Source of the DNA: Escherichia phage REP2
Strand: one strand, 5' to 3'
Length of the DNA: 64,000 nucleotides
Sequence record: OQ174501.1
Numbering within the stretch: position 1 is the stretch's first letter; each line of letters begins with the position of its first letter. The notes below the pieces were generated by a model. The model saw only the letters and a program-made list of their open reading frames with translations, had not been told where the DNA came from and ran no database searches. Both the position numbers and the translations under genes were made by a program. Below are positions 1-64,000 of the stretch, piece after piece.

Positions 1-27
1 AGCCCCGACCGAAAGGTTGGGGCTTTT
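1..27 (+). terminator. Rho-independent terminator hairpin
   Basis: agcccc..ggttggggc stem followed by a T-run; a near-identical copy recurs at 557-585. Confidence 0.55.
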
Positions 28-30
28 TAG

Positions 31-38
31 TATAAATA
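31..38 (+). promoter_or_regulatory. T4-type late promoter (TATAAATA)
   Basis: Exact TATAAATA about 40 nt upstream of the Ip gene start. Confidence 0.5.
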
Positions 39-74
39 AGTATATTAAAACCACGAATTAAAACAGGAAATAAG

Positions 75-548
75 ATGAAATCATATGCTCAATTTTTAAA
101 TGAAGCGGTGTTAAATGAAGCATCTAGCACTGAAATTCAAGCTGTTGCAAAAGCTGCCATTGCCGCGGGTAAATATTCCTATAAAGATGCTTCCGATGAA
201 TCACGATTCCAATTTGCTCGTGATATGAAAGCCGAAGGATTTACAGGGAATGCAGTTAGTATGGCTTGGAAAAGTTTAGTTGCTACTGGAGCTGCTTTTG
301 CAAAGGCTTCGGGTAAACCTGCTCCTAAAGCAGATCCTAAAGCTGCACAAGAAAAAAATATTGTTAAAGGAATTATCTCCAAATATGAAGCTATCCTTAA
401 AGAGCTTTTAGTAATCAAAACTGAAGGCCAAAAGCTAGCTCGTGCTTATAGTTTCAAAGATAACCCACATGCTCACTCTCTTGAGTATGTTGAAGACATC
501 CAAAAAATTATTAAAGACCGCATTTGGTCTGCTAAACAAATCAAATAA
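75..548 (+). CDS. Internal protein (Ip) with capsid-targeting N-terminus
   Basis: N-terminus MKSYAQFLNE|A resembles the T4 Ip capsid-targeting sequence with a gp21-type LxE cleavage site; 157 aa; Lys/Ala-rich. Confidence 0.65.
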   Translation: MKSYAQFLNEAVLNEASSTEIQAVAKAAIAAGKYSYKDASDESRFQFARDMKAEGFTGNAVSMAWKSLVATGAAFAKASGKPAPKADPKAAQEKNIVKGIISKYEAILKELLVIKTEGQKLARAYSFKDNPHAHSLEYVEDIQKIIKDRIWSAKQIK

Positions 549-556
549 CATTCTTA

Positions 557-585
557 GCCCTAGCCGAAAGGTTGGGGCTTTTTGG
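557..585 (+). terminator. Rho-independent terminator hairpin
   Basis: agccctagccgaaaggttggggc + T-run; direct repeat of 1-27. Confidence 0.55.
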
Positions 586-704
586 TATCTAGGCCTTTCC
601 AGGCCTCTCTAGACATCATTTAGTTTCTACCCTTTATAATATATTATCCTATCCTTTAATTGCCCCTCCCTGCCCTAGAATTCCCCAAAACTTTTTAAAT
701 TTTT

Positions 705-752
705 TTCACAAAACTGTTTACATCCCTGTTCTTCCATGGTACTATACAACTA
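705..752 (+). promoter_or_regulatory. T4 early promoter
   Basis: aaaactGTTTACa -35 (716-721) and TACTAT -10 (740-745), about 18-nt spacer; conserved leader ending ggagaatgaaATG. Confidence 0.6.
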
Positions 753-788
753 TCAACTACTGATACAGAAAACAACTTGGAGAATGAA

Positions 789-1052
789 ATGGATAATTAC
801 GGCGAACTGTTCAACTTCTTTATGAAATGTGTTTCAGAAGATTTTGGTCGTACAGTGAATGATATTAAAGTTATCGGTCCTGACCATCCGATGTTTGAAA
901 CTTATGCAGTAATGGGTAATGAAGACGGTCAGTGGTATACTGTAAAGGTTGTGATTAACATGTTCACTGCTGAAGGTTATGTTAAACTGTCTTCTAAAGT
1001 TTACCATGATAACGATGAAATCGCAGAAGAATATTTCAATAATATGAAATAA
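789..1052 (+). CDS. Hypothetical protein
   Basis: ORF with SD ggagaa 5 nt upstream of ATG 789; the ORF track extends it to a TTG at 777. Confidence 0.55.
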   Translation: MDNYGELFNFFMKCVSEDFGRTVNDIKVIGPDHPMFETYAVMGNEDGQWYTVKVVINMFTAEGYVKLSSKVYHDNDEIAEEYFNNMK

Positions 1053-1121
1053 TTGTGTACAAACACCAAGGACGGTGTTATTATAGACTTATCAAAACAA
1101 ATACAGAAAACGGAGAAATAA

Positions 1122-1298
1122 ATGACTACTTTAATTATTTGGTTTGACGAAAATGAAGAAACATACTGCGTGAACATTGGCGAAAGCCCAATGCCAGAAT
1201 TTGAATCTTCAGATAAAAACTCGGTTGTATCTTGGGCTGAAGGTTATAAAGCAGCAAAAGGCGATGTTGAAATAGTTTACAAACTATCCGGAGTATAA
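1122..1298 (+). CDS. Hypothetical small protein (58 aa)
   Basis: ATG preceded by cggagaaataa; fills the gap between flanking ORFs; below the ORF-track size cut-off. Confidence 0.4.
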   Translation: MTTLIIWFDENEETYCVNIGESPMPEFESSDKNSVVSWAEGYKAAKGDVEIVYKLSGV

Positions 1299-1341
1299 TA
1301 CTCTCGTGGATTTTAAATCTTAATTAACCTAAGGAAATACT

Positions 1342-1935
1342 ATGAACACACTGAAGAAAATTGTTGAGTTTATTCGCACTAAACTTGGTTCTGCTATGGC
1401 TAAAAATCTATCTGTTGAAGAGCAGTATACCGCTGCGGCAGCAAAACTACTTGATAAGATTAAAGATCTAAAAACTGCTTCTGTTAAATCTATTAATGAA
1501 GAAAAGCGTATTCGTGAACTTATTGTCGAAAAGAATAAGCAGGCCGAATCAAAAGAGCGTGAAATTCGCAAGCTTCTTTCGGAAGGTCAAGATGTAACAA
1601 TGCATGCTAAACTTGGTTTACTATATCGTCGAACAGCTGAGCAGTTGACTACTAAAGCTGATGGTTATGCTGAAATGCGAATTGAAATCGCCAAGAAAGT
1701 AGTTGAGTTAGATGATGCTCGTCAAGAACTTGCGGTTAAATTGGAATATATCCGTGAAACTCGTGCAGCAAATGCCCTTGGAATTAGTACTGCCGATGAT
1801 GTAGTTGAAATTGCAGCACTGACTAAGGTTGATATTGAAGATACCCTTGCTCGAGTTGAAACCTTTAACGGCAATATTTCTGGGGTTGAAACTACCTCTG
1901 CCGATGTTCAGGAATACATTAATTCTCTGAAATAA
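1342..1935 (+). CDS. Coiled-coil protein, possibly PspA/IM30-like
   Basis: 197 aa, heptad-rich helical sequence; SD aaggaaa upstream. Confidence 0.5.
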
Positions 1936-1976
1936 TGATAAGGGGCTTCGGCCCCTATTACTTGGAGTAAGTAGGA

Positions 1977-2582
1977 ATGAAAATGCAAAGTGATTTCAAT
2001 TCAATGTTTGAAGAGTTCCAAAGACAGGTTGATGTTCCAGACCAATTATTAAATGCTCTTAAACGTATGGCAGAAGGACGTAATTACTATTGGGGTTCTT
2101 CATATGAAACTGATGAAAGTCTTTCTGGATTTTATAAAGGTAAAAAGTCTTTAATACGTCCTGGAATACTTATTAACAGTATTGAATCAATTCATTCATT
2201 AACATGTGATTTTGATGTTGAATTTACTGATTTCATTTCTCCTGAATGGACAGTATGTTATTTAAACGACGATTATGATTATCTTGGCGTTTATAGTTTA
2301 AGTGATGCATGGTTTAAACGTAATTTACAAAAGTCAAATTTATTTTATATTGATACTACGGTAAAATTTCAGGGAAAGAAATATTTCTTTACTCTTATAG
2401 TTGATTCTGAAACAAAGCATGAAAATAAACGTATTCTTAGTAAAAAGAATATCTTAACTATTGTTGATGATCTTTTTGATAAATTCGTAGAAAATCCTAA
2501 TTTTGAAAGCGATTTATTATTAGAAAAATTTGTTAAGGAATGTAGAGAATATGTCAAAGCCATCACTATACCTTCCAAGTAA
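1977..2582 (+). CDS. Hypothetical protein
   Basis: 201 aa; C-terminus FVKECREY shares the junction motif seen in the next three genes. Confidence 0.55.
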   Translation: MKMQSDFNSMFEEFQRQVDVPDQLLNALKRMAEGRNYYWGSSYETDESLSGFYKGKKSLIRPGILINSIESIHSLTCDFDVEFTDFISPEWTVCYLNDDYDYLGVYSLSDAWFKRNLQKSNLFYIDTTVKFQGKKYFFTLIVDSETKHENKRILSKKNILTIVDDLFDKFVENPNFESDLLLEKFVKECREYVKAITIPSK

Positions 2583-2943
2583 ACCGTTGAAGTATGAATT
2601 AAAGCGTCAGATAATTTCTACTGATGTGTTAATAGGTCCTGTGGTAGCCGTATCATTTGTGATTCTGCTGATTGCTGGAATAGTTATAGACGTTATGACT
2701 GATATTGAATCTGGTGCAATATTTGGAGCAACACTAATTCTTCCATTGGTAGTTCCGCTTTTATTAGTACCTATAAATTGGATAGGATATTGGTATCAAG
2801 GAAGACACTATCGTAAACGTGTACGTGAATGGAAAGCTCAGTGTAAAAAGATTAAAAAGGAACACCAGCTTAAACTTGCTGCGCATGAATTTAATGAAAT
2901 TATGAAATTTGTTAAGGAATCACGATGCAAAAGCCAAAACTAA
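2551..2943 (+). CDS. Small membrane protein (2 TM), paralogue family
   Basis: Hydrophobic segments VVAVSFVILLIAGIVI and LILPLVVPLLLVPI; charged C-terminal tail ending KESRCK. Confidence 0.55.
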   Translation: MSKPSLYLPSKPLKYELKRQIISTDVLIGPVVAVSFVILLIAGIVIDVMTDIESGAIFGATLILPLVVPLLLVPINWIGYWYQGRHYRKRVREWKAQCKKIKKEHQLKLAAHEFNEIMKFVKESRCKSQN

Positions 2944-3287
2944 ATAAAGTCAAATATTCTCTTCCTGAGTCATTTTTAATTTTTGCTGTAGCGTTGGCTA
3001 CAGCTCTTGCGGGTAGTCTTTTTGGATTGTTAATTGACTGTCTTATTTTAAACATTGACGGCACAGTAAATATAATAGAAGTTTGGAGTGAACTTCGTTA
3101 TACTATAGCGATTTCATTATTTTCATTCTTTGGTACCATGTTATATTTTCATTATGATAATTTTAAAATAAATTGGCAAAGAAAAAAGGATTACAAAATA
3201 CAATTAAATGAATATAATAACTACATGTCTTATATTGAAAAAGAATCAATGGAAGAGTTTGTGAGTGATTGTAGGAAAATTAAATGA
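2925..3287 (+). CDS. Small membrane protein (2 TM), paralogue family
   Basis: 120 aa; TM segments; C-terminal SDCRKIK. Confidence 0.55.
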   Translation: MQKPKLNKVKYSLPESFLIFAVALATALAGSLFGLLIDCLILNIDGTVNIIEVWSELRYTIAISLFSFFGTMLYFHYDNFKINWQRKKDYKIQLNEYNNYMSYIEKESMEEFVSDCRKIK

Positions 3288-3772
3288 TTTTAAAAACTCG
3301 CTGGTATGATTTAGATGATGGGGACGATGGCATTTCAGTTGATAGAGTTGACTGGAGTGGCTGTTCCGAAGATATGAAAAAATTGTTAATTAGGGAGTTT
3401 AGAATGGGATATCAAGCAGCTAAGCCATCTACTGTAACAGATGATAAATTCGTGTGTATTCAAAATGGTCGTGCTAAGTTAACGAACGCTGATTGGTTCA
3501 CAGATAAGAAGGTTATTCTGTGGTATATTATTAGTTTTCCTGTGACATCATTTGTATTTTGCTTCTTTGGAGAAAGTCCAGTAGGCAGAACGGAAGATTG
3601 GATTCTTTTAATTATACTTGTTAATATTTTTACAGCAGCAGTACTATCAGGAATATGGTGCGTGTTCATTGAAATGCCATGGCGGTTACGTAGGCAGCAA
3701 AAGATTTTTGATGAAAAGAAATATACTCAAAATTTAAATAATTTTATCACTGAATGCAGGAAATTAAAATGA
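3284..3772 (+). CDS. Small membrane protein, paralogue family
   Basis: 162 aa; TM segments; C-terminal TECRKLK; its stop overlaps the nudE start (ATGA). Confidence 0.55.
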   Translation: MILKTRWYDLDDGDDGISVDRVDWSGCSEDMKKLLIREFRMGYQAAKPSTVTDDKFVCIQNGRAKLTNADWFTDKKVILWYIISFPVTSFVFCFFGESPVGRTEDWILLIILVNIFTAAVLSGIWCVFIEMPWRLRRQQKIFDEKKYTQNLNNFITECRKLK

Positions 3773-4208
3773 AAACATTATCAGCTGGTATTATCTTTAT
3801 GACAGAAGATAAAGATTTATTTATGGGACGAGTTACTGGTTCTCGTAAGCCTGGAATGATGGCACATCGCTGGATATTCCAAAGGGGCGTGTAGAAAATT
3901 CTGATTTAAGCGCATTAGATGCAGCACGAAGAGAATGCTCAGAAGAGACTGGTTTTAACAATTATAATCCAGACCTTCTAGAAGACCTAGGTGTATTTAA
4001 ATATTCTAGTAATAAAGACTTACAGTTATTTTATTATACGATTCCAGTAGAGCATGAGATGTTCAGAAATTGCCGTTGTGAGTCTTATTTTGAAAATAAA
4101 GATGGCGTTATGATTCCAGAGATGGATGCTTTTGCTCTTATTCCTCGTACTCAGTGGCAATATGTGATGGGTCCTTCACTTTACCGAATAATGAACAGCC
4201 TCTTTTAA
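3769..4208 (+). pseudogene. nudE: Nudix hydrolase NudE (e.1) with apparent 1-nt deletion frameshift
   Basis: N-terminal 41 codons (MKTLSAGIIFMTED...MMAHRW) stop at 3892-3894; the rest, including the Nudix box GRVENSDLSALDAARRECSEETGF, continues in the -1 frame to 4208. The break is at tgg(g)atattcc. Confidence 0.6.
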
Positions 4209-4778
<570 letters not shown>

Positions 4779-4798
4779 CAGTTACTTGGAGGGATAAA

Positions 4799-5215
4799 AT
4801 GACTCGTATTAATTTGACTTTAGTATCTGAACTTGCTGATCAACATTTAATCGCAGAATACCGTGAATTGCCACGCGTTTTTGGTATAATTCGTAAGCAT
4901 GTGGCAAACGGTAAGCGCGTTAAAGATTTTAAAATATCTTCCGAGTTTATTTTAGGTTCTGGTCATGTTACGTTCTTTTACGATAAGTTAGAATTTTTGC
5001 GAAAGCGTCAATTAGACATTATAACGGAATGCTTAAAACGCGGGTTCAGTATAAAAGATACTGAAGTTCCTGACATCAGCGATATTCCAATAGAATGGAA
5101 AAATGATTATAATCCATGCAAATCAGCTATTAAATTGAGTCAACAACGACTTGATGAAAAAATTTTAATGAAACCACACTGGTATAAGTATTACGGTAAA
5201 AATATTTACATTTAA
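4799..5215 (+). CDS. denV: Endonuclease V (pyrimidine dimer DNA glycosylase)
   Basis: 138 aa; [17 protein letters not shown]...YRELPRVFG matches T4 DenV as I recall it. Confidence 0.93.
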
Positions 5216-5224
5216 AGGAAACAT

Positions 5225-5698
5225 ATGAAAACATATCAAGAATTTATCACTGAAGCAGCTATTAATTCTCAAATTATTGCTGAATCTTTTACCGATCTTT
5301 TGAAATTTAAAAAAGGTCAAAAAATCACTGCTGTATTGGATGATGGTACAGAAGTTGAGATGGATGTACAGGGATATAATTATGCAGTAGATGGAAAACT
5401 GTATAATAAATCTCATGCTAAATTTGATTCATTTGACGACTTTGTTAATACAGTTGAAGATGAAAAAACTCGTAGATCCATTGCAACTGGCGACGCTAAG
5501 GTTCTTATGGCACATGGCCATGAACGCATCCGCGCTAAACAGAATAAAATGGGCGAAGATAATTTTGCATTAGTTGGTTATCAATCTGGTAAACAAACTT
5601 ATGGCTATCAACGTACTGCTACCATGTATAATAAAAATGGTAAAATCGCTTTCGTGAATAGTAAAGGTTCTATTCAGTACGTTAAATCGTTCAAATAA
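5225..5698 (+). CDS. Internal protein (Ip) with capsid-targeting N-terminus
   Basis: MKTYQEFITE|A capsid-targeting sequence; 157 aa. Confidence 0.7.
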   Translation: MKTYQEFITEAAINSQIIAESFTDLLKFKKGQKITAVLDDGTEVEMDVQGYNYAVDGKLYNKSHAKFDSFDDFVNTVEDEKTRRSIATGDAKVLMAHGHERIRAKQNKMGEDNFALVGYQSGKQTYGYQRTATMYNKNGKIAFVNSKGSIQYVKSFK

Positions 5699-5837
5699 TA
5701 TGGGAACAACCTGGACCTCATGATTCTATGAGGGATTCCCGCCAACCTGTAATAAGGTCGAGCCTGAGTGCGGTAATGGGTAAATACAGAAATGGACAAT
5801 TCATGCGCCACGGAATGGCCCAAATTTAGAGAGAATA

Positions 5838-6379
5838 AAATGAGAACATTTTTAACTGGTCCTTATCTATCCCTGATGAATGCTTTTACACACCATTCTG
5901 ACGCTAGAGTAGAAGAAATTTGTAAAAACGAATATATCCCGCCATTTGAAGAATTACTTAAACAGTACTGCACACTTCGACTAGATGGTGGACGTCAATC
6001 TGGTAAATCAACTGCAGTAACTAATTTTGCCGCTAATTGGTTGTATGACGGTGGAACAGTTATTGTTCTTTCTAATACTTCAGCTTACGCTAAAATTTCT
6101 GCAAATAACATTAAAAAGGAATTTTCGCGTTATTCTAATGATGATATACGTTTTCGTTTATTTACTGATTCTGTACGCAGTTTTATTGGTAATAAAGGAA
6201 GTAAGTTCAGAGGTTTATCGCTTTCGCGAATTTTGTATATAATTGACGAGCCTGTCAAATCTCCTGATATGGATAAGATTTATAGTGTCCATATTGACAC
6301 TGTACACTGCTGCTGTAATATTAAATGTTGTATTGGTGGTATTACTCGTCCACAGTTTTTCGTAATCGGAATGCAATGA
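5838..6379 (+). CDS. P-loop (Walker A) protein
   Basis: GGRQSGKST Walker A motif; start placed at the ATG after ggagagaataaa (ORF track starts at 5792); Cys-rich C-terminus. Confidence 0.5.
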
Positions 6380-6705
6380 TGACAGACACACAGCTTTTCG
6401 AATATCTCTATTTTTCGCCAAAAACTATTAAAAATAAATTGGTAAATCATTTTGAAATTTTGGCAAATAACAACATTTTAAGCGAATTTTATCCCAAGCA
6501 ATACAAATTACAAAAAGGCGTATTCAAAGGATGCAGAGTTTTGTGCACGGCTCCTAATGCACGGCTAATGAATAAAATTCCATATTTTACCATGGAATTT
6601 ATTGATGGGCCTTTTAAAGGACTAATCACACAGAGTTTAATGGCATATGATTCTGAGCCATTTTTAATTAAAGAACAATCTTGGATAAATTTATTTTCTA
6701 ATTGA
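6376..6705 (+). CDS. Hypothetical protein
   Basis: ATGA start/stop overlap with the previous gene; 109 aa. Confidence 0.5.
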   Translation: MMTDTQLFEYLYFSPKTIKNKLVNHFEILANNNILSEFYPKQYKLQKGVFKGCRVLCTAPNARLMNKIPYFTMEFIDGPFKGLITQSLMAYDSEPFLIKEQSWINLFSN

Positions 6706-6711
6706 GGTTAT

Positions 6712-7074
6712 ATGAAAGCATATCAAATTCTTGAAGGCACACATAAAGGTACTATTTATTTTGAAGATGGTATTCAAGCACGAATTATTGTCTCTAAAAC
6801 CTTTAAAGAGGACTCTTTTGTAGACCCAGAAATTTTCTATGGTTTGCATGCCCGTGAAATTGAAATTGAGCAACAGCCTACAGTTAAAATTGAAGGTGGT
6901 CAACACCTGAACGTTAACGTTCTGCGTCGTGAAACTCTGGAAGATGCAGTTAAGCATCCGGAAAAATATCCGCAGCTGACCATCCGTGTATCCGGTTATG
7001 CAGTTCGCTTTAACTCTCTGACTCCGGAACAGCAGCGCGACGTTATCGCTCGTACCTTCACCGAGAGTTTGTAA
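6712..7074 (+). CDS. Autonomous glycyl radical cofactor (GrcA/YfiD-like)
   Basis: C-terminal ~60 aa ([59 protein letters not shown]) matches E. coli GrcA with the glycyl-radical RVSGY motif; this half has host-like codon usage (ctg, cgt, ccg). Confidence 0.85.
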
Positions 7075-7295
7075 TGGCAAAGATAATTATTGAAGGTTCT
7101 GAAGATGTGCTAAATGCTTTCGCCGAGTGGTTTAGTAATTCAGGCGAACAGCAATTTAACGAAGCATGGAACATGGGTGATATTAATGGAATTTATCCTA
7201 CGACAGAAATTTCTGTTCAAGGATATGGCATTCATGAACCTATTCGTTTAGTTGAATATGATTTGGGAACAGGTGAGGAAGTAAAATATGATTGA
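7074..7295 (+). CDS. Hypothetical small acidic protein
   Basis: TAATG overlap with the upstream gene; 73 aa. Confidence 0.5.
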   Translation: MAKIIIEGSEDVLNAFAEWFSNSGEQQFNEAWNMGDINGIYPTTEISVQGYGIHEPIRLVEYDLGTGEEVKYD

Positions 7296-7554
7296 AGACA
7301 TTAAAGGTTATAAACCACATACTGACGATAAAATCAGTAAAGTGAATGCTATCAAAGATGCTGAAGTTCGTTTAGGGCTTATCTTTGATGCTTTATATGA
7401 TGAATTCTGGGAAGCATTTGATAGCTGTGAAGATGATGAACTCGCGAAGAATTACGCCGAAAGCCTCGATCAGTTAACTATTGCTAAAACGAAACTCAAA
7501 GAATCCAGTATGTGGGCTTGTCGTGCAGTGTTCCAACCAGAGGAAAAATACTAA
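7288..7554 (+). CDS. Hypothetical small helical protein
   Basis: 88 aa; SD upstream. Confidence 0.5.
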
Positions 7555-7832
7555 TGGCTCAATTAAGCGCAGGGTTTGGTTATGAGTATTATACTGCCCC
7601 TCGTCGTGTATCTGTTGCTCCTAAGAAAATTCAAAGTCTTGATGATTTCCAGGAAGTAGTTCGTAACGCTTTCCAGGACTATGCACGTTATCTTAAAGAA
7701 GATTCACAGGACTGTCTCGAAGAAGATGAAATTGCTTACTATGAGCAGCGTCTTGAACAGCTCAAAAATCTACATGAGGTTCGTGCAGAAGTTTCAAAGT
7801 CTATGAATAAATTGATTAGATTTAAAGAATAA
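7554..7832 (+). CDS. Hypothetical small helical protein (vs.3/vs.4 position)
   Basis: ATG 7554 after SD gagga (ORF track starts at 7512); 92 aa; immediately upstream of regB. Confidence 0.5.
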
Positions 7833-7866
7833 CTGTTTACTTTTCCTCTTGACTGTGGTATAATTT
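7830..7866 (+). promoter_or_regulatory. T4 early promoter (regB)
   Basis: GTTTAC 7835-7840, TATAAT 7859-7864. Confidence 0.65.
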
Positions 7867-7891
7867 TTCTATCAGTTAAGAGGAGAATAAC

Positions 7892-8353
7892 ATGACTATC
7901 AATACAGAAGTTTTTATCCGTCGAAATAAGCTTCGTCGTCACTTTGAGTCGGAGTTTCGTCAAATTAACAATGAGATTCGTGAGGCATCAAAAGCAGCAG
8001 GAGTCTCATCGTTTCATCTAAAATATTCTCAACATCTTCTTGATCGTGCAATTCAACGGGAGATTGATGAGACATATGTTTTTGAATTATTCCATAAAAT
8101 AAAAGACCATGTTTTAGAAGTTAATGAATTCCTGAGTATGCCTCCGCGTCCTGACATTGACGAGGATTTTATTGATGGGGTTGAATATCGTCCTGGACGT
8201 TTAGAAATCACAGATGGAAATCTTTGGCTTGGATTTACAGTTTGTAAACCTAACGCGAAGTTCAAAGACCCGTCACTTCAATGTAGGATGGCAATTATCA
8301 ACAGTCGTCGTTTACCAGGAAAGGCTTCTAAAGCAGTAATTAAAACTCAATGA
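7892..8353 (+). CDS. regB: RegB site-specific endoribonuclease
   Basis: 153 aa; MTINTEVFIRRNKLRRHFESEFRQINNEIREASK matches T4 RegB as I recall it. Confidence 0.93.
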   Translation: MTINTEVFIRRNKLRRHFESEFRQINNEIREASKAAGVSSFHLKYSQHLLDRAIQREIDETYVFELFHKIKDHVLEVNEFLSMPPRPDIDEDFIDGVEYRPGRLEITDGNLWLGFTVCKPNAKFKDPSLQCRMAIINSRRLPGKASKAVIKTQ

Positions 8354-8360
8354 GGTAAGC

Positions 8361-8906
8361 ATGAGAAAAGCACTACTCGCTGGTCTATTGGCCATTTCAA
8401 TGATGGCACATAGCTCCGAGCATACTTTCAGTAATGTCCAACTCGATAACATGCGTTACGCGTATCAATTCGGGGAACAATTTTCTAAGGATGGAAAATA
8501 TAAAACACACAAAAATATCCACAAGAGCGGATTAGGTCATATAATGGCTGCTATTTTATGGCAAGAAAGCTCTGCCGGAGTTAATTTAAAATCTAAACCA
8601 AAGCATCATGCCTATGGAATGTTCCAAAATTATTTGCCTACTATGCGAGCAAGAGTTAAGGAACTTGGTTATAATATGACCGATGCTGAAATAAAAAGAA
8701 TGTTGAATAAACGGTCCAATTCAGCTTCCTGGGCGTACATTGAACTTTCTTATTGGTTAAATATACATAAGGGCGATATAAGAAAGGCGATATCCTCTTA
8801 TAATTCGGGATGGAATGTTAAAGCAGGTTCTAAATATGCTTCTGAAGTCCTAGAAAAGGCTAATTACCTTAAAAATAATAAACTTTTGGAAATAGTAAAT
8901 GACTAA
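8361..8906 (+). CDS. Periplasmic lytic transglycosylase-like protein
   Basis: Signal peptide MRKALLAGLLAISMMAHS; family-1 LT motifs WQESSAG, GMFQ, SYNSGW. Confidence 0.65.
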   Translation: MRKALLAGLLAISMMAHSSEHTFSNVQLDNMRYAYQFGEQFSKDGKYKTHKNIHKSGLGHIMAAILWQESSAGVNLKSKPKHHAYGMFQNYLPTMRARVKELGYNMTDAEIKRMLNKRSNSASWAYIELSYWLNIHKGDIRKAISSYNSGWNVKAGSKYASEVLEKANYLKNNKLLEIVND

Positions 8907-9240
8907 AATTTTGGTTTTATGTATAGGATTAATTTCATTTTCTGTGTTAGCAGATACATCATATACTGAAATTAGAGAGTATGTAAACCGTACTGCCGCG
9001 GATTATTGTGGGAAAAATAAAGCATGCCAAGCTGAATTTGCGCAGAAATTAATATATGCATATAAAGACGGAGAAAGAGATAAATCAAGCAGATATAAAA
9101 ATGATACATTGTTAAAACGATATGCTAAAAAGTGGAATACTTTAGAATGTTCAGTTGCGGAGGAGAAAGATAAAGCCGCTTGTCATTCAATGGTTGACCG
9201 TTTAGTAGATTCTTATAATCGAGGATTGAGTACTAGATGA
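8899..9240 (+). CDS. Secreted Cys-containing small protein
   Basis: Signal peptide MTKILVLCIGLISFSVLA; four Cys; 113 aa. Confidence 0.5.
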   Translation: MTKILVLCIGLISFSVLADTSYTEIREYVNRTAADYCGKNKACQAEFAQKLIYAYKDGERDKSSRYKNDTLLKRYAKKWNTLECSVAEEKDKAACHSMVDRLVDSYNRGLSTR

Positions 9241-9716
9241 TTGTAAAATATATCAAGGGCGATATTGTCGCCCTATTTCTTCAAGGTAATATTATTGCGC
9301 ACGGGTGCAATTGCTTCCACACAATGGGCTCTGGCGTAGCGGGTCAATTAGCAAGAGCCTATCCCAAAATTTTAGAAATAGATAAAACCACTACCGAGTA
9401 CGGTTCTCGTGATAAATTAGGCGATATGTCTATTGTTTTTAAACATAGTCCTACGGGATTTGGTATATGCTATAACCTGTATACACAATACGAACCGGGT
9501 CCTAATCTTGATTATGGTGCTTTAGTAAACTGCATGATAGAATTAAATCTACAGGCAGAAACCCTTTTGTTTAAACCAGTAATTTACATTCCACGCATAG
9601 GTTGCGGTATTGCTGGCGGCGATTGGGATAAGGTTTCTAAATTAATCGACATGTTTACTCCTGATATTGATTTAATAGTGGTGGATTATGAAAGTACATT
9701 ACCCGCATCCGTTTGA
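9237..9716 (+). CDS. Macro-domain protein (ADP-ribose binding/processing)
   Basis: Macro motifs IIAHGCNCFHTMGSGVAGQLARA and IPRIGCGIAGGDW; 159 aa. Confidence 0.7.
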   Translation: MIVKYIKGDIVALFLQGNIIAHGCNCFHTMGSGVAGQLARAYPKILEIDKTTTEYGSRDKLGDMSIVFKHSPTGFGICYNLYTQYEPGPNLDYGALVNCMIELNLQAETLLFKPVIYIPRIGCGIAGGDWDKVSKLIDMFTPDIDLIVVDYESTLPASV

Positions 9717-9900
9717 TCCTAAAAACAAAGTGGAAATTATTCGTCAATGGGAACGCATTTGCCGTACTAAATGCCCAATTAATAGTCCACATGATGTAGA
9801 TAAAGACTATATTGGAACATTCGTTGAATATACCTTTATTGATAGGAAAGGTCGTAAACAACATGTAGAAGAATATTGTTTAAAGGTTACATGGTTATGA
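9688..9900 (+). CDS. Hypothetical protein
   Basis: 70-aa ORF, 3' end overlaps the next gene. Confidence 0.4.
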   Translation: MKVHYPHPFDPKNKVEIIRQWERICRTKCPINSPHDVDKDYIGTFVEYTFIDRKGRKQHVEEYCLKVTWL

Positions 9901-10103
9901 GCCAAACTAGTATTCTTAAAAATGCCCACTGCGAAAAGTGTGAATGGCCAGTTGTTTTTGCTTTATGTAATGATGAAATGGCTTGTGATTTCGATTATTG
10001 GTGCTATTGTTCTAATAAAGGATGCATCAATCATAAAGGTGAAGGATTTTATTCGGGATTTTATCCTTATCCAGATTTCGTTAAAGAAGGTAAACCGAAA
10101 TGA
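9897..10103 (+). CDS. Cys-rich small protein
   Basis: ATGA overlap start; 11 Cys in 68 aa. Confidence 0.45.
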   Translation: MSQTSILKNAHCEKCEWPVVFALCNDEMACDFDYWCYCSNKGCINHKGEGFYSGFYPYPDFVKEGKPK

Positions 10104-10273
10104 ATAGTTCTGAGTTACAATATGAAGTGTTACGTGAACTTGATAATTTAATTGAACTCGCTGTTAATAAAGGTTTTGCCATTGGAATTGGTCAAAAAGA
10201 TACTGGTCATTTAACTATGGAAATATTTAAGCAAAAGCGAATTATTTTAAAACTCCTGGAAATTAATATATGA
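10100..10273 (+). CDS. Hypothetical small protein (57 aa)
   Basis: ATGA overlap with both neighbours. Confidence 0.4.
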   Translation: MNSSELQYEVLRELDNLIELAVNKGFAIGIGQKDTGHLTMEIFKQKRIILKLLEINI

Positions 10274-10455
10274 GTCTGAGTAAAGAACAAAAAGATAAAT
10301 TGTTTGAGCTTATCCATGAACTTCTAGATGAGCATACAGAAGCAAACACCTTTTATGATGAATACGGCCCGCTATCTCCCGAACAGCAAGAAGAATTTGC
10401 TGATCGGTTTGATAAGAAAGAAAACGAATTAATAGCTTATGTGAATATGCTTTAA
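10270..10455 (+). CDS. Hypothetical small acidic protein
   Basis: 61 aa. Confidence 0.5.
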   Translation: MSLSKEQKDKLFELIHELLDEHTEANTFYDEYGPLSPEQQEEFADRFDKKENELIAYVNML

Positions 10456-10464
10456 GAAGGTGAT

Positions 10465-11046
10465 ATGGCGAGTTTAATTTTTACTTACGCAGCAATGAAT
10501 GCTGGAAAATCTGCTTCTCTTTTGACTGCTGCACATAATTATAAAGAACGCGGAATGGGTGTATTAGTTCTTAAGCCTGCTATTGATACTCGCGATTCTG
10601 TCTGTGAAGTCGTTTCTCGCATTGGAATTAAGCAGGAAGCGAATATTATTACGGATGATATGGATATTTTTGAGTTCTATAAATGGGCTGAAGCACAAAA
10701 AGATATTCATTGTGTATTTGTAGATGAAGCTCAGTTTTTAAAAACTGAACAGGTGCATCAATTAAGTCGAATTGTTGATACATATAATGTTCCTGTTATG
10801 GCTTATGGGCTAAGGACTGATTTCGCTGGAAAATTATTTGAAGGTTCTAAAGAACTTTTGGCGATTGCAGATAAACTTATTGAACTAAAGGCAGTTTGTC
10901 ATTGTGGTAAAAAAGCTATTATGACAGCTCGATTAATGGAAGATGGAACACCAGTTAAAGAAGGTAATCAAATCTGTATTGGTGATGAAATTTATGTTTC
11001 TTTGTGTAGAAAACATTGGAACGAATTAACTAAAAAGCTCGGTTAG
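10465..11046 (+). CDS. tk: Thymidine kinase
   Basis: 193 aa; P-loop AAMNAGKS; C-terminal Cys zinc motif CHCGKKA...C typical of TK1-type enzymes. Confidence 0.9.
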   Translation: MASLIFTYAAMNAGKSASLLTAAHNYKERGMGVLVLKPAIDTRDSVCEVVSRIGIKQEANIITDDMDIFEFYKWAEAQKDIHCVFVDEAQFLKTEQVHQLSRIVDTYNVPVMAYGLRTDFAGKLFEGSKELLAIADKLIELKAVCHCGKKAIMTARLMEDGTPVKEGNQICIGDEIYVSLCRKHWNELTKKLG

Positions 11047-11055
11047 TGCAAAAGT

Positions 11056-11063
11056 TATAAATA
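11056..11063 (+). promoter_or_regulatory. T4-type late promoter (TATAAATA)
   Basis: Exact TATAAATA upstream of the rI-region genes. Confidence 0.45.
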
Positions 11064-11088
11064 GGTTTATCTAACTAAAGGGGTATAT

Positions 11089-11301
11089 ATGCTACAATTA
11101 ACTGAAAAGCAACTTCGCAATCTTACTGTTCTTCAATTAGATGAAATTCGTAGGGAAGTTGGAAATATCATTTCAGCTTTGCGTCGAGAAGTATCACTCA
11201 ACCAATCTCCGGCAGACTATACTAGATTGCGAAATTTTGAAAAATACCTTGATAAAGTTAAGGCCGTGCATCGGCATAAAGTAAATACAGGACAAAAATG
11301 A
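11089..11301 (+). CDS. Hypothetical protein (rI.1 position)
   Basis: 70 aa; SD aaagggg. Confidence 0.5.
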
Positions 11302-11313
11302 TAGGAGGCCTTT

Positions 11314-11607
11314 ATGGCCTTAAAAGCAACGGCACTATTTGCCATGCTAGGATTAGCGTTTGCCTTATCTCCACCAATTGAAGCGAATGTCGATCCTCAT
11401 TTTGATAAATTTATGGAATCTGGTATTAGACACGTTTATATGCTTTTTGAAAATAAAAGCGTAGAATCATCTGAACAGTTCTATAGTTTTATGCGAACGA
11501 CTTATAAAAATGACCCGTGCTCTTCCGATTTTGAATGTATAGAGCGAGGCGCGGAGATGGCACAATCATACGCTAGAATTATGAACATTAAATTGGAGAC
11601 TGAATGA
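11314..11607 (+). CDS. rI: Lysis inhibition regulator RI (periplasmic antiholin-type)
   Basis: 97 aa with N-terminal signal/anchor MALKATALFAMLGLAFALS; located next to tk as in T4. Confidence 0.75.
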   Translation: MALKATALFAMLGLAFALSPPIEANVDPHFDKFMESGIRHVYMLFENKSVESSEQFYSFMRTTYKNDPCSSDFECIERGAEMAQSYARIMNIKLETE

Positions 11608-11990
11608 AATTCAGCGACTTTTCACAAAGTGGAAAACCTTCAAAGGCAGATGAATACTTAGGTTTATTAATGGCTGCACAAGCTTATTTTCATTCTGCGC
11701 ATTTTGAAACTAAAAGTTATGCTAGACACAAAGCATACGATTTTATTTTCTCTGAGTTGCCAGATTTGATTGATAAATTTGGTGAGCAATATTTGGGGTA
11801 TTCTGGTAGAAAATACACGCCTTCTATTCCAGATGCCAGTAAACTTCCTACCGACACAATTAAAATGATTGATCGCATACTAGACCAATCTAACAGCATT
11901 TATAAAGAAATGCCTCCAGCCATTCAAAGCACGATAGATGATATTACTGGGATGTTTTACCAGAGTAAATATCTTCTTTCCCTCGAATAA
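11604..11990 (+). CDS. Hypothetical protein (rI.-1 position)
   Basis: 128 aa; ATGA overlap with rI. Confidence 0.55.
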
Positions 11991-11994
11991 CATT

Positions 11995-12017
11995 AGTCTC
12001 CTTCGGGAGACTTTTTT
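11995..12017 (+). terminator. Rho-independent terminator
   Basis: agtctcc-ttcg-ggagact hairpin + T6. Confidence 0.7.
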
Positions 12018-12019
12018 CA

Positions 12020-12062
12020 TTTTACCGGTTTACTTTCCATTTGAGCTGTGATACTATACAAC
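12020..12062 (+). promoter_or_regulatory. T4 early promoter
   Basis: GTTTAC 12028-12033; -10-like gatactat. Confidence 0.5.
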
Positions 12063-12085
12063 TATCGGATAAAGAGGAGAACATC

Positions 12086-12274
12086 ATGAAAATTGAAGCA
12101 CTTAATCAAGAAGGAAATATCTACGTCATCATTAATGGTGATTTTTTCGTCGACATGGATGAAGTTACTAGTGAAGAACTTGTAGAACTTCTTAAGAAAC
12201 GTTATGATATGTGTGATGAAGCTGCAACTCATATGGCGTGTGCAATATTCTCTCTTTCATATGTGGTGGAATAA
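12086..12274 (+). CDS. Hypothetical small protein
   Basis: ATG after SD aaagaggag (ORF track starts at 12041). Confidence 0.5.
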
Positions 12275-12477
12275 TGACTAGAATTGAACAAGCAGATAAA
12301 ATCAAGGAATTAGTGGCTTCAATTCGTAAAGCAGATGAAGAGCTGATTGACTTTGCTTGGTATTCATCGGGTATTTCGAATAAAGGCATTAAAGACTTTG
12401 AAACTAAAGTGGATAATGCTATAGAAGCGTTAGATATGTTTCTTGATGAAATTATTGATCATAATACGAGAGTTTAA
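12274..12477 (+). CDS. Hypothetical small protein
   Basis: TAATG overlap start. Confidence 0.45.
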   Translation: MTRIEQADKIKELVASIRKADEELIDFAWYSSGISNKGIKDFETKVDNAIEALDMFLDEIIDHNTRV

Positions 12478-12479
12478 GT

Positions 12480-12674
12480 ATGCTAACACGTGAACAGTTT
12501 GAAAAAATCATTAAATTAGCACGTGATATTGAAATAGATTCATATCAATTAGCAGTTGAGCATTGTGAAGGATACTCATACGATGGTATAGAAGCAGCTA
12601 AAAAGGATTTGGATAAATCCAAAGCTAAGTTAGTTCAATATCTTGAAATGATTAGGTGGAATAATGAAAACTGA
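12480..12674 (+). CDS. Hypothetical small protein
   Basis: 64 aa. Confidence 0.5.
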   Translation: MLTREQFEKIIKLARDIEIDSYQLAVEHCEGYSYDGIEAAKKDLDKSKAKLVQYLEMIRWNNEN

Positions 12675-12837
12675 AAAGCAGATGTTTTTAATGAAGCTAA
12701 TTGAAGAATATGCTAATGCAGTTTCTGACTATGAGTATTCTGCTAGGGAAAGAGGTACAGCTTTCGCAAAGGAAGAAATGAAAATCATGGTTGATGCTCA
12801 CACAAAGCTTCAGAATTTTATTGAAAACGTCATTTAA
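12664..12837 (+). CDS. Hypothetical small protein (57 aa)
   Basis: Overlapping start; below the ORF-track cut-off. Confidence 0.35.
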   Translation: MKTEKQMFLMKLIEEYANAVSDYEYSARERGTAFAKEEMKIMVDAHTKLQNFIENVI

Positions 12838-12872
12838 TGGTTTACAAGTTGGCAAGGTTATGATATAGTAAT
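12835..12872 (+). promoter_or_regulatory. T4 early promoter with flanking inverted repeat
   Basis: GTTTACA 12840-12846, TATAGT 12864-12869; caagttggcaagg ... cttgtcaactgccaagg arms around the -10. Confidence 0.55.
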
Positions 12873-13004
12873 CTTGTCAACTGCCAAGGAGAAGAGAATG
12901 AAAGTTTTGTTTGTTGTGTATGTGATGATTCAATATAATTATCCAATGTTTACTTATAATCTGGTGAACAACATTATTGATATTATTCAAAGGAGTGTGT
13001 AATT

Positions 13005-13562
13005 GTGGGTGAGTCGAAGAGAATCAATATGAAACGATTAGTATTAGAAGTTAGTCCGCTTTTTGGTGAATTAGCTATAGAAAAAGTAAATAATATGTAT
13101 CGTTTGACACAAGAAGACGATATGCTATATTTTACGCCTAGTGAAATCATTCATTTAACCCAAATTGAATATCCTTATACTGATAAAATAGTAAGCATCA
13201 ATGATGAGCACAAAATTCATTTTTATTCTTCATGCCCAGGATTTAATATTAAAAGTGAGTCAATGTGTTTATCAGTTATCCATTGGGATAGTTTTATAGA
13301 TAAGATTAAATATTTTTATTATTCTAATGAAAGAAAACATAGTTTAAAATGGCTCAAAAATTGCAATGCTATTATTACTAACGCTTGCAATCAGAATGAT
13401 GAAACTGTTTTAAACGTATCAAAATGCTATGAAGATGGTGATGTCTTAACTATTCGTCAAATTGATGATTTTCGATCGTATATTGTCACATTTACCAAAG
13501 ACGAAGCTATTGCGCTAAAGACTTATCTCGATTCTGTCATTCCAACTATGATTTCAAAGTGA
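13005..13562 (+). CDS. Hypothetical protein, paralogue A
   Basis: GTG start 7 nt after aaaggagtg; C-terminus DEAIALKTYLDSVIPTM resembles that of the next gene. Confidence 0.55.
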   Translation: MGESKRINMKRLVLEVSPLFGELAIEKVNNMYRLTQEDDMLYFTPSEIIHLTQIEYPYTDKIVSINDEHKIHFYSSCPGFNIKSESMCLSVIHWDSFIDKIKYFYYSNERKHSLKWLKNCNAIITNACNQNDETVLNVSKCYEDGDVLTIRQIDDFRSYIVTFTKDEAIALKTYLDSVIPTMISK

Positions 13563-13568
13563 GGAAAT

Positions 13569-14090
13569 ATGTTTATTTCAAGTGGAAGTGGTTTAATTCG
13601 TGTTGAATTTAAAAATGACATCTTCCTTATTCAAGGAGATGATATTATTAAAATGAGTTATGATGAAATTAAGAAAATTTGTAATGCTCTTGAAAGTCAT
13701 GGAAAAGTGAACGCTGTTATTGATATTGGTGATTTATGGGTGACACTTTATGAAGTATCCGAAGGATTTAATATTGAAGATGAAAACAACATCTTAGCTA
13801 TTGATAAAAGAAGCGATTTGTTTGATGTGTTAAAAGTTTATGAACAGTCAAACGGTGGAAGAAAAGCTGTATTGATTTATCAAAAACCACATTCATGTGG
13901 AACTGCTTCAATCATTTCAGATATTGAAGATGAAACTGATACTTATATGTGTGTTTTAAAAGCTGGTGGTGACCGTCATCCGGATTTTATTTCTATTCGT
14001 CAAAACAATGGAGAAATTTCATTATCAAAATCAGAAGCTGAAGCTATGATTAAGTATTTAACAACTGTTACACCTTCAATGAAAGGATAA
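13569..14090 (+). CDS. Hypothetical protein, paralogue B
   Basis: C-terminus SEAEAMIKYLTTVTPSM; 173 aa. Confidence 0.55.
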   Translation: MFISSGSGLIRVEFKNDIFLIQGDDIIKMSYDEIKKICNALESHGKVNAVIDIGDLWVTLYEVSEGFNIEDENNILAIDKRSDLFDVLKVYEQSNGGRKAVLIYQKPHSCGTASIISDIEDETDTYMCVLKAGGDRHPDFISIRQNNGEISLSKSEAEAMIKYLTTVTPSMKG

Positions 14091-14092
14091 TT

Positions 14093-14554
14093 ATGATTAT
14101 TAATGAAAACTCTTGGCACTATAAATTATTCAAACTGTTTAACGACGAATGGAAACGACCTAAGACACTGTGTGCATACTTTTGGTCTATTGTTATCCCT
14201 ACATTTTTCGTTTCTTTTTTCGGATGTACTATACTCGCAGGTCTAACTATTATCTGTGCAGAAATCATACAGAAATGGCTTATTTTTGGTAGTTTATGGA
14301 CTCTTCTTCCATCGGCATTTATACTTGCACTTTTGGTTGTTTTACTTATTATCGGTTCATTTGTTATTCCTGCACATTTGCGTGAAAAATATAAAGATTA
14401 TAAATGGAAAAAGGATTATGCTTTACACGTAGAAAATATTGATAGGGCGTATAAAGGTTTACCTCCTATTCAACCAAAGAAATCGGTTATCGTTGAATTT
14501 TTAAAAGCTCGTAAAGCTAAAGTATGTCCTGTTATTGAATATAAGGCTGAATGA
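14093..14554 (+). CDS. Membrane protein (3 predicted TM)
   Basis: Hydrophobic segments; ATGATG overlap with the downstream NTase gene. Confidence 0.55.
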   Translation: MIINENSWHYKLFKLFNDEWKRPKTLCAYFWSIVIPTFFVSFFGCTILAGLTIICAEIIQKWLIFGSLWTLLPSAFILALLVVLLIIGSFVIPAHLREKYKDYKWKKDYALHVENIDRAYKGLPPIQPKKSVIVEFLKARKAKVCPVIEYKAE

Positions 14555-15564
14555 TGAAAACAGTAATGAAAAGCTATTTTGGTAGTCATCTTTATGGAAC
14601 TTCTACCCCAGAATCTGATGTAGATTTTAAAGAAATCTTTGTTCCTCCTGCTCGCGATATTCTTATCGGAAATGTTAAAGAGCATATGAGTAAAAACACT
14701 AACAACACATCATCTAAAAACACTAAAGATGATATTGACCATGAACTATACAGTCTTAAATATTTCTTTAAATTAGCAGCAGATGGTGAAACTGTAGCGT
14801 TAGATATGCTTCACACTCCACCTGAACTAGTGGTTAAATCTGATTTGCCTGATGTGTGGAAGTTTATTCAAGACAACCGTTCTCGTTTTTATACGACTAA
14901 CATGAAATCCTATTTAGGATATGTTCGCAAGCAAGCTTCTAAATACGGTGTCAAGGGTTCTCGTTTGGCTGCATTACGCGATGTATTGAAAGTAGTTAAT
15001 CAAATCCCCGAGCAATGGGTTGATTACCAAGAAGACGGTTCCATTAAGCAGCGTCGTACTAAAGTTGAAGATATTAAGCATCGTCTTCCAGAAAACGAAT
15101 TCTGTGAATGGGTGTTCCATAATCATGAGAAAACAGGTCCACAAACGTTCTACACAGTGTTGGGTCGTAAATATCAGACAACGCTTTCTCTTATTGAGCT
15201 TAAGCAGTCACTGAACAAATTAGATGCTGAATATGGTGAACGTGCTCGTAAGGCCGAAGCCAATGAAGGTATTGACTGGAAAGCTCTGAGTCATGCTTGT
15301 CGTGGTGGACTTCAACTATTGGAAATTTACAAAACTGGTGACTTGGTTTATCCACTCCAAGATGCTCCATTTATTCTCGACGTGAAGTTGGGTAAACATC
15401 CATTTAAAACAGTTCAAGAGTTTTTGGAAGATGTGGTCGATCAAGTAGAAGCAGCATCTACTGAAGCTTCTAAGAATGGTATGCCTAAAACAGTAGATAT
15501 GAGCTTTTGGAATAATTTCCTCGAACAGGTTTATCTTGAAAACCACCGAAGTTATTATAAATGA
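14551..15564 (+). CDS. Pol-beta-superfamily nucleotidyltransferase-like protein
   Basis: FGSHLYGTSTPESDVDF (GS-x11-DxD) and downstream DDIDHE acidic motif; 337 aa. Confidence 0.6.
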   Translation: MMKTVMKSYFGSHLYGTSTPESDVDFKEIFVPPARDILIGNVKEHMSKNTNNTSSKNTKDDIDHELYSLKYFFKLAADGETVALDMLHTPPELVVKSDLPDVWKFIQDNRSRFYTTNMKSYLGYVRKQASKYGVKGSRLAALRDVLKVVNQIPEQWVDYQEDGSIKQRRTKVEDIKHRLPENEFCEWVFHNHEKTGPQTFYTVLGRKYQTTLSLIELKQSLNKLDAEYGERARKAEANEGIDWKALSHACRGGLQLLEIYKTGDLVYPLQDAPFILDVKLGKHPFKTVQEFLEDVVDQVEAASTEASKNGMPKTVDMSFWNNFLEQVYLENHRSYYK

Positions 15565-15566
15565 TA

Positions 15567-15591
15567 GGGAGCCTTCGGGCTCCCTTTTTTT
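15567..15591 (+). terminator. Rho-independent terminator
   Basis: gggagcc-ttcg-ggctccc + T7. Confidence 0.75.
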
Positions 15592-15604
15592 ATTTCAAAA
15601 ATTT

Positions 15605-15652
15605 TTTCACAAAATTGTTTACAAGCATAAAGCTTTATGGTACTATACAACT
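15605..15652 (+). promoter_or_regulatory. T4 early promoter
   Basis: GTTTAC 15617-15622, TACTAT 15641-15646; leader tatacaactatcaact...ggagaataaaATG shared with 705-790 and 43380-43458. Confidence 0.6.
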
Positions 15653-15680
15653 ATCAACTGATACGGATTTGGAGAATAAA

Positions 15681-16649
15681 ATGAAAACTGTAACTATCAA
15701 TAAGGGTATCTACTTCGGTAAAGAAATCTCTGGAACTTTTGAGCTCTTAGGCGAATGGTTCCCAGATAATGCTCCAGTAGATGCACAAGGAGATGGTAAA
15801 GTTTTTGTTGAAATTGACGGTAAACGTCGCGGTGTTTGGGTTTACAAATCAGACATTTCATATGATGGTGTAAAAGTTGAAGAAGTTAAAGAAACGTATG
15901 AAGATATGAAAACCCGCATTAATAAAAGATTTAATGTTATGGGAATGATGACGAATGGTATTATTAACGGAAACATTCGTTCATTAATTATCTCTGGTGC
16001 GGCAGGCATTGGTAAAACGTATTCTTTAGATAAAGCTTTAAATAAAGCAAATGATATTGGATACATTGAATATAAAAGCATTAATGGTAAAATCTCTGGT
16101 ATTGGTCTTTATGAACAGCTTTGGAATAATCGTGAAGAGAATTCTGTCCTTTTGATTGATGATGTGGATGTTTTCTCTGATATGGACATTCTTAATCTTC
16201 TGAAAGCTGCTCTGGACACCGGAGAGACCCGTAAAGTCTGCTGGAGCACTGCGTCTTCTTACTTAGAAGAAAAAGGCATTGAGCGTGAGTTTGAATTTAA
16301 AGGAACGATTGTTTTTATCACAAACGTTGACATTGACCGCGAATTAGACCGTGGTACTAAACTTGCTCCACATTTACAAGCATTAGTGTCCCGCTCGGTT
16401 TATTTGGATTTGGGTGTTCACACTAATGAAGAAATTATGGTCAGGGTTGAAGATGTTATTCTTTCAACTGACATGATGCAAAAGCGCGGTCTTTCTGATG
16501 AAGAAACTTATAAAGCATTATCATGGATGAAAGTTAATGTTAATCGTTTACGCAATGTTTCACTGCGTACTGCTCTTTATCTTGCTGACTTTATTATGAC
16601 CGACAAAAACGGTTGGGAAGAAATTGCTGAGGTTACTCTTCTGAAATAA
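15681..16649 (+). CDS. AAA+ family ATPase
   Basis: Walker A GAAGIGKT, Walker B VLLIDDVD; start at ATG after ggagaataaa (ORF track starts at 15561). Confidence 0.65.
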   Translation: MKTVTINKGIYFGKEISGTFELLGEWFPDNAPVDAQGDGKVFVEIDGKRRGVWVYKSDISYDGVKVEEVKETYEDMKTRINKRFNVMGMMTNGIINGNIRSLIISGAAGIGKTYSLDKALNKANDIGYIEYKSINGKISGIGLYEQLWNNREENSVLLIDDVDVFSDMDILNLLKAALDTGETRKVCWSTASSYLEEKGIEREFEFKGTIVFITNVDIDRELDRGTKLAPHLQALVSRSVYLDLGVHTNEEIMVRVEDVILSTDMMQKRGLSDEETYKALSWMKVNVNRLRNVSLRTALYLADFIMTDKNGWEEIAEVTLLK

Positions 16650-16747
16650 TTCATAAGAGGACTTCTATGACAAAAAGGCAGTTCAGAAATAGATTATATG
16701 GACTGCCATTAAAAAGATGACTAGAATTAAACTGGTAAATGGAGGTA

Positions 16748-17053
16748 ATGATGTTATACTCAAAGGCTCGTGAAATTTACGAAACTAAAATTAAAGAAGC
16801 AGTATTTCAGTTCGCAACAACGATGCGATGGACAAATGATTGGGAGTATTCAAAAAATCATAAGAAGCCCATGGTGACAAGAAAGGCTCATATGTTAGTG
16901 TTAATAGACCGTGAGCAGATTAAAGCCCGAGAAGCCCTCCAGAATCATAAAAAGGCTGCCTTTGAATGGTTTATGGATAACACCGCTCCTGAGACTAAGA
17001 AAGCAGTGAGCGCGTGGTTCAGTGGAAAAAATTGTGAAAGAAGTTTCTTTTAG
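16748..17053 (+). CDS. Hypothetical protein
   Basis: SD tggagg; start ambiguous among 16739, 16748 and 16751. Confidence 0.5.
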   Translation: MMLYSKAREIYETKIKEAVFQFATTMRWTNDWEYSKNHKKPMVTRKAHMLVLIDREQIKAREALQNHKKAAFEWFMDNTAPETKKAVSAWFSGKNCERSFF

Positions 17054-17092
17054 TGGTTTACAAGACCGTTCCTCTGTGGTACTATACAACTA
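17045..17092 (+). promoter_or_regulatory. T4 early promoter with flanking inverted repeat
   Basis: GTTTAC 17056-17061, TACTAT 17080-17085; ccgttcctctg ... cggaggaacag arms. Confidence 0.6.
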
Positions 17093-17113
17093 TCAACTAC
17101 GGAGGAACAGAAA

Positions 17114-17641
17114 ATGAACGCTAAAGATATTTTCAACTTGGTAAATTACAACGATGGTAAATTTAAATCTGAAGCACAAAGCAAGTTCTTTAATGACATC
17201 TCAATCGGAGGTGAAATCACTGTTGATGGAGGACAAATTTACAAATCCCGTTGGAATTGGATCGTTATTATCGATGAGATTGGTATTGTAGAAATTTACA
17301 AGAATACGAATAAAAATCGTACATTACACTGGTCTCGTGATACTAACGAACAGTACAAAAAGGATAAAGCATCTAAATTATCTCGTGTAACTCAAGAAGA
17401 TATTGAGTTCATCAAGAAAGATATTTTGATGTATGATAACTTAATTGCTGAAGAGCAAGTTGTTATTGATAAATTTGACGAGATTAAAGCTTCTCGTGAA
17501 ATTCCTGATTTTATGAAAGAATCAGTAAATGAACGATATACTCTCATTTCAGAGCGTATTGAAACTTACAAAAAGCAAAGAGCTGAACGCCAAAATACTC
17601 TTCGGAAGTTTGAAGAACGGTTAAAGACGGTACTCGCATAA
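17114..17641 (+). CDS. Hypothetical protein
   Basis: 175 aa; SD ggagg. Confidence 0.55.
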   Translation: MNAKDIFNLVNYNDGKFKSEAQSKFFNDISIGGEITVDGGQIYKSRWNWIVIIDEIGIVEIYKNTNKNRTLHWSRDTNEQYKKDKASKLSRVTQEDIEFIKKDILMYDNLIAEEQVVIDKFDEIKASREIPDFMKESVNERYTLISERIETYKKQRAERQNTLRKFEERLKTVLA

Positions 17642-17696
17642 CCGCTTTATACCAAGGATGGTATAATGGTTCTAAGCCCTTTTAATTGAGATTATT

Positions 17697-18101
17697 ATGA
17701 AACAGTTGATAATTAAAAGATTGAATTTATTGATATGTTGTTTATGCGTAGTAATTGCATATGGTTATTACGCAATTAATGATTATATGCATTATAAAGA
17801 TTATGATGTTACTGTAGTTAATACCTTTACAGGAACTCAAGGAAAGGGGTCTAGTTTATCGTTTATTGCTGTATATGAACTTAAAGACGGTTATAGATTT
17901 AGCGAATATATTTCACCAGAGATGTATTCATCAATAGAAAAAGGCGATAATATTACTGTAAGTTTACGTCCTTTCGACGTAAAACAGACATGGTTTGATA
18001 ATATTGTTTGGTTCTTTGGAATGGTATTAGTTCAATCTGTATGCGGTGCTTATATAGTTTTTTCCATCATATTCTGCGTATTTAGTAAAATTGAAAATTG
18101 A
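17697..18101 (+). CDS. Membrane protein
   Basis: N- and C-terminal hydrophobic helices; 134 aa. Confidence 0.5.
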   Translation: MKQLIIKRLNLLICCLCVVIAYGYYAINDYMHYKDYDVTVVNTFTGTQGKGSSLSFIAVYELKDGYRFSEYISPEMYSSIEKGDNITVSLRPFDVKQTWFDNIVWFFGMVLVQSVCGAYIVFSIIFCVFSKIEN

Positions 18102-18112
18102 GTGAGGAAAAT

Positions 18113-19000
18113 ATGTCAGTAGTAATTAATAATGTCAATGCAGTAATTAAATCTTTAGTTAATAAAAAATTGAATGAATGGACTGTACTTCGTCGTGGAG
18201 AGCCAGATAAATTTTTTCATAGATTTAACCCAACTTTAGATTTGAATGTTATTGACAGAGATGTTCATGCAGAAATTTTAGATAAGTTTAAAGTTGATAT
18301 TGGATTTGGATTAGAAAAACATTTACAGCGAACAAACGGGTCTGGAATGGGTTTATCTAATCGCATTATGAAAGCCCTTAATAAAATTGGAGCATTGTCT
18401 CGTATTAATGCAAGTGAAATTCTTCGCAATTATAATAAAGGCTATGATCTTTACGGTCGACTAATGCCGAAATTATCATTTGACCAAATGATCGCAGATT
18501 TGTGGGAAAATCAACGACGATTATTAGCATTAGGCGCTCGATTAGCTAAAGGTCTAGATAAACAAATGATTTTTAAGACCAATAATACAGAAGACCTTAA
18601 ATGCTTTAAATTTAGTATTCGCGGCGATGATTATTATATCAGAGCTCGCTCTACTGATTATGTTAATATGGGGCATCATCTCTGTTTAGCTTTTGAAGTT
18701 TTAAAAGAAGCCGGAACATTAGAATATGTGTCTGGTGCAAAATGCCCTATTGGTTCAAGTTGTATTTTAATTTATCGCCCGGATGAATCCAGTTCAACTA
18801 CATTGCCTACGAAACCTGTACCAGTTCGTAGTAACGAAAAACATTCTGAACAAATTGATTATTTTAATAAACAGATTGAAGAACTGAATATTTCTATTCA
18901 ACAATATGATGATGAAATTTTCAGACTATCTGGACTGAGTAGTAAAGCTAAATCTGAGCGTGAAAAGTTAATTAAAATTGTCGATTTACTTAAATCTTAA
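18113..19000 (+). CDS. Hypothetical protein with C-terminal coiled coil (tandem family, member 1)
   Basis: ATG after gaggaaaat (ORF track starts at 18098); C-terminal heptad-rich tail. Confidence 0.55.
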   Translation: MSVVINNVNAVIKSLVNKKLNEWTVLRRGEPDKFFHRFNPTLDLNVIDRDVHAEILDKFKVDIGFGLEKHLQRTNGSGMGLSNRIMKALNKIGALSRINASEILRNYNKGYDLYGRLMPKLSFDQMIADLWENQRRLLALGARLAKGLDKQMIFKTNNTEDLKCFKFSIRGDDYYIRARSTDYVNMGHHLCLAFEVLKEAGTLEYVSGAKCPIGSSCILIYRPDESSSTTLPTKPVPVRSNEKHSEQIDYFNKQIEELNISIQQYDDEIFRLSGLSSKAKSEREKLIKIVDLLKS

Positions 19001-19008
19001 GGAACACC

Positions 19009-20028
19009 ATGAAAACTCGTTCTCAAATTGAAGATATGGTTCGTAATGCCAGCTATACTCGTGATGTTATGACATTTTTGTGCCAAAATAATTTAGACCC
19101 TGATAAAGTTAATCGTGATATTCACTTTAAGTATATGAATAGCAGTGAATGGTTACGTCATTTTAATGAAGCAGGGTATATTACTCAAATGACTGCTCGT
19201 GAGCAGCTCACCGATTTCTGTAAAACTATTGATTATAAAAATCCTCTATTTGTTCAAGGCGTTGGTCAAAGTAAGGTCGATTTATCATCTGGATTTTTCA
19301 ATCCAAATCATTATCGTATTGAATGGAGATTTATTGCTCTATTCCGTAGACAATTAAAGCAAATTTTGTCTACTGCTAGTCGATTAAAAGGTTCTGATAT
19401 TAACTTAAAGAATCTTAAATTTGATGGTTATACTCTTCAGATGGAAGTAAGACCATTAAAAGAAAATAATAGAACTGCACGAATTAGCTTTAAACCTAAT
19501 ACAAAAAATTCTCTTTCAATTTGTGAATGCCTTAAATCGCAGTTGACAGAAGCATTTAAGTATATGGATGTTGTTGCTGCTGTTCAGTCTAAGATTTCAC
19601 AGCATTTCGAACGATTTAAATTAGACACAACAGCGTATGAACTTGATATGATCGTTTCATTTAAATATGAATTTTTGAGAAAAGATGAAGTCCCGCAAGA
19701 GAAAAAGCAGGAAGTGCAAGATAACTTAAATTTATCCAATTACTTATCAAACGATCCTAAATTTTGGATGTATAGTTCAGGTAATAAAGATGCATGGAAA
19801 TTTAATAAAGTGAATTTTCTTCCTATTGAAAATCCGAGTCTTAAACCTGTTGAAAAATGGCATGCAGATGCGATTGAGAAGTCTATCAAGGCAGTAGATG
19901 ATGAACTCGTTAAAGCAACTAATGAAGTGCTAGAAGCTGAAAAGATGTTGGAAAAAGCTCAAGAAAAAGTCAAAAATCTTACGAAGCAACGTTCTAAACT
20001 GAACAATGCACTAAATGCACTGAACTAG
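19009..20028 (+). CDS. Hypothetical protein with C-terminal coiled coil (member 2)
   Basis: 339 aa; C-terminal ~50 aa coiled coil. Confidence 0.55.
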   Translation: MKTRSQIEDMVRNASYTRDVMTFLCQNNLDPDKVNRDIHFKYMNSSEWLRHFNEAGYITQMTAREQLTDFCKTIDYKNPLFVQGVGQSKVDLSSGFFNPNHYRIEWRFIALFRRQLKQILSTASRLKGSDINLKNLKFDGYTLQMEVRPLKENNRTARISFKPNTKNSLSICECLKSQLTEAFKYMDVVAAVQSKISQHFERFKLDTTAYELDMIVSFKYEFLRKDEVPQEKKQEVQDNLNLSNYLSNDPKFWMYSSGNKDAWKFNKVNFLPIENPSLKPVEKWHADAIEKSIKAVDDELVKATNEVLEAEKMLEKAQEKVKNLTKQRSKLNNALNALN

Positions 20029-20060
20029 TTTACATTGCCACAAGGATGTGGTATAATGTT
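20020..20060 (+). promoter_or_regulatory. T4 early promoter
   Basis: GTTTAC 20028-20033, TATAAT 20052-20057. Confidence 0.6.
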
Positions 20061-20085
20061 CTTACTTTCTACTGAGGAGATTATT

Positions 20086-21087
20086 ATGACTCGTAACGAA
20101 TATATCAAATCATTCAATAGCGTTATTGATGATAAAGCTATACCGATGTTTGGTCAAAATATCGTTCTTTCTATTATCAATCAATGGCTCAATAGTGTTG
20201 ATGCAAGTATTGTTTCTTCTACTAAATTTATTCATGAAATTCGTAAAATTTCTAGCCGTGTAGATAAAGATGTTATCAAGAAAACCTTTAAAGAGTCTCG
20301 TCTTCTTTCATATTTGGTTAATCGGGATATTCTTGGTAATTTTGGGAAAGAAATTAAACGAACCAAAGATGTAGTAGGATATAATTGGTTCGGTGATGTT
20401 AATTCTTATCATCTTAATAATAAAGAAGACCCTGAGAATATTTTTACTCGTCGTTGGATTAGTAATTTCAGACTTTTCAAAGGACAGATTCTAAAATCAG
20501 CTTCTAAATTATGTTATGGCGATTATCGTCAAATTCATCCTTTGGCTTCTGATATGATTATCATAAAAGAATATGAACTTGATAAAAATAAAGTATCTAT
20601 TTTTGTGAATTATGGATTTTTTACACCAAACGCTAACCAAAAGAACATTAATAAATTTTTCTCAATTGCTAGCACTATAACTCGTCAGTTAGAGACTGCA
20701 TTACTTTGTATGGAAACAGTAGAAAATATTCATACATATCCTTTTAAGAATATATGCGGATGGGAAGGATATAAAATTGTAATTAGTCTTCGTGAAGTGA
20801 AATGTGCTTATTCACCTACTGATAAAGAAATTTATCAACAAAAATGTGAGGAAATTGTGAATACTCCTAAAGAAGAAACTACCCTTGAGGAACTAATGGA
20901 TAATCTTGATGATTCGCCTGAACCGGCAGAAATTCGTCCAGAAGTTATTGCACTAGAAAAAGCTTATAAAGAAGTTCTAGAAATTTCTAATAAAGCGCAG
21001 AAAGAATATGAGCAGGCTAAAAGGATTTGGGAAGAATCTGTTAATCGTCTTGATCGTTTGGAACAAGCTTTACAGTTAATTAAGTAA
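20086..21087 (+). CDS. Hypothetical protein with C-terminal coiled coil (member 3)
   Basis: ATG after gaggag (ORF track starts at 20035). Confidence 0.55.
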   Translation: MTRNEYIKSFNSVIDDKAIPMFGQNIVLSIINQWLNSVDASIVSSTKFIHEIRKISSRVDKDVIKKTFKESRLLSYLVNRDILGNFGKEIKRTKDVVGYNWFGDVNSYHLNNKEDPENIFTRRWISNFRLFKGQILKSASKLCYGDYRQIHPLASDMIIIKEYELDKNKVSIFVNYGFFTPNANQKNINKFFSIASTITRQLETALLCMETVENIHTYPFKNICGWEGYKIVISLREVKCAYSPTDKEIYQQKCEEIVNTPKEETTLEELMDNLDDSPEPAEIRPEVIALEKAYKEVLEISNKAQKEYEQAKRIWEESVNRLDRLEQALQLIK

Positions 21088-21139
21088 TTTAAAGCCAAGG
21101 ATGGCTCGGAGTATAAACCATTAACCAAGTGAGAAGAAT

Positions 21140-22063
21140 ATGAAAACTCGTAAACATTATATTGATTATTTTGACAGTCTTATTACTAAACACCGTAATT
21201 ATCAGATCGGACACAGAGCAGTAATCAATAATATTCTTCGTGATTTTTTAGACTATATTGGATGGGAAAACCATATTTGTAAAGATACACAAAATGCGTA
21301 TTCACATTCTCTTGGTTCTTTGCTCGAGTGGTTCAAACGTTCCCGATTACTATCTTCTGTGATAGCTGTTAATAATGTTAAAAAATTTATGTATCCAAGC
21401 TACATTGAGACTAATGTATCAAATGCTAATGTTGTTACATTTAATATTATTAATGACGTGAAAAGAACTTATTTAGAAGAATGGTTTTCTAAAAATAGTA
21501 AAGAAAAATTTGCTAGTGAGTTTTCACACGAATTTAATAATAATGTGAATATGCTTTTTAAGCATTCTCGTAGACTGTTTTGTCATGGCGATGACCGTAC
21601 TATTAATGTAAATGTAAAAGATTGGGTTACGGCTAAATTCATTCCATCGCAGAATGGACCAGTTGAATTGTCAATTATTGTTTGTGCTCCACATGAAATA
21701 TATAAAAATCTTCCATATATGAAACCATGCGAAGCTAATAAACATAATAAAACGATTCGTTCTTTGACTTATAATCTTCGTACGTTATTGTCTAAAATGG
21801 ACGTAGTTGAATCCTTTGATGATAATACGAATTATGGTCTTTCACTGTTTGAAACTAAAATTGTTATTAAGTTAAAGGACCCTAGTAAATTTAAACCTAC
21901 ACCAAAGCCCAATCATGGGAATGATACTATGAAAGAAGAACGCGAATATCTCAGTGCTCGTTTGATTGAAGTTGAAAAACAGATTGAAGAGCATACTAAA
22001 GTTCTTAAGGCTTTAACAGCCAAAGCAAATGGTTTACGTGATGCTATTGAGGTACTGAAATGA
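21140..22063 (+). CDS. Hypothetical protein with C-terminal coiled coil (member 4)
   Basis: 307 aa. Confidence 0.55.
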   Translation: MKTRKHYIDYFDSLITKHRNYQIGHRAVINNILRDFLDYIGWENHICKDTQNAYSHSLGSLLEWFKRSRLLSSVIAVNNVKKFMYPSYIETNVSNANVVTFNIINDVKRTYLEEWFSKNSKEKFASEFSHEFNNNVNMLFKHSRRLFCHGDDRTINVNVKDWVTAKFIPSQNGPVELSIIVCAPHEIYKNLPYMKPCEANKHNKTIRSLTYNLRTLLSKMDVVESFDDNTNYGLSLFETKIVIKLKDPSKFKPTPKPNHGNDTMKEEREYLSARLIEVEKQIEEHTKVLKALTAKANGLRDAIEVLK

Positions 22064-22377
22064 AAAAGCGTTTATTAGAAGATATTGCAGCTTCAAGTAA
22101 TTCCAGTCTAATTAAAATTATTATGGCTGGTGAGGAAGATGATATGGAAATGCGTGGAAAGATTCACGGCTGCGACGATTTAGATTTTAAACCTCCAGCA
22201 TGGGATGCTATTATGGCTATGGTTGAACGACGTGAAAGAGCTTCTAAAAACGTTCCTAATTGCCCTGAGTGTGGAACTGAACAGGTGCAATTGGTCCATT
22301 GGCAGACTAATAATCTTCGTTATAAATGTCGTCATTGTAAACGCCGATTTGACCGAGAAGAAAATGACAAAGCGTAA
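22060..22377 (+). CDS. Zinc-ribbon protein
   Basis: CPECG...CRHC motif; 105 aa. Confidence 0.5.
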
Positions 22378-22606
22378 AGAATATATGGAGGCTGCTGAAA
22401 AGGCAGTCCGTGAATTAGCAATAGCTTATTATAATGAACATGGTAAATTTCCTGATAGATACAGCGTGCTTAAATCAGCTTTAACTCGTTCATATAAAAA
22501 TATGCTATCAGAAGTAAGTGATATTATATACAAACATAAAGAACAAACGGGCCAAAGTCTTGATTACGACGAGACTTTTAAACAAGTACTAGGAATTAAG
22601 GAATAA
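22364..22606 (+). CDS. Hypothetical protein
   Basis: 80 aa; ORF track merges it into a longer overlapping frame from 22205. Confidence 0.45.
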
Positions 22607-22607
22607 T

Positions 22608-22871
22608 ATGTTTAAAGTATATGGTTATGATAGCAACATTCATAAATGTGTGTATTGCGATAATGCAAAACGTCTTTTGACCGTGAAGAAACAGCCGTTT
22701 GAATTTATCAACATTATGCCGGAAAAAGGTGTTTTTGATGATGAGAAAATCGCTGAGCTTCTGACTAAACTAGGTCGTGATACTCAAATCGGCTTGACAA
22801 TGCCCCAGGTATTTGCTCCTGATGGAAGTCATATTGGTGGATTTGACCAACTGCGAGAATATTTTAAATGA
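22608..22871 (+). CDS. nrdC: Thioredoxin/glutaredoxin NrdC
   Basis: 87 aa; CVYC active-site motif; position relative to tk and gene 49. Confidence 0.85.
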   Translation: MFKVYGYDSNIHKCVYCDNAKRLLTVKKQPFEFINIMPEKGVFDDEKIAELLTKLGRDTQIGLTMPQVFAPDGSHIGGFDQLREYFK

Positions 22872-23083
22872 TGCTCGAAGGAACTGACTATATTCACGAT
22901 TACCGCGGAAGCGCGGTATATGTAGGTGATGAAGTTGCAGTTTATTATGGGTATGGAACTTTGATGACAGCCAAGGTTATTCAAATTAAAAATAATCGTG
23001 CTAAACTCGAAGTTTATTATTCTAATGGCGAAAAGTCTATTTCTAAGTGGAAATACGGCGATTGCATGGTCAAACTGGGGTAA
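22868..23083 (+). CDS. Hypothetical small protein
   Basis: 71 aa. Confidence 0.5.
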   Translation: MMLEGTDYIHDYRGSAVYVGDEVAVYYGYGTLMTAKVIQIKNNRAKLEVYYSNGEKSISKWKYGDCMVKLG

Positions 23084-23085
23084 AT

Positions 23086-23256
23086 ATGATTTACGATATT
23101 AATGTAGCAAGAGCTCCGTCAATGGTTACTATTCCTGCTGAAGAACTAGATCGTCTTCAGAAAATTGAAGAACTTCTTTGGGAAATTGAATGTGACCTGC
23201 CATCAGGACTAGAATCCTGGATTGATGATGAAGAACTTAATAAATTGCGAAATTAA
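23086..23256 (+). CDS. Hypothetical small acidic protein
   Basis: 57 aa; ATG after ggggtaaat. Confidence 0.4.
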   Translation: MIYDINVARAPSMVTIPAEELDRLQKIEELLWEIECDLPSGLESWIDDEELNKLRN

Positions 23257-23266
23257 TTGGTGAAAA

Positions 23267-23587
23267 ATGACTATTGAAAATAAATTAGATGTTGATGCAG
23301 TTCTGAGCGAAATCATTGAAGACCATGATGCATTTTCGGAAAACTATGATTTCGATTTTTCCGACTATCTTAAACCTATCGAAATAGAAGACTGGGTGCA
23401 AGATGGTAAATGCCAATATCGTCAGTGTGTTTACTTTAGTCCAAAACATAATGTACATGTAGCGGTAAATGAATCTCGGTCAGGTTCTTATCATTCTGAT
23501 TGGTATTATGCAGTTCCGACTGTTGAACTAGTCGAGCCCCATGAACGTGTAGTAACTCAGACAGTACGAGAATGGATTACGCTATAA
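23267..23587 (+). CDS. Hypothetical protein
   Basis: 106 aa. Confidence 0.5.
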   Translation: MTIENKLDVDAVLSEIIEDHDAFSENYDFDFSDYLKPIEIEDWVQDGKCQYRQCVYFSPKHNVHVAVNESRSGSYHSDWYYAVPTVELVEPHERVVTQTVREWITL

Positions 23588-23710
23588 AACCTTGGTGGGC
23601 GGCTAGATGGGAAACTGTAGAGCCAGAGCCGGAAGAACCGGTTTACACTGATGAAGAAACAATATATAATGAACCAACGATAAATGACTTAATTGATATG
23701 GAGATGGGAC

Positions 23711-24196
23711 ATGATTACAGTAGATAAGTGGTTTAGAATTAATCGTGCTGATACAGGGCTGTGTAATTACTGGCCGGAACTTAGTGCAGGTACTGTCTTT
23801 AAAGTTCGTGAACTTGCAAAAGAATGTGAAGATGATATAGAGCCTGATACTGGAATTATTGAAATTGAACTTTCTGATGGAAAGATTATTAACATCTACG
23901 ATAAGCCAATTACGTATTGGTGCTTGTGGAATACTGAATCAGTAGAAAATGGCGAAATTGAAGAAGTTGTAGATAGAACTAATCAAGTTGTTCAGAAGCC
24001 TAAAGCTGATTTTCAAGGTGAACGTATTTCATACGCATTAGCTAAATTAGCTGCACAAGAAAATAACGATGGCTATGAAGGAAATTTGATGCAAGCTGCG
24101 GCAGAATATATTGAATGGCTTGAAACCCAAATTTCTTTTTCTGACCAAAAGATTCGGCAATATAAGCGATTGAATCAAATGTTTTTCAATACTTGA
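23711..24196 (+). CDS. pin: Pin (inhibitor of host Lon protease), tentative
   Basis: 161 aa from ATG 23711; sits immediately upstream of gene 49 as in T4. Confidence 0.6.
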   Translation: MITVDKWFRINRADTGLCNYWPELSAGTVFKVRELAKECEDDIEPDTGIIEIELSDGKIINIYDKPITYWCLWNTESVENGEIEEVVDRTNQVVQKPKADFQGERISYALAKLAAQENNDGYEGNLMQAAAEYIEWLETQISFSDQKIRQYKRLNQMFFNT

Positions 24197-24238
24197 AAAT
24201 AATAAATACCCTTATCTATTTAAGGTAAGGGTTTTATT

Positions 24239-24712
24239 ATGTTATTGACTGGCAAATTATACAAAGAAGAAAAACAAAAATTTTATAATGCACAAAACGG
24301 TAAATGCTTAATTTGCCAACGAGAACTAAATCCTGATGTTCAAGCTAATCATCTTGATCATGACCATGAATTAAATGGACCAAAAGCAGGAAAGGTACGT
24401 GGATTGCTTTGTAATCTCTGCAATGCCACAGAAGGTCAAATGAAACATAAATTTAATCGTTCTGGCTTAAAGGGGCAAGGTGTTGATTATCTTGAATGGT
24501 TAGAAAATTTACTTACTTATTTAAAATCCGATTACACCCAAAATAATATTCACCCTAACTTTGTTGGAGATAAATCAAAGGAATTTTCTCGTTTAGGAAA
24601 AGAGGAAATGATGGCTGAGATGCTTCAAAGAGGATTTGAATATAATGAATCTGACACTAAAACACAATTAATAGCTTCATTTAAGAAGCAGCTTAGAAAG
24701 AGTTTAAAATGA
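24239..24712 (+). CDS. 49: Endonuclease VII (Holliday junction resolvase)
   Basis: 157 aa; zinc motif CLICQ...CNLCN and HxH; matches T4 gp49 as I recall it. Confidence 0.9.
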   Translation: MLLTGKLYKEEKQKFYNAQNGKCLICQRELNPDVQANHLDHDHELNGPKAGKVRGLLCNLCNATEGQMKHKFNRSGLKGQGVDYLEWLENLLTYLKSDYTQNNIHPNFVGDKSKEFSRLGKEEMMAEMLQRGFEYNESDTKTQLIASFKKQLRKSLK

Positions 24713-26526
24713 CAATTGAAAAAGAAATTGAAGGATTGATTCATAAAACTAATAAAGACCTTTTAAACGAGAATGCTAATAAAGATTCTCGTGTTTTTCC
24801 AACTCAACGGGACCTTATGGCTGGTATTGTGTCTAAACACATTGCCAAAAATATGGTCCCGTCTTTTATTATGAAAGCGCATGAAAGCGGAATTATTCAT
24901 TTCCATGATATTGATTATTCCCCTGCTCTTCCATTTACTAATTGCTGTTTAGTAGATTTAAAAGGAATGCTTGAGAACGGATTTAAGCTTGGTAATGCAC
25001 AGATTGAAACTCCTAAATCAATTGGCGTTGCTACTGCAATTATGGCACAAATTACTGCGCAAGTTGCTTCCCATCAATATGGCGGAACGACTTTTGCTAA
25101 TGTAGATAAAGTACTTTCTCCTTATGTTAAACGCACCTATGCAAAACATATTGAGGATGCAGAAAAATGGCAAATCGCTGATGCGTTAAATTATGCTCAA
25201 TCTAAAACAGAAAAAGATGTATACGATGCATTCCAAGCTTATGAATATGAAGTAAATACTCTCTTTAGTTCAAACGGACAAACACCTTTTGTAACAATTA
25301 CATTTGGTACAGGAACTGACTGGACTGAACGAATGATTCAGAAAGCAATTCTGAAAAATCGTATTAAAGGTCTCGGTCGTGATGGGATAACTCCTATTTT
25401 CCCTAAGCTTGTTATGTTCGTTGAAGAAGGTGTTAATCTTTATAAAGACGATCCGAACTATGATATTAAACTGCTTGCTCTAGAGTGCGCAAGCAAAAGA
25501 ATGTATCCTGATATTATTTCAGCTAAGAACAATAAAGCTATCACTGGCTCATCTATTCCTGTTTCTCCAATGGGTTGTCGTAGTTTCTTGAGCGTATGGA
25601 AAGATTCGACTGGCAATGAAATTCTTGATGGACGTAATAATCTCGGTGTTGTAACACTGAATCTTCCTCGTATCGCATTAGATTCTTATATTGGAACACA
25701 GTTCAATGAACAGAAATTTATCGAATTGTTCAATGAACGAATGGATTTATGTTTTGAAGCTTTGATGTGTAGAATTAGTTCCTTAAAAGGAGTTAAAGCG
25801 ACTGTTGCTCCTATTCTTTACCAAGAAGGTGCATTCGGGGTTCGTCTTAAACCTGATGACGACATAATTGAGTTATTTAAAAACGGTAGAAGTTCAGTGT
25901 CTTTAGGATACATTGGTATTCATGAATTGAATATTCTTGTCGGTCGTGATATTGGACAAGAAATTTTAACTAAAATGAATGCTCGTCTTAAACAGTGGAC
26001 TGAAAGAACTGGGTTTGCTTTTAGTTTATATTCGACTCCTGCTGAAAACCTTTGTTATCGCTTCTGTAAACTCGATACAGAAAAATATGGAAGCGTAAAA
26101 GATGTTACTGATAAAGGCTGGTACACTAACAGTTTCCACGTTTCAGTAGAAGAAAATGTTACTCCGTTTGAAAAGATTTCTCGTGAAGCGCCATATCATT
26201 TCATTGCGACAGGTGGTCACATTTCTTATGTTGAACTTCCTGATATGAAAAATAACTTAAAAGGTCTTGAGGCTGTATGGGATTATGCCGCACAACATTT
26301 AGATTATTTTGGTGTTAATATGCCAGTAGATAAATGTTTTACATGTGGAAGTACCCATGAAATGACTCCTACTGAAAACGGATTTGTTTGTTCTATTTGT
26401 GGAGAAACTGATCCTAAAAAGATGAATACAATAAGAAGAACATGTGGTTATTTGGGAAATCCGAACGAGCGCGGATTTAATCTCGGTAAAAATAAAGAAA
26501 TCATGCATAGGGTTAAACACCAATGA
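24709..26526 (+). CDS. nrdD: Anaerobic ribonucleoside-triphosphate reductase
   Basis: 605 aa; C-terminal glycyl radical motif RRTCGYLG and Cys zinc motif; uninterrupted ORF with no intron. Confidence 0.93.
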   Translation: MTIEKEIEGLIHKTNKDLLNENANKDSRVFPTQRDLMAGIVSKHIAKNMVPSFIMKAHESGIIHFHDIDYSPALPFTNCCLVDLKGMLENGFKLGNAQIETPKSIGVATAIMAQITAQVASHQYGGTTFANVDKVLSPYVKRTYAKHIEDAEKWQIADALNYAQSKTEKDVYDAFQAYEYEVNTLFSSNGQTPFVTITFGTGTDWTERMIQKAILKNRIKGLGRDGITPIFPKLVMFVEEGVNLYKDDPNYDIKLLALECASKRMYPDIISAKNNKAITGSSIPVSPMGCRSFLSVWKDSTGNEILDGRNNLGVVTLNLPRIALDSYIGTQFNEQKFIELFNERMDLCFEALMCRISSLKGVKATVAPILYQEGAFGVRLKPDDDIIELFKNGRSSVSLGYIGIHELNILVGRDIGQEILTKMNARLKQWTERTGFAFSLYSTPAENLCYRFCKLDTEKYGSVKDVTDKGWYTNSFHVSVEENVTPFEKISREAPYHFIATGGHISYVELPDMKNNLKGLEAVWDYAAQHLDYFGVNMPVDKCFTCGSTHEMTPTENGFVCSICGETDPKKMNTIRRTCGYLGNPNERGFNLGKNKEIMHRVKHQ

Positions 26527-26993
26527 ATTACGATAGATTTTATCCCTGTGATTTTGTGAATGGCCCTGGATGCAGGGTCGTTCTTTTCGTTACAGGTTGT
26601 TTGCATAAATGTGAAGGGTGTTATAATAAATCAACATGGAATGCTAGAAATGGTGTTCCATTCACTGGTGAAACACTAGAACAATTAATTGAATGTTTGA
26701 ATAATGATTATATAGAAGGATTGACTATAACCGGAGGTGACCCTCTCTATCCTGATAACAGAGACGTGATTCACTCTGTGGTTCAAACTATTAAAAATCT
26801 TTATCCCAATAAAAGCATTTGGTTGTGGACAGGATATAAGTTTGAAGATATTAAACAACTAGAAATGCTTAAATATGTTGATGTTATTATTGATGGGAAG
26901 TATGAGAAAAATCTTCCGACCAAAAAGCTGTGGCGAGGATCAGATAATCAGCGACTTTGGTCAAATACCGATGGGGTGTGGAAACATGATTAA
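26523..26993 (+). CDS. nrdG: Anaerobic RNR activating enzyme (radical SAM)
   Basis: CLHKCEGC radical-SAM cluster motif; 156 aa. Confidence 0.9.
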   Translation: MNYDRFYPCDFVNGPGCRVVLFVTGCLHKCEGCYNKSTWNARNGVPFTGETLEQLIECLNNDYIEGLTITGGDPLYPDNRDVIHSVVQTIKNLYPNKSIWLWTGYKFEDIKQLEMLKYVDVIIDGKYEKNLPTKKLWRGSDNQRLWSNTDGVWKHD

Positions 26994-27107
26994 ATTGAAT
27001 TACATTATGGATACTATAAATGATATGATTTTCATTTTGGTCCAGAATTTTATTCGCAATATAGTTTAGTGCTTATCAATGCTTGGTTAATCAATTAAGG
27101 GTAAAAT

Positions 27108-27323
27108 ATGTATAAATTTCGTAAAGGTTTAGCTGATTTTCTTACAACTGTAACATTCTTTCTGTTTATGGCAGTTGGAGCTATTTTCCTTATTCCTTTT
27201 ATTGTTGTATTTTTCGTGATTAGCTTAATTTCTCCAGAAAAAGGCTTATCTTCTAGTGAGTTCAATGAGCGTCTGGATAAAATTACTAACAAGCTGAATG
27301 CTGTTCTTGATAAAAAGGCTTAA
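27108..27323 (+). CDS. Small membrane protein
   Basis: TM helix FFLFMAVGAIFLIPFIVVFFVISLI. Confidence 0.5.
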   Translation: MYKFRKGLADFLTTVTFFLFMAVGAIFLIPFIVVFFVISLISPEKGLSSSEFNERLDKITNKLNAVLDKKA

Positions 27324-27325
27324 TT

Positions 27326-27637
27326 ATGATTAGTTTTGAGCGGTATGTAGTAGAGAGTTGGAATGGTTTTGATATGTTCGGTAATGACTATTATTTCTAT
27401 GAATGTAGTCTGAACCCAAGCTTCTGGGCTGGACGTGAACAAGACCTCGAAGAAATCAACGCTCGTGCTGATTTGTTAGGTGAACTGCCTACTACTTATT
27501 TCACCTTTGATGAATCCGGCTTCGTTATCCAGGTTTATTTTCCTGAAGAAAACTCTGGTGAGGATTCTGTTAACCCGCCATACTGGGCTTATCAAGGAAT
27601 TATTTCTCGTGGAACAAAACTCGAACTTAAAGAATAA
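27326..27637 (+). CDS. Hypothetical protein
   Basis: 103 aa. Confidence 0.5.
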   Translation: MISFERYVVESWNGFDMFGNDYYFYECSLNPSFWAGREQDLEEINARADLLGELPTTYFTFDESGFVIQVYFPEENSGEDSVNPPYWAYQGIISRGTKLELKE

Positions 27638-27638
27638 G

Positions 27639-27932
27639 ATTGAAGTCTATGGAATTCCAGATGAAGTAGGTCGTTGTCCTGGATGTCAATCAGTTACAAA
27701 ACTTCTAAAGGAGCTCAATGCTCCTTTTACTTTCTATAAAGTTCTTACAAATAACGGTAAGATTGAGTATGATCGTCCGCTGATTGTATCTCTTGCTAAA
27801 CGCGCTGGATTCACATCTCTTAACATTCGTTATCCAGTCATTTTCATTAATGATTCTAGACAAAAGAACATTAAACACTTCAAAGAAACTCTCATTTCAC
27901 TTGGATATGATAGAGATATCATAGAAGACTAA
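27639..27932 (+). CDS. Glutaredoxin-like protein (nrdH position), start codon uncertain
   Basis: CPGC redox motif in KIEVYGIPDEVGRCPGCQ; no in-frame ATG in the non-overlapping part, so a non-ATG start is implied. Confidence 0.5.
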   Translation: MEVYGIPDEVGRCPGCQSVTKLLKELNAPFTFYKVLTNNGKIEYDRPLIVSLAKRAGFTSLNIRYPVIFINDSRQKNIKHFKETLISLGYDRDIIED

Positions 27933-27933
27933 G

Positions 27934-27956
27934 ACGGGCCCTCTGGGCCTTTCTTT
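27934..27956 (+). terminator. Terminator-like hairpin
   Basis: gggccc-tct-gggcc stem followed by a T-rich run. Confidence 0.5.
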
Positions 27957-28021
27957 CTCACATTCTGTATATTACCATTCTAAGCTATCGTTCCCTTCTT
28001 ATCATTCCCTAAAATAATTTT

Positions 28022-28062
28022 CACAAAGTTGTTTACAAGAAGTTCAAACCGTGGTATTATTA
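28022..28062 (+). promoter_or_regulatory. T4 early promoter
   Basis: GTTTAC 28031-28036, TATTAT 28055-28060. Confidence 0.55.
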
Positions 28063-28090
28063 ACATATGAATTACCTTTGAGGAATTGAT

Positions 28091-28267
28091 ATGGTTGATA
28101 AAGAGATTAAAATTGACCAGTACTATCGTGTTAACGGACATATCGTTATTGTTACAGCAGTCGATGATTTAGATGTTCATTATACTGTGATTAAATGGAA
28201 CAAACATATGATTTGTGATCGTGCTGTATTTAGTTCAGTTGCTAAGGAAATTAAACTCCATGGGTAA
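28091..28267 (+). CDS. Hypothetical small protein (58 aa)
   Basis: ATG after gaggaattgat. Confidence 0.4.
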   Translation: MVDKEIKIDQYYRVNGHIVIVTAVDDLDVHYTVIKWNKHMICDRAVFSSVAKEIKLHG

Positions 28268-28553
28268 AACGTATCGTCGTAAAGACTTAAAAGTGCGTGA
28301 TTATGACTATTTTGGAAAGCGTAAAGCTCCAGACGGTGTAAGTCATAAAGATATGGTTGAAAACATTTTTCGCTCAGATAAATGGCGTAGAATGAAAGGT
28401 ATTGATTCAGAAGTTAAAGATGAGCTAAATCGCCAATTACGTGGTGAAGTAAGAAAGTTGAAAAAATCAGTTTACATTGACGATGATTTTGATTATAATA
28501 CTTCTCAACTAGTTGCTAAGCGTAAATCAAACGAGTGCTATCGTTACAGCTGA
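28260..28553 (+). CDS. Hypothetical basic protein
   Basis: Start at ATG 28260 (ORF track starts at 28215); Lys/Arg-rich. Confidence 0.5.
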   Translation: MGKTYRRKDLKVRDYDYFGKRKAPDGVSHKDMVENIFRSDKWRRMKGIDSEVKDELNRQLRGEVRKLKKSVYIDDDFDYNTSQLVAKRKSNECYRYS

Positions 28554-28560
28554 GGAAAAT

Positions 28561-28695
28561 ATGAATATCAAACGAATGCTTTTTAAGCAAGGGCTATATA
28601 CTTTAAATGTTACTCCAAAAGGCGATACAACTAAGTGGTCAGTAAATGACGGATTAAATTTATTGATGAAAACGGTAACTGGAAAATTTAAATGA
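28561..28695 (+). CDS. Hypothetical small protein (44 aa)
   Basis: ATG after gaggaaaat. Confidence 0.35.
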   Translation: MNIKRMLFKQGLYTLNVTPKGDTTKWSVNDGLNLLMKTVTGKFK

Positions 28696-28892
28696 ATCCT
28701 GAATCTATGTTATCGCAAAAGCTTCGTGAAGAACGCGCCAAATTTTTCCAGAACATGAAACACAATGGTATTGAGGATGAAGTTTTTCTAAATTGGTTCT
28801 GGAATAATAAGTACACAGCATGCGAAGGAGCTTTGTCATTGTCAGTCGCAATGATGTACGAAGGCTGGAAGGGTGCCAAACAGTTTAGCTAA
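28692..28892 (+). CDS. Hypothetical small protein
   Basis: 66 aa. Confidence 0.5.
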   Translation: MNPESMLSQKLREERAKFFQNMKHNGIEDEVFLNWFWNNKYTACEGALSLSVAMMYEGWKGAKQFS

Positions 28893-28910
28893 GGGCTTCG
28901 GCCCTTTTTT
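28892..28910 (+). terminator. Rho-independent terminator
   Basis: gggc-ttcg-gccc + T6. Confidence 0.7.
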
Positions 28911-28945
28911 GGATAATAAAATTTTAATGCAATTGAGGATAATGT

Positions 28946-29272
28946 ATGACTATTCAAATTAAAAACGCCATCAATTCTTACGCATATGATAAAGTAGTTT
29001 CTTTGCTAGAAAAAGGCGATATTGTAACTCCTCAAATTTTGGATAAATGGGAAAAAGAGCTTCATCAAATGATGAAACAGAATGATCAGAAGATTGGACG
29101 CAATACTGTCCGTGAATTGTTGGTTCAATATATCTTGTCGGAATTTGATGTTAAAGCTTTTGGTGTAGAATCTAAAGCTTATCAAAAGCATGAAATTTCC
29201 GATAAAACTATTCGTCGCATGAAAAATCAACGCAAGAAAAAATTTGCAGACCTGAAAATTACTAAGGTATAA
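28946..29272 (+). CDS. Hypothetical protein
   Basis: 108 aa. Confidence 0.5.
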   Translation: MTIQIKNAINSYAYDKVVSLLEKGDIVTPQILDKWEKELHQMMKQNDQKIGRNTVRELLVQYILSEFDVKAFGVESKAYQKHEISDKTIRRMKNQRKKKFADLKITKV

Positions 29273-29274
29273 TT

Positions 29275-29490
29275 ATGAACGAAGCTCTTATTAACGATTT
29301 ACGTCTTGCCGGATATGAAGTAAATACAAATGGCATTGGTTTAACTCAAATTGAAGGAAACGGATTCATCCTTGAGTATGAATTTAGCCAATGGTGGTTA
29401 TACGCTAATTACGGCGAATTGATTGAATACGTTGACCAATTTGATTCACTAGATGCAGCTCTTGAAGCGGCTAAGTTGATGAATGTATGA
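29275..29490 (+). CDS. Hypothetical small acidic protein
   Basis: 71 aa. Confidence 0.5.
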   Translation: MNEALINDLRLAGYEVNTNGIGLTQIEGNGFILEYEFSQWWLYANYGELIEYVDQFDSLDAALEAAKLMNV

Positions 29491-29756
29491 AATTTAGTAA
29501 TATTTCTATTACTATTGAAAATTATGGCATTTTCTATGTTGACCAATACATGAAAATTTCATTTTTCCCAAATAAGACTGGTGTTGGATATTGGGAAAGC
29601 CATGTTTCTGAATTAAATGAAAGTGAATATGTTAGTACACATGAAAAGTTTTTAGACTTTTTATATCATGCTGATCTAACTAGTCATTATATAGATATTC
29701 ATGAATTTAAAAAGATGATGGAAAAAGTATTCCAAGCATACTGTTTACTTAGATAA
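29487..29756 (+). CDS. Hypothetical protein
   Basis: 89 aa. Confidence 0.5.
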   Translation: MKFSNISITIENYGIFYVDQYMKISFFPNKTGVGYWESHVSELNESEYVSTHEKFLDFLYHADLTSHYIDIHEFKKMMEKVFQAYCLLR

Positions 29757-29834
29757 CTGATATCCTCTATGCTTTAAGATAGATCTTCAAATATTATGAT
29801 ATAATAGATCTATGAATTGAGCTAAGAGGTGAAA

Positions 29835-30392
29835 ATGTCAGAAACTAAGCCTAAATATAATTACGTAAACAATAAAGAGCTTTTACAAGCTATTATTGAT
29901 TGGAAAACAGAATTAGCAAATAATAAAGACCCAAATAAAGTAGTTCGTCAGAATGATACTATCGGATTAGCCATTATGCTTATTGCAGAAGGCTTATCTA
30001 AACGTTTCAACTTTTCAGGATACACCCAGTCTTGGAAACAAGAAATGATTGCAGATGGTATAGAAGCTTCTATTAAGGGGCTTCACAATTTTGATGAAAC
30101 GAAATATAAAAACCCACATGCATATATAACTCAAGCTTGTTTTAATGCATTCGTCCAACGTATTAAAAAAGAACGTAAGGAAGTTGCAAAGAAATATAGT
30201 TACTTCGTTCACAATGTCTATGACAGCCGTGACGACGATATGGTTGCGTTAGTAGATGAAACTTTTATTCAAGACATCTATGATAAAATGACGCATTACG
30301 AAGAATCAACTTATAGAACACCGGGGGCTGAAAAGAAAAGTGTTGTAGACGATTCTCCTAGTTTGGATTTTTTATATGAGGCTAACGATTAA
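29835..30392 (+). CDS. 55: Late-transcription sigma factor gp55
   Basis: 185 aa from ATG 29835; [24 protein letters not shown] matches T4 gp55 as I recall it. Confidence 0.9.
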
Positions 30393-30594
30393 CCTCTCCG
30401 GATTCTTGGAAGAAATACCTGAAGTTGAAGCTATTCCCTATTTACTTAAAATGTATCTCAGGGAAGTTTTAGCTCTTGACATTGATATTGATCCAGAAAA
30501 TCCGTATGATACCGCTTTTAAATCTAATGGTGTAGAATTAAACTATCGGTATCATTTAACAGATGATGATTTTTATTTTATATTAGAGAAATAA
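30376..30594 (+). CDS. Hypothetical small acidic protein
   Basis: 72 aa. Confidence 0.45.
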
Positions 30595-30595
30595 T

Positions 30596-30913
30596 ATGAC
30601 TGATAAACCCGAAATTAATGATGAAGTGGAAAAGCTTATTTCTTCTATTGAAGAAAAGAACCGTCTTGAAGCAGAAAGAAAAGCAAATAAGTTATTGTCT
30701 AAAAACAAACGCGAACTGAATCGTCTTTATAAGCACGCTCAGATCGCAGCTGAAAATAATAATTTTGCTCAATACGAATATGCTATCAAGAAAAGTCGGG
30801 ATATTCTAAAACAGCCATATAACGATGAACTCATCAGTATTCTTTGGAAGACTACTAGATCGCAAATTGAGGATATGATTGATGCTTACACACGTAAAAT
30901 TCAAGCGTCTTAA
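30596..30913 (+). CDS. Hypothetical protein
   Basis: 105 aa, helical. Confidence 0.5.
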   Translation: MTDKPEINDEVEKLISSIEEKNRLEAERKANKLLSKNKRELNRLYKHAQIAAENNNFAQYEYAIKKSRDILKQPYNDELISILWKTTRSQIEDMIDAYTRKIQAS

Positions 30914-31085
30914 AATTAATGCAGGATTTACTGAATCTTTGAATGGTCATCTTTGTGTGAAAATTTCTGAAAAAGAATACCATGATAGTTCAATTAAAGA
31001 AGTTAATCCTCCTATTGTAAGAGCAGACCCTAATATGAAAGTGTGGGTTGATTCTTATCAAGTCAAAAAATGGTGGCAGTTATGA
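30879..31085 (+). CDS. Hypothetical small protein
   Basis: 68 aa. Confidence 0.4.
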   Translation: MMLTHVKFKRLKINAGFTESLNGHLCVKISEKEYHDSSIKEVNPPIVRADPNMKVWVDSYQVKKWWQL

Positions 31086-31328
31086 AAGATGAACACCCAG
31101 ACTTCTGAAATAGATTATAATAAAATTCGTTCCTCTAAAGAGGAAATGATGAGACTCTTTAAAGCGTCTCATGATAAAGCTAAAGCAGAAGGAACTATAA
31201 AATATAAGCGCATAAAATTTAAAAGTTCTAATGAGCCTCTGTATGGCGTATTATGTGGATAGGAGCTTCGGCTCCTATATTGCTTTATAAATTTTTGGTA
31301 AAATAAACCAAAACAAAGAGGATATTAA

Positions 31329-32531
31329 ATGAAAGTATGTATTTTTATGGCTCGAGGTCTTGAAGGTTGTGGTGTAACTAAATTTTCTCTTGAGCAACGT
31401 GATTGGTTTATTAAGAATGGTCATGAAGTAACTTTGGTTTATGCTAAAGATAAATCATTTACTCGTAATTGCGCGCATGATTATAAATCATTTTCAATTC
31501 CGGTTTTATTGGCAAAAGAATATGATAAAACACTTAAGCTGGTAAATGATTGTGATATTCTAATTATCAATTCAGTTCCTGCTACTTCGGTTGAAGAAGA
31601 CACTATTAATAACTATAAAAAAATTATTGATAACATTAAACCTTCTGTTCGTGTTGTAGTTTATCAACATGACCATTCTTCTCTTTCTTTGCGCCGAAAT
31701 TTGGGATTAGAAGAAACTGTTCGTCGAGCTGATGTTATTTTTAGCCATTCTGATAATGGTGATTTTAATAAAGTTCTGATGAAAGAATGGTATCCAGAAA
31801 CAGTTTCTCTGTTTGATGATATTGAAGAAGCACCGACCGTATATAACTTTCAGCCTCCGATGGATATTGCGAAGGTTCGATCAACCTACTGGAAAGATGT
31901 TTCTGAAATTAACATGAATATCAACCGTTGGATTGGTCGTACGACTACATGGAAAGGTTTTTATCAGATGTTTGATTTCCATGAAAAACATCTTAAACCT
32001 GCAGGACTAAGTACTATTATGGAAGGTCTGGAACGTTCTCCAGCGTTCATTCCTATTAAAGAAAAAGGAATTCCATACGAGTATTATCGTCTTCATCAAG
32101 TAGACCAAATTAAAATTGCTCCTAATTTGCCAACGCAAATTCTTGACCGTTATGTAAATAGCGAAATGCTTGAACGCATGAGTAAATCCGGATTTGGTTA
32201 TCAGCTGAGTAAGTTGGACAAAAAATATCTACAACGTTCTTTAGAATATACTCATCTCGAGCTTGGTGCATGTGGAACAATTCCGGTATTTTGGAAATCT
32301 ACTGGCGAAAATTTAAAATTCCGTGTTGATAATACTCCTTTGACCTCGCATGATAGCGGTATCATTTGGTTTGATGAAAATGACATGGAATCAACATTTG
32401 AGCGTATTAAAGAACTGTCATCTGACCGAACTCTTTATGACCGTGAACGCGAAAAAGCTTATGAATTTTTGTATCAGCATCAAGATTCAAGCTTCTGCTT
32501 TAAAGAACAGTTTGACATTATTACAAAATAA
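31329..32531 (+). CDS. agt: DNA alpha-glucosyltransferase
   Basis: 400 aa; ICIFMARGLEGCGVTKFSLEQRDWFIKNGHEVTLVYAKDKSF matches T4 alpha-gt as I recall it. Confidence 0.9.
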   Translation: MKVCIFMARGLEGCGVTKFSLEQRDWFIKNGHEVTLVYAKDKSFTRNCAHDYKSFSIPVLLAKEYDKTLKLVNDCDILIINSVPATSVEEDTINNYKKIIDNIKPSVRVVVYQHDHSSLSLRRNLGLEETVRRADVIFSHSDNGDFNKVLMKEWYPETVSLFDDIEEAPTVYNFQPPMDIAKVRSTYWKDVSEINMNINRWIGRTTTWKGFYQMFDFHEKHLKPAGLSTIMEGLERSPAFIPIKEKGIPYEYYRLHQVDQIKIAPNLPTQILDRYVNSEMLERMSKSGFGYQLSKLDKKYLQRSLEYTHLELGACGTIPVFWKSTGENLKFRVDNTPLTSHDSGIIWFDENDMESTFERIKELSSDRTLYDREREKAYEFLYQHQDSSFCFKEQFDIITK

Positions 32532-32547
32532 AGGGCTTCGGCCCTTT
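32532..32547 (+). terminator. UUCG-tetraloop hairpin (weak terminator / RNA stability element)
   Basis: gggc-ttcg-gccc + ttt. Confidence 0.45.
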
Positions 32548-32570
32548 AGCTTTATACGGAGTTTGATATA

Positions 32571-32711
32571 ATGATATTTCTTGGATATGTGATACTTTTT
32601 CTCGCATTTTATCTATTCGCTAGAGCATGTTGGATTGGGTTCTTTAGCACTCCAGATGGATTTATTTCAATAATTTTATTTTGCATTTCAATGACGGTTC
32701 TTGATATATGA
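32571..32711 (+). CDS. Small hydrophobic peptide (46 aa)
   Basis: MIFLGYVILFLAFYLF...; ATGA overlap with the downstream endonuclease gene. Confidence 0.35.
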   Translation: MIFLGYVILFLAFYLFARACWIGFFSTPDGFISIILFCISMTVLDI

Positions 32712-33331
32712 AAAAATATATAACTTATTTAACAATATATAGTGGAGATAAACTTCCTCCTTTTTATATTGGATCTACGTCTTTAGATAGGCATTTAGCT
32801 GGATATCATGGTTCAGTTTTATCTAAAAAGTATAAGAAAATTTATAATAAAGAGCTTTCAGATAATCCTCACTTATTTGATTCATGTATTTTAGCTGAAT
32901 TTGATACGCGTGAAGAAGCTATTAAATGCGAGTTATATTATCAACGATTGCATGATGCAGTTAAAAATCCATTATTCTTTAATATGTCATATGCTGCTCC
33001 AAAAGGTTCATTTGGAAGAGATAATAAAGGACAAAATCATCCATTATATGGTTCTCATAATTGTAAAGGAAATATACATTCACATGATCCATTAACAGGA
33101 AAATCTGCCTTTTTGCCTTATATTCCAGAAGGTTATGTAAAAGGAAGGTCAAATAAATTTAAAGCTTCATCACATAATAAAGGTAAAAAATGGTATAATA
33201 ACGGAGTTAAGCAAATGTTATGTCATGAACCTCCTGGTCCTGAATGGACAAAAGGAAAAATTAAAGAACTGGTTTCAAAAGCAGCTAAATTAGGATGGAA
33301 AAGACACCATGAAAATACTAAACTTGGGTGA
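32708..33331 (+). CDS. GIY-YIG (Seg-like) homing endonuclease
   Basis: N-terminal YITYLTIY...FYIGSTS GIY-YIG-like motifs; NUMOD3-like GQNHPLYGSHN; lies between alpha-gt and 47, the T4 mobB position. Confidence 0.6.
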   Translation: MKKYITYLTIYSGDKLPPFYIGSTSLDRHLAGYHGSVLSKKYKKIYNKELSDNPHLFDSCILAEFDTREEAIKCELYYQRLHDAVKNPLFFNMSYAAPKGSFGRDNKGQNHPLYGSHNCKGNIHSHDPLTGKSAFLPYIPEGYVKGRSNKFKASSHNKGKKWYNNGVKQMLCHEPPGPEWTKGKIKELVSKAAKLGWKRHHENTKLG

Positions 33332-34328
33332 TTGGCATTTAGGCGTTAAAGCTGATGATGAGTGGATTCGCGGTATTCAAATTGATGGAATTAAGCAAGC
33401 GATAGAATATTCTAAGAAAAATGGAATTACTGTATGGATTCAATATGGTGATATTTTTGATGTGCGAAAAGCAATCACACATAAAACTATGGAGTTTGCC
33501 CGTGAAATAGTTCAAATGCTTGATGACGCTGGAATCACATTACATACTATTGTAGGAAATCACGATCTCCACTACAAAAATGTAATGCATCCAAATGCCT
33601 CTACTGAGCTTTTGGCTAAATATCCTAATGTTAAAGTATATGATAAGCCTACTACAGTAGATTTTGACGGATGTTTAATTGATTTAATTCCTTGGATGTG
33701 TGAAGAAAATACTGGTGAAATTCTTGAACACATCAAAACTTCATCTGCTTCTTTTTGTGTTGGTCACTGGGAGCTGAATGGATTTTATTTTTATAAAGGA
33801 ATGAAATCTCATGGTCTTGAACCTGATTTCCTTAAGACTTATAAAGAGGTGTGGTCTGGTCACTTCCATACTATCTCTGAGGCTGCTAACGTCAGATATA
33901 TTGGGACACCATGGACACTAACTGCAGGTGACGAGAATGACCCTCGTGGGTTCTGGATGTTTGATACAGAAACAGAACGAATGGAATTTATTCCAAACAA
34001 TACTACCTGGCATCGTAGAATTCATTATCCATTTAAAGGAAAAATTGACTATAAAGATTTTACAAATTTATCAGTACGTGTTATAGTAACTGAAGTAGAC
34101 AAAAATCTGACGAAGTTCGAATCTGAACTAGAAAAAGTTGTGCATTCATTACGAGTTGTGTCAAAGATTGATAACTCTGTCGAGTCAGATGATAGTGAAG
34201 AAGTTGAAGTTCAATCTCTTCAGACGTTGATGGAAGAATACATTAATGCAATTCCAGACATCACTGATTCTGACCGCGAAGCACTTATTCAATATGCAAA
34301 TCAGTTATATGTAGAGGCAACACAATGA
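33309..34328 (+). CDS. 47: Recombination endonuclease subunit gp47 (Mre11-like)
   Basis: 339 aa; phosphoesterase motifs LGDWH, GDIFD, GNHD. Confidence 0.9.
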   Translation: MKILNLGDWHLGVKADDEWIRGIQIDGIKQAIEYSKKNGITVWIQYGDIFDVRKAITHKTMEFAREIVQMLDDAGITLHTIVGNHDLHYKNVMHPNASTELLAKYPNVKVYDKPTTVDFDGCLIDLIPWMCEENTGEILEHIKTSSASFCVGHWELNGFYFYKGMKSHGLEPDFLKTYKEVWSGHFHTISEAANVRYIGTPWTLTAGDENDPRGFWMFDTETERMEFIPNNTTWHRRIHYPFKGKIDYKDFTNLSVRVIVTEVDKNLTKFESELEKVVHSLRVVSKIDNSVESDDSEEVEVQSLQTLMEEYINAIPDITDSDREALIQYANQLYVEATQ

Positions 34329-34588
34329 CTTTTGATGAATTTAAAAATGTTATGATGAGTCAGCATTTTGAATGCGAAGTAAAAGATGATATTGGGCATA
34401 AAGAAATTATTGAATATTGGTTTGAACCGCTAGAGGTTGAAGATAATTGTATTAAAAAGGTTACAGTCTGCACTGACTGGGCTGTATCTTTTAACTTCAA
34501 CATTTTAGATAATGACACACCTAAATCATTACGAGATATGGCTGTATCTTGTATTAAGGATGCATACTGTGAAGTTTTCGACATTTGA
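34325..34588 (+). CDS. Hypothetical protein (46.2 position)
   Basis: 87 aa. Confidence 0.5.
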   Translation: MTFDEFKNVMMSQHFECEVKDDIGHKEIIEYWFEPLEVEDNCIKKVTVCTDWAVSFNFNILDNDTPKSLRDMAVSCIKDAYCEVFDI

Positions 34589-34775
34589 CATTAATGATGA
34601 ATTCATAGCAAACATTGATTATACCGAAGAAGATTCTAGATATGTTGGAATAATTTATATTACATCAAAAACAGCACAAGGTGTTGTTTGCATGGCTGAA
34701 TTTGATGAATACTTTTTAGATTATGATGATATGATAGAATGGTCTAAAAGATACATTAAAAGGAATCTTTTGTGA
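34569..34775 (+). CDS. Hypothetical protein (46.1 position), start uncertain
   Basis: Putative GTG start after aagga; ORF track starts at 34512. Confidence 0.4.
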   Translation: MKFSTFDINDEFIANIDYTEEDSRYVGIIYITSKTAQGVVCMAEFDEYFLDYDDMIEWSKRYIKRNLL

Positions 34776-36460
34776 AGAATTTTAAACTAAACCGAGTTAG
34801 GTATCAAAATATAATGTCAGTAGGTGGAAATCCTATTGACATTCAATTAGATAAGGTTCAAAAAACTCTTATTACTGGACGAAATGGCGGTGGTAAGTCT
34901 ACTATGTTAGAAGCCATCACATTTGGGCTTTTTGGCAAGCCATTTCGTGATGTAAAGAAAGGTCAATTAATAAACAGCACAAATAAGAAAGAACTTTTAG
35001 TTGAACTGTGGATGGAATATGATGAGAAAAAGTACTATATCAAAAGAGGACAAAAACCAAACGTTTTCGAAATCACCGTTAACGGTACACGTCTTAATGA
35101 ATCTGCCAGCAGTAAAGATTTCCAAGCAGAATTTGAACAGCTTATCGGAATGTCATATGCCAGTTTCAAGCAGATTGTTGTCCTTGGTACAGCAGGGTAT
35201 ACCCCTTTCATGGGTTTGTCGACCCCTGCGCGAAGAAAGCTTGTGGAAGACCTGCTTGAGGTAGGAACATTAGCTGAAATGGATAAGCTTAATAAAGCAC
35301 TAATACGTGAATTAAATTCGCAGAACCAAGTGCTTGATGTTAAAAAAGATAGTATTATCCAACAAATTAAAATATATAATGATAACGTTGAACGCCAGAA
35401 AAAATTAACGGGTGACAACCTTACACGTCTACAAAATATGTATGATGATTTGGCAAAAGAAGCTAGAACGCTAAAATCGGAAATAGAAGAAGCTAACGAA
35501 AGATTAGTTAATATTGTTTTGGATGAAGACCCGACTGATGCATTTAATAAAATCGGTCAAGAAGCAGTTTTAATTAAATCAAAAATTGACTCGTATAATA
35601 AAGTCATTAATATGTATCACGAAGGTGGATTATGTCCAACCTGTTTGTCACAATTAAGTTCCGGTGATAAAGTTGTTTCTAAAATTAAAGATAAAGTTTC
35701 TGAATGTACGCATTCGTTTGAACAGCTTTCAACACACCGTGATAATTTAAAAGTTCTTGTTGATGAATACCGAGATAATATTAAAACTCAGCAGTCGTTG
35801 GCAAATGATATTCGCAATAAAAAGCAATCTCTAATCACGACGGTAGATAAAGCTAAAAAAGTTAAAGCAGCTATAGAAAAAGCATCTTCTGAGTTTATTG
35901 ACCATGCTGATGAAATAGCACTGCTTCAAGAAGAACTTGATAAAATTGTTAAGACAAAAACTAATTTAGTAATGGAAAAATACCACCGAGGAATTTTGAC
36001 TGATATGCTCAAAGATTCTGGTATTAAAGGTGCTATTATTAAAAAGTACATTCCATTATTTAATAAGCAGATTAACCATTATCTTAAAATAATGGAAGCG
36101 GATTATGTGTTTACATTAGATGAAGAATTTAATGAGACAATTAAATCCCGTGGTCGTGAAGATTTTAGTTATGCTTCATTCAGTCAAGGTGAAAAAGCAC
36201 GAATTGATATTGCTCTTTTATTTACTTGGCGTGATATTGCTGAAAAAGTTTCAGGTGTTAAAATAAGTTGTTTATTTCTTGATGAAGTGTATGACGGTGC
36301 ATTTGATGCTGAAGGCATTAAAAATGTAGCTAAAATTTTAGATGGTTTGAAGGATACCAACTTCTTCATAATTTCGCATAAAGACCATGATCCGCAGGAT
36401 TATGGACAGCATATTAAAATGGAAAAAGTTGGTAGATTTAGTGTTGCCACTATTAATTAA
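34772..36460 (+). CDS. 46: Recombination endonuclease subunit gp46 (Rad50/SbcC-like ATPase)
   Basis: 562 aa; Walker A GRNGGGKST, long coiled coil with CPTC zinc hook, C-terminal signature/Walker B LFLDEV; GTG start. Confidence 0.9.
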   Translation: MKNFKLNRVRYQNIMSVGGNPIDIQLDKVQKTLITGRNGGGKSTMLEAITFGLFGKPFRDVKKGQLINSTNKKELLVELWMEYDEKKYYIKRGQKPNVFEITVNGTRLNESASSKDFQAEFEQLIGMSYASFKQIVVLGTAGYTPFMGLSTPARRKLVEDLLEVGTLAEMDKLNKALIRELNSQNQVLDVKKDSIIQQIKIYNDNVERQKKLTGDNLTRLQNMYDDLAKEARTLKSEIEEANERLVNIVLDEDPTDAFNKIGQEAVLIKSKIDSYNKVINMYHEGGLCPTCLSQLSSGDKVVSKIKDKVSECTHSFEQLSTHRDNLKVLVDEYRDNIKTQQSLANDIRNKKQSLITTVDKAKKVKAAIEKASSEFIDHADEIALLQEELDKIVKTKTNLVMEKYHRGILTDMLKDSGIKGAIIKKYIPLFNKQINHYLKIMEADYVFTLDEEFNETIKSRGREDFSYASFSQGEKARIDIALLFTWRDIAEKVSGVKISCLFLDEVYDGAFDAEGIKNVAKILDGLKDTNFFIISHKDHDPQDYGQHIKMEKVGRFSVATIN

Positions 36461-37170
36461 TGTTTGTGCTTACAGTTATCATTATGCCACCTTGATAAAT
36501 TTCCGAAAGTGGTAACTTTACCGCAATGGACGCAAGTACCAGTCTTTTCAGTTTTCTTGCGTCCATTTGGATTTTTCTTGCAGAAATTTCTATGCGCTGC
36601 GATAACGCATTTCTTGCCTATCATTCCGCAGAATTCGCAGGATGTTTCTTCAAGAACGATTGCTTTAAGCCCGTTTGAGATATTATTTCTGTGTTCTTTA
36701 GACATTGGTGGTCTAACTTTAGGATTAGGGTGATTTGGGCAGTTATCAAAATGCCAACGATTCATATTCCCGCTTAATCCAGACTTACCGCAATGAGGAC
36801 AAGTTAGTCTTGCTTTATTAGCTACTGCATCAGACATTTTCTTTCGTGTCTCTTGGGAGAATTCTTTGTTCTTTTCTATTTCCCAGAGTTTACGACGAAT
36901 CCAACCGAAAGTTTTATTGTTGCGTTTAGCGTATTTCGTAGAAACTGTCATCATGTTAGCAGCATAGACTAATTTTGGTTCAGAAGGATAAATTTTTACT
37001 AAAAGTTGATGAGCTACATAGTGCTCTTCTGGTGTTAAATCTACTAAGTTTGAAGCATCATCACTTCCATTTAAACAGCGCGGTATAATGTGATGAGATT
37101 CAGTATAACAATCAAGTTTTCGAGATTTAGCATTAGAGATTAACTTTTCATAAATTAGTTTATAATTCAT
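36457..37170 (-). CDS. HNH homing endonuclease with C-terminal zinc-finger repeats
   Basis: HNH motif ESHHIIPRCLNGSDDASNLVDLTPEEH; three CxxC...H...C repeats; own SD aagga; convergent with gene 46, 4-nt overlap. Confidence 0.8.
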   Translation of the reverse strand: MNYKLIYEKLISNAKSRKLDCYTESHHIIPRCLNGSDDASNLVDLTPEEHYVAHQLLVKIYPSEPKLVYAANMMTVSTKYAKRNNKTFGWIRRKLWEIEKNKEFSQETRKKMSDAVANKARLTCPHCGKSGLSGNMNRWHFDNCPNHPNPKVRPPMSKEHRNNISNGLKAIVLEETSCEFCGMIGKKCVIAAHRNFCKKNPNGRKKTEKTGTCVHCGKVTTFGNLSRWHNDNCKHKH

Positions 37171-37221
37171 AATATATCCTTTTGATACAGCGAGTGATAA
37201 ACATATTTATACGGAGGAACT

Positions 37222-37413
37222 GTGGCAGAATATTCAACTGGACAGCATCTATTAACTATTCCTGAAATAAAACGATATATTCTGAGAAATAATTTTTCTA
37301 ATGAAGAGCATATAGTTACTGAATCTATGCTTAGGAATGCATTTAAAGCAGAATATACAAAAATAATGTCCAATAGAAATGAAGCTTGGACTGTTACTGA
37401 TTATTATGACTAA
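37222..37413 (+). CDS. Hypothetical protein (45.2 position)
   Basis: GTG start after ggagg; 63 aa. Confidence 0.5.
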   Translation: MAEYSTGQHLLTIPEIKRYILRNNFSNEEHIVTESMLRNAFKAEYTKIMSNRNEAWTVTDYYD

Positions 37414-37422
37414 AGGTGTATT

Positions 37423-37812
37423 ATGACTAAAATTACTGTGAATTATACTGTTGATGTAAAAGATATTCAGCCAAAACACGTGCGTTCTGACTCAAATCCG
37501 CAAAACCAAAATAAAATTCGTCGAGCATGGGTTTTGTCTCTTTCTGATAACGCAATGGAAGTTATTCAGAATAAAATTAAATCTGCACCTGCTCGTCATG
37601 CGTATTATGAAGCTATCGATCGTGAAGTAAGTAATAAATGGATTGAACTAATGCGCAAACATACTACAGAATCCCTAAACGCCGGTGCTAAATTTATTAT
37701 GACTTCATGTGGTGAACGCCTTGAAGATGAATATTGCGGTAATGCAGATGAACGTCTAATTGTTGCTGCTCAAATTGTTGCCGAAACAATCGCAGCTGAT
37801 TTTAATCGTTAA
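37423..37812 (+). CDS. rpbA: RNA polymerase binding protein RpbA
   Basis: 129 aa; located between 46 and 45 as in T4. Confidence 0.7.
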
Positions 37813-37867
37813 TTGCTTTATTTAATTAGTTATAAAATTAAATCTCATTTGAATTGAAGGAAATTAC

Positions 37868-38554
37868 ATGAAACTGTCTAAAGATACTACTGCTCTGCTG
37901 AAAAATTTCGCTACTATTAACTCTGGTATTATGCTTAAATCCGGTCAATTTATTATGACTCGTGCGGTTAATGGTACAACTTATGCAGAAGCGAATATTT
38001 CTGACGTTATTGATTTTGATGTAGCAATTTACGATTTGAACGGTTTTCTCGGTATTCTGTCTCTAGTTAATGATGATGCAGAAATTTCCCAGTCAGAAGA
38101 TGGTAATATTAAAATTGCTGATGCTCGTTCAACAATTTTTTGGCCAGCAGCCGATCCGAGTACAGTAGTTGCTCCTAATAAACCAATTCCATTCCCGGTA
38201 GCATCTGTTGTTACTGAAATTAAAGCTGAAGACCTTCAACAACTGTTGCGTGTATCTCGTGGTCTGCAAATTGATACAATTGCTATCACGGTAAAAGAAG
38301 GTAAAATCGTAATTAACGGTTTTAATAAAGTAGAAGATTCTGCTCTGACCCGTGTTAAATATTCTTTGACTCTTGGTGATTATGATGGTGAAAATACATT
38401 TAATTTTATTATCAATATGGCAAATATGAAAATGCAACCAGGAAATTATAAACTTCTGCTCTGGGCAAAAGGTAAACAAGGTGCTGCTAAATTTGAAGGT
38501 GAACACGCGAATTATGTAGTAGCTCTTGAAGCTGATTCTACCCACGATTTTTAA
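37868..38554 (+). CDS. 45: Sliding clamp gp45
   Basis: 228 aa; MKLSKDTTALLKNFATINSGIMLKSGQFIMTRAVNGTTYAEANISD matches T4 gp45 as I recall it. Confidence 0.95.
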   Translation: MKLSKDTTALLKNFATINSGIMLKSGQFIMTRAVNGTTYAEANISDVIDFDVAIYDLNGFLGILSLVNDDAEISQSEDGNIKIADARSTIFWPAADPSTVVAPNKPIPFPVASVVTEIKAEDLQQLLRVSRGLQIDTIAITVKEGKIVINGFNKVEDSALTRVKYSLTLGDYDGENTFNFIINMANMKMQPGNYKLLLWAKGKQGAAKFEGEHANYVVALEADSTHDF

Positions 38555-38557
38555 TAG

Positions 38558-38574
38558 AGGGCTTCGGCCCTTTA
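38558..38574 (+). terminator. UUCG-tetraloop hairpin
   Basis: gggc-ttcg-gccc + ttt. Confidence 0.45.
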
Positions 38575-38605
38575 TAATTTACACTAAAACTTGAATGAGG
38601 AAATT

Positions 38606-39565
38606 ATGATTACCGTAAATGAAAAAGAACACATTCTTGAACAGAAATATCGTCCATCTACTATCGATGAATGTATTCTTCCCGCCTTTGATAAAGAAAC
38701 CTTTAAATCTATTACAAGTAAAGGTAAGATTCCACATATTATTCTTCATTCTCCTTCTCCAGGAACAGGTAAAACAACTGTAGCAAAAGCATTGTGTCAT
38801 GATGTAAATGCTGATATGATGTTTGTGAATGGGTCAGATTGTAAAATTGATTTCGTTCGCGGTCCTTTGACTAATTTTGCCAGCGCAGCTTCATTTGATG
38901 GTCGTCAAAAAGTAATCGTTATTGATGAATTTGACCGTTCAGGGCTAGCAGAGTCTCAGCGACATCTTCGTTCCTTTATGGAAGCTTATAGTTCAAACTG
39001 TAGTATTATTATTACTGCTAACAATATTGATGGTATTATTAAACCACTTCAGTCACGCTGCCGAGTTATTACATTCGGTCAACCGACCGATGAAGATAAA
39101 ATTGAAATGATGAAGCAGATGATTCGTCGATTGACTGAAATCTGCAAGCATGAAGGAATTGCTATAGCTGATATGAAAGTTGTAGCAGCTTTGGTTAAAA
39201 AGAATTTTCCTGATTTTCGTAAAACTATTGGCGAGCTCGATAGTTATTCATCTAAAGGTGTTTTGGATGCTGGTATTTTATCACTGGTTACTAACGATCG
39301 TGGTGCTATTGATGATGTTCTTGAGTCTCTCAAAAATAAAGATGTTAAACAGCTCAGAGCTTTAGCACCAAAATATGCAGCTGATTATTCGTGGTTCGTA
39401 GGTAAACTTGCCGAAGAAATCTATACACGCGTAACTCCGCAAAGTATTATTCGTATGTATGAAATTGTTGGTGAAAATAACCAGTATCATGGAATTGCGG
39501 CTAATACTGAATTACATTTAGCATATCTTTTCATTCAATTGGCATGTGAAATGCAGTGGAAGTGA
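38606..39565 (+). CDS. 44: Clamp loader large subunit gp44
   Basis: 319 aa; Walker A SPGTGKTT; ATG 38606 after gaggaaatt. Confidence 0.93.
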
Positions 39566-39566
39566 T

Positions 39567-40130
39567 ATGAGCTTATTTGAAGATGATATTCAATTAAACG
39601 AGCATCAAGTTGCTTGGTATTCAAAAGATTGGACAGCTGTCCAATCCGCTGCTGATTCTTTTAAAGAAAAAGCTGAAAATGAGTTTTTTGAAATAATTGG
39701 AGCTATTAATAATAAAACTAAATGCTCTATTGCTCAAAAAGATTATTCAAAATTCATGGTTGAAAATGCATTATCACAATTTCCAGAGTGCATGCCAGCT
39801 GTATATGCTATGAATTTAATTGGATCAGGCTTAAGTGATGAAGCCCATTTTAATTATCTAATGGCTGCAGTTCCTCGTGGTAAAAGATATGGTAAATGGG
39901 CAAAACTGGTTGAAGATTCTACCGAAGTATTGATTATTAAGTTACTTGCTAAACAGTATCAAGTTAATACAAATGATGCAATTAACTATAAATCAATTCT
40001 TACTAAAAATGGAAAACTACCTTTAGTATTAAAAGAACTTAAAGGATTAGTCACGGATGATTTTTTGAAAGAAGTGACTAAGAACGTAAAAGAACAGAAA
40101 CAACTCAAAAAACTAGCATTGGAATGGTAA
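39567..40130 (+). CDS. 62: Clamp loader small subunit gp62
   Basis: 187 aa; ATG 39567 directly after the gp44 stop. Confidence 0.85.
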
Positions 40131-40131
40131 A

Positions 40132-40500
40132 ATGATTGAAATTACTATTAAAAAACCTGAAGATTTTCTGAAAGTAAAAGAAACTTTGACTCGTATGGGA
40201 ATTGCTAATAATAAAGATAAAGTTCTGTATCAGTCCTGTCATATTCTTCAGAAAAAAGGACTATACTATATCGTTCATTTTAAAGAAATGCTTCGTATGG
40301 ATGGCCGTCAAGTTGAAATGACAGAAGAAGATGAAGTTCGTCGTGATTCGATTGCATGGCTGTTAGAAGATTGGGGACTGATTGAAATCGTTCCTGGACA
40401 AAGAACTTTTATGAAAGATTTAACTAATAACTTCCGAGTTATTTCTTTTAAACAAAAACATGAATGGAAACTCGTTCCTAAATATACGATTGGTAATTAA
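40132..40500 (+). CDS. regA: Translational repressor RegA
   Basis: 122 aa; conserved position between 62 and 43. Confidence 0.85.
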   Translation: MIEITIKKPEDFLKVKETLTRMGIANNKDKVLYQSCHILQKKGLYYIVHFKEMLRMDGRQVEMTEEDEVRRDSIAWLLEDWGLIEIVPGQRTFMKDLTNNFRVISFKQKHEWKLVPKYTIGN

Positions 40501-40503
40501 GCA

Positions 40504-40524
40504 AGGGGCTTCGGCCCCTTATTT
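40504..40524 (+). terminator. UUCG-tetraloop hairpin
   Basis: ggggc-ttcg-gcccc + ttattt. Confidence 0.5.
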
Positions 40525-40578
40525 GGAGTATAATATATCAAGAGCCTAATAACTCGGGCTATAAACTAAGGAATATCT

Positions 40579-43275
40579 ATGAAAGAATTTTATATCTCTA
40601 TCGAAACAGTCGGAAATAACATTGTTGAACGTTATATTGATGAAAATGGAAAGGAACGTACTCGCGAAGTAGAATATCTTCCAACTATGTTTAGACATTG
40701 TAAGGAAGAGTCAAAGTACAAAGACATCTATGGTAAAAATTGCGCTCCTCAAAAATTTCCATCAATGAAAGATGCTCGAGATTGGATGAAGCGAATGGAA
40801 GACATCGGTCTCGAAGCTCTCGGTATGAACGATTTTAAACTCGCTTATATCAGTGATACGTATGGTTCAGAAATTGTTTATGACCGAAAATTTGTTCGTG
40901 TAGCTAACTGTGACATTGAGGTTACTGGTGATAAATTTCCTGACCCAATGAAAGCTGAATATGAAATTGATGCTATCACTCATTACGATTCAATTGATGA
41001 TCGTTTTTATGTTTTCGACCTTTTGAATTCAATGTACGGTTCAGTATCAAAATGGGATGCAAAGTTAGCTGCTAAGCTTGACTGTGAAGGTGGTGATGAA
41101 GTTCCTCAAGAAATTCTTGACCGAGTAATTTATATGCCATTTGATAATGAGCGTGATATGCTCATGGAATATATTAATCTCTGGGAACAGAAACGACCTG
41201 CTATTTTTACCGGTTGGAATATTGAGGGATTTGACGTTCCGTATATCATGAATCGTGTTAAAATGGTTCTCGGTGAACGTAGTATGAAACGCTTCTCTCC
41301 AATCGGTCGAGTAAAATCTAAACTAATTCAAAATATGTATGGTAGCAAAGAAATTTATTCTATTGATGGCGTATCTATTCTTGATTATTTAGATTTGTAC
41401 AAGAAATTCGCTTTTACTAATTTGCCGTCATTCTCTTTGGAATCAGTTGCTCAACATGAAACCAAAAAAGGTAAATTACCGTATGATGGTCCTATTAATA
41501 AACTTCGTGAGACTAATCATCAACGATACATTAGTTATAACATCATTGACGTAGAATCAGTTCAAGCAATTGATAAAATTCGCGGGTTTATCGATCTAGT
41601 TTTAAGTATGTCTTATTATGCTAAAATGCCTTTTTCCGGTGTAATGAGTCCTATTAAAACCTGGGATGCCATTATTTTTAACTCATTGAAAGGTGAACAT
41701 AAGGTTATTCCTCAACAAGGTTCGCATGTTAAACAGAGTTTTCCGGGTGCATTTGTGTTTGAACCTAAACCAATTGCTCGTCGATATATTATGAGTTTTG
41801 ACTTGACGTCTCTGTATCCGAGCATTATTCGTCAGGTTAACATTAGTCCTGAGACTATTCGTGGTCAGTTTAAAGTTCATCCAATTCATGAATATATCGC
41901 AGGAACAGCTCCTAAACCAAGTGATGAATATTCTTGTTCTCCGAATGGATGGATGTATGATAAGCATCAAGAAGGTATCATTCCAAAGGAAATCGCTAAA
42001 GTATTTTTCCAGCGTAAAGATTGGAAAAAGAAAATGTTCGCTGAAGAAATGAATGCCGAAGCTATTAAAAAGATTATTATGAAAGGCGCAGGGTCTTGTT
42101 CAACTAAACCTGAAGTTGAACGATATGTTAAGTTCAGTGATGATTTCTTAAATGAATTATCGAATTACACTGAATCTGTTCTTAATAGTCTGATCGAAGA
42201 ATGTGAAAAAGCAGCTACACTTGCTAACACAAATCAGCTGAACCGTAAAATTCTTATTAACAGTCTTTATGGTGCTCTTGGTAATATTCATTTCCGTTAC
42301 TATGATTTGCGAAATGCTACTGCTATCACAATTTTCGGCCAAGTTGGTATTCAGTGGATTGCTCGTAAAATTAATGAATATCTGAATAAAGTATGCGGAA
42401 CTAATGGCGAAGATTTCATTGCAGCAGGTGATACTGATTCGGTATATGTTTGTGTAGATAAAGTTATTGAAAAAGTTGGTCTTGACCGATTCAAAGAGCA
42501 GAACGATTTAGTTGAATTCATGAATCAGTTCGGTAAGAAAAAGATGGAACCTATGATTGATGTTGCATATCGTGAGTTATGTGATTATATGAATAACCGC
42601 GAGCATCTGATGCATATGGACCGTGAAGCTATTTCTTGCCCTCCACTTGGTTCAAAGGGCGTTGGTGGATTTTGGAAAGCGAAAAAGCGTTATGCTCTGA
42701 ACGTTTATGATATGGAAGATAAGCGTTTTGCTGAACCACATCTAAAAATCATGGGTATGGAAACTCAGCAGAGTTCAACGCCTAAAGCGGTCCAAGAAGC
42801 TCTCGAAGAAAGTATTCGTCGTATTCTTCAGGAAGGTGAAGAGTCTGTCCAAGAATATTACAAGAACTTCGAGAAAGAATATCGTCAACTTGACTATAAA
42901 GTTATTGCTGAAGTAAAAACTGCGAACGATATAGCGAAATATGATGATAAAGGTTGGCCAGGATTTAAATGTCCGTTCCATATTCGTGGTGTGCTAACTT
43001 ATCGTCGAGCTGTTAGCGGTTTAGGTGTAGCTCCAATTTTGGATGGAAATAAAGTAATGGTTCTTCCATTGCGTGAAGGAAATCCATTTGGTGACAAATG
43101 CATTGCTTGGCCGTCGGGTACAGAACTTCCAAAAGAAATTCGTTCTGACGTACTGTCTTGGATTGACTACTCAACTTTGTTCCAAAAATCGTTTGTTAAA
43201 CCGCTTGCGGGTATGTGTGAATCGGCTGGCATGGACTATGAAGAAAAAGCTTCGTTAGACTTCCTGTTTGGCTGA
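40579..43275 (+). CDS. 43: DNA polymerase gp43 (family B)
   Basis: 898 aa; exonuclease and polymerase motifs (YGDTDS, KILINSLYGALG). Confidence 0.97.
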   Translation: MKEFYISIETVGNNIVERYIDENGKERTREVEYLPTMFRHCKEESKYKDIYGKNCAPQKFPSMKDARDWMKRMEDIGLEALGMNDFKLAYISDTYGSEIVYDRKFVRVANCDIEVTGDKFPDPMKAEYEIDAITHYDSIDDRFYVFDLLNSMYGSVSKWDAKLAAKLDCEGGDEVPQEILDRVIYMPFDNERDMLMEYINLWEQKRPAIFTGWNIEGFDVPYIMNRVKMVLGERSMKRFSPIGRVKSKLIQNMYGSKEIYSIDGVSILDYLDLYKKFAFTNLPSFSLESVAQHETKKGKLPYDGPINKLRETNHQRYISYNIIDVESVQAIDKIRGFIDLVLSMSYYAKMPFSGVMSPIKTWDAIIFNSLKGEHKVIPQQGSHVKQSFPGAFVFEPKPIARRYIMSFDLTSLYPSIIRQVNISPETIRGQFKVHPIHEYIAGTAPKPSDEYSCSPNGWMYDKHQEGIIPKEIAKVFFQRKDWKKKMFAEEMNAEAIKKIIMKGAGSCSTKPEVERYVKFSDDFLNELSNYTESVLNSLIEECEKAATLANTNQLNRKILINSLYGALGNIHFRYYDLRNATAITIFGQVGIQWIARKINEYLNKVCGTNGEDFIAAGDTDSVYVCVDKVIEKVGLDRFKEQNDLVEFMNQFGKKKMEPMIDVAYRELCDYMNNREHLMHMDREAISCPPLGSKGVGGFWKAKKRYALNVYDMEDKRFAEPHLKIMGMETQQSSTPKAVQEALEESIRRILQEGEESVQEYYKNFEKEYRQLDYKVIAEVKTANDIAKYDDKGWPGFKCPFHIRGVLTYRRAVSGLGVAPILDGNKVMVLPLREGNPFGDKCIAWPSGTELPKEIRSDVLSWIDYSTLFQKSFVKPLAGMCESAGMDYEEKASLDFLFG

Positions 43276-43288
43276 TAGAATAAATCTA

Positions 43289-43309
43289 GGGACCTCCGGG
43301 TCCCTTTTT
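43289..43309 (+). terminator. Rho-independent terminator
   Basis: gggacc-tccg-ggtccc + T5. Confidence 0.75.
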
Positions 43310-43379
43310 CATACAAGTAATATAAATCTATACTTATGAAAAACAGATGATTCTGGACCTTTAGAATTCCCTAAAAAAT

Positions 43380-43427
43380 TTTCACAAAACTGTTTACAAG
43401 ACTGTTCTTCCATGGTACTATACAACT
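43380..43427 (+). promoter_or_regulatory. T4 early promoter
   Basis: GTTTAC 43392-43397, TACTAT 43416-43421; shared leader ...ggagaataaaATG. Confidence 0.6.
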
Positions 43428-43455
43428 ATCAACTAATACGGATTTGGAGAATAAA

Positions 43456-43692
43456 ATGAAAATTATTATGGGATGCTTAGCAGTTTGTTTAGTTGCATTA
43501 GCAGCAGTTCCATTTGTTAGTGTTGAAAATGATACTCAACCTGTGATTGAATCTAGCACCGTTATTCACACTAATGGTAAAATATCAGTTAAAATTGATG
43601 ATAATCTTCATGTGAATACAAATGGATCTTTAGGTGTGCAAATGGGTAATACCTGCATAAGCACTACTGGAGTAATTACTACTTGCATTTGA
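43456..43692 (+). CDS. Secreted small protein
   Basis: Signal peptide MKIIMGCLAVCLVALAAVPFVSV; ORF track starts at 43444. Confidence 0.5.
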   Translation: MKIIMGCLAVCLVALAAVPFVSVENDTQPVIESSTVIHTNGKISVKIDDNLHVNTNGSLGVQMGNTCISTTGVITTCI

Positions 43693-43702
43693 GGAAATTA
43701 TT

Positions 43703-44083
43703 ATGAAAATCGCTATTTTGGTTATTGCATTAGGTCTTACTGGTTGTGTAGCTCAAGGACCGGTAGTAAATCAGTCTGATGTAGGAAAAATTGTAAATTG
43801 TTCAAGCAAATTTTATAATCCTAATGTCAAGTGTTATAAAGAAGCTCCAAAACAGACAGTAGAACAAATGCAGGCGAATTTTGACGAAGCTATTCGTCCA
43901 GATGAATCTGCTCAAGCATATCGTAATTCTGATGTAATTACACGCGAAGAAAAAATTGAAAACTACTGCGCCGAAATTTGGGCTAATTGGGCTAATAATT
44001 ACCAATGGCGTACCGGTAAAAATGCTCCGATGGAGTATGTAGTGAATTCTTATAATTCATGTGTAAAAAATTTGACTAAGTGA
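43703..44083 (+). CDS. Lipoprotein
   Basis: Lipobox LTGC after MKIAILVIALG; 126 aa. Confidence 0.6.
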   Translation: MKIAILVIALGLTGCVAQGPVVNQSDVGKIVNCSSKFYNPNVKCYKEAPKQTVEQMQANFDEAIRPDESAQAYRNSDVITREEKIENYCAEIWANWANNYQWRTGKNAPMEYVVNSYNSCVKNLTK

Positions 44084-44090
44084 GGAAAAC

Positions 44091-44342
44091 ATGGAAACTT
44101 TAGTAGCAGGTTCAATTTTTATGGTTTTAGTTTCAGGTGTGTTGGCTATTATTATATACATGCTTCCATGGTTTATCGCCTTGATGCGTGGGTCAAAATC
44201 GACAGTAGGAATCTTTTTCACATCTTTACTGTTTAACTGGTCAATTATTGGTTGGTTTATTACATTTATTTGGTCAATTGCGGGTGAAACTAAAAAGTCT
44301 GCACAACCAAATCAGGTAATTATCATCAGAGAGAAGGAATGA
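44091..44342 (+). CDS. imm: Immunity (superinfection exclusion) membrane protein Imm
   Basis: 83 aa, two TM helices; between 43 and 42. Confidence 0.85.
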   Translation: METLVAGSIFMVLVSGVLAIIIYMLPWFIALMRGSKSTVGIFFTSLLFNWSIIGWFITFIWSIAGETKKSAQPNQVIIIREKE

Positions 44343-44488
44343 AAAGCAAAATTATAGCAGTGTTGCTTTTAATCTTGATGATTATAATAAGTATATACTA
44401 TAGTGTAACGGTTCCTCTTATGATTCCAACTATTATTTTAGGCTGGGGTTTATTACTGTTACAAGTTAAATATGAATGTATCAATTGA
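44339..44488 (+). CDS. Small membrane protein (49 aa)
   Basis: ATGA overlap with imm; strongly hydrophobic. Confidence 0.4.
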   Translation: MKSKIIAVLLLILMIIISIYYSVTVPLMIPTIILGWGLLLLQVKYECIN

Positions 44489-44495
44489 GGTTTAA

Positions 44496-45236
44496 ATGAT
44501 TAGTGACTCTATGACAGTTGAAGAAATCCGTCTTCATTTGGGGCTTGCATTAAAAGAAAAAGATTTCGTAGTTGATAAAACTGGCGTTAAAACTATTGAA
44601 ATTATTGGCGCATCATTTATAGCAGATGAACCGTTTATTTTTGGCGCTCTTAATGATGAATACATTCAGCGTGAACTTGAATGGTATAAATCTAAGAGCT
44701 TGTTCGTTAAAGATATTCCGGGTGAAACACCGAAGATTTGGCAACAAGTAGCATCTTCTAAAGGTGAAATTAACTCGAATTATGGCTGGGCTATCTGGTC
44801 AGAAGATAACTATGCCCAGTATGATATGTGTTTAGCTGAACTTGGTCAAAATCCTGATTCTCGACGTGGTATCATGATTTATACTCGTCCATCCATGCAA
44901 TTTGACTACAATAAAGATGGTATGTCAGATTTCATGTGTACTAATACAGTACAGTACCTGATTCGTGATAAGAAAGTCAATGCGGTTGTTAGCATGAGAA
45001 GCAATGATTGCTGGGCAGGCTATCGTAATGATTATGCTTGGCAAAAATACGTACTAGATAAATTAGTATCTGATTTGAATGCAGGCGACCCATCGCGGCA
45101 ATATAAAGCAGGTTCTATTATATGGAACGTTGGAAGTCTTCATGTGTACGAAAATCAGTTTTATTTAGTTGACCATTGGTGGAACACCGGTGAGACTCAT
45201 ATTGCTAAAAAGGATTATACTGGAAAATGGAAGTAA
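44496..45236 (+). CDS. 42: dCMP hydroxymethylase gp42
   Basis: 246 aa; thymidylate-synthase-like fold; conserved position. Confidence 0.88.
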   Translation: MISDSMTVEEIRLHLGLALKEKDFVVDKTGVKTIEIIGASFIADEPFIFGALNDEYIQRELEWYKSKSLFVKDIPGETPKIWQQVASSKGEINSNYGWAIWSEDNYAQYDMCLAELGQNPDSRRGIMIYTRPSMQFDYNKDGMSDFMCTNTVQYLIRDKKVNAVVSMRSNDCWAGYRNDYAWQKYVLDKLVSDLNAGDPSRQYKAGSIIWNVGSLHVYENQFYLVDHWWNTGETHIAKKDYTGKWK

Positions 45237-45867
45237 ATGTGCCACATGTTTATAAGTATAAACATCCTAAAACTAAAAAGTGGTATATAGGAAGTCATGA
45301 TGGTCACAACCCGAATTATGATGGTTCGGGTGTAGTTTGGCAACATGCTAAAAAGAAATATGGAATAAAATCCTTTAATAAAGAAATATTATATGAAGGA
45401 CCAATGTTTAGACAGGTTGAAGAAATTATTTTAACTTGTTTAGATGCTGCTAATTGTCCGGATTCATATAATTTAAAGAATGAAGCATGGGGAGGAAGTT
45501 TTCCAGGCAAATTAAATGGAATGTACGGTAAAAACTATCTCCAGAAGAAAGATATAAGTGCGGAAATGCCTTTCGTGGAATCAAGCGTCCTGATCATTCT
45601 AAAAGAATGAAAGGCGAAGGTAATCCAATGTATGGTAAAAATGAGCAGGCATATGGAATTATAAATCGAGCCAAGGAAAATTCTGGTAAAACTTATGAAG
45701 AAATTTTTGGCGTAGAAAAAGCTAAAATAATTAAAGAAACGATGTCTAAAAATCGTAAAGGAAAACCTCATAATTTGATAGAAAAAATATGTCCGCATTG
45801 CGGACTAAAAGGACGTGGGCCAAATATGACAAGATACCATTTTGACAAATGTAAGGCACTTAAATGA
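45227..45867 (+). pseudogene. GIY-YIG (Seg-like) homing endonuclease gene split by a frameshift
   Basis: ORF 45227-45610 carries VYKYKHPKTKKWYIGSHDG (GIY-YIG) and NUMOD-like GKLNGMYGKN; the second frame, open from 45559 to 45867, carries GNAFRGIKRPDHSKRMKGEGNPMYGK repeats and the zinc finger CPHCGLKGRGPNMTRYHFDKC. Confidence 0.6.
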
Positions 45868-46706
45868 TTCAATTCGTAATTCCAAGTTATCAGCGTGTAG
45901 GGGCAGTTTCTGCCCTTAATATGTTTCCGACTGATTATGAACCCCATATTGTAGTGCGTGAACACGAAGAAAAAGCTTATTATGATGCTTATGGGTCTAG
46001 AGCTAAAATTATAACTATTCCTGATGATGTAAACGGAATTGCCGGTACTCGTAAAGCAATTACTGATATGTATGCAGGCCAACGAATCTGGATGATTGAC
46101 GATGATACTACTATTCGTATGAGTTCAATGCGAAAAAGAGATGACCGTCGTTGCGTGGATAAAGTCAATCAATTGACTCATGAACAGTTCTATGAATTGA
46201 TTCAATACGTCGAAGATGCCATGGATTGCGGGTATTATCACGGTCATGCTCGCCTACCAATTTTTAAAATTACTTCATCTTGGGGTAATTATCGTGAAAA
46301 TTCATATGGATTCACGAATACATGGTATGACCTTGGAAAACTTACGACAGAACAAATTGGGTATGGAAAAATTGATTTGTGCGAAGATATGTATGCATTT
46401 CTTAATTTAATTAATCAAGGTTATCCGCATTTGGCCTTGTTCAAATATCTGGTTGTATCTGGAAAAGCGCAAGCTCCTGGTGGGTGTAGTTCAATTCGTA
46501 GTAATTCTAAACATAATAGAGCGCTTGAGCAAATCAATAGAGAGTTTCCAGAGCAAGCTCGTTGGAAAACTTCTAATATCGAAAAACGAAAATCGTTGGG
46601 TGAAGAAGACGAGCCATTAAAGGTTCTTCGCATGTGTGTTTCGCGTAAAGAAAAATCAGAAGCATTTCATAAGTTTAATGCTATTCATCCAATAGCAGTT
46701 GATTAA
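45864..46706 (+). CDS. GT-A-type glycosyltransferase (possible T2/T6-type beta-alpha glucosyltransferase)
   Basis: 280 aa; IPSYQR...DDD motif; occupies the T4 beta-gt position between 42 and uvsX but does not match T4 beta-gt. Confidence 0.55.
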   Translation: MIQFVIPSYQRVGAVSALNMFPTDYEPHIVVREHEEKAYYDAYGSRAKIITIPDDVNGIAGTRKAITDMYAGQRIWMIDDDTTIRMSSMRKRDDRRCVDKVNQLTHEQFYELIQYVEDAMDCGYYHGHARLPIFKITSSWGNYRENSYGFTNTWYDLGKLTTEQIGYGKIDLCEDMYAFLNLINQGYPHLALFKYLVVSGKAQAPGGCSSIRSNSKHNRALEQINREFPEQARWKTSNIEKRKSLGEEDEPLKVLRMCVSRKEKSEAFHKFNAIHPIAVD

Positions 46707-46783
46707 TGCCTAAATTTATTGTGTTATAATTACTCTATCTTTAACCAGTGAGGAAAATATAATGATGCCTATGGAAAAAATGA

Positions 46784-47965
46784 ATGTCTATTGCAGATTT
46801 AAAATCCCGTTTGATTAAAGCTTCCACTTCTAAAATGACTGCTGAACTGACTACATCTAAATTCTTTAATGAAAAGGATGTAATTCGTACAAAAATTCCA
46901 ATGCTTAATATTGCTATTTCTGGTGCAATTGATGGCGGTATGCAGTCTGGTTTAACTATTTTCGCAGGGCCTTCTAAACACTTTAAATCAAATATGTCTT
47001 TGACTATGGTTGCGGCATATTTGAACAAATATCCTGACGCGGTTTGTCTATTCTATGATAGCGAATTTGGTATTACTCCAGCTTATTTGCGATCCATGGG
47101 AGTTGACCCGGAACGTGTAATTCATACGCCAATTCAGTCAGTTGAACAACTGAAAATTGATATGGTGAACCAGCTTGAAGCTATTGAGCGTGGTGAAAAG
47201 GTTATTGTATTCATCGACTCAATCGGTAATATGGCTTCTAAGAAAGAAACGGAAGATGCCTTGAATGAAAAATCTGTGGCAGATATGACTCGTGCTAAAT
47301 CACTGAAGTCATTATTCCGTATTGTTACTCCTTACTTTAGCATTAAAAATATTCCATGTGTTGCGGTTAACCATACAATTGAAACAATTGAAATGTTTAG
47401 TAAAACCGTGATGACAGGTGGTACAGGCGTAATGTATTCGGCTGATACTGTATTCATTATCGGTAAGCGTCAGATTAAAGATGGTTCTGATCTTCAGGGG
47501 TATCAATTTGTTCTAAATGTAGAAAAATCTCGTACCGTTAAAGAAAAAAGTAAATTCTTTATTGATGTTAAATTTGACGGTGGTATCGATCCTTATTCTG
47601 GATTGTTAGATATGGCTCTAGAATTAGGATTTGTAGTAAAACCTAAGAATGGTTGGTATGCTCGTGAATTTCTTGACGAAGAAACCGGCGAGATGATTCG
47701 CGAAGAAAAATCTTGGCGTGCAAAAGATACCAACTGCACTACATTCTGGGGTCCTTTATTTAAGCATCAACCATTCCGAGATGCTATTAAACGCGCTTAT
47801 CAGTTAGGTGCTATTGATAGTAATGAAATTGTTGAAGCTGAAGTTGATGAATTGATTAACTCAAAGGTTGAAAAATTTAAATCTCCAGAAAGTAAAAGTA
47901 AACCAGCAGCTGATTTAGAAACTGACCTCGAGCAGTTAAGTGATATGGAAGAATTTAATGAATAA
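46784..47965 (+). CDS. uvsX: Recombinase UvsX (RecA-like)
   Basis: 393 aa; Walker A GPSKHFKS; RecA-like core. Confidence 0.93.
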   Translation: MSIADLKSRLIKASTSKMTAELTTSKFFNEKDVIRTKIPMLNIAISGAIDGGMQSGLTIFAGPSKHFKSNMSLTMVAAYLNKYPDAVCLFYDSEFGITPAYLRSMGVDPERVIHTPIQSVEQLKIDMVNQLEAIERGEKVIVFIDSIGNMASKKETEDALNEKSVADMTRAKSLKSLFRIVTPYFSIKNIPCVAVNHTIETIEMFSKTVMTGGTGVMYSADTVFIIGKRQIKDGSDLQGYQFVLNVEKSRTVKEKSKFFIDVKFDGGIDPYSGLLDMALELGFVVKPKNGWYAREFLDEETGEMIREEKSWRAKDTNCTTFWGPLFKHQPFRDAIKRAYQLGAIDSNEIVEAEVDELINSKVEKFKSPESKSKPAADLETDLEQLSDMEEFNE

Positions 47966-48302
47966 AGATGATTTAGATTTAGATCTAGAAATTATCGATG
48001 AATCCCCCTCTTCGGAGGGGGAAGAAGAAAGAAAAGAACGTCTTTTTAATGAATCTCTTAAGATAATTAAATCTGCCATGGAAAATGTTATCCAGGAGAT
48101 TGTCATTAAACTAGAAGATGGTTCTACACACATTGTGTATGTGACAAAATTAGATTGGGTTGATGGAAAGGTTGTAATGGACTTTGCTGTTCTTGACCAA
48201 GAAAGAAAAGCTGAGTTAGCTCCTCATGTAGAAAAATGTATTACAATGCAACTACAAGATGCATTTAATAAAAGGTCAAAGAAAAAATTTAAATTCTTTT
48301 AA
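47940..48302 (+). CDS. 40: gene 40-position protein (tentative)
   Basis: 120 aa; between uvsX and 41. Confidence 0.55.
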   Translation: MIWKNLMNKDDLDLDLEIIDESPSSEGEEERKERLFNESLKIIKSAMENVIQEIVIKLEDGSTHIVYVTKLDWVDGKVVMDFAVLDQERKAELAPHVEKCITMQLQDAFNKRSKKKFKFF

Positions 48303-48311
48303 GGAGTAAGT

Positions 48312-49739
48312 GTGGTAGAAATTATTCTTTCTCATCTTATATTTGATCAAGCTTATTTTTCAAAAGTTTGGCCATATATGGATTCAGAATATTTTGAAAG
48401 TGGTCCAGCTAAAAATACATTCAAATTAATTAAATCTCATGTTAATGAGTACCATAGCGTTCCATCTATTAATGCGCTAAATGTTGCATTAGAAAATAGT
48501 TCATTTACTGAAACAGAATATTCTGGTGTAAAAACACTTATTTCAAAACTGGCTGATTCTCCAGAAGACCACAGCTGGTTAATAAAAGAAACAGAAAAAT
48601 ATGTTCAGCAAAGGGCGATGTTTAATGCTACGTCTAAAATAATCGAAATTCAAACCAATGCTGAGCTTCCTCCAGAAAAACGAAATAAGAAAATGCCAGA
48701 TGTAGGTGCTATTCCTGACATCATGCGCCAAGCATTATCAATTTCATTTGATAGCTACGTTGGCCATGATTGGATGGATGACTATGAAGCACGTTGGCTA
48801 TCTTATATGAATAAAGCTCGTAAGGTTCCATTTAGACTCAAAATTCTAAATAAAATTACAAAAGGCGGAGCTGAAACAGGAACACTGAACGTTTTAATGG
48901 CTGGCGTTAACGTTGGTAAATCATTAGGACTTTGTTCATTAGCAGCAGATTATTTGCAGCTTGGTCATAACGTTCTTTATATCTCCATGGAAATGGCAGA
49001 AGAAGTCTGTGCTAAACGTATTGATGCTAATATGCTTGATGTTTCTCTTGATGACATTGATGATGGACATATTTCTTACGCTGAGTATAAAGGAAAAATG
49101 GAAAAATGGCGTGAGAAATCTACTCTCGGTCGTTTAATCGTTAAGCAATATCCTACTGGTGGAGCAGACGCTAATACATTTCGATCACTTTTAAATGAAT
49201 TGAAGCTCAAAAAGAATTTTGTTCCAACAATCATTATTGTCGACTATCTAGGTATTTGTAAATCTTGCCGCATCAGAGTTTATTCAGAAAATAGTTACAC
49301 AACTGTTAAAGCTATTGCAGAGGAATTACGTGCTCTGGCTGTTGAAACAGAAACTGTTCTTTGGACTGCAGCACAGGTTGGTAAACAAGCTTGGGACTCT
49401 TCTGATGTTAACATGAGTGATATCGCAGAATCTGCTGGTCTTCCAGCAACAGCTGATTTTATGCTTGCAGTCATTGAAACCGAGGAGCTAGCAGCTGCTG
49501 AACAACAACTCATTAAGCAAATCAAATCACGATATGGTGATAAGAATAAGTGGAATAAGTTTTTGATGGGTGTTCAAAAAGGAAATCAAAAATGGGTAGA
49601 AATTGAACAAGATTCTACTCCAACAGAAGTGAGTGAAGTAGCGGGTTCACAACAGATTCAGGCTGAACAGAATCGCTATCAAAGAAACGAATCAGCTCGA
49701 GCTCAGTTAGATGCTTTGGCAAATGAATTAAAATTTTAG
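48312..49739 (+). CDS. 41: Replicative DNA helicase gp41 (DnaB-like)
   Basis: 475 aa; Walker A GVNVGKS; GTG start; matches T4 gp41 as I recall it. Confidence 0.95.
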   Translation: MVEIILSHLIFDQAYFSKVWPYMDSEYFESGPAKNTFKLIKSHVNEYHSVPSINALNVALENSSFTETEYSGVKTLISKLADSPEDHSWLIKETEKYVQQRAMFNATSKIIEIQTNAELPPEKRNKKMPDVGAIPDIMRQALSISFDSYVGHDWMDDYEARWLSYMNKARKVPFRLKILNKITKGGAETGTLNVLMAGVNVGKSLGLCSLAADYLQLGHNVLYISMEMAEEVCAKRIDANMLDVSLDDIDDGHISYAEYKGKMEKWREKSTLGRLIVKQYPTGGADANTFRSLLNELKLKKNFVPTIIIVDYLGICKSCRIRVYSENSYTTVKAIAEELRALAVETETVLWTAAQVGKQAWDSSDVNMSDIAESAGLPATADFMLAVIETEELAAAEQQLIKQIKSRYGDKNKWNKFLMGVQKGNQKWVEIEQDSTPTEVSEVAGSQQIQAEQNRYQRNESARAQLDALANELKF

Positions 49740-49770
49740 TTTACAAGCTGACAAGACTATGGTATAGTAG
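49730..49770 (+). promoter_or_regulatory. T4 early promoter with flanking inverted repeat
   Basis: GTTTAC 49739-49744, TATAGT 49763-49768; caagact / agtcttg arms. Confidence 0.6.
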
Positions 49771-49797
49771 TCTTGTTGGTTAAATGAGGAGATTGTT

Positions 49798-49980
49798 ATG
49801 GAATTGGTAAAGGTAGTTTTTATGGGGTGGTTTAAGAATGAAAGCATGTTTACTAAAGAAACCACAATGATGAAAGATGACGTTCAATGGGCTACTACTC
49901 AATATGCTGAAGTTAATAAAGCATTAGTTAAAGCTTTCATTGATGACAAGAAAGTATGTGAAGTAGATTGCCGAGGATAA
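49798..49980 (+). CDS. dmd: Dmd antitoxin (inhibitor of host RnlA/LsoA RNases)
   Basis: 60 aa; MELVKVVFMGWFKNESMFTKE...VCEVDCRG matches T4 Dmd as I recall it. Confidence 0.88.
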   Translation: MELVKVVFMGWFKNESMFTKETTMMKDDVQWATTQYAEVNKALVKAFIDDKKVCEVDCRG

Positions 49981-49981
49981 T

Positions 49982-50239
49982 ATGCATATTGTTTTATTTA
50001 AACCTACTCCATATAACGTCAGGAAAAATACGCAATTCAAAGCACTTATTGCAGATACATGGGAATTGGTGCTAGATATTCCAGCAGAAGAAAGTCCTCC
50101 ATTTGGTCGAGTGGAATTTATTAAGTTTGCTGTACGTCCTACGAAGAGGCAGATTCGTCAATGCAAAAGATATTTTCGTAAGATCGTTAAGTTAGAGAAA
50201 CAGTTTGTAACATGTGATTATGCAGAAGTTTTAAAATAA
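49982..50239 (+). CDS. 61.4-position small basic protein (possible TifA-like anti-ToxIN factor)
   Basis: 85 aa, basic C-terminus; position between dmd and sp. Confidence 0.45.
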   Translation: MHIVLFKPTPYNVRKNTQFKALIADTWELVLDIPAEESPPFGRVEFIKFAVRPTKRQIRQCKRYFRKIVKLEKQFVTCDYAEVLK

Positions 50240-50299
50240 CTATTTACTTTTGTTGGAAATTGAGATACTATATAAACATAAACTACTGAGGAGATTATC

Positions 50300-50593
50300 A
50301 TGAAAAAATTTATTTTTGCTACAATTTTTGCTTTAGCTTCTTGTGCTGCTCAGCCTGCTATGGCAGGTTATGATAAAGATTTGTGTGAATGGTCTATGAC
50401 TGCGGATCAGACTGAAGTTGAAACTCAAATTGAAGCAGATATTATGAATATCGTTGAGCGCGATCGCCCTGAAATGAAAGCTGAAGTGCAAAAACAGCTT
50501 AAGTCTGGCGGTATCATGCAGTACAATTATGTTTTGTATTGCGATAAAAACTTCAATAATAAAAATATCGTAACCGAAATCACAGGTGAATAA
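50300..50593 (+). CDS. sp: Spackle (periplasmic lysozyme inhibitor / superinfection exclusion)
   Basis: 97 aa with signal peptide MKKFIFATIFALASCAAQPAMA. Confidence 0.8.
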   Translation: MKKFIFATIFALASCAAQPAMAGYDKDLCEWSMTADQTEVETQIEADIMNIVERDRPEMKAEVQKQLKSGGIMQYNYVLYCDKNFNNKNIVTEITGE

Positions 50594-51230
50594 TATGATT
50601 TATTATATGCACAAAAATCCACCGTTTAAATACGGTAAATTTCCTGATGCACAATGTTATAATATAACGCCGAATGAAAATAATAACGGATATCATATTG
50701 GTGTAATTTTTGTAATTGTTAAAGATAACGAAATCGTTGCCTGGGCAGATTTTAAAGGTACAACATATGATGTTAATCCTGTGCCTTTCACATATTACAA
50801 TATAATGGATTTGGCATATGATTATAATTGGTTTAATCATGACGCGTTGGCTCATATTGAAGGTGTAGGATTTGACATCTCTTATTCTAGCTATTCATTA
50901 TGTCCTATGAGCCGAGCTCACGGTAAAGATGTATCATATCTTTCAATTCGGAAACGTGTAATCTTCAAACGTAGTACAGAGTATGTTGGCGGGCTCTTTG
51001 TTAAAGATAATAAAATAACCCGCATTAGTTATCCTTTAAGTGTAGATCAAAAAGATGTTGATGTTGATTTAGACTTAACTGAAAATAACATTAATCGTAT
51101 TGCTTCTGTGTATTTTGATATCGATGAAAAAATTGTAGTGTGTGGATACGAATTACCAGCAGAAAAACAGTCTAAAGTAAATGTTTCTATTGATGACCAA
51201 ATTTTTAATGCTTTTATGAATAGAGGTTAA
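50586..51230 (+). CDS. 61.2-position protein (AdfA-like anti-DarT candidate)
   Basis: 214 aa; position between sp and 61. Confidence 0.5.
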   Translation: MNNMIYYMHKNPPFKYGKFPDAQCYNITPNENNNGYHIGVIFVIVKDNEIVAWADFKGTTYDVNPVPFTYYNIMDLAYDYNWFNHDALAHIEGVGFDISYSSYSLCPMSRAHGKDVSYLSIRKRVIFKRSTEYVGGLFVKDNKITRISYPLSVDQKDVDVDLDLTENNINRIASVYFDIDEKIVVCGYELPAEKQSKVNVSIDDQIFNAFMNRG

Positions 51231-51231
51231 T

Positions 51232-51396
51232 ATGAAAACATATAAAGAATTTATTAAAGAAGATATGGTTGCTGGAGATTCAGGTGGTAATCTTGAAAAT
51301 ATCTCTACTGGAACAACATCAGGTGCTGTAGTAAATAAAGGTCCTGAACAAATTCCTAAAAAGAAAAAAGAGGAATCTAAAGAAAAAGAAGAGTAA
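51232..51396 (+). CDS. Small protein with Ip-like capsid-targeting N-terminus
   Basis: MKTYKEFIKE|D mirrors the Ip capsid-targeting sequence MKTYQEFITE|A; 54 aa; Lys/Glu-rich tail. Confidence 0.5.
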   Translation: MKTYKEFIKEDMVAGDSGGNLENISTGTTSGAVVNKGPEQIPKKKKEESKEKEE

Positions 51397-51398
51397 AA

Positions 51399-52427
51399 AT
51401 GTCATCAATACCTTGGATTGATAATGAGTTTGCATACCGTGCATTAGCTCATTTACCTAAATTCACACAAGTAAATAATAGTTCAACTTTTAAATTGCGG
51501 TTTAGATGCCCTGTTTGTGGAGATTCAAAAACCGACCAAAATAAAGCTCGTGGATGGTATTATGGTGATAATAATGAAGGAAATATTCATTGTTATAACT
51601 GTAACTATCATGCACCAATCGGAATATATTTAAAGGAGTTTGAACCCGATTTATATCGTGAGTATATCTTTGAAATAAGAAAAGAAAAAGGTAAAAGTCG
51701 TCCAGTAGAAAAACCTAAAGAACTTCCTAAACAACCTGAGAAGAAAATAATTAAATCTCTTCCGTCATGTGTTAGATTAGATAAACTGGCGGAAGACCAT
51801 CCAATTATAAAATACGTAAAAGCTCGTTGTATTCCAAAGGATAAATGGAAATATCTTTGGTTTACAACCGAATGGCCTAAATTAGTTAATAGCATAGCAC
51901 CAGGAACATACAAAAAGGAAATTTCTGAGCCTCGTCTTGTTATTCCAATTTATAATGCTAATGGAAAAGCTGAGTCTTTTCAAGGGCGTGCATTAAAGAA
52001 AGATGCTCCTCAAAAATATATCACCATTAAAGCTTATCCTGAGGCAACAAAAATATATGGAGTCGAACGAGTTAAAGATGGTGATGTATATGTTCTAGAA
52101 GGACCTATAGATTCACTTTTTATTGAAAATGGTATAGCTATTACGGGTGGTCAATTAGACCTAGAAGTTGTTCCATTTAAAGATAGACGAGTGTGGGTTT
52201 TAGATAATGAACCTCGTCACCCTGACACTATCAAGCGAATGACTAAATTAGTTGATGCAGGAGAAAGGGTTATGTTTTGGGATAAATCTCCCTGGAAATC
52301 AAAAGATGTCAATGATATGATTAGAAAGGAAGGTGCAACCCCTGAACAAATTATGGAATATATGAAAAATAATATTGCCCAGGGGTTGATGGCTAAAATG
52401 CGGCTATCTAAATATGCTAAGATTTAA
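51399..52427 (+). CDS. 61: DNA primase gp61
   Basis: 342 aa; zinc-binding CPVCGDS...CYNC, TOPRIM-type core. Confidence 0.93.
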   Translation: MSSIPWIDNEFAYRALAHLPKFTQVNNSSTFKLRFRCPVCGDSKTDQNKARGWYYGDNNEGNIHCYNCNYHAPIGIYLKEFEPDLYREYIFEIRKEKGKSRPVEKPKELPKQPEKKIIKSLPSCVRLDKLAEDHPIIKYVKARCIPKDKWKYLWFTTEWPKLVNSIAPGTYKKEISEPRLVIPIYNANGKAESFQGRALKKDAPQKYITIKAYPEATKIYGVERVKDGDVYVLEGPIDSLFIENGIAITGGQLDLEVVPFKDRRVWVLDNEPRHPDTIKRMTKLVDAGERVMFWDKSPWKSKDVNDMIRKEGATPEQIMEYMKNNIAQGLMAKMRLSKYAKI

Positions 52428-52624
52428 ATTAACCCAACTAAAGCAAATGCTAAATCTACAAATGTATCAAGAGTAACTACTGGAATATTAACACCATGCG
52501 CAATTGCAATTGGTGATAAAATAAAGTTCCAGAGTAAAATTCCTACCATAGCAGAAATAGTAAAAGCTATACGTTTCTTATTACCTTTGATGGCATTAAC
52601 AAGTGCCATTAATTTTTGTACCAT
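52424..52624 (-). CDS. Small membrane protein (66 aa)
   Basis: Minus-strand ORF with AGGAGG 5 nt upstream of its ATG; hydrophobic helices; convergent with gene 61. Confidence 0.5.
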   Translation of the reverse strand: MVQKLMALVNAIKGNKKRIAFTISAMVGILLWNFILSPIAIAHGVNIPVVTLDTFVDLAFALVGLI

Positions 52625-52695
52625 ATGTCCTCCTTATTGCTTTATATATTTATTGTATAATTAATCTACTAACCCATGAATTGAAAGGAAAAATA

Positions 52696-53214
52696 ATGGC
52701 TTACTTTAACGAATGTAGTCAACTGATTGAAGGCGCTGATAAAGCTCAAAATGAATATTGGGATATTCTCGGTGATGAAAAAGACCCGCTACAGGTTATG
52801 CTTGATATGCAGAAATCTTTACAGATTCGTTTAGCTAAAGATAAACCTGAATATAATCGTCATCCTGATGATTTGGCTACTGCCGGTGAAGTTGTTGATT
52901 GGTTGCGTAATCAGAAAGATTATATTGATGATGAATTCCGTGAACTTCTGACTTCTCTTGGTGGTATGAGTAATGGTGAAAAAGACGCATCTGCTGTATG
53001 GAAACCTTGGAAGTCGCAGCATGGTGAACGTCGTGAAACTCTGATTACTGATTTGTCTCCGCAAGACCAACTGGAAATTAAGTTTGAAATGATTGATATT
53101 CTCCATTTCGTTCTGAACATGTTCCAAGGTCTTGGTCTTACAGCAGAAGAAATCTTTAAACTTTATTACCTGAAAAATGCTGAAAATTTCGCACGTCAAG
53201 ACCGAGGTTATTAA
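52696..53214 (+). CDS. 56: dCTPase/dCDPase gp56
   Basis: 172 aa from ATG 52696; MAYFNECSQLIEGADKAQNEYWDILGDEKDPLQVMLD matches T4 gp56 as I recall it. Confidence 0.88.
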   Translation: MAYFNECSQLIEGADKAQNEYWDILGDEKDPLQVMLDMQKSLQIRLAKDKPEYNRHPDDLATAGEVVDWLRNQKDYIDDEFRELLTSLGGMSNGEKDASAVWKPWKSQHGERRETLITDLSPQDQLEIKFEMIDILHFVLNMFQGLGLTAEEIFKLYYLKNAENFARQDRGY

Positions 53215-53244
53215 CAGCTCGTCTTAAAAGCCGCGAGAATTTAT

Positions 53245-53252
53245 TATAAATA
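53245..53252 (+). promoter_or_regulatory. T4-type late promoter (TATAAATA)
   Basis: Exact TATAAATA about 30 nt upstream of soc. Confidence 0.6.
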
Positions 53253-53282
53253 ATCATGTAATTTAAATAAAAGGAGAATTAC

Positions 53283-53540
53283 ATGGCTAGTACTCGCGGT
53301 TATGTTAATATTAAAACATTTGATCAAACAGTTGATGGTGGTACAATTCAGGGTAAAGAAATTTCTGTAGCTTTCCCTCTTTATTCTGATGTTCACAAAA
53401 TTTCTGGTGCTCATTATCAGACATTCCCTTCTGAAAAAGCAGCATATTCTACAGTATATGAAGAAAATCAGCGTACTGAATGGATCACTGCTAATGAAGG
53501 TCTTTGGACTGTTACACCTACACCAGGTGTAGGTGGTTAA
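53283..53540 (+). CDS. soc: Small outer capsid protein Soc
   Basis: MASTRGYVNIKTF...ISVAFPLYSDVHKISGAHYQTFPSEKAAYSTVYEENQRTEW matches T4 Soc as I recall it. Confidence 0.9.
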   Translation: MASTRGYVNIKTFDQTVDGGTIQGKEISVAFPLYSDVHKISGAHYQTFPSEKAAYSTVYEENQRTEWITANEGLWTVTPTPGVGG

Positions 53541-53548
53541 ATAATTTA

Positions 53549-53573
53549 AGGAATCCTTCGGGATTCCTTTTTT
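53549..53573 (+). terminator. Rho-independent terminator
   Basis: aggaatcc-ttcg-ggattcct + T6. Confidence 0.75.
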
Positions 53574-53577
53574 CATT

Positions 53578-53615
53578 TTATGGTTTACATGTCAAAATGA
53601 GTGTGGTATAATAAA
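53578..53615 (+). promoter_or_regulatory. T4 early promoter
   Basis: GTTTAC 53584-53589, TATAAT 53607-53612. Confidence 0.6.
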
Positions 53616-53638
53616 AATATCTTATAGAGGAGAACACT

Positions 53639-53851
53639 ATGTTAAATCGTTGGATTAAACCAAATGAAGACCTTCAGAAGGTTCTTGATAAAGCTATCTC
53701 TGATAAATGGGGTATGAAAAGCTGGGATTGTGATGTCGTCACGCATTCATTCATGATGCATGTGGATGGTTCAGTCGAGTTCAATGCTGAAATGCGATAT
53801 ACTGACTGGGATGGATTTCAAAGAGTCGAATTTCAAAGAGGATTTTTGTGA
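53639..53851 (+). CDS. Hypothetical small protein
   Basis: 70 aa; SD gaggag. Confidence 0.5.
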   Translation: MLNRWIKPNEDLQKVLDKAISDKWGMKSWDCDVVTHSFMMHVDGSVEFNAEMRYTDWDGFQRVEFQRGFL

Positions 53852-54192
53852 TGTTTATCTTTAAATGGTTTAAAAATTTCTTTACGGATTTTTTCTCTAC
53901 GACTCCTGGAGAAGGTGTAGTTCCTATTTCAAATGACTATCTTCCTTTAACTGTAGTTGAGTATGTTTATATGGGAGATGGAACAGTAGAAGCAGTTACT
54001 ATGACTTATGAAGAAGCCCAAGAATATTATAAAAATCCTTGGCGCTGGTCAGTACCTACTACATCATCTAATGCACAGAATACACAGTCTAGTTCTGATT
54101 TATATGATACTAATGTTCCTGTTCATGTATGGACGGGCGATTCATGTGGAAGTTCTTGTGATTCTAGTTGTTCATCTACATCTTGTGATTGA
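53848..54192 (+). CDS. Hypothetical protein with Cys/Ser-rich C-terminal tail
   Basis: C-terminus [18 protein letters not shown]. Confidence 0.5.
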
Positions 54193-54200
54193 GGAAAATT

Positions 54201-54695
54201 ATGGAAGCAATTTTGTTTGAAATGTTTATCAATAGTATTAGTACGGTGTTTGTCAAGGATGTTCCAATTACTGTAGCAGTAATGATTGACAAAAGATATG
54301 ACAATAGCATGTATCTAGTAGAAGATTTTATTTCAATGCCAGTTCCAGAAGATGTTGAAATAAAACTTAAAAAGATCGGAATTATTGAAACTGTACAAAA
54401 TTCTCCGTTTACGTCAATTCAAGCATTTACTAAATCTAACTATATTGATGCTGGTGAAGCATTTTATAACAATAAACCGTTGTCCTTCTATTCATATGAT
54501 TCAGTACATGACTGGAAAATAGATAAGGGAGATAAGGGAAATAAATTCATAATTGCGGAAGAAATTGCGCTATCATATTTTATTACTTCTTTATGGAATA
54601 AATTAACTCCAAATTTGCTAAAAATTCATAAATTTGACGATGCTCCTACTGTTGTTTTAGGTAAAACAAATGAAAGCTCTGAAGAAGATGCTTGA
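54201..54695 (+). CDS. Hypothetical protein (mrh region)
   Basis: ATG after gaggaaaatt (ORF track starts at 54189); 164 aa. Confidence 0.5.
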
Positions 54696-54873
54696 ATGGT
54701 TCAATAGACCAAACTCAATGTATATTGATGATGGTTGGGTTGAACAGGCAAATAAAGAAATGCAGAACGAATCAGAAGAATGGATGAAATCAATGATTAG
54801 TGCTGAGAAAGAAAAGAAATTAGAACGCTCAGCGCTTAAATTAATGAGAGACATCTATGGGGATAAATCGTGA
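54670..54873 (+). CDS. Hypothetical small protein (srh-position candidate)
   Basis: 67 aa. Confidence 0.45.
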
Positions 54874-54881
54874 ACAGAGAT

Positions 54882-55034
54882 ATGATATTAGAAGAGGCTA
54901 AAGCTAAAGCAAATGAAGCAATGGATTTGCTTCTTAAAATTGGCAGTAAAATGATGGAAGAAAATGAGAAATATATCCAGGAAAACAAAATTCCTGACGG
55001 TCCATTAGTAGGCAAGAGGAAATCGCATGATTGA
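54882..55034 (+). CDS. Hypothetical small protein (50 aa)
   Basis: Short ORF filling the gap; alternative GTG start at 54870. Confidence 0.3.
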
Positions 55035-55497
55035 AGTAGCAAAACATTATTCAATAGAATTTATGTCTAAAGAAGGTAAATCAGTAAATGCACTTGATAA
55101 AAAATGCTCATTAATTATTCCTTTAGCAGAAAATCCGGATCTTTTAATTAAAGATATAAAAGAAAGAAAATATCCAGAAAATGTTATTCTAATTATAAAG
55201 CATACTGAAGATATTTTACAGAATACTGATTCACCGTTTTCTTCTTCTGAAGCTTTAACTATTAAAGGCTATAAAAGAGCCCATGAATATGGTCTTTTTG
55301 ACCTGTTTGAAGACGATAAAGTTAAATTAGCGAGTCAACCTTCTAAAAGTAAATCATTCATTATTGAAGATATTAAAGATATAAATGCATTTGTTAAGAT
55401 GGTCTGGGCTCATTTTGATGTTGGACTACGCTGGAGAATGTCTGAAGAAGAAAGAAAGATTATTGAAGCTAATCGTTATTTTGGTTTTTATCGCTAG
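55027..55497 (+). CDS. Hypothetical protein
   Basis: 156 aa. Confidence 0.5.
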
Positions 55498-55505
55498 GAA
55501 TTAAT

Positions 55506-55688
55506 ATGGATTTATTTGAGATGTTAGAAGATAATCATTCTACGAATATCCAGAATGATTCTAGTGATTATAAGAAAGAGTACCGTATAGTATTACAGAA
55601 TTATGGAATTGAAGCCCCAGATGCTCTTCTAGAAGAACTAGCTTCATACCATCTTGACCCTCCGCCTTGGGCTCCCTGGGCAAAATAA
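55506..55688 (+). CDS. Hypothetical small acidic protein
   Basis: 60 aa. Confidence 0.45.
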   Translation: MDLFEMLEDNHSTNIQNDSSDYKKEYRIVLQNYGIEAPDALLEELASYHLDPPPWAPWAK

Positions 55689-55691
55689 TTC

Positions 55692-55732
55692 AAAAAGTTG
55701 TTTACTTTCCTTCCTAACAATGATATGATAGC
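55692..55732 (+). promoter_or_regulatory. T4 early promoter
   Basis: GTTTAC 55700-55705, TATGAT 55724-55729. Confidence 0.5.
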
Positions 55733-55755
55733 TTCTGAAGTATATGGAGGCTATC

Positions 55756-56379
55756 ATGATTATTAATCTCACAGATGTTGAACAGTTATCTATAAAAGCT
55801 GAAAGTGTCGATTTTCAATATGATATGTACAAAAAGGTCTGTGAAAAATTTACTGACTTTGAACAGTCAGTTCTTTGGCAGTGTATGGAAGCCAAAAAGA
55901 ATGAAGCTCTTCATCGGCAGTTGAATAAAATCGTTAAAAAGCATTTAACTAAATCGCCTTATCAGCTATATCGTGGTATATCAAAATCGACAAAAGAACT
56001 CATTAAAGATTTACAAGTTGGAGAAGTGTTTTCAACGAACAGAGTAGATTCATTTACTACTAGTTTGCACATAGCATGTGGTTTTTCTTATGTTGAGTAT
56101 TTCACTGAAATAATATTTCGCTTAAAAACTGATAAAGCTTTTAATTATTCTGACCATATCAGCGATATTATACTTTCTTCTCCTAATACTGAATTTAAGT
56201 ATACATATGAAGATACTGATGGATTAGATTCAGAACGTACTGATAACTTAATGATGATTGTACGTGAACAAGAATGGATGATTCCAATTGGAAAGTATAA
56301 AATAACTTCTATTTCAAAAGAAAAATTACACGATTCATTTGGAACATTTAAAGTGTATGATATTGAGGTAGTTGAATGA
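55756..56379 (+). CDS. modB: ADP-ribosyltransferase ModB
   Basis: 207 aa; ART R-S-E motifs (YRGI, FSTN, EQEWMIP); first of a tandem ART pair upstream of dda. Confidence 0.75.
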   Translation: MIINLTDVEQLSIKAESVDFQYDMYKKVCEKFTDFEQSVLWQCMEAKKNEALHRQLNKIVKKHLTKSPYQLYRGISKSTKELIKDLQVGEVFSTNRVDSFTTSLHIACGFSYVEYFTEIIFRLKTDKAFNYSDHISDIILSSPNTEFKYTYEDTDGLDSERTDNLMMIVREQEWMIPIGKYKITSISKEKLHDSFGTFKVYDIEVVE

Positions 56380-56978
56380 AATACTCAGTAATGCAACTAA
56401 AAGATTTTAAAATAAAATCAATGGATGCATCGGTGCGTGCTTCTATTCGTGAAGAATTACTTTCCGAAGGATTTAATTTATCTGAAATTGAACTTTTAAT
56501 TCATTGTATTACTAATAAACCAGACGATCATTCTTGGTTAAATGAAATAGTCAAATCTCGTTTGGTTCCAAACGATAAACCTCTTTGGAGAGGTGTTCCA
56601 GTTGAGACTAAACAGGTGTTAAATCAAGGAATTGATATTATTACATTTGATAAAGTAGTATCAGCTTCATATGATAAAAATATAGCTCTACATTTTGCTT
56701 CTGGATTAGAATACAACACACAAGTTATTTTTGAATTCAAAGCTCCTATGGTGTTTAATTTCCAGGAGTATGCTATAAAAGCTTTACGTTGTAAAGAATA
56801 TAGTCCGAGTTTTAAGTTTCCGGATAGCCATCGCTATCGTAATATGGAATTAGTTTCAGATGAACAAGAAGTAATGATACCAGCTGGAAGTGTATTTAGA
56901 ATTGCGGATAGATACGAGTATAAAAAGTATTCAACATACACTATCTATACTCTTGATTTTGAAGGATTTAATCTATAA
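56376..56978 (+). CDS. modA: ADP-ribosyltransferase ModA
   Basis: 200 aa; ART motifs (WRGV, VSASYD, EQEVMIP). Confidence 0.75.
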   Translation: MKYSVMQLKDFKIKSMDASVRASIREELLSEGFNLSEIELLIHCITNKPDDHSWLNEIVKSRLVPNDKPLWRGVPVETKQVLNQGIDIITFDKVVSASYDKNIALHFASGLEYNTQVIFEFKAPMVFNFQEYAIKALRCKEYSPSFKFPDSHRYRNMELVSDEQEVMIPAGSVFRIADRYEYKKYSTYTIYTLDFEGFNL

Positions 56979-57027
56979 TGGAAGGACTTAGATTCATTAT
57001 ACCATGAAAGTTTTAAAGCATTTTTCA

Positions 57028-57066
57028 TAAAGTTGTTTACAAGCTGAAGTAAAAATGTTATAGTAT
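57028..57066 (+). promoter_or_regulatory. T4 early promoter
   Basis: GTTTAC 57035-57040, TATAGT 57059-57064. Confidence 0.6.
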
Positions 57067-57094
57067 AAGTAGTTAACCCGTCCGTGAGAAAAAT

Positions 57095-57841
57095 ATGAAA
57101 CTGTCTAAAAATCAAATTCGTAAAATTACACGTCGTCTAGAGCACACTCAGGCATCTGCTAAAAGACGTTCTAAAGATTTTAACTTAGACTTCAATTACA
57201 TTAAGAACATTTTAGATCAGAAAGTTTGCGCTTACTCAGGAGAACCTTTTGATAATCGTATTGAAGGAGAGAAATTATCATTAGAACGTTTTGATAATAA
57301 CGTTGGATACATTAAAGGGAATGTTATTGCAGTAAAGAAAAAGTACAATACATTTCGTTCTGATTATACTTTAGAAGAGTTGATTGAAAAGCGTGATTTA
57401 TTTGCTTTGCGAATTGGTCGTTCATCTGCGAAAAAAGTTTATAAACTAAATTTAGATGAAAAGAAATGGGCTAAAATCAAAAAGACTTATAATCAAATTA
57501 AAGCTATACAGAAAAAACGTGAAAACCGAATTGAGCACATTTCTCAGCTTTCTAAATCAAAACAGACCTCTGACGTTAAGCTAACGATTGTAGCACTCAA
57601 AGCTCGTATTGATGGTTCTCGTATAGCAGAAGGAACTGAAGTTGTTAAATTGAACGTTCTTCTTAAAGGCTCGGATTGGAAAACTGTGAAAAAGTTGTCA
57701 GAAGCAGAAATGCAATATGATATGTGTGATAAAATTATTCAAGGTGTAGAGCGGTATCAAAACTTGTCTTTTATTGATAAACTTAAACTGAAAAGAGGAT
57801 ACCCGCTAAATTGTTCAATTTTTAAACTTATCCGAGGATAA
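57095..57841 (+). CDS. Hypothetical protein (srd position)
   Basis: 248 aa; between modA and dda.1; identity as Srd not verified. Confidence 0.5.
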   Translation: MKLSKNQIRKITRRLEHTQASAKRRSKDFNLDFNYIKNILDQKVCAYSGEPFDNRIEGEKLSLERFDNNVGYIKGNVIAVKKKYNTFRSDYTLEELIEKRDLFALRIGRSSAKKVYKLNLDEKKWAKIKKTYNQIKAIQKKRENRIEHISQLSKSKQTSDVKLTIVALKARIDGSRIAEGTEVVKLNVLLKGSDWKTVKKLSEAEMQYDMCDKIIQGVERYQNLSFIDKLKLKRGYPLNCSIFKLIRG

Positions 57842-57842
57842 T

Positions 57843-58154
57843 ATGGTTTATGTATATGCGATAGTTTACCGAGACAAAGACGGATTTACGGCGCCAGTTC
57901 CACTTGATGAACATCGTCCTGCTGTATTTTTTGAAAGGGAGATTGCTGATAAAGTATTTACTACTCTTAAAGAGCAGTATCGACTAGCTTTAGGTATGGG
58001 AATTCCGAGATTAGTTGAGACTCCACGCAAGTTTTGGTTTAATAAAATAGAAGTTAAACATGTTAAGCCTGATGTAGACACACAAAGATTATATCGGCGA
58101 ATTTTAGATACTGGGCGTATTGTTAGTATACCAATTGCAGGGAATTTACGATGA
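57843..58154 (+). CDS. Hypothetical protein (dda.1 position)
   Basis: 103 aa; overlaps the dda start. Confidence 0.55.
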   Translation: MVYVYAIVYRDKDGFTAPVPLDEHRPAVFFEREIADKVFTTLKEQYRLALGMGIPRLVETPRKFWFNKIEVKHVKPDVDTQRLYRRILDTGRIVSIPIAGNLR

Positions 58155-59470
58155 CATTTGATGATTTGACCGAAGGTCAGAAAAATGCCTTTAACATTGT
58201 TATGAGGGCTATCAAAGAAAAGAAACATCATGTGACTATTAATGGACCTGCCGGTACTGGTAAGACTACTCTTACCAAGTTCATCATTGAAGCCTTAATA
58301 TCTACAGGCGAAACTGGCATTATTTTAGCAGCTCCTACACATGCAGCTAAAAAGATTCTTTCAAAACTATCAGGGAAAGAAGCGAGTACTATTCACAGTA
58401 TTCTTAAAATTAACCCAGTAACATATGAAGAAAACGTTCTTTTTGAACAAAAAGAAGTACCGGATTTAGCTAAATGCAGAGTATTAATCTGCGACGAAGT
58501 GTCAATGTATGATAGAAAGCTATTCAAAATTCTACTTTCAACTATCCCGCCATGGTGTACTATAATTGGAATAGGGGATAATAAGCAAATTAGACCTGTT
58601 GACCCAGGAGAAAACACTGCTTATATCAGTCCATTCTTTACACATAAAGATTTTTATCAGTGTGAACTCACTGAAGTTAAACGCAGTAATGCTCCTATTA
58701 TTGATGTAGCTACTGATGTTCGCAACGGTAAGTGGATTTATGATAAAGTTGTTGACGGCCATGGAGTACGTGGATTTACTGGTGATACCGCTTTACGCGA
58801 TTTTATGGTAAATTATTTTTCAATCGTAAAATCACTAGACGATTTGTTTGAAAATCGCGTAATGGCATTTACAAATAAATCTGTTGATAAGTTAAATAGC
58901 ATTATTCGCAAAAAGATTTTTGAAACTGATAAAGATTTTATCGTTGGTGAAATTATTGTAATGCAGGAACCATTAATTAAAACATATAAAATTGATGGAA
59001 AGCCTGTGTCAGAAATTATTTTTAATAACGGACAATTAGTTCGTATTATAGAAGCAGAGTATACATCAACATTTGTTAAAGCTCGCGGTGTTTCTGGAGA
59101 ATATCTAATTCGTCATTGGGATTTAACAGTAGAAACTTACGGCGATGATGAATATTATCGTGAAAAGATTAAAATAATTTCATCTGATGAAGAGCTGTAT
59201 AAGTTTAACTTATTTTTAGGTAAAACGGCAGAAACTTATAAAAATTGGAATAAAGGTGGAAAAGCTCCGTGGAGTGATTTTTGGGATGCTAAATCACAGT
59301 TTAGTAAAGTGAAAGCACTTCCCGCATCAACATTCCACAAAGCTCAGGGCATGTCTGTAGACCGTGCTTTCATTTATACGCCTTGTATTCATTATGCAGA
59401 CGCTGAACTAGCTCAGCAGCTTCTTTATGTTGGTGTTACTCGTGGTCGTTATGATGTGTTTTATGTGTGA
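58151..59470 (+). CDS. dda: Dda DNA helicase (SF1B)
   Basis: 439 aa; Walker A GPAGTGKTT; matches T4 Dda as I recall it. Confidence 0.93.
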   Translation: MTFDDLTEGQKNAFNIVMRAIKEKKHHVTINGPAGTGKTTLTKFIIEALISTGETGIILAAPTHAAKKILSKLSGKEASTIHSILKINPVTYEENVLFEQKEVPDLAKCRVLICDEVSMYDRKLFKILLSTIPPWCTIIGIGDNKQIRPVDPGENTAYISPFFTHKDFYQCELTEVKRSNAPIIDVATDVRNGKWIYDKVVDGHGVRGFTGDTALRDFMVNYFSIVKSLDDLFENRVMAFTNKSVDKLNSIIRKKIFETDKDFIVGEIIVMQEPLIKTYKIDGKPVSEIIFNNGQLVRIIEAEYTSTFVKARGVSGEYLIRHWDLTVETYGDDEYYREKIKIISSDEELYKFNLFLGKTAETYKNWNKGGKAPWSDFWDAKSQFSKVKALPASTFHKAQGMSVDRAFIYTPCIHYADAELAQQLLYVGVTRGRYDVFYV

Positions 59471-59476
59471 GGATAT

Positions 59477-59737
59477 ATGATTAACATCAATTCAAAATAT
59501 TTAAATCGTCTAATAGATGGTATAAAGAAGCATACTGATAAGCAAGATAACCTCAGTGTTATGGTAACAGGAGCTGAGCTCCTTTATAAACTTAATCTTA
59601 TAAGTGATACTATACTAGCAATTAAACGAATTGAAAAACAATCATATCATAGTAATACAGACACGGTAATTACATTAGATGAAAGTGTCTGTAAGCTGCT
59701 GATTAAATTTGAGGAAGCTATTCGTGGAAATAACTAA
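59477..59737 (+). CDS. Hypothetical small protein
   Basis: 86 aa. Confidence 0.45.
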   Translation: MININSKYLNRLIDGIKKHTDKQDNLSVMVTGAELLYKLNLISDTILAIKRIEKQSYHSNTDTVITLDESVCKLLIKFEEAIRGNN

Positions 59738-59969
59738 AGACCAGTTTTATCTGCTTCAAGATAAAGTGAGCGAAATTTATGAAATTGCTTATAGCAAAAA
59801 TCGTGAAACTGTAAAAATAGAATCTAGTAAGTTGAGGCTTCAATTAGAAGAAATTGAACGAGATTTAATTGCGTTAGAATTCTTTTGTGGTGAAGTGAAA
59901 ACTGTTACAATCAATGATTATATTTTAGGCGAAATTAGCTATCTTTATAAGGCGATTATTAATGATTGA
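59709..59969 (+). CDS. Hypothetical small protein, paralogue of the next ORF
   Basis: 86 aa; shares a ...TINDYILGEI / ...IQDYTVGQI motif with 59962-60204. Confidence 0.45.
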   Translation: MRKLFVEITKDQFYLLQDKVSEIYEIAYSKNRETVKIESSKLRLQLEEIERDLIALEFFCGEVKTVTINDYILGEISYLYKAIIND

Positions 59970-60204
59970 ATTGAGTTGGTACCAGTTTAAATCTCTTATG
60001 ACAAATGTTAAAGCTGTCATTGAAGAAAATCCGGGTCCTGAAAATATTACTATTCGCGAAAAAGCTTCAAAGATAGTATACAGTCTTGAAGAGATACAAA
60101 AAGACATTGAATCTATGGCAAAATTTATTGATGAGCCTATTAATAAAGTTTATATTCAAGACTATACTGTAGGTCAAATTCGCGATTTAGCAAGGAAAAT
60201 TTAA
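59962..60204 (+). CDS. Hypothetical small protein
   Basis: 80 aa. Confidence 0.45.
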   Translation: MIELSWYQFKSLMTNVKAVIEENPGPENITIREKASKIVYSLEEIQKDIESMAKFIDEPINKVYIQDYTVGQIRDLARKI

Positions 60205-60887
60205 TGTTTGATTTTATTATAGATTTTGAAACAATGGGAAGCGGCGAAAAGGCAGCTGTTATTGATTTAGCTGTAATTGCTTTTGACCCTAATCCAGAAG
60301 TCGTTGAAACATTTGATGAATTAGTTTCACGTGGCATTAAAATCAAGTTTGATTTAAAAAGCCAAAAAGGACATCGTCTTTTTACTAAAAGTACTATCGA
60401 ATGGTGGAAGAATCAATCCCCTGAAGCTCGAAAAAATATTGCACCATCAGATGAAGATGTAAGCACCATCGATGGTATTGCAAAATTTAATGATTACATC
60501 AATGCACATAATATCGATCCTTGGAAATCTCAAGGCTGGTGCCGTGGAATGTCGTTTGATTTTCCAATTTTAGTCGATCTCATTCGTGATATTCAACGTC
60601 TTAATGGTGTTTCTGAGAATGAGCTTGACACATTTAAGTTAGAACCGTGTAAATTCTGGAATCAGCGTGATATTCGTACCAGAATTGAAGCACTTCTGCT
60701 TGTTCGTGATATGACCACATGTCCTCTTCCAAAGGGAACTTTAGATGGATTCGTTGCACATGATTCTATTCATGACTGTGCGAAAGACATCCTGATGATG
60801 AAGTATGCTTTGCGATATGCTATGGGTCTTGAAGATGCTCCGTCAGAGGAAGAGTGCGATCCTCTGTCTCTTCCAACAAAACGATAA
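60204..60887 (+). CDS. dexA: Exonuclease A (DnaQ-like 3'-5' exonuclease)
   Basis: 227 aa; N-terminal DFETMG exonuclease motif; position downstream of dda. Confidence 0.85.
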   Translation: MFDFIIDFETMGSGEKAAVIDLAVIAFDPNPEVVETFDELVSRGIKIKFDLKSQKGHRLFTKSTIEWWKNQSPEARKNIAPSDEDVSTIDGIAKFNDYINAHNIDPWKSQGWCRGMSFDFPILVDLIRDIQRLNGVSENELDTFKLEPCKFWNQRDIRTRIEALLLVRDMTTCPLPKGTLDGFVAHDSIHDCAKDILMMKYALRYAMGLEDAPSEEECDPLSLPTKR

Positions 60888-60925
60888 AAAGTTGTTTACT
60901 TCCTCGGTTAGTTGTGGTATTATAA
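60885..60925 (+). promoter_or_regulatory. T4 early promoter
   Basis: GTTTAC 60894-60899, TATTAT 60918-60923. Confidence 0.6.
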
Positions 60926-60950
60926 CACCATAGCTACTGAGGATAATAAA

Positions 60951-61451
60951 ATGAAAATTTATCGTGTTGAATCATCGTTTAGTATTCTTGATTATGAAGA
61001 TGCTATAACAATACGTCGAAATCTTTGTGTTCAAATAACGCCGTACAGGAGTATAATAGATTCATGGAGCGAAGAGTGGCTATTACACGTAGGTTATGAC
61101 AGACCTAATTTTATGCATCATAGCGATAATAATAAAAGAATTCCTTTACCACACGAAGATAAACTATTAGTTAAAAACGCTAATATAGTAATTAATACTA
61201 AGTTCAAGAAAGATTATGTTGGAGTAGAATATCATATTCCCGGATGGTTTATAGCTCTTTATCATTTTGCTTTTGCTAGCGAATATGATATGATGAGATG
61301 GTTCACACGAGAAGAGCGTGAAGAATTATCTTCGAAAGGATTTTATCTTGCTGTATACGAAGTACCAGATGACCAAGTTATCGTTGGCGGGCATCAAGTA
61401 ATGTTCCGCAAATCTCATGCCGAACTAAAAGGCTTTATTACCTTAGATTAA
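60951..61451 (+). CDS. Hypothetical protein
   Basis: 166 aa from the ATG after gaggataataaa (ORF track starts at 60912). Confidence 0.5.
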   Translation: MKIYRVESSFSILDYEDAITIRRNLCVQITPYRSIIDSWSEEWLLHVGYDRPNFMHHSDNNKRIPLPHEDKLLVKNANIVINTKFKKDYVGVEYHIPGWFIALYHFAFASEYDMMRWFTREEREELSSKGFYLAVYEVPDDQVIVGGHQVMFRKSHAELKGFITLD

Positions 61452-61461
61452 AGAGAAAATT

Positions 61462-61965
61462 ATGATTAAAAATAATGCTGTTTATCAATTGAAAAAATTT
61501 GATGAAATTAAGAATTTTCCGGTACTGTCTAATACAGCTCATAATAAGTTTTGTGAACTTCTTGCTTTAACTGGCGGATATCCTTTTACTGTTATTAGTG
61601 TTAATAGCGGAATTCTTATCGGCATGATGTATATTGAAATTAGAAACTATTATGGAATGGTGTCATCGCTTATTATTTATGAAAAAGATTTTAGTCTATT
61701 GACAGAAATTGAAAAAGAAGAACAGGAAAAATCCCATATTGATATGGATTTAGTTTCTATGTATGTGGCACCAGTTGAAAAAATTGAAGACCCGACTGAT
61801 TTGTTGTGTAAGGCAGTTTACATTCGTCGTCCATTCGCGAATCCGGTCGGTGGTTGGGTAACTGACCAGTGGATTGAAGATGGCGTTGAACTTCTGAACG
61901 TAGTTCATGCTGGAGAATACTCTGTAGTTCCTCGTAGCGCAGTGATTAATGTTCGTGTAAGCTAG
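61462..61965 (+). CDS. Hypothetical protein sharing a C-terminal domain with the next gene
   Basis: C-terminal GGWVTDQWIEDGVELLNVVHAGEYSVVP resembles TDQWVEDGVKLYNAVFLGTYKVIP in 62039-62530. Confidence 0.5.
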   Translation: MIKNNAVYQLKKFDEIKNFPVLSNTAHNKFCELLALTGGYPFTVISVNSGILIGMMYIEIRNYYGMVSSLIIYEKDFSLLTEIEKEEQEKSHIDMDLVSMYVAPVEKIEDPTDLLCKAVYIRRPFANPVGGWVTDQWIEDGVELLNVVHAGEYSVVPRSAVINVRVS

Positions 61966-61996
61966 TTTACAAACTCTTGGGACCAGAGTATAATGG
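61958..61996 (+). promoter_or_regulatory. T4 early promoter with flanking inverted repeat
   Basis: GTTTAC 61965-61970, TATAAT 61989-61994; gggacca / tggtcc arms. Confidence 0.6.
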
Positions 61997-62038
61997 TCCT
62001 GTGGAGTATAAAATCTTTTTAACAAGTGAGAGATAATT

Positions 62039-62530
62039 ATGAATATTAATATCGGCGAAATTGCTCGTGTATCTGATAAATCCCGTTCTAAAGCAGCAGG
62101 AAAATTGGTCGAAGTTGTAAGCATTCAGCTTAAACACGGTGTTAAAGATGAAGATTCTGAAGTAAAAGTACGTATCATTGCTAAAGATGGAATGTCTAAG
62201 CCCCAGTTTGGTTATGTTCGATGGAAATTTCTTGAGCCTGCGTTTTTGAAAGCTGTTCCTGCTAAAGGAATTGAAACGATTGATACTTCGCATGTAGGTG
62301 TAGACTTTAAGTGGAAACTTGGTCAAGCTATCAAGTTCATTGCTCCTTATGAGTTTGAATTTATCGAAGGTGGACAACCACTTCCTCGGCGTACTCGCGC
62401 TATGTGTGCATACATTACTGATCAATGGGTAGAAGATGGCGTTAAGTTATACAACGCGGTATTTTTAGGAACATACAAAGTCATTCCTGAAAGTTGGATT
62501 AAACACTATAGCAAAGCTCGCTATGCATAA
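62039..62530 (+). CDS. MotB-position protein (tentative)
   Basis: 163 aa; position downstream of dexA. Confidence 0.45.
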   Translation: MNINIGEIARVSDKSRSKAAGKLVEVVSIQLKHGVKDEDSEVKVRIIAKDGMSKPQFGYVRWKFLEPAFLKAVPAKGIETIDTSHVGVDFKWKLGQAIKFIAPYEFEFIEGGQPLPRRTRAMCAYITDQWVEDGVKLYNAVFLGTYKVIPESWIKHYSKARYA

Positions 62531-62702
62531 AGTTTAAAATTTTTTCATAAAACTATATACATCAGTAGTTGATTATGGTACTATATCAATATCAACTACT
62601 GATATAGAAAATAATTTGGAGAATAAAATGGAAAATTTGCTAAAGGTGCTGCTACTCTTCTGAAACGCATCGCTCCAATGTTCAATTAACGAGGAAATTG
62701 TA

Positions 62703-62918
62703 ATGAAACGTAAAATTGTTCAGAACTGCACTAATGACGAATTTGAAGATGTGTTATTCGATCCAGATTTGGTAGTAGTTCAAAAGGAACACACTGCTAA
62801 GTTTACTCACTTGACTTCGGTTTATGTGTATGAAAAGGTTGGGGATAAACAACCAATTTACGGTGTATTTCGTGAAATCACTGAAGATGGTACAACTTAC
62901 TGGAAGGAAATTTATTAA
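62703..62918 (+). CDS. Hypothetical small protein
   Basis: 71 aa. Confidence 0.5.
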
Positions 62919-63337
62919 TGGCTATTAAATTTGAAGTTAATAAATGGTATCAATTTAAAAATAAACAAGCTCAAGAAAATTTTATTAAAGACCATACTGA
63001 TAACGGAATCTATGCGCGGCGTTTAGGTATGGAACCTTTTAAAGTTATAGATATTGACCATCTTGGTCGTCCTACTAAAATTGTGACATCTACTGGAAGA
63101 TTGGCGTTATCCTCCGGTAAAGATATTTTGGATGAAGATTTTATTTGGCTTTCAACGAGCGAAGCTGAGTTCTTTAATGAAGTGGAAAATCCATATCAGG
63201 CAGCTGAAGAACAAGAGCAGGAAGAGCAAGAACAAATAGAAGATTTCACAGAATTCCCGATCATGAAAGTTACTATTGAAAATAATGAACAAGCATGGTC
63301 CTTGTATCAGATGTTGAAAGCACACTTTAAGGAATAA
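62918..63337 (+). CDS. Hypothetical protein with acidic EQ-rich segment
   Basis: 139 aa. Confidence 0.5.
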
Positions 63338-63339
63338 TT

Positions 63340-63516
63340 ATGCCAATGTATGATTATAAATGCCAATCCGAAGATTGCGGGCATGAATATGAAAAAATTA
63401 AAAAGATTTCTGAACGAGAAAATGATGTTTGCCCTAAATGTCATCGTCTGTCTACTCGTCGGCCTTCTGCTCCTAAGCATGTGAATGGTGGATTTTACGA
63501 CTTACTTAAAGGGTAA
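63340..63516 (+). CDS. Zinc-ribbon small protein (FmdB-like)
   Basis: MPMYDYKCQSEDCGHEY...CPKCH, two CxxC pairs; 58 aa. Confidence 0.5.
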   Translation: MPMYDYKCQSEDCGHEYEKIKKISERENDVCPKCHRLSTRRPSAPKHVNGGFYDLLKG

Positions 63517-63518
63517 TT

Positions 63519-63890
63519 ATGTTTAAAATCGGTAAGAAATATCGCATTCGTGAAGGTGAAGAACAGAAATATCTACTTTCTGCTAGTAATAGGAATAGTT
63601 CTATTAATGCTGTAATATTGACTAGTGAATTTATCGTTGAAGATATGAAAGGTCATAATGTTACAATGATTAGTACAGCATCTGGAAATGATGGAAAAAT
63701 TCTTCACAGTTTTCAGAGTAATGTTCTAATATATGATGAAGAATTTGACCTATTCGAAGAAGTCCCCGAAGGTTTTGATTTTGAATGCACTATCACTATG
63801 AAATCTGGTGACCCTCTTTCATTTACGGTTAAAGATGAAAGAAGTCGCTTGAGAATTATTAGTCTCCTTCAAGCCATTAAATTTGAGTGA
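63519..63890 (+). CDS. Hypothetical protein
   Basis: 123 aa. Confidence 0.5.
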   Translation: MFKIGKKYRIREGEEQKYLLSASNRNSSINAVILTSEFIVEDMKGHNVTMISTASGNDGKILHSFQSNVLIYDEEFDLFEEVPEGFDFECTITMKSGDPLSFTVKDERSRLRIISLLQAIKFE

Positions 63891-63894
63891 AATT

Positions 63895-64000
63895 ATGAAA
63901 TATATTAATCGTTCTATCGCAGCATTAGTATTAGCAGTGTCTTTAGCAGGATGTACTGATACTGATAATGCAACCAAAATTTTGTCATCAAGCGGTTTTA
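63895..64000 (+). CDS. Lipoprotein (partial, runs off the window end)
   Basis: MKYINRSIAALVLAVSLAGC lipobox; truncated by the window edge. Confidence 0.45.
   Translation, partial: MKYINRSIAALVLAVSLAGCTDTDNATKILSSSGF

Follow-up and report, generated by a model that had tools for sequence, protein, structure and literature searches.

Comeau et al. reportedly counted more than 30 Ip variants in 2007. The classical polymorphic IP loci are, in the account of Repoila et al. (1994) as later papers give it, two in number, with ipI located between 57B and the tRNAs, and ipII and ipIII between denV and e; that account also describes Ip ORFs that share their leader only, and proposes that conserved non-coding flanks mediate the shuffling of genes at both loci (PMC2839356, PMC4122927, PMC12373910). 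Arbiol et al. (2010) reported no IP genes outside these two loci, and called the blocks of Repoila et al. PeSL-like and early-promoter based (PMC2839356). PeSLs (promoter-early stem-loops) are mobile regulatory cassettes of T4-type phages (Arbiol 2010, PMC2839356; Comeau 2014, PMC4122927). Functionally, the T4 proteins Ip1 (IPI*), Ip2 and Ip3 are injected inhibitors of GmrSD-family type IV restriction enzymes, each specific for a different one (PMC12373910; PMC3012670). Another Ip-locus gene is needed against K-12 type IV systems. The capsid-targeting sequence (CTS) has been defined experimentally for IPIII; it comprises about 10 amino acids, in which targeting depends on residues 4 and 7, and processing on residues 8 and 10, and the gp21 protease cuts after L/I-x-E (PMC9026906).

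Here we describe a cassette that has rnaC, a stable RNA gene, on one side and the early gene e.8 on the other. As at the classical IP loci, small ORFs with only an N-terminal leader of about 11 amino acids in common are set between conserved non-coding blocks with transcription signals at the 5' and 3' sides, and the number, order and identity of the ORFs vary. Unlike the classical loci, the present one extends from rnaC to e.8 and is thus neither of the two; it is empty in T4, T2 and T6, and its proteins (phrog_2280) are annotated as hypothetical. The repeated block also differs, since it consists of a GC-rich terminator plus a late promoter, whereas the block at the ipI locus of Escherichia phage REP3 is an early promoter with an AT-rich stem-loop. 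As in PeSLs, a stem-loop adjoins a promoter and flanks accessory ORFs at the endpoints of indels and replacements. In contrast to PeSLs, the promoter is a late one (TATAAATA) rather than early and sigma-70-like, and the element occurs at a single locus, with one to three copies per genome in the sampled records, rather than dispersed in hyperplastic regions. A description of the rnaC-e.8 cassette was not found in the literature searched, which was itself incomplete. We consider it probable that positions 1-588 of the window (the whole stretch of DNA analysed, 64,000 nucleotides) form a self-contained late-gene cassette, bounded by two terminators (T1 and T2), with a putative packaged and injected product, and exchanged by homologous recombination between phages.

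Layout of the cassette and the terminator repeat

The window is that of a Tequatrovirus (Escherichia phage REP3 record, reverse strand). The REP3 record, together with the annotation of T4, supplied the upstream context. Window base 1 lies about 50 nt past rnaC, which is preceded by rnaD and the tRNA cluster. Downstream of the cassette, the genes are e.8, e.6-e.2, e, denV and another Ip. The features of the cassette and its right flank are the following:

1-28, + strand: terminator T1, the left repeat, with a hairpin at 1-24 (AGCCCCGACC-GAAA-GGTTGGGGCT) and a T-run (fold, repeat search)
31-38, + strand: predicted T4-type late promoter TATAAATA, abutting the T-run of T1 (sequence)
65-68, + strand: Shine-Dalgarno sequence AGGA, 6 nt before the ATG (read from sequence)
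75-548, + strand: ORF A, 157 aa, ATG start (ORF call, phrog_2280, purifying selection)
75-119, + strand: codons of the CTS propeptide, with two L-x-E sites of gp21 type, after Glu10 and Glu15 (motif)
556-583, + strand: terminator T2, the right repeat, AGCCCTAGCC-GAAA-GGTTGGGGCT and a T-run (fold -17.9 kcal/mol, repeat search)
584-788, + strand: conserved spacer, the right-hand homology flank, which in T4 directly follows the single terminator
717-745, + strand: early-type promoter of e.8, TTTACA-17-TACTAT, inside the 584-788 spacer
789-1052, + strand: e.8 homologue, conserved right-edge marker of the variable locus (gene comparison)

T1 (1-28) and T2 (556-583) are two copies of one direct repeat, identical at 25 of 28 positions (AGCCCCGACCGAAAGGTTGGGGCTTTTT is the sequence at 1-28), and a longer alignment of 33 nt (1-33 with 556-588) has 88% identity. 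The earlier note had described a 28-bp terminator that recurs with three mismatches, which proved accurate except that its coordinates were one base off. When up to three mismatches were allowed, the repeat was matched at exactly two places in the 64-kb window, versus 0.00 in 100 dinucleotide-preserving shuffles. Database searches located the element at 1198 places in 733 phage records. A chance likeness between two unrelated GC-rich hairpins, for which the short length of the repeat speaks and nothing else, is extremely improbable, being refuted by the shuffle test and by these many occurrences, with the repeat pair conserved in hundreds of genomes from three genera. Among 40 rows that were sampled, each genome had one to three copies; in the records inspected, these were always at the rnaC-e.8 locus, so the element is not a dispersed terminator family.

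Both copies scored as intrinsic terminators in which a GAAA loop tops a stem of 10 bp and a T-run follows, and in both the GC-rich hairpin is immediately followed by a U-run on the transcribed strand. The RNA folding energy is -19.9 kcal/mol for T1 (z -5.6) and -17.9 kcal/mol for T2 (z -4.1), while the reverse complements fold more weakly (-15.3 and -9.0 kcal/mol, respectively). The substitutions that lead from T1 to T2 are all in the left arm (C to U, G to A and A to G). Because the folds of the opposite strand are weaker, it is on the + strand alone that G-U wobble tolerates these three changes. The pairing is also conserved, as expected for a constraint at the RNA level, and the structure is strand-asymmetric. 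In an alignment of 20 distinct terminator copies from relatives, 91% of cells were paired. One double-sided compensatory pair was found (C-G to G-C); the other changes between standard pairs were one-sided, wobble-preserving and located in the left arm, and TT variants at two positions lead to an unpaired internal loop. As rnaC, after the tRNA cluster and rnaD, lies directly upstream, T1 is predicted to be the terminator of the tRNA/rnaD/rnaC stable-RNA unit. Rfam matched nothing on the cassette itself, and the upstream tRNAs alone were matched.

The octamer TATAAATA is a predicted late promoter of consensus sequence, 36 nt upstream of the ATG of ORF A, and T1 together with the abutting octamer makes up a composite terminator plus late promoter module. 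The octamer on its own is not rare, with five occurrences on the + strand of the 64 kb; its significance as a predicted promoter rests on its position and on its conservation in relatives. Relatives in Tequatrovirus and Dhakavirus retain it although the sequence on either side varies, and the depositors of phage fPS-90 annotated a predicted late promoter at the equivalent site.

The neighbourhood of the cassette contains further deviations from T4. Between e.8 and e.6, a 58-aa ORF (window 1053-1320, + strand; phrog_5461, RB69ORF145c-like) takes the place of T4 e.7; identity between REP3 and phage RB27 falls to 57% there, which marks another small replacement adjoining the cassette. On the other side, between tRNA-Arg and rnaD and about 290-840 nt upstream of window base 1, REP3 has a 184-aa ORF (6159-6713 in retrieved-piece numbering) with MUG113/T5orf172 domains (GIY-YIG-like, homing-endonuclease-type). 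T4 has nothing at this position, and instead has segB elsewhere in the tRNA cluster. The nudE gene appears to be broken (window 3754-4245, + strand): a 46-aa in-frame ORF (annotated as a 126-nt 'nudix hydrolase') compares with 151 aa in T4, and the remainder seems to run on in another frame, which could be due to a frameshift, a pseudogene or a sequencing error.

Two more observations concern the classical loci. In the window (4245-5698, + strand), e directly adjoins denV, and a 157-aa Ip (DUF7412, phrog_3155) follows beyond denV, 9 nt past its stop. In T4, ipII and ipIII are located between denV and e. With the Ip on the far side of denV and e adjacent to it, the classical ipII/ipIII locus is therefore rearranged in the phage of the window. 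At the ipI locus of REP3 (3518-4205 in retrieved-piece numbering), an early-promoter block (TTTCACAAAGTTGTTTACAT...GATACTAT...ATCAA) precedes each ORF, and a related copy is found upstream of e.8 (window 704-760). Judged by their sequence, these early-promoter repeats resemble those of the classical Repoila/PeSL-like type and are not the same as the terminator repeat.

The ORF A product

In agreement with the earlier note, which had placed a 157-aa ORF with a late promoter between the repeats, ORF A runs from 75 to 548 with TATAAATA at 31-38 and a CTS leader. The product is basic (pI 9.5). Its N-terminus, MKSYAQFLNE|AVLNE|A, fits the T4 CTS at all four key residues (Y4, F7, L8 and E10), and contains two predicted gp21 cleavage sites of the L/I-x-E type (LNE10|A and LNE15|A). 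For the mature protein, a mass of about 15.5-16 kDa is predicted. A search of all six reading frames of the window for the CTS-like motif MK[ST][YF]x[EQ]F[ILT] gave three sites, versus 0.003 expected (about 1000-fold over chance), and none in 200 shuffles. The three sites are in ORF A, in the annotated Ip at 5225 and in a 54-aa early ORF.

The last of these (window 51232-51396, + strand; phrog_1823, unknown function) has the leader MKTYKEFIKE, and its neighbours are early genes; it directly precedes the primase gene, at the position of T4 61.1, with no late promoter nearby. It may either be an unrecognised packaged peptide, or indicate that the leader alone need not imply packaging. The presence of a CTS-like leader on this early ORF therefore means that the motif by itself may not prove packaging.

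Beyond the leader, ORF A is an orphan of T4-like phages. BLASTP comparisons with IPII, IPIII and the Ip of the window itself gave nothing significant, the short leader alone being alike; this bears out the claim of the earlier note that ORF A and the second Ip (5225-5698; Pfam DUF7412, PHROG 'internal virion protein') are dissimilar outside the targeting sequence. ORF A was not found to belong to any of the named Ip families (IPI, IPII, IPIII, DUF7412 or PHROG 'internal virion protein'). There was no Pfam match, and among the PHROGs only phrog_2280, a family of unknown function, was matched. A search of 5.8 billion proteins and of a representative library of 1.84 billion proteins returned orphans from T4-like phages as the only relatives. 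The AlphaFold model is all-helical (pLDDT 71, pTM 0.40), with two helical parts and a predicted Pro/Lys/Ala linker between them. Foldseek searches with this model against the PDB and BFVD retrieved only its own family, the model being weak for the detection of distant matches. All database records annotate A, and also the second gene of the locus (B, see below), as hypothetical. The literature searched, which included the fPS-90 paper, yielded no virion proteomics.

ORF A is under purifying selection (pN/pS 0-0.15 versus five relatives). It is present in 511 records, with an amino acid identity of at least 95% in 366 of the 511. Judged from these sequences, ORF A is conserved within its allele class and not hypervariable.

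ORF A resembles Ip1-3 in its CTS leader, its small size and its non-essential, patchy distribution; it is basic, has a predicted late promoter, and is without sequence or fold similarity to them. We regard ORF A as a probable internal (injected) protein. One could alternatively take it for an accessory protein, cytoplasmic or structural, that is made late but neither packaged nor injected, and attribute the CTS likeness to the shared ancestry of a short leader, in line with the lack of homology to IPI, IPII and IPIII beyond 11 residues and with the similar leader on the early ORF at the 61.1 position. We think this improbable, because the four defined CTS positions and the L-x-E|A site are all present, the motif is far in excess of chance, and in T4 a CTS of ten residues is enough for a foreign protein to be packaged (PMC9026906). 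Furthermore, the predicted late promoter would be timed to prohead assembly, and the other two proteins found at the locus (B and C, see below) bear the same leader on otherwise divergent bodies.

States of the locus among relatives

The earlier note had suggested that T-even genomes be compared for alternative genes between the same repeats. In this comparison, the locus was found in four states: empty, with A, with a different CTS-bearing gene (B), and with A and B in tandem. T4 has no ORF between rnaC and e.8, and its single terminator downstream of rnaC (species 1 RNA) combines the stem of T1 with the right flank of T2; what is a lone copy in T4 is duplicated around a gene in REP3. T2 and T6 likewise have one terminator copy and no gene at the locus. 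In RB14 and G4498, T1 is followed by a B cassette and a terminator T3. ORF B encodes 187 aa with the leader MKTYAEFLTE|A..., and the stem of T3 differs from that of T1 and T2, while the tail GGGCTTTTTGGTATCTAGG is shared. The tandem arrangement T1-A-T2-B-T3 is present in fPS-90, UFV13 and three IMG/VR contigs. The depositors of fPS-90 had independently annotated three terminators and a late promoter at this locus.

Inspection of the junctions points to the terminators. In B-only genomes, the sequence after T1 is the sequence found after T2 in A+B genomes, which is the product expected from a crossover between T1 and T2. In A-only genomes, the sequence after T2 is the one found after T3. From these flank matches in B-only, A-only and empty genomes, it follows that the presence/absence junctions are at the terminators. 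As the terminator stem of B is different, removal of B would need only a microhomology of 9-10 bp.

Database matches were sampled at even spacing. Of 41 typable records in this sample, 9 were empty, 20 had A only, 3 had B only, and 9 were presumed to have A and B. Roughly three quarters of the sampled Tequatroviruses carry A and/or B, and ORF B was found in 165 records. A alleles and B assort independently, as the combinations A1, A1+B, A2, A3+B, B and none were all observed.

Replacement of one A allele by another is seen when REP3 is compared with RB27, both Tequatroviruses. The flanks are similar (rnaC 96%, T2 100%, e.8 96.6% identity), but the stretch that begins at the late promoter and takes in most of ORF A is only 74-78% identical. 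T2 is thus fully identical even though the ORF A alleles differ by 22%. The left breakpoint of the swap lies directly past T1 and the promoter. The right breakpoint lies within the conserved last ~70 nt of ORF A, and so not strictly in the terminator.

Phage phiE142 (KU255730.1) has a Mosigvirus-type A cassette (97% identity to AV118) beside a B gene and e.8 of Tequatrovirus type (94%). We downgraded it as an example of exchange between genera, as the 121-kb 'complete' record is classed as Carettavirus and may be a chimeric assembly. The mosaic reflects either true recombination between genera or a mixed lysate that was assembled into a chimera.

With empty (T4, T2, T6), swapped (B in RB14 and G4498), doubled (fPS-90, UFV13) and allele-replaced (RB27) states in hand, the idea of the earlier note that the gene is an exchangeable cassette is supported. 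Its appeal to the known hypervariability of T-even Ip loci needs to be qualified: the locus is indeed polymorphic among relatives, but it is not a classical one, and ORF A does not vary much within its allele class.

The locus is also occupied in other genera. Mosigvirus AV118 has an A homologue (~74% amino acid identity) after rnaC, between two related terminators. In Dhakavirus QL01 (2254-3420 in retrieved-piece numbering), the order is T+PL, A, t, DUF7338 membrane gene, T, e.8. In another, Dhakavirus-like contig (2073-3400), it is T+PL, DUF7338, T+PL, C, t', e.8. A is replaced in this one genome by C, a 205-aa protein that is the third with a CTS. The DUF7338 gene and the CTS gene have exchanged their order between the two Dhakavirus genomes, and therefore the number, order and identity of the genes all vary. 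In Dhakavirus, the terminator plus late promoter module also precedes the DUF7338 membrane-protein gene, which has no CTS.

All Dhakavirus copies of the terminator have a lineage-specific compensatory change in common (GGCCC...GGGCC), and both Mosigvirus copies share the TT internal loop. Since copies within a lineage carry the same lineage-specific changes, these sequences indicate that the repeats evolve in concert within lineages, by homogenisation between copies.

A, B and C fall into one PHROG (phrog_2280). C aligns with A over the N-terminal domain (hhalign probability 83%) and with B over the C-terminal domain (hhalign probability 74%). By BLASTP and hhalign, only the CTS can be aligned between A and B themselves, and we have therefore rejected the notion that the two are recognisable paralogues. 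A remote homology of A and B, with a common origin by tandem duplication, is possible in view of their common PHROG and the bridging alignments of C. Relatives in Yersinia phage fHe-Yen9-01 and Klebsiella phage KP01 combine the N-terminal domain of A with a different, C-like C-terminal half. The sequences suggest mosaicism at the level of domains within the A/B/C family.

The same data allow another account of the repeats. The terminators could be alike only because of a single tandem duplication and could have been kept for termination and insulation, with exchange proceeding via the long flanks (rnaC, the 3' end of ORF A and the e.8 spacer). The common PHROG of A, B and C, with C as a bridge between the N-domain of A and the C-domain of B, fits an old tandem duplication; across genera, identity in rnaC is 95-97%, and the right breakpoint in RB27 is inside the ORF. 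The precise location of the empty and B-only junctions within the terminator (T1 stem, right flank of T2) argues against duplication alone, as do the lineage-specific substitutions common to the copies, and we find this account rather unlikely. The duplication and an exchange at the repeats are compatible with each other and not mutually exclusive, and exchange between phages could also proceed through the long conserved flanks (rnaC and the e.8 spacer), with no need of the 28-bp repeats.

Proposed mechanism and meaning

Together, sequence and comparison reveal terminator hairpins, a conserved promoter octamer, coding constraint, a CTS and a polymorphism with junctions at the terminators. From these we infer late monocistronic transcription, packaging by the CTS, trimming by gp21 and injection. 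In the proposed sequence of events, T1 would stop the tRNA/rnaD/rnaC transcript, and the late promoter that abuts its U-tract would start a monocistronic late mRNA of ~540 nt, to be ended by T2, which would also shield e.8. The product would most likely be loaded into the prohead core via its CTS, trimmed by the gp21 protease after Glu10 and/or Glu15, packaged with the DNA in mature form, and then injected. By analogy with Ip1-3, and with the other Ip-locus gene that is needed against K-12 type IV systems, the injected protein may act against a host defence, for which a modification-dependent (type IV) nuclease is the most plausible candidate.

In T4, it is well documented that short homologies can recombine with each other. 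Because T1 and T2 are near-identical repeats in flanks that are conserved across T-even genera, homologous recombination would delete, re-insert, swap or stack the unit between them. The repeats themselves probably arose by tandem duplication of a unit composed of late promoter, Ip gene and terminator.

A bolder interpretation, which we offer tentatively, is possible as well. The interval between rnaC and e.8 may be a third, unrecognised Ip locus of the T-even phages, whose A, B and C proteins are injected, diversify and counter defences other than those targeted by Ip1-3; the terminator plus late promoter module may be a late counterpart of the PeSLs that serves as a gene-converted crossover site within and between genera. 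The fact that the locus is empty in T4, T2 and T6 would explain why a third Ip locus was missed.

The cassette extends the principle of Ip shuffling formulated in 1994 rather than changing it. New with respect to what is known are the third locus, the module of a strong terminator plus a late promoter, and a protein family not labelled as Ip in any record. The natural series of empty, A, B and A+B genomes, with its clean junctions at terminators, provides a natural example of cassette exchange and is amenable to deletion and swap work. Provided that the A, B and C proteins are indeed injected, they are candidates among which new anti-defence activities could be sought directly, and they could help explain differences in host range among therapeutic T4-like phages. 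The main value of the locus would thus be as a source of predicted, candidate anti-defence proteins.

Follow-up and report, generated by a model that had tools for sequence, protein, structure and literature searches.

Repeated early promoter-leader cassettes and promoter-spanning hairpins in a 64-kb stretch of a T4-type phage genome

The window analysed here, a stretch of 64,000 nucleotides from Escherichia phage REP2 (OQ174501.1), belongs to a Tequatrovirus that is 99.9% identical to phage REP3 and carries its early genes on the plus strand. Along it lie three cassettes of ~100 bp each, with -35 boxes at 716, 15617 and 43392, and three partial copies with -35 boxes at 17056, 62555 and 12028. 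The cassettes share one order of elements: an A/T-rich upstream region, GTTTAC-N18-TGgTACTAT, a G-poor leader (ACAACTATCAACT...) and finally GGAGAATAAAATG. Directly 5' of 716, 15617 and 43392 stands AAAWTTTTTTCACAAAAYT, and the tract at 62555 is similar. All copies conform to (G)TTTACA-N17-TACTAT except the one at 62555, whose -35 reads ATATAC. At the 3' ends, GGAG and the following ATG are found at 779/789, 15671/15681, 43446/43456, 17099/17114 and 62618/62628.

The first cassette (676..798, plus strand) supplies the e.8 homologue with its early promoter and leader. Its upstream part holds the common TAGAATTCCC (676-685) and an A/T-rich region (692-715), followed by the -35 GTTTAC (716-721), the spacer (722-739), TGG with the -10 TACTAT (737-745), the leader (746-788) with GGAG at 779-782, and the ATG at 789, where a coding sequence annotated in REP3 begins (789..1052); the T4 orthologue lies at 70696, before e.8. 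The second cassette (15593..15687, plus strand), early promoter and leader of nrdC.10, displays the A/T-rich upstream region at 15593-15616, the -35 at 15617-15622, the -10 at 15641-15646 and a RegB-type Shine-Dalgarno GGAGAATAAAA at 15671-15681, with the ATG at 15681. Its T4 orthologue is found at 55384, and T4 has this spacer and upstream part a second time, before frd.3. In the third (43362..43462, plus strand), which serves as early promoter and leader after gene 43, the -35 occupies 43392-43397, the -10 43416-43421 and GGAGAATAAAA 43446-43456, with the ATG at 43456; downstream lies a 78-aa ORF in the window and directly imm.1 in T4.

Among the partial copies, the nrdC.8 promoter (17056..17116, plus strand) retains the same -10 and core leader (TGGTACTATACAACTATCAACTAC), with its ATG at 17114. 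The copy between motB and cef (62530..62663, plus strand) combines the degenerate -35 ATATAC (62555-62560) and TGG plus TACTAT (62576-62584) with a perfect 13-bp inverted repeat around the -10 (62561-62573 / 62591-62603; z -4.52), GGAGAATAAAA at 62618-62628 and an 11-codon remnant ORF (62628-62663). A weak partial copy (11995..12088, plus strand) comprises a terminator (11995-12012), a -35 at 12028, a -10 at 12052, TACTATACAACTATC and an ATG at 12086; over 12028-12086 its likeness amounts to the -10 plus 9 nt of leader. T4 itself has cassettes before e.8, nrdC.10, imm.1, nrdC.8, frd.3, motA and an ndd-region ORF, as well as between motB and cef. The segment 28011-28040 of the window resembles the cassettes in the upstream part only.

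Repeat grouping within the window aligns 696-759 with 43372-43435 (91% over 64 nt), 15637-15687 with 43412-43462 (98% over 51 nt) and 736-798 with 62575-62637 (87% over 63 nt), and between 716 and 43392 the likeness extends upstream as far as TAGAATTCCC (676 / 43362). The longest exact common run is 34 nt for 716/43392, 27 nt for 15617/43392 and 22-24 nt for pairs with 17056, whereas the 138 remaining pairs drawn from 18 early promoters average 9.2 nt and do not exceed 16 nt. Ungapped identity from -30 to +48 reaches 0.69-0.81 within the near-identical trio and ~0.35-0.55 for unrelated early promoters. The string TACTATACAACTATC occurs exactly five times in the window (740, 12052, 15641, 17080 and 43416) against 0.15 expected, and GTTTAC-N18-TAnnnT 20 times against 0.86 expected, with 19 of the 20 on the plus strand. 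By these run, identity and motif statistics, the copies resemble one another more closely than the generic early-promoter consensus would predict; chance or low complexity as the source of the repeats was rejected on the run and motif counts. The preliminary description, which had placed near-identical cassettes at 705-790, 15605-15683 and 43380-43458 and partial copies at 17045-17113 and 62540-62630, is therefore upheld on this point, with exact runs of 27-34 nt among the former and one more partial copy, at 12028-12086, added to the latter.

Promoter counts rest on the T4-specific pattern, since a generic sigma-70 scan is uninformative in such A/T-rich DNA (89 matches vs 86 expected, and 92 vs 89). 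A 103-nt cassette is present in 559 phage records of INPHARED, essentially all Tequatrovirus, at 7-10 places per genome; the 22-mer core was found in IMG/VR in only about five T4-like genomes. The Rfam gathering search over the whole window returned no match.

Part of the likeness is generic. The cassette family differs little from the consensus of the window's non-family early promoters, and Mosigvirus, Gaprivervirus and Karamvirus have CTATCAAC(TAC) leaders too. Beside shared descent, then, selection for the best promoter and leader plays a part. Taken to its limit, such selection could have drawn each copy independently toward an optimal early promoter, leader and RegB site, with no recombination or common descent, which would agree with the closeness to the non-family consensus and with the recurrence of the CTATCAAC leader motif and GGAGAAUAAAA in other genera and genes. 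We consider convergence alone improbable, because the likeness goes well beyond the consensus. The consensus-free spacer matches at 15 of 18 positions between 716 and 43392, inside the 34-nt exact run of spacer, -10 and leader. Resemblance is also seen in TAGAATTCCC further upstream, in the distal leader part ATACGGATTT and over the opening 7-10 nt of coding sequences that are unrelated. Moreover, whole cassettes with both hairpin arms are duplicated before different genes (the nrdC.8 type; rnlA and alt.-3).

The pattern of sharing also speaks against purely independent origins. By sequence, the copies are mosaics of one another: 716 and 43392 have the spacer in common, 15617 and 43392 the distal leader and first codons, and 716 and 62555 another leader type together with ATGGAnAATT. 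At the imm.1 locus, an e.8-type spacer is found in two other Tequatrovirus genomes, as expected from conversion. Mosaics, the e.8-type spacer at imm.1 and the duplicated two-arm cassettes all require sequence transfer.

Gene content beside the cassettes differs among close relatives (T4, DalCa, RB27 and T2), in line with the modular shuffling put forward in the preliminary description. One core precedes at least eight different genes in related phages, namely e.8, nrdC.10, nrdC.8, imm.1, motA and ORFs starting MKIVMGCL, MKFKFYY and MKKIIKAIW. T4 is without the 78-aa ORF behind the 43392 cassette, and the junction falls at the ATG (43463/43703 vs T4). In phage DalCa, a two-ORF module is inserted inside the leader of the 15617 cassette, and in RB27 the replacement of the upstream gene coincides exactly with the 5' edge of the 62555 cassette. 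Behind this same cassette, T2 and RB27 have a full 89-aa ORF, in which the window and T4 share an internal deletion of ~208 bp. The promoter at 4744 is followed by denV in the window and by ipIII in T4. This junction evidence comes from few loci, a small sample rather than a genome-wide statistic. Only ~8 nt of microhomology is found at the 208-bp deletion behind 62555 and at the 43463-43703 insertion, which are not cassette-to-cassette exchanges. Between the window and T4, only ~3 of ~20 rearrangement events lie inside a promoter cassette, the remainder being mostly the presence or absence of homing-endonuclease genes.

Exact identity over 22-34 nt, in direct orientation and at many loci, would therefore make the cassettes substrates for the phage's own homologous recombination. 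Judging from the genome comparisons, such recombination may swap cassette halves and keep the copies alike, giving rise to mosaics and gene conversion, and may also insert, delete or swap gene modules bounded by cassettes. The mosaics and the abutting gene gains and losses appear to fit the published modular-shuffling model of promoter-early stem-loop (PeSL) elements. With a probability of roughly 80%, we conclude that one T4-type early expression cassette gave rise to the repeats as paralogous copies, shuffled by recombination, and that spacer-leader hairpins belong to a different subset of promoters, the partial copy at 17056 among them.

T4 early promoters have been described as a UP/-35/TGn/-10 class with extra consensus regions (Hinton 2010 review, PMC2988021). 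In the cassettes these elements recur, oriented like the early genes, with no difference in the promoter part, and their loci are direct orthologues of those before e.8, nrdC.10, nrdC.8 and imm.1 and of the motB-cef element. The sub-family is set apart from T4 early promoters only by its extra common spacer and leader sequence. On the strength of this consensus and the T4 literature, each cassette is probably a very strong sigma-70 promoter, with an A/T-rich UP-like tract, a -35 GTTTAC(A) and an extended -10 TGgTACTAT. Behind it would follow a G-poor, unstructured leader of 35-45 nt with the core CTATCAACTA, whose end GGAGAAUAAAAUG presumably provides the Shine-Dalgarno and start codon and doubles as an optimal RegB/S1 cleavage site.

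Strong RegB/S1 sites, single-stranded 11-nt stretches in early intergenic regions, read GGAGAAUAAAA / GGAGRAYARAA (Durand et al. 2006, PMC1702504). Three cassettes carry exactly this T4 optimum at their 3' end, which marks these ends as candidate cleavage sites, and cassette 1 departs from it by one mismatch (GGAGAATGAAA). The exact optimum occurs three times in the 64 kb (15671, 43446 and 62618) against 0.45 expected, always at the 3' end of a cassette. In transcripts started at these promoters, its predicted unpaired probability is 0.68-0.86, or 0.68-0.77 when the definition of a strong site is applied to the three positions. Host RNA polymerase would fire at the cassette promoters in the first minutes of infection, yielding short transcripts that are likely translated efficiently and that RegB would afterwards inactivate by cutting inside GGAG.

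In PST/T4, PeSL promoters follow the consensus TTTACW-N17-TAYWAT (Comeau et al. 2014, PMC4122927). Their stem-loop lies just 5' of the promoter in PST/T4, and between or over the boxes in RB49/phi1 (Arbiol et al. 2010, PMC2839356; PMC4122927). Their definition further includes demonstrated promoter and terminator activity and mini-circles that arise when cassettes recombine. The cassettes resemble the elements of these two papers in their repeated unit of A/T-rich tract, early promoter, Shine-Dalgarno and start codon, and in their location in variable regions beside small ORFs, at indel or replacement junctions between close relatives. The arrangement at 15566/15617 corresponds to the PST/T4 layout, and those at 17056 and 62555 to the RB49/phi1 layout. 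In contrast, the near-identical trio is without a common stem-loop, and the terminators upstream of it vary in sequence and distance. Fold z values of the trio are -0.03 (716), +1.11 (15617) and +0.63 (43392), with no significant stem-loop of their own, and pairing of spacer to Shine-Dalgarno is no better than in shuffled sequences (cognate ranks 10/13, 13/13 and 12/13). A weak, bulged 7-9 bp pairing of CTGTTCTTCCA with TTGGAGAAT in cassettes 1 and 3 was considered as an occluder and discarded, being no better than shuffles.

The stem-loops near the trio are separate intrinsic terminators of differing sequence. One, after nrdC.11 (15566..15592, plus strand; AGGGAGCCTTCGGGCTCCCT plus a T-tract), lies 32 nt 5' of the -35 of cassette 2 and is annotated as a terminator in phage DalCa; another, after gene 43 (43288..43310, plus strand), lies 87 nt 5' of the -35 of cassette 3, and a third 137 nt 5' of the -35 at 716. 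The match to PeSL elements proposed in the preliminary description consequently holds for the promoter consensus, the T4 loci and the gene-content junctions, but is not supported for a stem-loop as part of the trio's repeated unit.

Inverted repeats around the -10 box, which had likewise been pointed out beforehand, are real at 12840, 17056, 49739 and 61965 (z -3.9, -4.1, -3.5 and -3.5). The hairpin at 17056 joins spacer 17068-17080 to the Shine-Dalgarno region 17096-17108 over 13 bp (-19.4 kcal/mol, z -4.05; cognate rank 1/13), and its Shine-Dalgarno has an unpaired probability of 0.10 in read-through RNA vs 0.90 in its own transcript. At the regB early promoter (7835..7894, plus strand), spacer 7841-7858 pairs with the leader/Shine-Dalgarno 7869-7887, including GGAG at 7882-7885 (-22.4 kcal/mol, z -4.82; unpaired 0.02 vs 0.89), and this pairing is kept in the Mosigvirus and Karamvirus orthologues despite different sequences. 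The early promoter after gene e (4744..4801, plus strand) pairs 4751-4767 with 4776-4794 (z -2.75; 0.14 vs 0.80), and that of motB.2 (60894..60953, plus strand) pairs 60901-60918 with 60927-60943 (-23.7 kcal/mol, z -6.55; 0.29 vs 0.95), in both cases spacer with leader/Shine-Dalgarno. In the modB early promoter (55700..55758, plus strand), the 5' arm of the hairpin at 55724-55758 (z -2.4) is none other than the -10 box, and its 3' arm contains the Shine-Dalgarno and the ATG. Hairpins around the -10 are further found at the early promoter 12840..12900 (15 bp, 12847-12861 / 12868-12882; z -3.89), at dmd (49739..49800; 15 bp, 49746-49760 / 49767-49781; z -3.45) and at motB (61965..62041; 61973-61985 / 61994-62007; z -3.48), all on the plus strand. 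The 12840 hairpin leaves out the Shine-Dalgarno; it contains G.U pairs where two A residues of T4 have become G in the window.

In 8 of 18 window promoters the own leader is the best partner of the own spacer (permutation P = 5e-5). For 34 T4 promoters, picked by a relaxed heuristic, own-leader pairing is likewise significant (P < 5e-5), with z <= -2.7 in 14 of the 34, and the T4 Shine-Dalgarno unpaired probability is 0.46 in read-through RNA vs 0.71 in own transcripts (P = 8e-5). The arms co-vary across genera, with cognate pairings at -19.2 and non-cognate ones at -13.3 kcal/mol (P < 5e-5). As a positive control, the experimentally established gene e hairpin (window 4208-4250) was recovered at -16.2 kcal/mol and z -3.83.

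Inverted repeats centred on the -10 box might also work at the level of DNA, either by forming cruciforms or as operators where a dimeric repressor turns early promoters off, the more so as the mechanism of early-promoter shut-off is said to be unknown (PMC3014915, PMC2988021). However, mismatches in the arms are almost all G.U pairs of the sense strand (24 vs 4 for the antisense strand, P = 2e-4), sense folds exceed antisense folds in stability by 4-12 kcal/mol, and the arms have a different sequence at each promoter, which leaves no common operator. We regard action at the DNA level as very improbable and dropped it on the G.U strand bias.

An RNA hairpin spanning spacer and leader could form only in RNA read through from upstream. 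There it would mask the ribosome site and the RegB site, and the promoter's own transcript would stay open. In about half of the hairpin-bearing early promoters, an arm would complement the Shine-Dalgarno itself. In terms of predicted folds, occlusion of the ribosome site, as suggested in the preliminary description, is well supported for 17056, regB (7835), 4744 (denV), motB.2 (60894) and modB (55700), but not for the trio, whose pairing is no better than shuffled. Nor does occlusion belong to the PeSL description: the papers that define it (PMC2839356, PMC4122927) view the stem-loops as terminators or attenuators and say nothing on translation, and they describe neither translational masking nor the RegB site nor a G.U bias of the sense strand. 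No specific account of ribosome-site masking by hairpins of early promoters turned up in a literature search.

The stem-loops may, as in those papers, be transcription terminators or attenuators that insulate genes from upstream transcription, rather than translational masks. The RB49/phi1 PeSL stem-loop cut downstream lacZ expression as much as rrnB T1 (PMC2839356), although that assay is unable to tell termination from translational masking. True intrinsic terminators precede five window promoters, including all three near-identical cassettes. Promoter-spanning hairpins themselves have no U-tract, and the terminator scan misses all but the leader hairpin at 55724. For 5 of the 9 hairpins, the Shine-Dalgarno itself makes up the 3' arm, and the arms co-vary with Shine-Dalgarno context across genera. 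Behind a terminator such hairpins are rare (1/11 vs 13/23 in T4, Fisher P = 0.011; 0/5 vs 8/13 in the window), which suggests that terminator and hairpin are alternative devices. Overall, we judge termination by the promoter-spanning stem-loops rather unlikely.

For translational masking there is a precedent in the T4 genes e, soc, 49 and I-TevI, where a masking hairpin with an internal late promoter is known (reviewed in PMC3014915). In both settings, the long transcript folds, or here is predicted to fold, over the Shine-Dalgarno/AUG, and an inner promoter gives a shorter translatable RNA; the likeness covers 17056, 7835, 4744, 60894 and 55700, not the near-identical trio. In the T4 cases the inner promoter is late and translation late-only, whereas in the window it is early and its own spacer is the anti-Shine-Dalgarno arm, predicting early-only and promoter-proximal-only translation. 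Masking in read-through RNA might limit regB, denV, nrdC.8 and motB.2 to immediate-early expression.

The trio may be related to these promoters by loss of pairing. Its spacer CTGTTCTTCCATGG resembles a left arm, perhaps parted from its partner when recombination took place within the conserved -10/leader core. The same CTGTTCTTCCGTGG spacer also stands before the ndd-region ORF of T4, where it forms 14 bp with the leader CTATGGAGGAACAG of that promoter. The three cassettes would then be unmasked chimeras, made when recombination in this core uncouples the arms. More tentatively, and at somewhat less than even odds, the modelled folds may point to a genome-wide insulation device, in which spacer arms complementary to the own leader, on ~40% of Tequatrovirus early promoters, would leave only locally started RNA translatable and RegB-cleavable, alternate with terminators, and yield unmasked chimeras when recombination uncouples them.

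The cassette repeats are real and essentially already known, as T4 early promoters and through the PeSL idea. By themselves they add little, since the elements are known and the phage matches an already sequenced isolate at 99.9% identity. What they offer is a useful split: promoter elements, CTATCAAC leader and exact RegB/S1 optimum reflect functional consensus, whereas spacer, distal leader and first codons reflect shared descent with recombination. They also provide four loci where gene modules are joined at cassette edges. The promoter-spanning hairpins are the more interesting part. If true, their pattern would give a testable reason for the RegB resistance of many GGAG sites in longer T4 transcripts, and would suggest how early-only expression can outlast transcriptional read-through.

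Three near-identical early-promoter cassettes, with -35 boxes at 716, 15617 and 43392 (cassettes 1, 2 and 3), and partial copies at 17056 (nrdC.8) and 62555 (between motB and cef) were all found where the preliminary description had placed them; a repeat search groups the five sites at 87-98% identity over 51-64 nt, and a MAFFT alignment of the copies displays blocks in common. Pairs within this family share exact runs of 22-34 nt, versus a longest exact run of 9.2 on average and 16 at most in the remaining 138 pairs among 18 early promoters. The 15-mer TACTATACAACTATC occurs 5 times in the window (0.15 expected), and GTTTAC-N18-TAnnnT 20 times (0.86 expected), 19 of them on the + strand. Given these run lengths and motif excesses, the copies are more similar than the generic early-promoter consensus would make them, and the observation of a repeat family stands. 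A weak additional copy lies at 12028, and 28011 resembles the family in its upstream part only.

Part of the likeness can be assigned to functional consensus. The consensus of the non-family promoters in the window, AaaA.tttt.AtAaA.Tt GTTTAC aa.ct.....gA.taTGg TATaAT a.t..taT..a.Ta, resembles the family, which thus lies near the archetype of its class. Leaders with CTATCAAC(TAC) are also found behind early promoters of Mosigvirus, Gaprivervirus and Karamvirus, and the 11-mer optimum for RegB cleavage, a textbook T4 site, occurs exactly 3 times in 64 kb (0.45 expected), always at a cassette 3' end. Together, these observations identify the promoter elements, the core leader and the Shine-Dalgarno/RegB site as functional consensus. 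The consensus cannot explain the remaining similarity in the spacer, upstream part, distal leader and first codons. The spacers at 716 and 43392 are identical at 15/18 positions, within a 34-nt exact run covering spacer, -10 and leader, and similarity beyond the consensus recurs farther upstream as TAGAATTCCC. The distal leader ATACGGATTT is common to 15617 and 43392, the leader CTGATAyAGAAAAyAAyTT to 716 and 62555, and the likeness among family copies also extends 7-10 nt into coding sequences that are unrelated beyond this point. The combinations link up in a chain, of the kind that exchange inside the common -10/leader core would give: leader types 1 and 2 are both found behind spacer type 1, while leader type 2 is also combined with spacer type 2 and leader type 1 with spacer type 4. 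In the three other genera, a leader motif (A/T)ACCCTATCAAC(TAC) a few nucleotides past the -10 is common to early promoters, and its recurrence suggests that the 5' end of early mRNAs is conserved in Tevenvirinae genera.

The cassettes are orthologous to early promoters of T4, where they likewise precede e.8, nrdC.10, nrdC.8 and imm.1 and where one lies between motB and cef. Extra T4 members stand before motA, an ndd-region ORF and frd.3; the frd.3 copy agrees with that of nrdC.10 in its terminator T-tract, upstream part and spacer. A 103-nt cassette query matched 559 phage records, essentially all Tequatrovirus, at 7-10 places each. When T4, the window and five IMG/VR genomes are taken together, an identical 22-nt core drives e.8, nrdC.10, nrdC.8, imm.1, motA and three other ORFs. 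An e.8-type spacer stands at the imm.1 locus in two genomes, and an unrelated ORF is preceded by an nrdC.8-type cassette with both hairpin arms. Outside the region corresponding to the window, T4 has a second near-identical early pair at 136336 (rnlA) and 123093 (alt.-3), GTTTACAAGTCCCTCGTGTTGTGTTATAGTAGTCTTACTrACATAACATGAGGA, which includes both arms of a predicted Shine-Dalgarno-masking hairpin (z about -6).

The window's first 20 kb share 99.9% identity with REP3 and 95-97% with hundreds of Tequatrovirus genomes. Nearly every gene is on the + strand, and the gene order is that of the T4 early region, read as early transcription runs: e, denV, an internal-protein gene, regB, vs, tk, rI, nrdC.11 to nrdC, 49 and nrdD; then 55, 47, 46, 45, 44, 62, regA, 43, imm, 42 and uvsX; and finally 41, 61, 56, modB/A, dda, dexA, motB and cef. 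Several changes in gene content coincide with cassettes. Between cassette 3 and imm.1 the window carries a 78-aa ORF (43456-43692) that T4 does not have; the junction is ATGAAAAT at the cassette end, and among other genomes this ORF is present or absent. In DalCa, two additional ORFs separate the nrdC.11 terminator/cassette from nrdC.10, homology to the window ending directly past CAACTATCA and restarting at TTGGAGAATAAAATG, behind a second early promoter. At the 62555 cassette, whose degenerate -35 (ATATAC) is kept in the window, T4, T2 and RB27, the upstream gene is swapped exactly at the cassette 5' edge in RB27 and others. Behind it, T2 and RB27 have an 89-aa ORF, of which the 11-codon ORF at 62628-62663 (MENLLKVLLLF) is an out-of-frame remnant, with ~208 bp deleted between short AAAAYTT repeats in both the window and T4. 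The 4744 promoter, after gene e, serves denV in the window but ipIII in T4, the junction lying ~15 nt inside the leader. In this single comparison with T4, ~3 of ~20 rearrangement events touch a promoter cassette, so that cassettes represent one shuffling route among several; most other events are homing-endonuclease genes in one phage only. T4 recombination requires only small (<50 bp) homology patches (Arbiol et al., PMC2839356).

Other differences from T4 were also noted. The internal-protein locus (window 4744-5698, T4 66498-64942) is rearranged, gene e being followed by denV and one internal-protein gene in the window and by ipIII, ipII and denV in T4. Two ORFs without a T4 counterpart at their positions, 32708-33331 (+) and 36457-37170 (-), the latter the only sizeable minus-strand ORF of that region, match the Pfam entries GIY-YIG (E 3e-4) and HNH (E 7e-3), respectively, weakly and below the cutoff, and are probably free-standing homing endonucleases. 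T4 mobD, mobC, mobB, segA, segF, dam and the nrdD intron with I-TevII have no window counterpart. A 157-aa ORF (75-548), inserted relative to T4 between rnaC and the e.8 cassette, lies between two direct terminator copies (1-33 and 556-588, 88% identical), of which T4 has one, ~25 nt downstream of rnaC. Its start, MKSYAQFLNEA, resembles internal-protein genes, with the same N-terminal DNA motif at 5223 and 51230, and DalCa has two such ORFs with a terminator behind each. The nrdC.10 homologue behind cassette 2 (15681-16649) matches AAA/STAND-type NTPase domains in Pfam, again weakly and below the cutoff (best E 6e-5).

The repeat had also been proposed to contain a stem-loop able to occlude the ribosome-binding site in read-through transcripts. 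For cassettes 1 to 3 this does not hold: folds from the -35 to the start codon are insignificant (z -0.03, +1.11 and +0.63), and the rank of each spacer as a partner of its own leader is 10/13, 13/13 and 12/13, respectively. The adjacent stem-loops (556-579, 15566-15585 and 43288-43305) are separate intrinsic terminators of differing sequence. Across the early promoters as a whole, the own leader is the best partner of the spacer in 8 of 18 (permutation P = 5e-5), forming promoter-spanning hairpins of -16 to -24 kcal/mol with z of -2.8 to -6.6. As a positive control, the same method gave -16.2 kcal/mol and z -3.83 for the experimentally established hairpin of gene e (lysozyme; 4208-4250), which carries the late-promoter TATAAATA in its loop and masks Shine-Dalgarno and AUG. 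At 4744 (denV), 7835 (regB), 17056 (nrdC.8), 60894 (motB.2) and 55700 (modB) the Shine-Dalgarno forms part of the 3' arm and is predicted to be unpaired with a probability of 0.02-0.36 in read-through RNA versus 0.75-0.95 in promoter-started RNA, and it is for these five that occlusion is supported by prediction. At 12840, 49739, 61965 and 62555 the hairpin ends before the Shine-Dalgarno. The spacer of the three near-identical copies, CTGTTCTTCCATGG, is homologous to the left arm at nrdC.8 (CCGTTCCTCTGTGG) and nearly identical to that of the T4 ndd-region cassette (CTGTTCTTCCGTGG); the latter arm forms 14 bp with the leader of its cassette, CTATGGAGGAACAG. A different leader stands opposite this arm in cassettes 1 and 3, and their spacer may represent an orphan arm that an exchange in the conserved core left behind.

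Several observations bear on selection for pairing. In the whole of T4, z is -2.7 or lower at 14 of 34 promoters, and cognate arms pair better than permuted ones (P < 5e-5), with predicted Shine-Dalgarno accessibility of 0.46 in read-through versus 0.71 in own transcripts (P = 8e-5). At orthologous regB, denV and nrdC.8 promoters of four genera, pairing is kept with different sequences (regB, CTCTTGACTG/CAGTTAAGAG in Tequatrovirus and CTCTAGTTG/CAACTAGAG in Mosigvirus; denV, CTCCTGTAG/CTACAGGAG in T4 and CCTCCAAG/CTTGGAGG in Mosigvirus), cognate duplexes averaging -19.2 kcal/mol versus -13.3 for cross-combinations (P < 5e-5). Of the G.U pairs in the stems, 24 fall on the sense strand versus 4 on the antisense (P = 2e-4), sense folds are the more stable (P = 0.004, window; 1.5e-4, T4), and the noted window-versus-T4 stem substitutions create G.U pairs in 5/5 cases. 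The strand bias and fold stability point to sense RNA, not DNA, as the level of selection, and to read-through RNA alone, given that the 5' arm precedes the start site. A U-tract is absent from all -10-spanning hairpins; a terminator scan picks up only the 55724 leader hairpin, whose 5' arm is the -10 box. Hairpins are rare behind intrinsic terminators, at 0/5 promoters versus 8/13 without a terminator in the window and 1/11 versus 13/23 in T4 (Fisher P = 0.011), in a contrast chosen post hoc, after the data had been seen, and in two sets that overlap by orthology.

The flagged repeats are thus confirmed and their first interpretation is partly supported; the feature itself is already known, promoter-early stem-loops having been described for the PST/T4 pair (PMC4122927). 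The masking principle is already established for the e, soc, 49 and I-TevI hairpins, which contain late promoters (PMC3014915). The papers on promoter-early stem-loops (PMC2839356, PMC4122927) term them terminators or attenuators and do not mention translation; an earlier account of early-promoter masking may exist. The three near-identical copies take no part in the layer of promoter-spanning hairpins, and it is on this layer that the interest of these early promoters mainly rests.

Follow-up and report, generated by a model that had tools for sequence, protein, structure and literature searches.

The product of gene e.6 of Escherichia phage REP2, a protein of 197 aa, is very probably homologous to the bacterial membrane-stress proteins of the PspA/IM30 family (PF04012). 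It is probably a very divergent, phage-borne member of the PspA/IM30 branch (Vipp1, LiaH) of the ESCRT-III superfamily, with a function that we infer from this placement; it extends a known family by a divergent member and does not constitute a novel type of system. Even in T4, the standard model among lytic phages, about half of the genes have no known function. The superfamily placement gives a concrete candidate role to a gene found in about 1,100 genomes of Straboviridae and Ackermannviridae.

Gene e.6, its distribution and its flanking elements

In the 64,000-nt stretch of REP2 DNA that was analysed (OQ174501.1; the window), the coding sequence of e.6 (msp3) runs from ATG to TAA on the + strand (1342-1935; 197 aa plus stop), as in the initial annotation, and has the Shine-Dalgarno sequence AAGGA (1331-1335, +) 6 nt 5' of the ATG. 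The window is DNA of a Tequatrovirus; over its first 6 kb, it matches Escherichia phage REP3 (OQ174502) at 100% identity and hundreds of T4-like phages at 95-97%. The 197-aa product has 100% identity to T4 msp3 (L13089) and RB51 e.6, and its counterpart in the REP3 record (WCA46175) is labelled 'hypothetical protein'. The T4 gene appears under the old name msp3 (L13089), as e.6 (RB51 and the T4 genome) and as T4p129, with the UniProt entry P39224. The tRNA cluster lies on one side of the gene, and e.5-e.2, nudE, e (lysozyme) and denV lie on the other.

By tblastn, e.6 was present in 1,099 of 50,697 phage records, with a coverage of at least 80% in 1,091, and HMMER, run exhaustively on 1.84 billion cluster representatives, gave 45 clusters of the family at 50% identity, nearly all of them with members of about 195-205 aa. 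The carriers belong to Straboviridae and Ackermannviridae, with hosts including Aeromonas, Erwinia, Klebsiella and Serratia. A time course of the T4 transcriptome and proteome (PMC9697503 supplements) puts e.6 in the early class by its RNA and in the middle class by its protein. The ORF is therefore a real gene and not a chance ORF, given its occurrence in these phage records, the approximately uniform length across the clusters and the RNA and protein time course of T4.

PHROGs assigns e.6 to phrog_1203, 'unknown function', and in the approximately 1,100 phage records the gene is listed as 'hypothetical'. Many records of homologues carry the label 'host specificity protein' (RAST-style), and the UniProt entry of the homologue of Klebsiella phage UPM 2146 reads 'Tail completion protein'. 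These labels have no basis in the sequence or the predicted fold and look like propagated misannotations; the early expression of e.6 argues against a virion or tail role. A search of the literature on T4 e.6, phage-encoded PspA and PspA in T4 infection found no functional study of e.6 and no paper connecting T4 e.6 with PspA. An eLife paper on heat-evolved pspA mutants deals with changes of the host capsule and envelope and has no bearing on e.6.

Two database entries of the family deserve comment. In RB43 (NC_007023), 'e.6' is annotated at 3501-3947 as a protein of 97 aa. Because the tblastn similarity begins about 150 nt upstream of the annotated start, and because another RB43 record (HE858210) matches residues 6-200 of the full-length relative P0188 (see below), a mis-called start or a frameshift is suggested for e.6 in the RB43 RefSeq record. 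P0204, a distant family member, is named 'hypothetical protein [Proteus mirabilis]' and is encoded on a 50.5-kb contig, which could be phage DNA inside a bacterial assembly.

A promoter-like element, GTTTACA-12 nt-TATAAT, was read from the sequence upstream of e.6 (1275-1299, +). Its counterpart in T4 (L13089) is GTTTACA-17 nt-TATTAT, annotated by the depositors as an early-type -35/-10 directly upstream of msp3. The 12-nt spacing in REP2 is unsuited to a sigma-70 -35/-10 pair, and a simple sigma-70 scan of the window did not call the element; the element is therefore a doubtful promoter here, and e.6 may be transcribed in REP3 from a promoter upstream of it. The upstream neighbour is unlike that of T4, with a 58-aa ORF (phrog_5461; 1122-1310, +) replacing msp2/e.7 (L13089 584-980).

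On the other side of the gene, 6 nt 3' of the stop codon, the transcript is predicted to fold into a GC-rich stem-loop, AGGGGC-UUCG-GCCCCU (1941-1956, +), and the surrounding region (1930-1975) has a folding energy of -14.5 kcal/mol (z = -2.0). The hairpin is conserved, and the T4 record L13089 has it as 'stem_loop, putative'. No U-run follows it on the + strand, and a terminator scan called it on the - strand only; it could be a transcript-end hairpin or a stabiliser hairpin.

Further along, nudE (e.1; 3769-4208, +) is split by a frameshift. Frame 1 encodes 41 aa (MKTLSAGIIF...QRGV*; 3769-3894), and the remainder is read in the +2 frame, up to about 4208. In the REP3 record, 'nudix hydrolase' is the label of the 41-aa stub, the only part annotated; the split gene is either a pseudogene or the result of a sequencing error. 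Two ORFs of 157 aa (75-548 and 5225-5698, +) flank the e.6-denV block and begin with the capsid-targeting leader of T4 internal proteins (MKSYAQFLNEA and MKTYQEFITEA). The one at 5225-5698 is labelled 'internal virion protein' in REP3, and the one at 75-548 hypothetical.

Homology to PspA/IM30 and predicted fold

The protein of T4 and REP3, searched alone, has no match to PF04012 even at E <= 10, Pfam giving sub-threshold coiled-coil noise only, and NCBIfam has no PspA or LiaH match for it. A shallow T4-type alignment (A1), compared by hhalign with the single E. coli PspA, gave a 29-column local match (Prob 0.6%), and the profile A1 reached Vipp1 in the PDB at E about 1-2 only. Since the T4 protein does not match PF04012 and the hhalign comparison with A1 failed, divergent intermediates are needed for the link to PspA. 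These were recovered with the T4-type profile A1 from 1.84 billion proteins as divergent full-length relatives (E 1e-13 to 1e-21), among them P0186, P0188 and P0189 (E 4e-21 to 9e-20). The gathering score of PF04012 PspA_IM30 (33.9) is exceeded by P0188 (39.0 bits) and P0186 (35.1 bits), and P0189 matches the same family at E 1e-4; each of the three aligns colinearly with positions 2-143/151 of the profile, and the precomputed Pfam label of P0188 is PspA_IM30.

The profile of the whole family (A2; 41 sequences) was then compared with known structures and with PspA and Vipp1. Against all PDB chain sequences, Vipp1/PspA took eight of the nine top places with E-values that are modest (9.4e-5 to 1.5e-3), in a colinear alignment of 1-146 with 1-147, and a prefoldin coiled coil is found in the same list at E 1.4e-3. 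The hhalign comparison of A2 with PspA and Vipp1 gave Prob 91.3% and E 9.5e-7 over 170 columns, a probability of 91%, not >95%, that was obtained with a shallow template (n = 7 sequences). Its register places Met1 on Met1, with residues 1-176 of e.6 aligned to residues 1-172 of PspA. Identity to E. coli PspA is approximately 14% over the aligned columns, and about 14-17% across the PspA/Vipp1 comparisons.

A protein with long helices invites the explanation that e.6 is a generic coiled-coil protein (BAR-like, a scaffold or an adaptor), whose likeness to PspA would come from convergent helical periodicity. This is quite unlikely. Reversing either hhalign partner lowered the score to 18-19, from 47.4 for the real pair, and 40 column shuffles scored 12.6 +/- 2.2 (maximum 19.8); a circularly shifted template always realigned in the original register, with PspA residue 1 on e.6 residue 1. 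Because the reversed and shuffled controls fail and the circular shifts keep the register, the match is register-specific and goes beyond generic coiled-coil similarity. With controls at 12-20 against 47 for the real alignment, two family members above the curated PF04012 threshold, helix boundaries at most a few residues away from those of alpha0 and the hairpin, and two motif pairs at equivalent positions, the evidence argues against convergence. The first of these pairs is HAKLGLL in e.6 and LARAALI in PspA; in the second (ARVETF/ARFESF), the 'ARVETFN' of e.6 aligns with the 'ARFESFE' of PspA at nearly equal residue number. Divergent family members also keep the PspA-type 'F..ANVN' at the N-terminus.

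Other searches added no sequences to this picture. A word-index search with E. coli PspA returned close enterobacterial PspAs only and was useless as a deep template, a scan of genome contigs with the PspA and Vipp1 alignment returned 80 loci that were all at least 80% identical, and a word-index search with A2 gave nothing beyond the known members.

The AlphaFold2 model of e.6, computed with 41 family sequences as input, has a mean pLDDT of 82 and a pTM of 0.66. By DSSP, approximately 84% of its residues are in helices (2-22, 25-80, 86-145, 151-160, 166-173 and 186-196), and the helix layout was unchanged in a run with a shallower alignment. The protein had been described in the initial annotation as almost entirely helical and similar in length to PspA, and both points hold, the second at 197 aa where E. 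coli PspA has 222 aa. Its 'charge-patterned heptads' apply only loosely and are putative: the content of D/E/K/R is 34%, and the hydrophobic periodicity peaks at 3.5 residues. Both homology and fold support the proposed PspA/IM30-like nature of the protein, through the PF04012 relatives, the comparison of A2 with the PDB, hhalign, AlphaFold2 and Foldseek. In the Foldseek search of the PDB, Vipp1 accounts for the eight best matches (E 3e-3 to 1.3e-2, probability 1.0), and CdvB2 filaments of archaeal ESCRT-III come next.

In PspA and Vipp1, helix alpha0 corresponds to aa 1-22 and the hairpin to aa 24-142 (PMC8281802), and the helix boundaries predicted for e.6 agree with both within a few residues. 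The first predicted helix (residues 2-22; 1345-1407, +) is amphipathic and cationic and is the alpha0 equivalent in the AlphaFold2 model and in the alignment to PspA 1-22. It has a hydrophobic moment of 0.45, compared with 0.42 for PspA and 0.57 for Vipp1, and a net charge of +4; across the 41 family members, the N-terminal helix has a mean moment of 0.41 and a net charge of +1 to +5. Residues 2-22 are thus predicted to form an alpha0-like membrane-binding helix.

The hairpin follows, with a first arm (residues 25-80; 1414-1581, +) that is modelled at pLDDT 88-98 and is colinear with alpha1 of PspA/Vipp1. The tip is the loop EGQDV (residues 81-85; 1582-1596, +), non-helical by DSSP and aligned with the tips 'KERED' of PspA and 'NGEEN' of Vipp1. 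The second arm, corresponding to alpha2/alpha3, comprises residues 86-145 (1597-1776, +) in the AlphaFold2 model, in which the two arms are joined by this 5-residue loop at pLDDT 88-98. The most conserved motif of the family, ten residues long, is found in the second arm and aligns with 'LARAALIEKQ' of PspA; K90, L91, L94 and R96 are invariant in the family.

The C-terminal region (residues 146-197; 1777-1932, +) is modelled as the short helices 151-160, 166-173 and 186-196, with low pLDDT at residues 160-185; two motifs in it are conserved, ARVETF and [DE]-x-x-x-Y-[ILM]-x-x-L-K. The short helices are possibly alpha4 and a shortened alpha5. The C-terminus alone had no significant match to PspA/Vipp1, including the tail compared with PspA 203-214. 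In the known proteins, alpha5 contacts the hairpin tip of a neighbour (Interface 1), which is the polymerisation contact of ESCRT-III type (PMC8281802); because the C-terminal homology is not significant, the alpha5 domain swap that defines this polymerisation is hypothetical for e.6. No transmembrane segment was found in the protein, the maximum of the 19-residue Kyte-Doolittle window (KD19) being 1.05.

Possible role in the infected cell

The homology, the cationic amphipathic alpha0, the hairpin, the lack of a transmembrane segment and the early expression together suggest a peripheral protein of the inner membrane. Membrane binding, polymerisation and a physiological role are proposed here by analogy with PspA and Vipp1, and as a full mechanism, e.6 acting as a PspA-like peripheral protector of the inner membrane seems the better than even choice. 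The protein would be made from an early transcript in soluble or peripheral form, and alpha0 (2-22) would attach it to the inner membrane from the cytoplasmic side, as in PspA and Vipp1. Its hairpins (25-145) would line up next to one another to build polymers or carpets, again as in these two proteins, and the short C-terminal region may stand in for alpha4/alpha5. Such polymers would stabilise the stressed membrane and limit the leakage of protons.

During T4 infection, the inner membrane is perforated by DNA injection and loaded with phage membrane proteins, and its energisation has to last until the holin triggers, which takes much longer under lysis inhibition. The Psp response of the host depends on sigma54, and T4 stops host transcription early. 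After this shut-off, the infected cell is presumably unable to induce its own Psp response, and a phage-encoded PspA-like effector would replace the protection that the host presumably cannot mount.

The same homology would also fit a regulator or mimic, in which the hairpin binds host PspF, PspB/C or PspA oligomers and so blocks or hijacks the envelope-stress response. Residues 1-144 of E. coli PspA engage PspF, and this region is covered by the 4WHE fragment that was compared; the conserved and confidently modelled part of e.6 is the alpha1/alpha2-3 hairpin, and the C-terminal polymerisation region is reduced. Against this, approximately 14% identity to E. coli PspA makes a conserved, specific surface for PspF binding unlikely, a block of PspF would add little where T4 shuts off host transcription anyway, and the occurrence of the family in phages of many hosts, with the cationic amphipathic alpha0 retained, points to membrane binding. 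Mimicry is thus very unlikely.

Selection for counter-defence or protection from superinfection is a further alternative, in which a PspA-type membrane protector would repair or pre-empt the damage from membrane-depolarising abortive-infection effectors or from the injections of secondary phages. This alternative draws on the same evidence of structure and homology as the inner-membrane protector described above, and the early expression would suit it, as would the location of e.6 in the variable accessory region from the tRNA cluster to gene e, amid small membrane proteins and genes of unknown function, with upstream neighbours that differ between T4 and REP3. However, a gene with such a distribution across Straboviridae and Ackermannviridae (about 1,100 records) is far more widespread than typical strain-specific anti-defence genes, and we consider this kind of selection unlikely as the main explanation.

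The genes directly downstream of e.6, which are e.5, e.4, e.3 and e.2 (1977-3772, +), are candidates for partners. The products of e.4, e.3 and e.2 are small and have two hydrophobic TM-like segments each, the product of e.5 is soluble, and the four end in similar motifs of the form F-x-x-[ED]-[CS]-R, more narrowly F-[VI]-x-[ED]-[CS]-R. The PHROGs labels of the neighbours of e.6 are limited to unknown or 'membrane protein'. No PspB/PspC/PspF-like partners were seen in the annotations and PHROGs labels of e.5-e.2, nudE and e, and no similarity to PspB/C was detected for e.4, e.3 and e.2. When e.5, e.4, e.3 and e.2 were compared pairwise by BLAST with each other and with the genes that follow a distant homologue, the short C-terminal motif alone was found, at E about 0.02 in a six-sequence database. 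This is too weak to take e.5-e.2 as paralogues or conserved partners; at most, they may be membrane proteins of one paralogous group and so conceivable partners of e.6.

The metagenomic contig of P0188 also encodes UvsX- and DnaB-type proteins. In this contig (6614-7383), the PspA_IM30-positive e.6 homologue is again followed by a membrane-type gene, here for a 186-aa protein with an N-terminal TM segment, and the next ORF encodes 60 aa with a moderately hydrophobic N-terminus below the TM cut-off; neither protein has detectable similarity to T4 e.5-e.2.

A broader proposal makes e.6 the polymerising core of a phage-specific, ESCRT-III-like membrane-remodelling module with e.4, e.3 and e.2 (and e.5), to which we give a low probability. 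The module would go beyond passive patching and actively remodel the host's inner membrane during infection, or divide it into compartments, for example by sealing the lesions of injection or of the holin, with an effect on lysis timing, or by forming membrane-associated sites of replication or assembly. If true, tailed phages would have domesticated ESCRT-III-type machinery.

As an inner-membrane protector, e.6 suggests that large virulent phages supply a membrane-maintenance protein of their own to hosts in which they have silenced the stress responses, and a phage-borne PspA turns the meaning of 'phage shock protein' around. It may also be relevant to lysis inhibition and the timing of lysis, to superinfection and to resistance against abortive-infection systems that depolarise the membrane. 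With 197 aa and a reduced alpha4/alpha5, e.6 is also a small model for asking which parts of ESCRT-III proteins serve membrane binding and which serve polymerisation.

Comparison with known systems

Like PspA, Vipp1 and LiaH (PF04012), which have about 200-220 aa, e.6 has an amphipathic helix at approximately 1-22, a hairpin at approximately 24-145 and no TM segment. It differs from PspA/Vipp1 in the signature 'AEDP' after alpha0, which is replaced by 'N-[LT]-[ST]-V-E', and from PspA in the region after residue 145, which is approximately 25 residues shorter and in which the equivalence to alpha4/alpha5 is only putative; unlike Vipp1, it has no Vipp1-type alpha6. The genetic setting also differs, as e.6 is a gene of lytic phages with early expression, whereas PspA and LiaH belong to stress-induced operons (sigma54 or LiaRS), and no PspB/C/F or LiaI partners were seen among the annotated neighbours of e.6.

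The hairpin-based fold predicted for e.6 may be shared with archaeal and eukaryotic ESCRT-III (CdvB/CdvB2, Snf7/CHMP). CdvB2 filaments and Asgard ESCRT-IIIB are among the weaker structural matches (Foldseek E 0.06-0.4); at the sequence level, ESCRT-III proper gave no signal, and no Vps4/MIM-type C-terminal elements were evident in e.6.

The homologues in Ackermannviridae (P0188-type; Escherichia phage FEC14, Salmonella phage SJ3, Klebsiella phage vB_KpnM-Zahir) are full length and agree with e.6 in size and helix layout. P0188 matches the T4-type profile at E 4e-20, and as a single sequence it reaches e.6 of RB43, 44RR and Tequatrovirus by tblastn. Unlike T4-type e.6, these homologues have a more canonical N-terminus ('F..ANVN...') and pass PF04012 alone, yet their records are still annotated as hypothetical despite the precomputed PF04012 label.

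Other PspA-like proteins of phages are more remote. The 'PspA/IM30 family protein' of Acinetobacter phage vB_AbaM_ME3 (UniProt) belongs to the same superfamily and is not close to e.6, appearing at rank 16 (E 0.07) in the Foldseek BFVD list for e.6. A pspA-like gene adjoining terD has been mentioned for the Jug jumbo gut phages (PMC12880540); its TerD-associated context is unlike that of e.6, and it is not a close relative. Two surveys of the evolution of Psp and ESCRT-III do not discuss phage copies in their text. Queries with canonical PspA/Vipp1 found 2 of the 50,697 phage records, both unannotated metagenomic 'Bacteriophage sp.' With approximately 1,100 records against these two, the e.6 lineage is by far the commonest PspA-like protein in sequenced phages, masked by its divergence.

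Follow-up and report, generated by a model that had tools for sequence, protein, structure and literature searches.

The DNA upstream of the lysozyme gene in T-even phages raises the question of why the products of four consecutive small genes should have a nearly identical short peptide at the C-terminus or close to it, and whether it is the peptide or the DNA encoding it that is preserved. The question was addressed in a 64,000-nucleotide stretch of Escherichia phage REP2 (OQ174501.1; the whole stretch is hereafter called the window), in which a sequence-only reading had seen a cassette-shuffling array of membrane-protein genes joined by a repeated nucleotide junction. At the DNA level the array genes match those of phage REP3 at 100% and of T4 at 92%, with the same gene order and overlaps, and by the REP3 and T4 annotation they correspond to e.5, e.4, e.3 and e.2; nudE and the lysozyme gene e come next. 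The region is thus the T-even accessory operon e.5-e.4-e.3-e.2(-nudE) of Tequatrovirus, and the gene order between e.6 and nudE/e is the same as in T4, T2, RB69-like and JS10-like phages.

The features of the locus lie on the plus strand. Directly 5' of the array is e.6 (msp3 in T4; 1342-1935), which encodes a soluble helical protein and is followed in the e.6/e.5 gap by a GC-rich hairpin (GGGGC-UUCG-GCCCC; 1941-1956), which GenBank L13089 records as a stem-loop. The array then comprises e.5 (msp4; 1977-2582; 201 aa), e.4 (msp5; 2551-2943; 130 aa), e.3 (msp6; 2925-3287; 120 aa) and e.2 (msp7; 3284-3772; 162 aa). The final gene of the coupled operon, nudE (msp8; 3769-4208), has a 1-nt deletion at about 3871-3873 in this phage, and the downstream limit of the locus (4211-4739) is formed by the late-promoter consensus TATAAATA and gene e (4245-4739). 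The four array proteins have full-length matches to PHROGs 2607 (e.5, E 2e-108), 2604 (e.4), 2330 (e.3) and 2203 (e.2), with E values from 2e-108 to 3e-60, and the precomputed annotation of close homologues places PF26876 on e.5 homologues and PF26896 (Phage_T4_Y06M) on e.2 homologues. Scans of e.5, e.4, e.3, e.2 and e.6 against NCBIfam, PADLOC and a Pfam set without PF26876 and PF26896 gave no match. In public records, e.5-e.2 are listed as hypothetical or predicted membrane proteins, no account of the shared tail was found, and a literature search by the gene names e.2-e.6 returned gene tables only.

The four peptides are exactly those first read from the window (FVKECREY, FVKESRCK, FVSDCRKIK and FITECRKLK, with Phe codons at 2529, 2908, 3258 and 3743). 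The accompanying statement that the genes end with them needs qualification: F-[VI]-x-[ED]-[CS]-R lies in all four products at the C-terminal end or close to it, but the motif is not terminal in e.5, where 11 residues follow, or in e.4, where five follow. The copies are F-V-K-E-C-R at 2529-2546 in e.5, F-V-K-E-S-R at 2908-2925 in e.4, F-V-S-D-C-R-K-I-K-stop at 3258-3287 in e.3 and F-I-T-E-C-R-K-L-K-stop at 3743-3772 in e.2. A six-frame search of the window with F[VIL]x[ED][CS]R gave six matches, against 0.71 expected from shuffled sequences, and four of the six are the array tails. The same six, with none extra, were found in the entire 167,921-bp REP3 genome, in which no further gene ends in the motif.

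At the nucleotide level, the junctions resemble one another less than had been suggested. Short repeats do exist, but the consensus originally quoted is a composite, and pairwise identity amounts to just 10-16 of 21 motif bases. Two junction subtypes can be distinguished. The e.5/e.4 and e.4/e.3 junctions (J1 and J2) have an identical 16-mer, AAATTTGTTAAGGAAT, at 2526-2541 and 2905-2920, while the e.3/e.2 and e.2/nudE junctions (J3 and J4) have in common approximately TG(T/C)AGGAAA plus TTAAA-ATGA. The proposal that the junction also supplies the ribosome-binding site of the next gene was borne out, since the motif codons provide AAGGAA at J1 and J2 (from the K-E codons at J1), ahead of the e.4 ATG at 2551 and the e.3 ATG at 2925, and AGGAAA at J3 and J4, where e.2 and nudE begin in start/stop overlaps of the form ATGA. 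Consecutive genes overlap throughout, by 32 nt (e.5/e.4), 19 nt (e.4/e.3) and 4 nt (both e.3/e.2 and e.2/nudE). Promoter-like sites in the array (16, versus 14.8 +/- 3.8 in shuffles) include none at the junctions, promoter annotations in L13089 lie only 5' of e.8, e.7 and e.6, and TATAAATA occurs only at 4211 and 4224, ahead of e and 3' of nudE. Predicted folding of the junction RNA was no better than that of shuffles at J1 (z = +1.8), J2 (+0.2) and J4 (+0.1), J3 giving z = -1.5, and no common RNA fold, RegB site (GGAG) or MotA box was seen at the junctions; the sole GC hairpin is that in the e.6/e.5 gap. The array is a syntenic, translationally coupled operon and not a freely shuffled set of cassettes.

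Comparison with other phages indicates what is kept. T4-like phages of six or more genera retain the tail, and in the motif of Tequatro-, Mosig- and Dhakavirus the residues F, I/V, E/D, C and R persist while Arg is encoded by AGA, AGG, CGA, CGT or CGC, Cys by TGT or TGC and Phe by TTT or TTC, and the Shine-Dalgarno sequence of the following gene is drawn from K-E, E-E, R-K or R-G codon pairs. As the peptide is stable while its codons turn over, the conserved entity is the peptide rather than the DNA, and selection on the amino-acid sequence probably maintains it. Within Tequatrovirus the tails are the best-kept part of the proteins, with the column entropy of the TM regions two to three times that of the tails. 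A fuller consensus is roughly hydrophobic-x-x-F-[IV]-x-[ED]-C-[RK], in which Cys is not invariant (S, I or V in e.4; M in one Klebsiella protein). Word-indexed homologue searches with e.5, e.3 and e.2 yielded almost only Tequatrovirus-level sequences, the exception being an e.5 homologue of phage NBG1 (47% identical). An exhaustive HMMER search with e.2, which returned 12 proteins only, provided distant homologues (34% identity) whose C-termini are FIKECRK, FIKMCRNS and FIKGCRK.

The number and type of tail-bearing genes differ among phages. Four consecutive ones are present on a metagenome contig (L029), the tail occurs on four 2-TM proteins in Karamvirus, and Klebsiella phage Roth01 has five tail-bearing proteins, one of which (102 aa) is encoded 3' of nudE. 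In one Aeromonas Biquartavirus, a 263-aa soluble protein encoded directly 3' of e.6 ends in LFVDYCRR... The gene directly 3' of e.6 is tail-bearing in Tequatro-, Mosig- and Dhakavirus, Klebsiella Roth01 and Aeromonas avDM2. The Karamvirus genes are located approximately 2.6 kb downstream of e.6, and RB43 has e.6 without tail-bearing genes. The e.6 gene itself was found in 1106 phage records and still shows 51-61% identity in Aeromonas and Klebsiella phages. A by-eye guess that its product is PspA/IM30-like received no support from Pfam or from a PDB sequence search, in which e.6 had no match.

The proteins that bear the tail are of more than one kind. Three of the four products had been described as 2-TM membrane proteins, which hydropathy supports for e.4 and e.2; in e.3 the first segment is clear and the second is below the cut-off and visible by eye only. 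Judging from the positive-inside pattern, e.4, e.3 and e.2 are likely inner-membrane proteins with both ends in the cytoplasm. The e.5 protein is soluble, and hydropathy gave it no TM segment. Sequence comparison shows e.4 and e.3 to be tandem paralogues: a BLASTP alignment within the window is colinear, hhalign gives 89% probability over 114 columns (E 2e-6), and the products of neighbouring genes on contig L029 share 33.6% identity across 125 aa (E 4e-19). The e.2 protein is the same 2-TM-plus-tail module as in e.4 and e.3, placed behind an additional N-terminal soluble domain, and its hhalign match to e.3 is mostly driven by the tail. Similarity between e.5 and the membrane proteins is limited to 9-17 columns, namely the tail, which is the sole part common to e.5, further proteins in relatives and the membrane proteins. 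In AF2 models of low to moderate confidence, the motif is placed inside a helix at 179-195 of e.5 (pLDDT 62.6) and in a long helix at 103-161 of e.2, whose pLDDT of 49.8 is too low for a fold search.

With modest confidence, we favor the view that the tail is an amphipathic cytoplasmic docking motif tying these proteins to a common putative partner. The motif would be the end of an amphipathic cytoplasmic helix, one face of which would be formed by positions i, i+3, i+4 and i+7, occupied respectively by the conserved hydrophobic residue, F, I/V and C. As a common docking or assembly motif, it could allow the proteins to bundle mutually or to bind one shared cytoplasmic partner, for which e.6, usually neighboring and much better conserved, is a candidate, and the more variable TM hairpins could confer different specificities on the membrane side. 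As a by-product, because the tail preserves short repeats in the DNA at consecutive gene ends, T4 recombination occasionally deletes one whole gene cleanly between them. A more elaborate version, possible but doubtful, takes the tail as a universal adaptor through which a cytoplasmic hub, plausibly a coiled-coil-like e.6, would bind changing membrane modules and one soluble protein; this plug-in complex would have TM hairpins diversifying against envelope targets of the host or rival phages and modules gained and lost via the adaptor DNA.

A different explanation, which we judge unlikely, is that the repeated DNA junction is itself a functional linker for shuffling, inserting or losing membrane-protein cassettes and that the peptide is incidental. 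Its strength lies in the gene content of relatives, which varies, so that the comparison suggested in the sequence-only reading, for which invariant content would have told against the array, does not refute that reading, and the junction repeats do act as recombination substrates in two instances. First, e.2 is exactly absent in T2, PST, RB32, PP01 and others (at least 55 records), and the resulting junction is chimeric, running from the e.3 body through GATTGCAGGAAA to TTAAAATGAAAAC of nudE, which implies a crossover within a 9-12-nt repeat whose left and right arms are the tail motifs of e.3 and e.2. Second, e.4 is present or absent in Dhakavirus, with a crossover that maps to the repeated initiation region AGGTTCnnAATG and a chimeric e.5/e.3 junction in JS10-type phages. 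The crossovers in both cases lie in direct repeats of 9-15 nt, and short homology suffices for T4 recombination (PMC2839356). In addition, Mosig- and Dhakavirus have an insertion of 8-12 genes precisely between e.3 and e.2, at their junction, and ORF133c of Mosigvirus, one of these genes, is tail-bearing.

The linker explanation is nevertheless opposed by the low nucleotide identity of the junctions noted above, with repeats of only 9-16 nt, and by the constancy of the peptide despite codon turnover. Gene order likewise gives the idea of cassette shuffling no support: e.6-e.5-e.4-e.3-...-e.2-nudE is retained in Tequatro-, Mosig- and Dhakavirus, and the arrays of tail genes in Klebsiella and Karamvirus phages occupy the same interval between e.6 and the lysozyme gene, which favors vertical inheritance with tandem duplication over shuffling. 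Neither reordering nor a foreign cassette between two tails was found in Tequatrovirus, and three deletions have breakpoints away from the junctions (an e.5-e.4 fusion in A2, an internal e.3 deletion in L015 and an e.4-e.2 fusion in UFV05). The single apparent body swap, a foreign body with an e.2 tail (P0120), was rejected as a probable assembly chimera, because the one contig to contain it, a metagenome scaffold of 524 bp, has approximately 115 bp of T4-like DNA amid unrelated sequence. An e.5-like protein of Dhakavirus, in which BLASTP matched the tail only, was likewise considered as a swapped cassette, but an hhalign match over 98 columns (85% probability) makes a diverged orthologue more likely.

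It is also improbable, in our judgment, that the tail has no common function and is a relic of tandem duplication, frozen by dual coding with the ribosome-binding site and start region of the next gene. The paralogy of e.4 and e.3 and the presence of the same module in e.2 agree with such an origin. Every tail overlaps the next initiation region (at J1 and J2 also the first codons), so dual coding may explain some of the conservation, and the Arg codon AGG at J3 and J4 is clearly chosen for the Shine-Dalgarno sequence. However, F and I/V are the most invariant residues although they lie 5' of the Shine-Dalgarno sequence, and the peptide stays intact where Arg changes between the AGR and CGN families or the Shine-Dalgarno sequence shifts to other codon pairs. 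In Dhakavirus e.5 the motif begins 39 nt 5' of the next ATG, which places it upstream of the Shine-Dalgarno sequence of the next gene. Moreover, the tail is present on otherwise dissimilar bodies, such as e.5, Mosigvirus ORF133c and the Roth01 protein encoded after nudE.

Much less probable is a reading of the 2-TM proteins as holin- or antiholin-like lysis regulators, whose basic tail would be the usual charged holin C-terminus; this reading concerns function and could hold alongside a docking tail. The genes share a strand with the endolysin gene e, which begins 0.5-2 kb further 3', and several paralogues form N-in/C-in 2-TM hairpins with Lys/Arg-rich cytoplasmic tails. As in class II holins, the topology is 2-TM and N-in/C-in with a charged C-terminus; hydropathy and the distribution of K+R indicate this for e.4 and e.2, and e.3 has a weaker second segment. 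Unlike these holins, the array proteins gave no match to a described holin family in Pfam, in PHROGs or in NCBIfam (PHROGs labels are 'unknown function' or 'membrane protein'), no late promoter precedes the array genes, the only one being ahead of e and 3' of nudE, and the same tail is found on soluble e.5. T4 already has t, e, rI, rIII and the spanins to account for its lysis. In CRISPRi-ART data, T4 e.2-e.6 are classed as 'Not Fit', meaning a knock-down without fitness effect; under laboratory conditions T4 can do without these genes, and e.2 is truncated ahead of the tail in T4 and absent from T2-type phages. Finally, it is extremely unlikely that the tail acts as a nascent peptide pausing the ribosome near the overlapping start and favoring re-initiation: the motif is always 16-39 nt 5' of the next start at any distance (3-13 codons) from its own stop, but any C-terminal motif would sit equally near the next start in operons so tightly packed, the spacing is variable, no known arrest-peptide features were identified and other coupled T4 genes do not have the motif.

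Superinfection exclusion or anti-defence had also been suggested as the role of the membrane proteins, and no evidence bearing on it emerged. Like the T4 exclusion proteins Imm and Sp, they are small phage inner-membrane proteins, but in Pfam and NCBIfam scans none of the four proteins resembled Imm or Sp in sequence or profile, and none matched the PADLOC-DB models of known and candidate defence systems. Neither the class II holin nor the Imm/Sp families are characterized by the tail motif.

Several known systems resemble the tail-bearing locus in part. Classic rII and e deletion mutants of T4 arise by microhomology between short direct repeats, and crossovers inside direct repeats similarly mark the loss of e.2 and the e.4 indel of Dhakavirus; the array repeats differ in that selection on a protein motif keeps them where they are, which makes the same clean deletion repeatedly possible. 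The T-even internal proteins (IPs) are likewise otherwise unrelated small proteins from variable loci beside e with one common short terminal peptide that serves a common function, and two IP genes are present in the window (75-548, beginning MKSYAQFLNEA, and 5225-5698, beginning MKTYQEFITEA). IPs have their capsid-targeting sequence at the N-terminus, from which the prohead protease cleaves it, whereas the array motif has another sequence and lies at or near the C-terminus of membrane or cytoplasmic proteins, and an MKTYQEFI-type N-terminal leader is absent from all four (e.5, e.4, e.3 and e.2). IP loci are recombination-prone (PMC2839356). The PeSL (promoter-early stem-loop) cassettes in hyperplastic regions of T4-type phages (Arbiol et al. 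2010, PMC2839356; Comeau et al. 2014, PMC4122927) also place short conserved sequences between non-essential genes, and recombination of adjacent copies removes or inserts whole ORFs with one chimeric copy remaining; the array works like these cassettes without being a member. A PeSL is about 100 bp long, lies between genes and combines a sigma-70 promoter with a terminator stem-loop, whereas the array has no intergenic space, promoter or stem-loop at its junctions, its repeats are intracoding and 9-16 nt long, and what is conserved is the peptide.

Approximately half of T4 genes are without an assigned function, e.2-e.6 included. A peptide shared by four to five neighboring products in phages from Aeromonas to Escherichia offers a concrete handle on such genes, as it predicts joint action or one common partner and names both the residues for mutation (F, I/V, C and R) and a first candidate partner (e.6). 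The locus is also a case in which a coding constraint, namely a protein motif together with the ribosome-binding site of the next gene, creates short repeats through which a phage loses whole genes while their neighbors stay undamaged. This may explain some of the 'clean' presence/absence polymorphisms in T-even genomes that do not involve PeSL-type elements.

The products of four consecutive genes in the window, e.5 (1977-2582), e.4 (2551-2943), e.3 (2925-3287) and e.2 (3284-3772), named as in T4 and formerly known as msp4-msp7, carry a common tail peptide, F-[VI]-x-[ED]-[CS]-R, at or near the C-terminus. The four peptides quoted in the sequence-only reading were recovered exactly (Phe codons 2529, 2908, 3258 and 3743), although the motif is not terminal in e.5 (11 residues follow) or e.4 (5 follow). 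The pattern F[VIL]x[ED][CS]R was matched six times in the six frames of the window, whereas shuffled sequence gave an expectation of 0.71, and the array tails account for four of these matches. By scanning the reassembled full genome of Escherichia phage REP3 (OQ174502, Tequatrovirus; 167,921 bp), to which the window is 100% identical, the same six matches were obtained, and no other REP3 gene with such an end was found.

The array region (1900-3800) is approximately 92% identical to T4. It is preceded by e.6 (1342-1935) and a GC hairpin (1941-1956), and followed by nudE, a late promoter and the lysozyme gene e. Successive genes from e.5 to nudE overlap by 32, 19, 4 and 4 nt, promoter-like sites in the array show no excess (16 versus 14.8 in shuffles), and promoters are annotated in GenBank L13089 only before e.8, e.7 and e.6; thus, e.5 through nudE is read as a single translationally coupled unit. 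No common structure was found among the RNAs of its four gene-end junctions (J1-J4, in gene order). Compared with close relatives, nudE (3769-4208) lacks 1 nt of a G run (approximately 3871-3873) and is thereby broken into ORFs of 46 and 49 aa, which reflects either a sequencing error or a true pseudogene; in the GenBank REP3 record, only a 126-nt "nudix hydrolase" is annotated. Internal-protein genes with an N-terminal capsid-targeting leader flank the locus on both sides (75-548, MKSYAQFLNEA; 5225-5698, MKTYQEFITEA), and denV directly follows e, versus the order e-ipIII-ipII-denV in T4.

The tail was present in every relative group compared. In Mosigvirus (Shf125875 and IMG/VR loci), the ends are FIMECREY (e.5), FVKEIRCK (e.4), FIKECRK-stop (e.3) and FITECRNLR-stop (e.2), and an extra 2-TM gene, ORF133c, ends in FIKECRGK-stop. 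Dhakavirus (JS10 and others) has FIKECREYAK, FIKEVRNGTA-stop, FIKECKS-stop and FIEECRK-stop, and an unclassified metagenome contig (L029) has four consecutive tailed genes. Klebsiella phage Roth01 encodes five tailed proteins, one of which (102 aa) is located after nudE; Karamvirus myPSH1140 encodes four with 2 TM segments (FIDDCRRARK, FITECRGK.., FISRCRVKR and FIQGIRGTR); and in Aeromonas Biquartavirus avDM2, a 263-aa soluble protein immediately after e.6 ends in LFVDYCRR... An exhaustive HMMER search detected only 12 relatives of e.2 among 1.84 billion representatives, and the distant ones (34% identity) end in FIKECRK, FIKMCRNS and FIKGCRK.

The repeated DNA at the junctions, which had been proposed to form one consensus, does exist, but the quoted form mixes two subtypes with a cross-subtype identity of 10-15/21: J1 and J2 have an exact 16-mer in common (2526-2541, 2905-2920), and J3 and J4 share TG(T/C)AGGAAA and a TTAAA..ATGA end. 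The proposal that each junction also supplies the ribosome-binding site (RBS) of the next gene was borne out, since the Shine-Dalgarno sequence is built from tail codons, which across the phages compared are K-E (AAGGAA), E-E (GAGGAA), R-K (AGGAAA) or R-G (CGAGGA). Such dual coding would allow the tail to be a relic without shared function. Across relatives, Arg is encoded by AGA/AGG/CGA/CGT/CGC, Cys by TGT/TGC and Phe by TTT/TTC; this codon turnover, together with the varied Shine-Dalgarno codon pairs, implies that the peptide stays constant as the DNA and RBS position change. Judged from these alignments, the conserved entity is the tail peptide. Within Tequatrovirus, e.3 and e.2 vary least in their tails, and column entropy is 2-3 times higher in the TM hairpins. 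In one Dhakavirus (L020, IMGVR_UViG_2974497520_000001), the e.3 and e.2 hairpins are strongly unlike other Dhakavirus alleles, that of e.2 being Tequatrovirus-like, and the tails are identical or near-identical, as if the membrane part had been exchanged in mosaic fashion and the tail retained.

Another alternative is that the junction DNA itself exists for shuffling. The gene content of the array does vary among relatives. e.2 is precisely missing in T2, PST, RB32, PP01, Ozark and others, where e.3 ends in GATTGCAGGAAA joined directly to TTAAAATGAAAAC, encoding CRKLK in place of CRKIK. This junction is a J3/J4 chimera with the crossover within a 9-12-nt repeat, and at least 55 of the 60 top records of a junction-spanning search contain it as one unbroken match; because e.2 is found in all other genera, its absence represents a deletion. 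An e.4 homologue occurs in some Dhakavirus genomes and is missing from others, in whose junction the two initiation regions, AGGTTCAAAATG and AGGTTCGTAATG, are fused into a chimera. At precisely the boundary between the tail of e.3 and e.2, Mosigvirus and Dhakavirus carry 8-12 genes. On the other hand, the in-frame e.5-e.4 fusion of Shigella phage A2 has breakpoints away from the junctions, neither a 250-bp deletion within e.3 of a Mosigvirus nor the e.4-e.2 fusion of UFV05 used them, and gene order is otherwise constant across genera. Thus, the cassette-shuffling proposal holds in part: the repeats are usable recombination sites and account for one common polymorphism, but the behaviour of the locus is not that of an array in which cassettes shuffle freely. 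Among the mechanisms described for clean ORF gain and loss in T4-type phages, the closest is the PeSL cassette, whose excision likewise leaves a chimeric repeat (PMC2839356, PMC4122927); the array junctions lack its defining promoter and stem-loop, and their repeat is coding.

A second shared-tail family was observed in the compared loci (L005, 3857-4651; L006, 3851-4639; L036, 7299-7825). It comprises 2-5 tandem small soluble genes between e.3 and e.2 in Mosigvirus and Dhakavirus, and Karamvirus has a further two. The usual end is G-W-V-S-S-S-x-x-C-stop, but some copies, among them both from Karamvirus, match it more loosely (W-L-S-S-S-D-M-C, W-Y-T-S-S-C); ggaaaNNNatg follows most copies in Mosigvirus and Dhakavirus.

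With regard to the origin of the tails, e.4 and e.3 are tandem paralogues (colinear BLASTP, 23% identity, E 0.006; hhalign, 89% probability, E 2e-6, 114 columns), and their counterparts in L029 are 33.6% identical over 125 residues (E 4e-19). e.2 matches e.3 over the 2-TM-plus-tail half (hhalign, 91% probability), a score derived mainly from the tail. Similarity of e.5 and ORF133c to other tailed proteins is limited to the last 9-17 residues. The Dhakavirus e.5-like protein, in which BLASTP detects the tail alone, is probably a diverged orthologue of e.5 (hhalign, 85% probability over 98 columns). An internal tail-like stretch in e.4 (EWKAQCKKIKK, residues 92-102, window 2820-2860), approximately 27 residues ahead of the real tail and kept as EWxxxC in Mosigvirus and Dhakavirus, may be a relic of an earlier C-terminus.

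Three of the products had been described as 2-TM proteins; hydropathy supports this for e.4 and e.2, but the second segment of e.3 is weaker and falls below the cut-off (the first is strong), and e.5 has zero TM segments. Lys and Arg are concentrated in both tails of the membrane proteins, which predicts a cytoplasmic location for both termini. The conserved tail positions (hydrophobic at -3, F, I/V and C) are spaced i, i+3, i+4 and i+7, with basic residues after, and would form one helix face. We infer that the tail is probably a cytoplasmic amphipathic docking helix that would let the single soluble protein and the various membrane proteins associate with one another or with a shared partner. 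An AF2 model of e.2 (poor, pLDDT 49.8) draws TM2 and the tail as a single long helix. A nascent-peptide effect of the tail and a holin-like nature of the array proteins are further rival explanations.

As for the partner, e.6 is the obvious candidate, given its wide conservation (1106 phage records; 51-61% identity even in Aeromonas and Klebsiella phages), far above that of the array genes 3' of it, and its adjacency to tailed genes. A tail-bearing gene directly follows e.6 in most genera examined, with other genes between in Karamvirus; RB43 has no tails, and its annotated e.6 is short. A by-eye resemblance of e.6 to PspA was unsupported, as no match was found in Pfam or the PDB sequence search.

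Pfam, NCBIfam and the PADLOC defence library gave zero matches for the array proteins and e.6, as did the PDB sequence search for e.6, and a CRISPRi-ART screen lists T4 e.2-e.6 as of unknown function and "Not Fit" (PMC11879866, supplementary file 15). Names attached to e.3, e.2 or e.6 in some GenBank records, such as "sulfurtransferase", "host specificity protein", "DNA primase" and "serine decarboxylase", have no profile-search support and look like propagated annotation errors. T4 e.2 (L007, 3860-4168) is cut to 102 aa and ends before the tail. Truncating frameshifts are frequent in e.2 and e.3 of public genomes (T4 e.2; homologues P0105-P0110, P0051, P0055 and P0058), and several e.3 alleles stop at an A-run (..WQRKK), giving a frameshifted product of 97 aa; this points to either relaxed selection or sequencing errors at homopolymers.

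The closest functional analogy is the capsid-targeting leader of the flanking internal-protein genes (PMC2839356), also a short terminal peptide common to unrelated bodies, although it is N-terminal and its sequence is unlike the tail. In literature searched by gene names, no published description of the common tail was found. The array genes have been on record since T4 was sequenced, and the common tail is a modestly new feature of them, which provides a useful lead to the function of e.5, e.4, e.3 and e.2.
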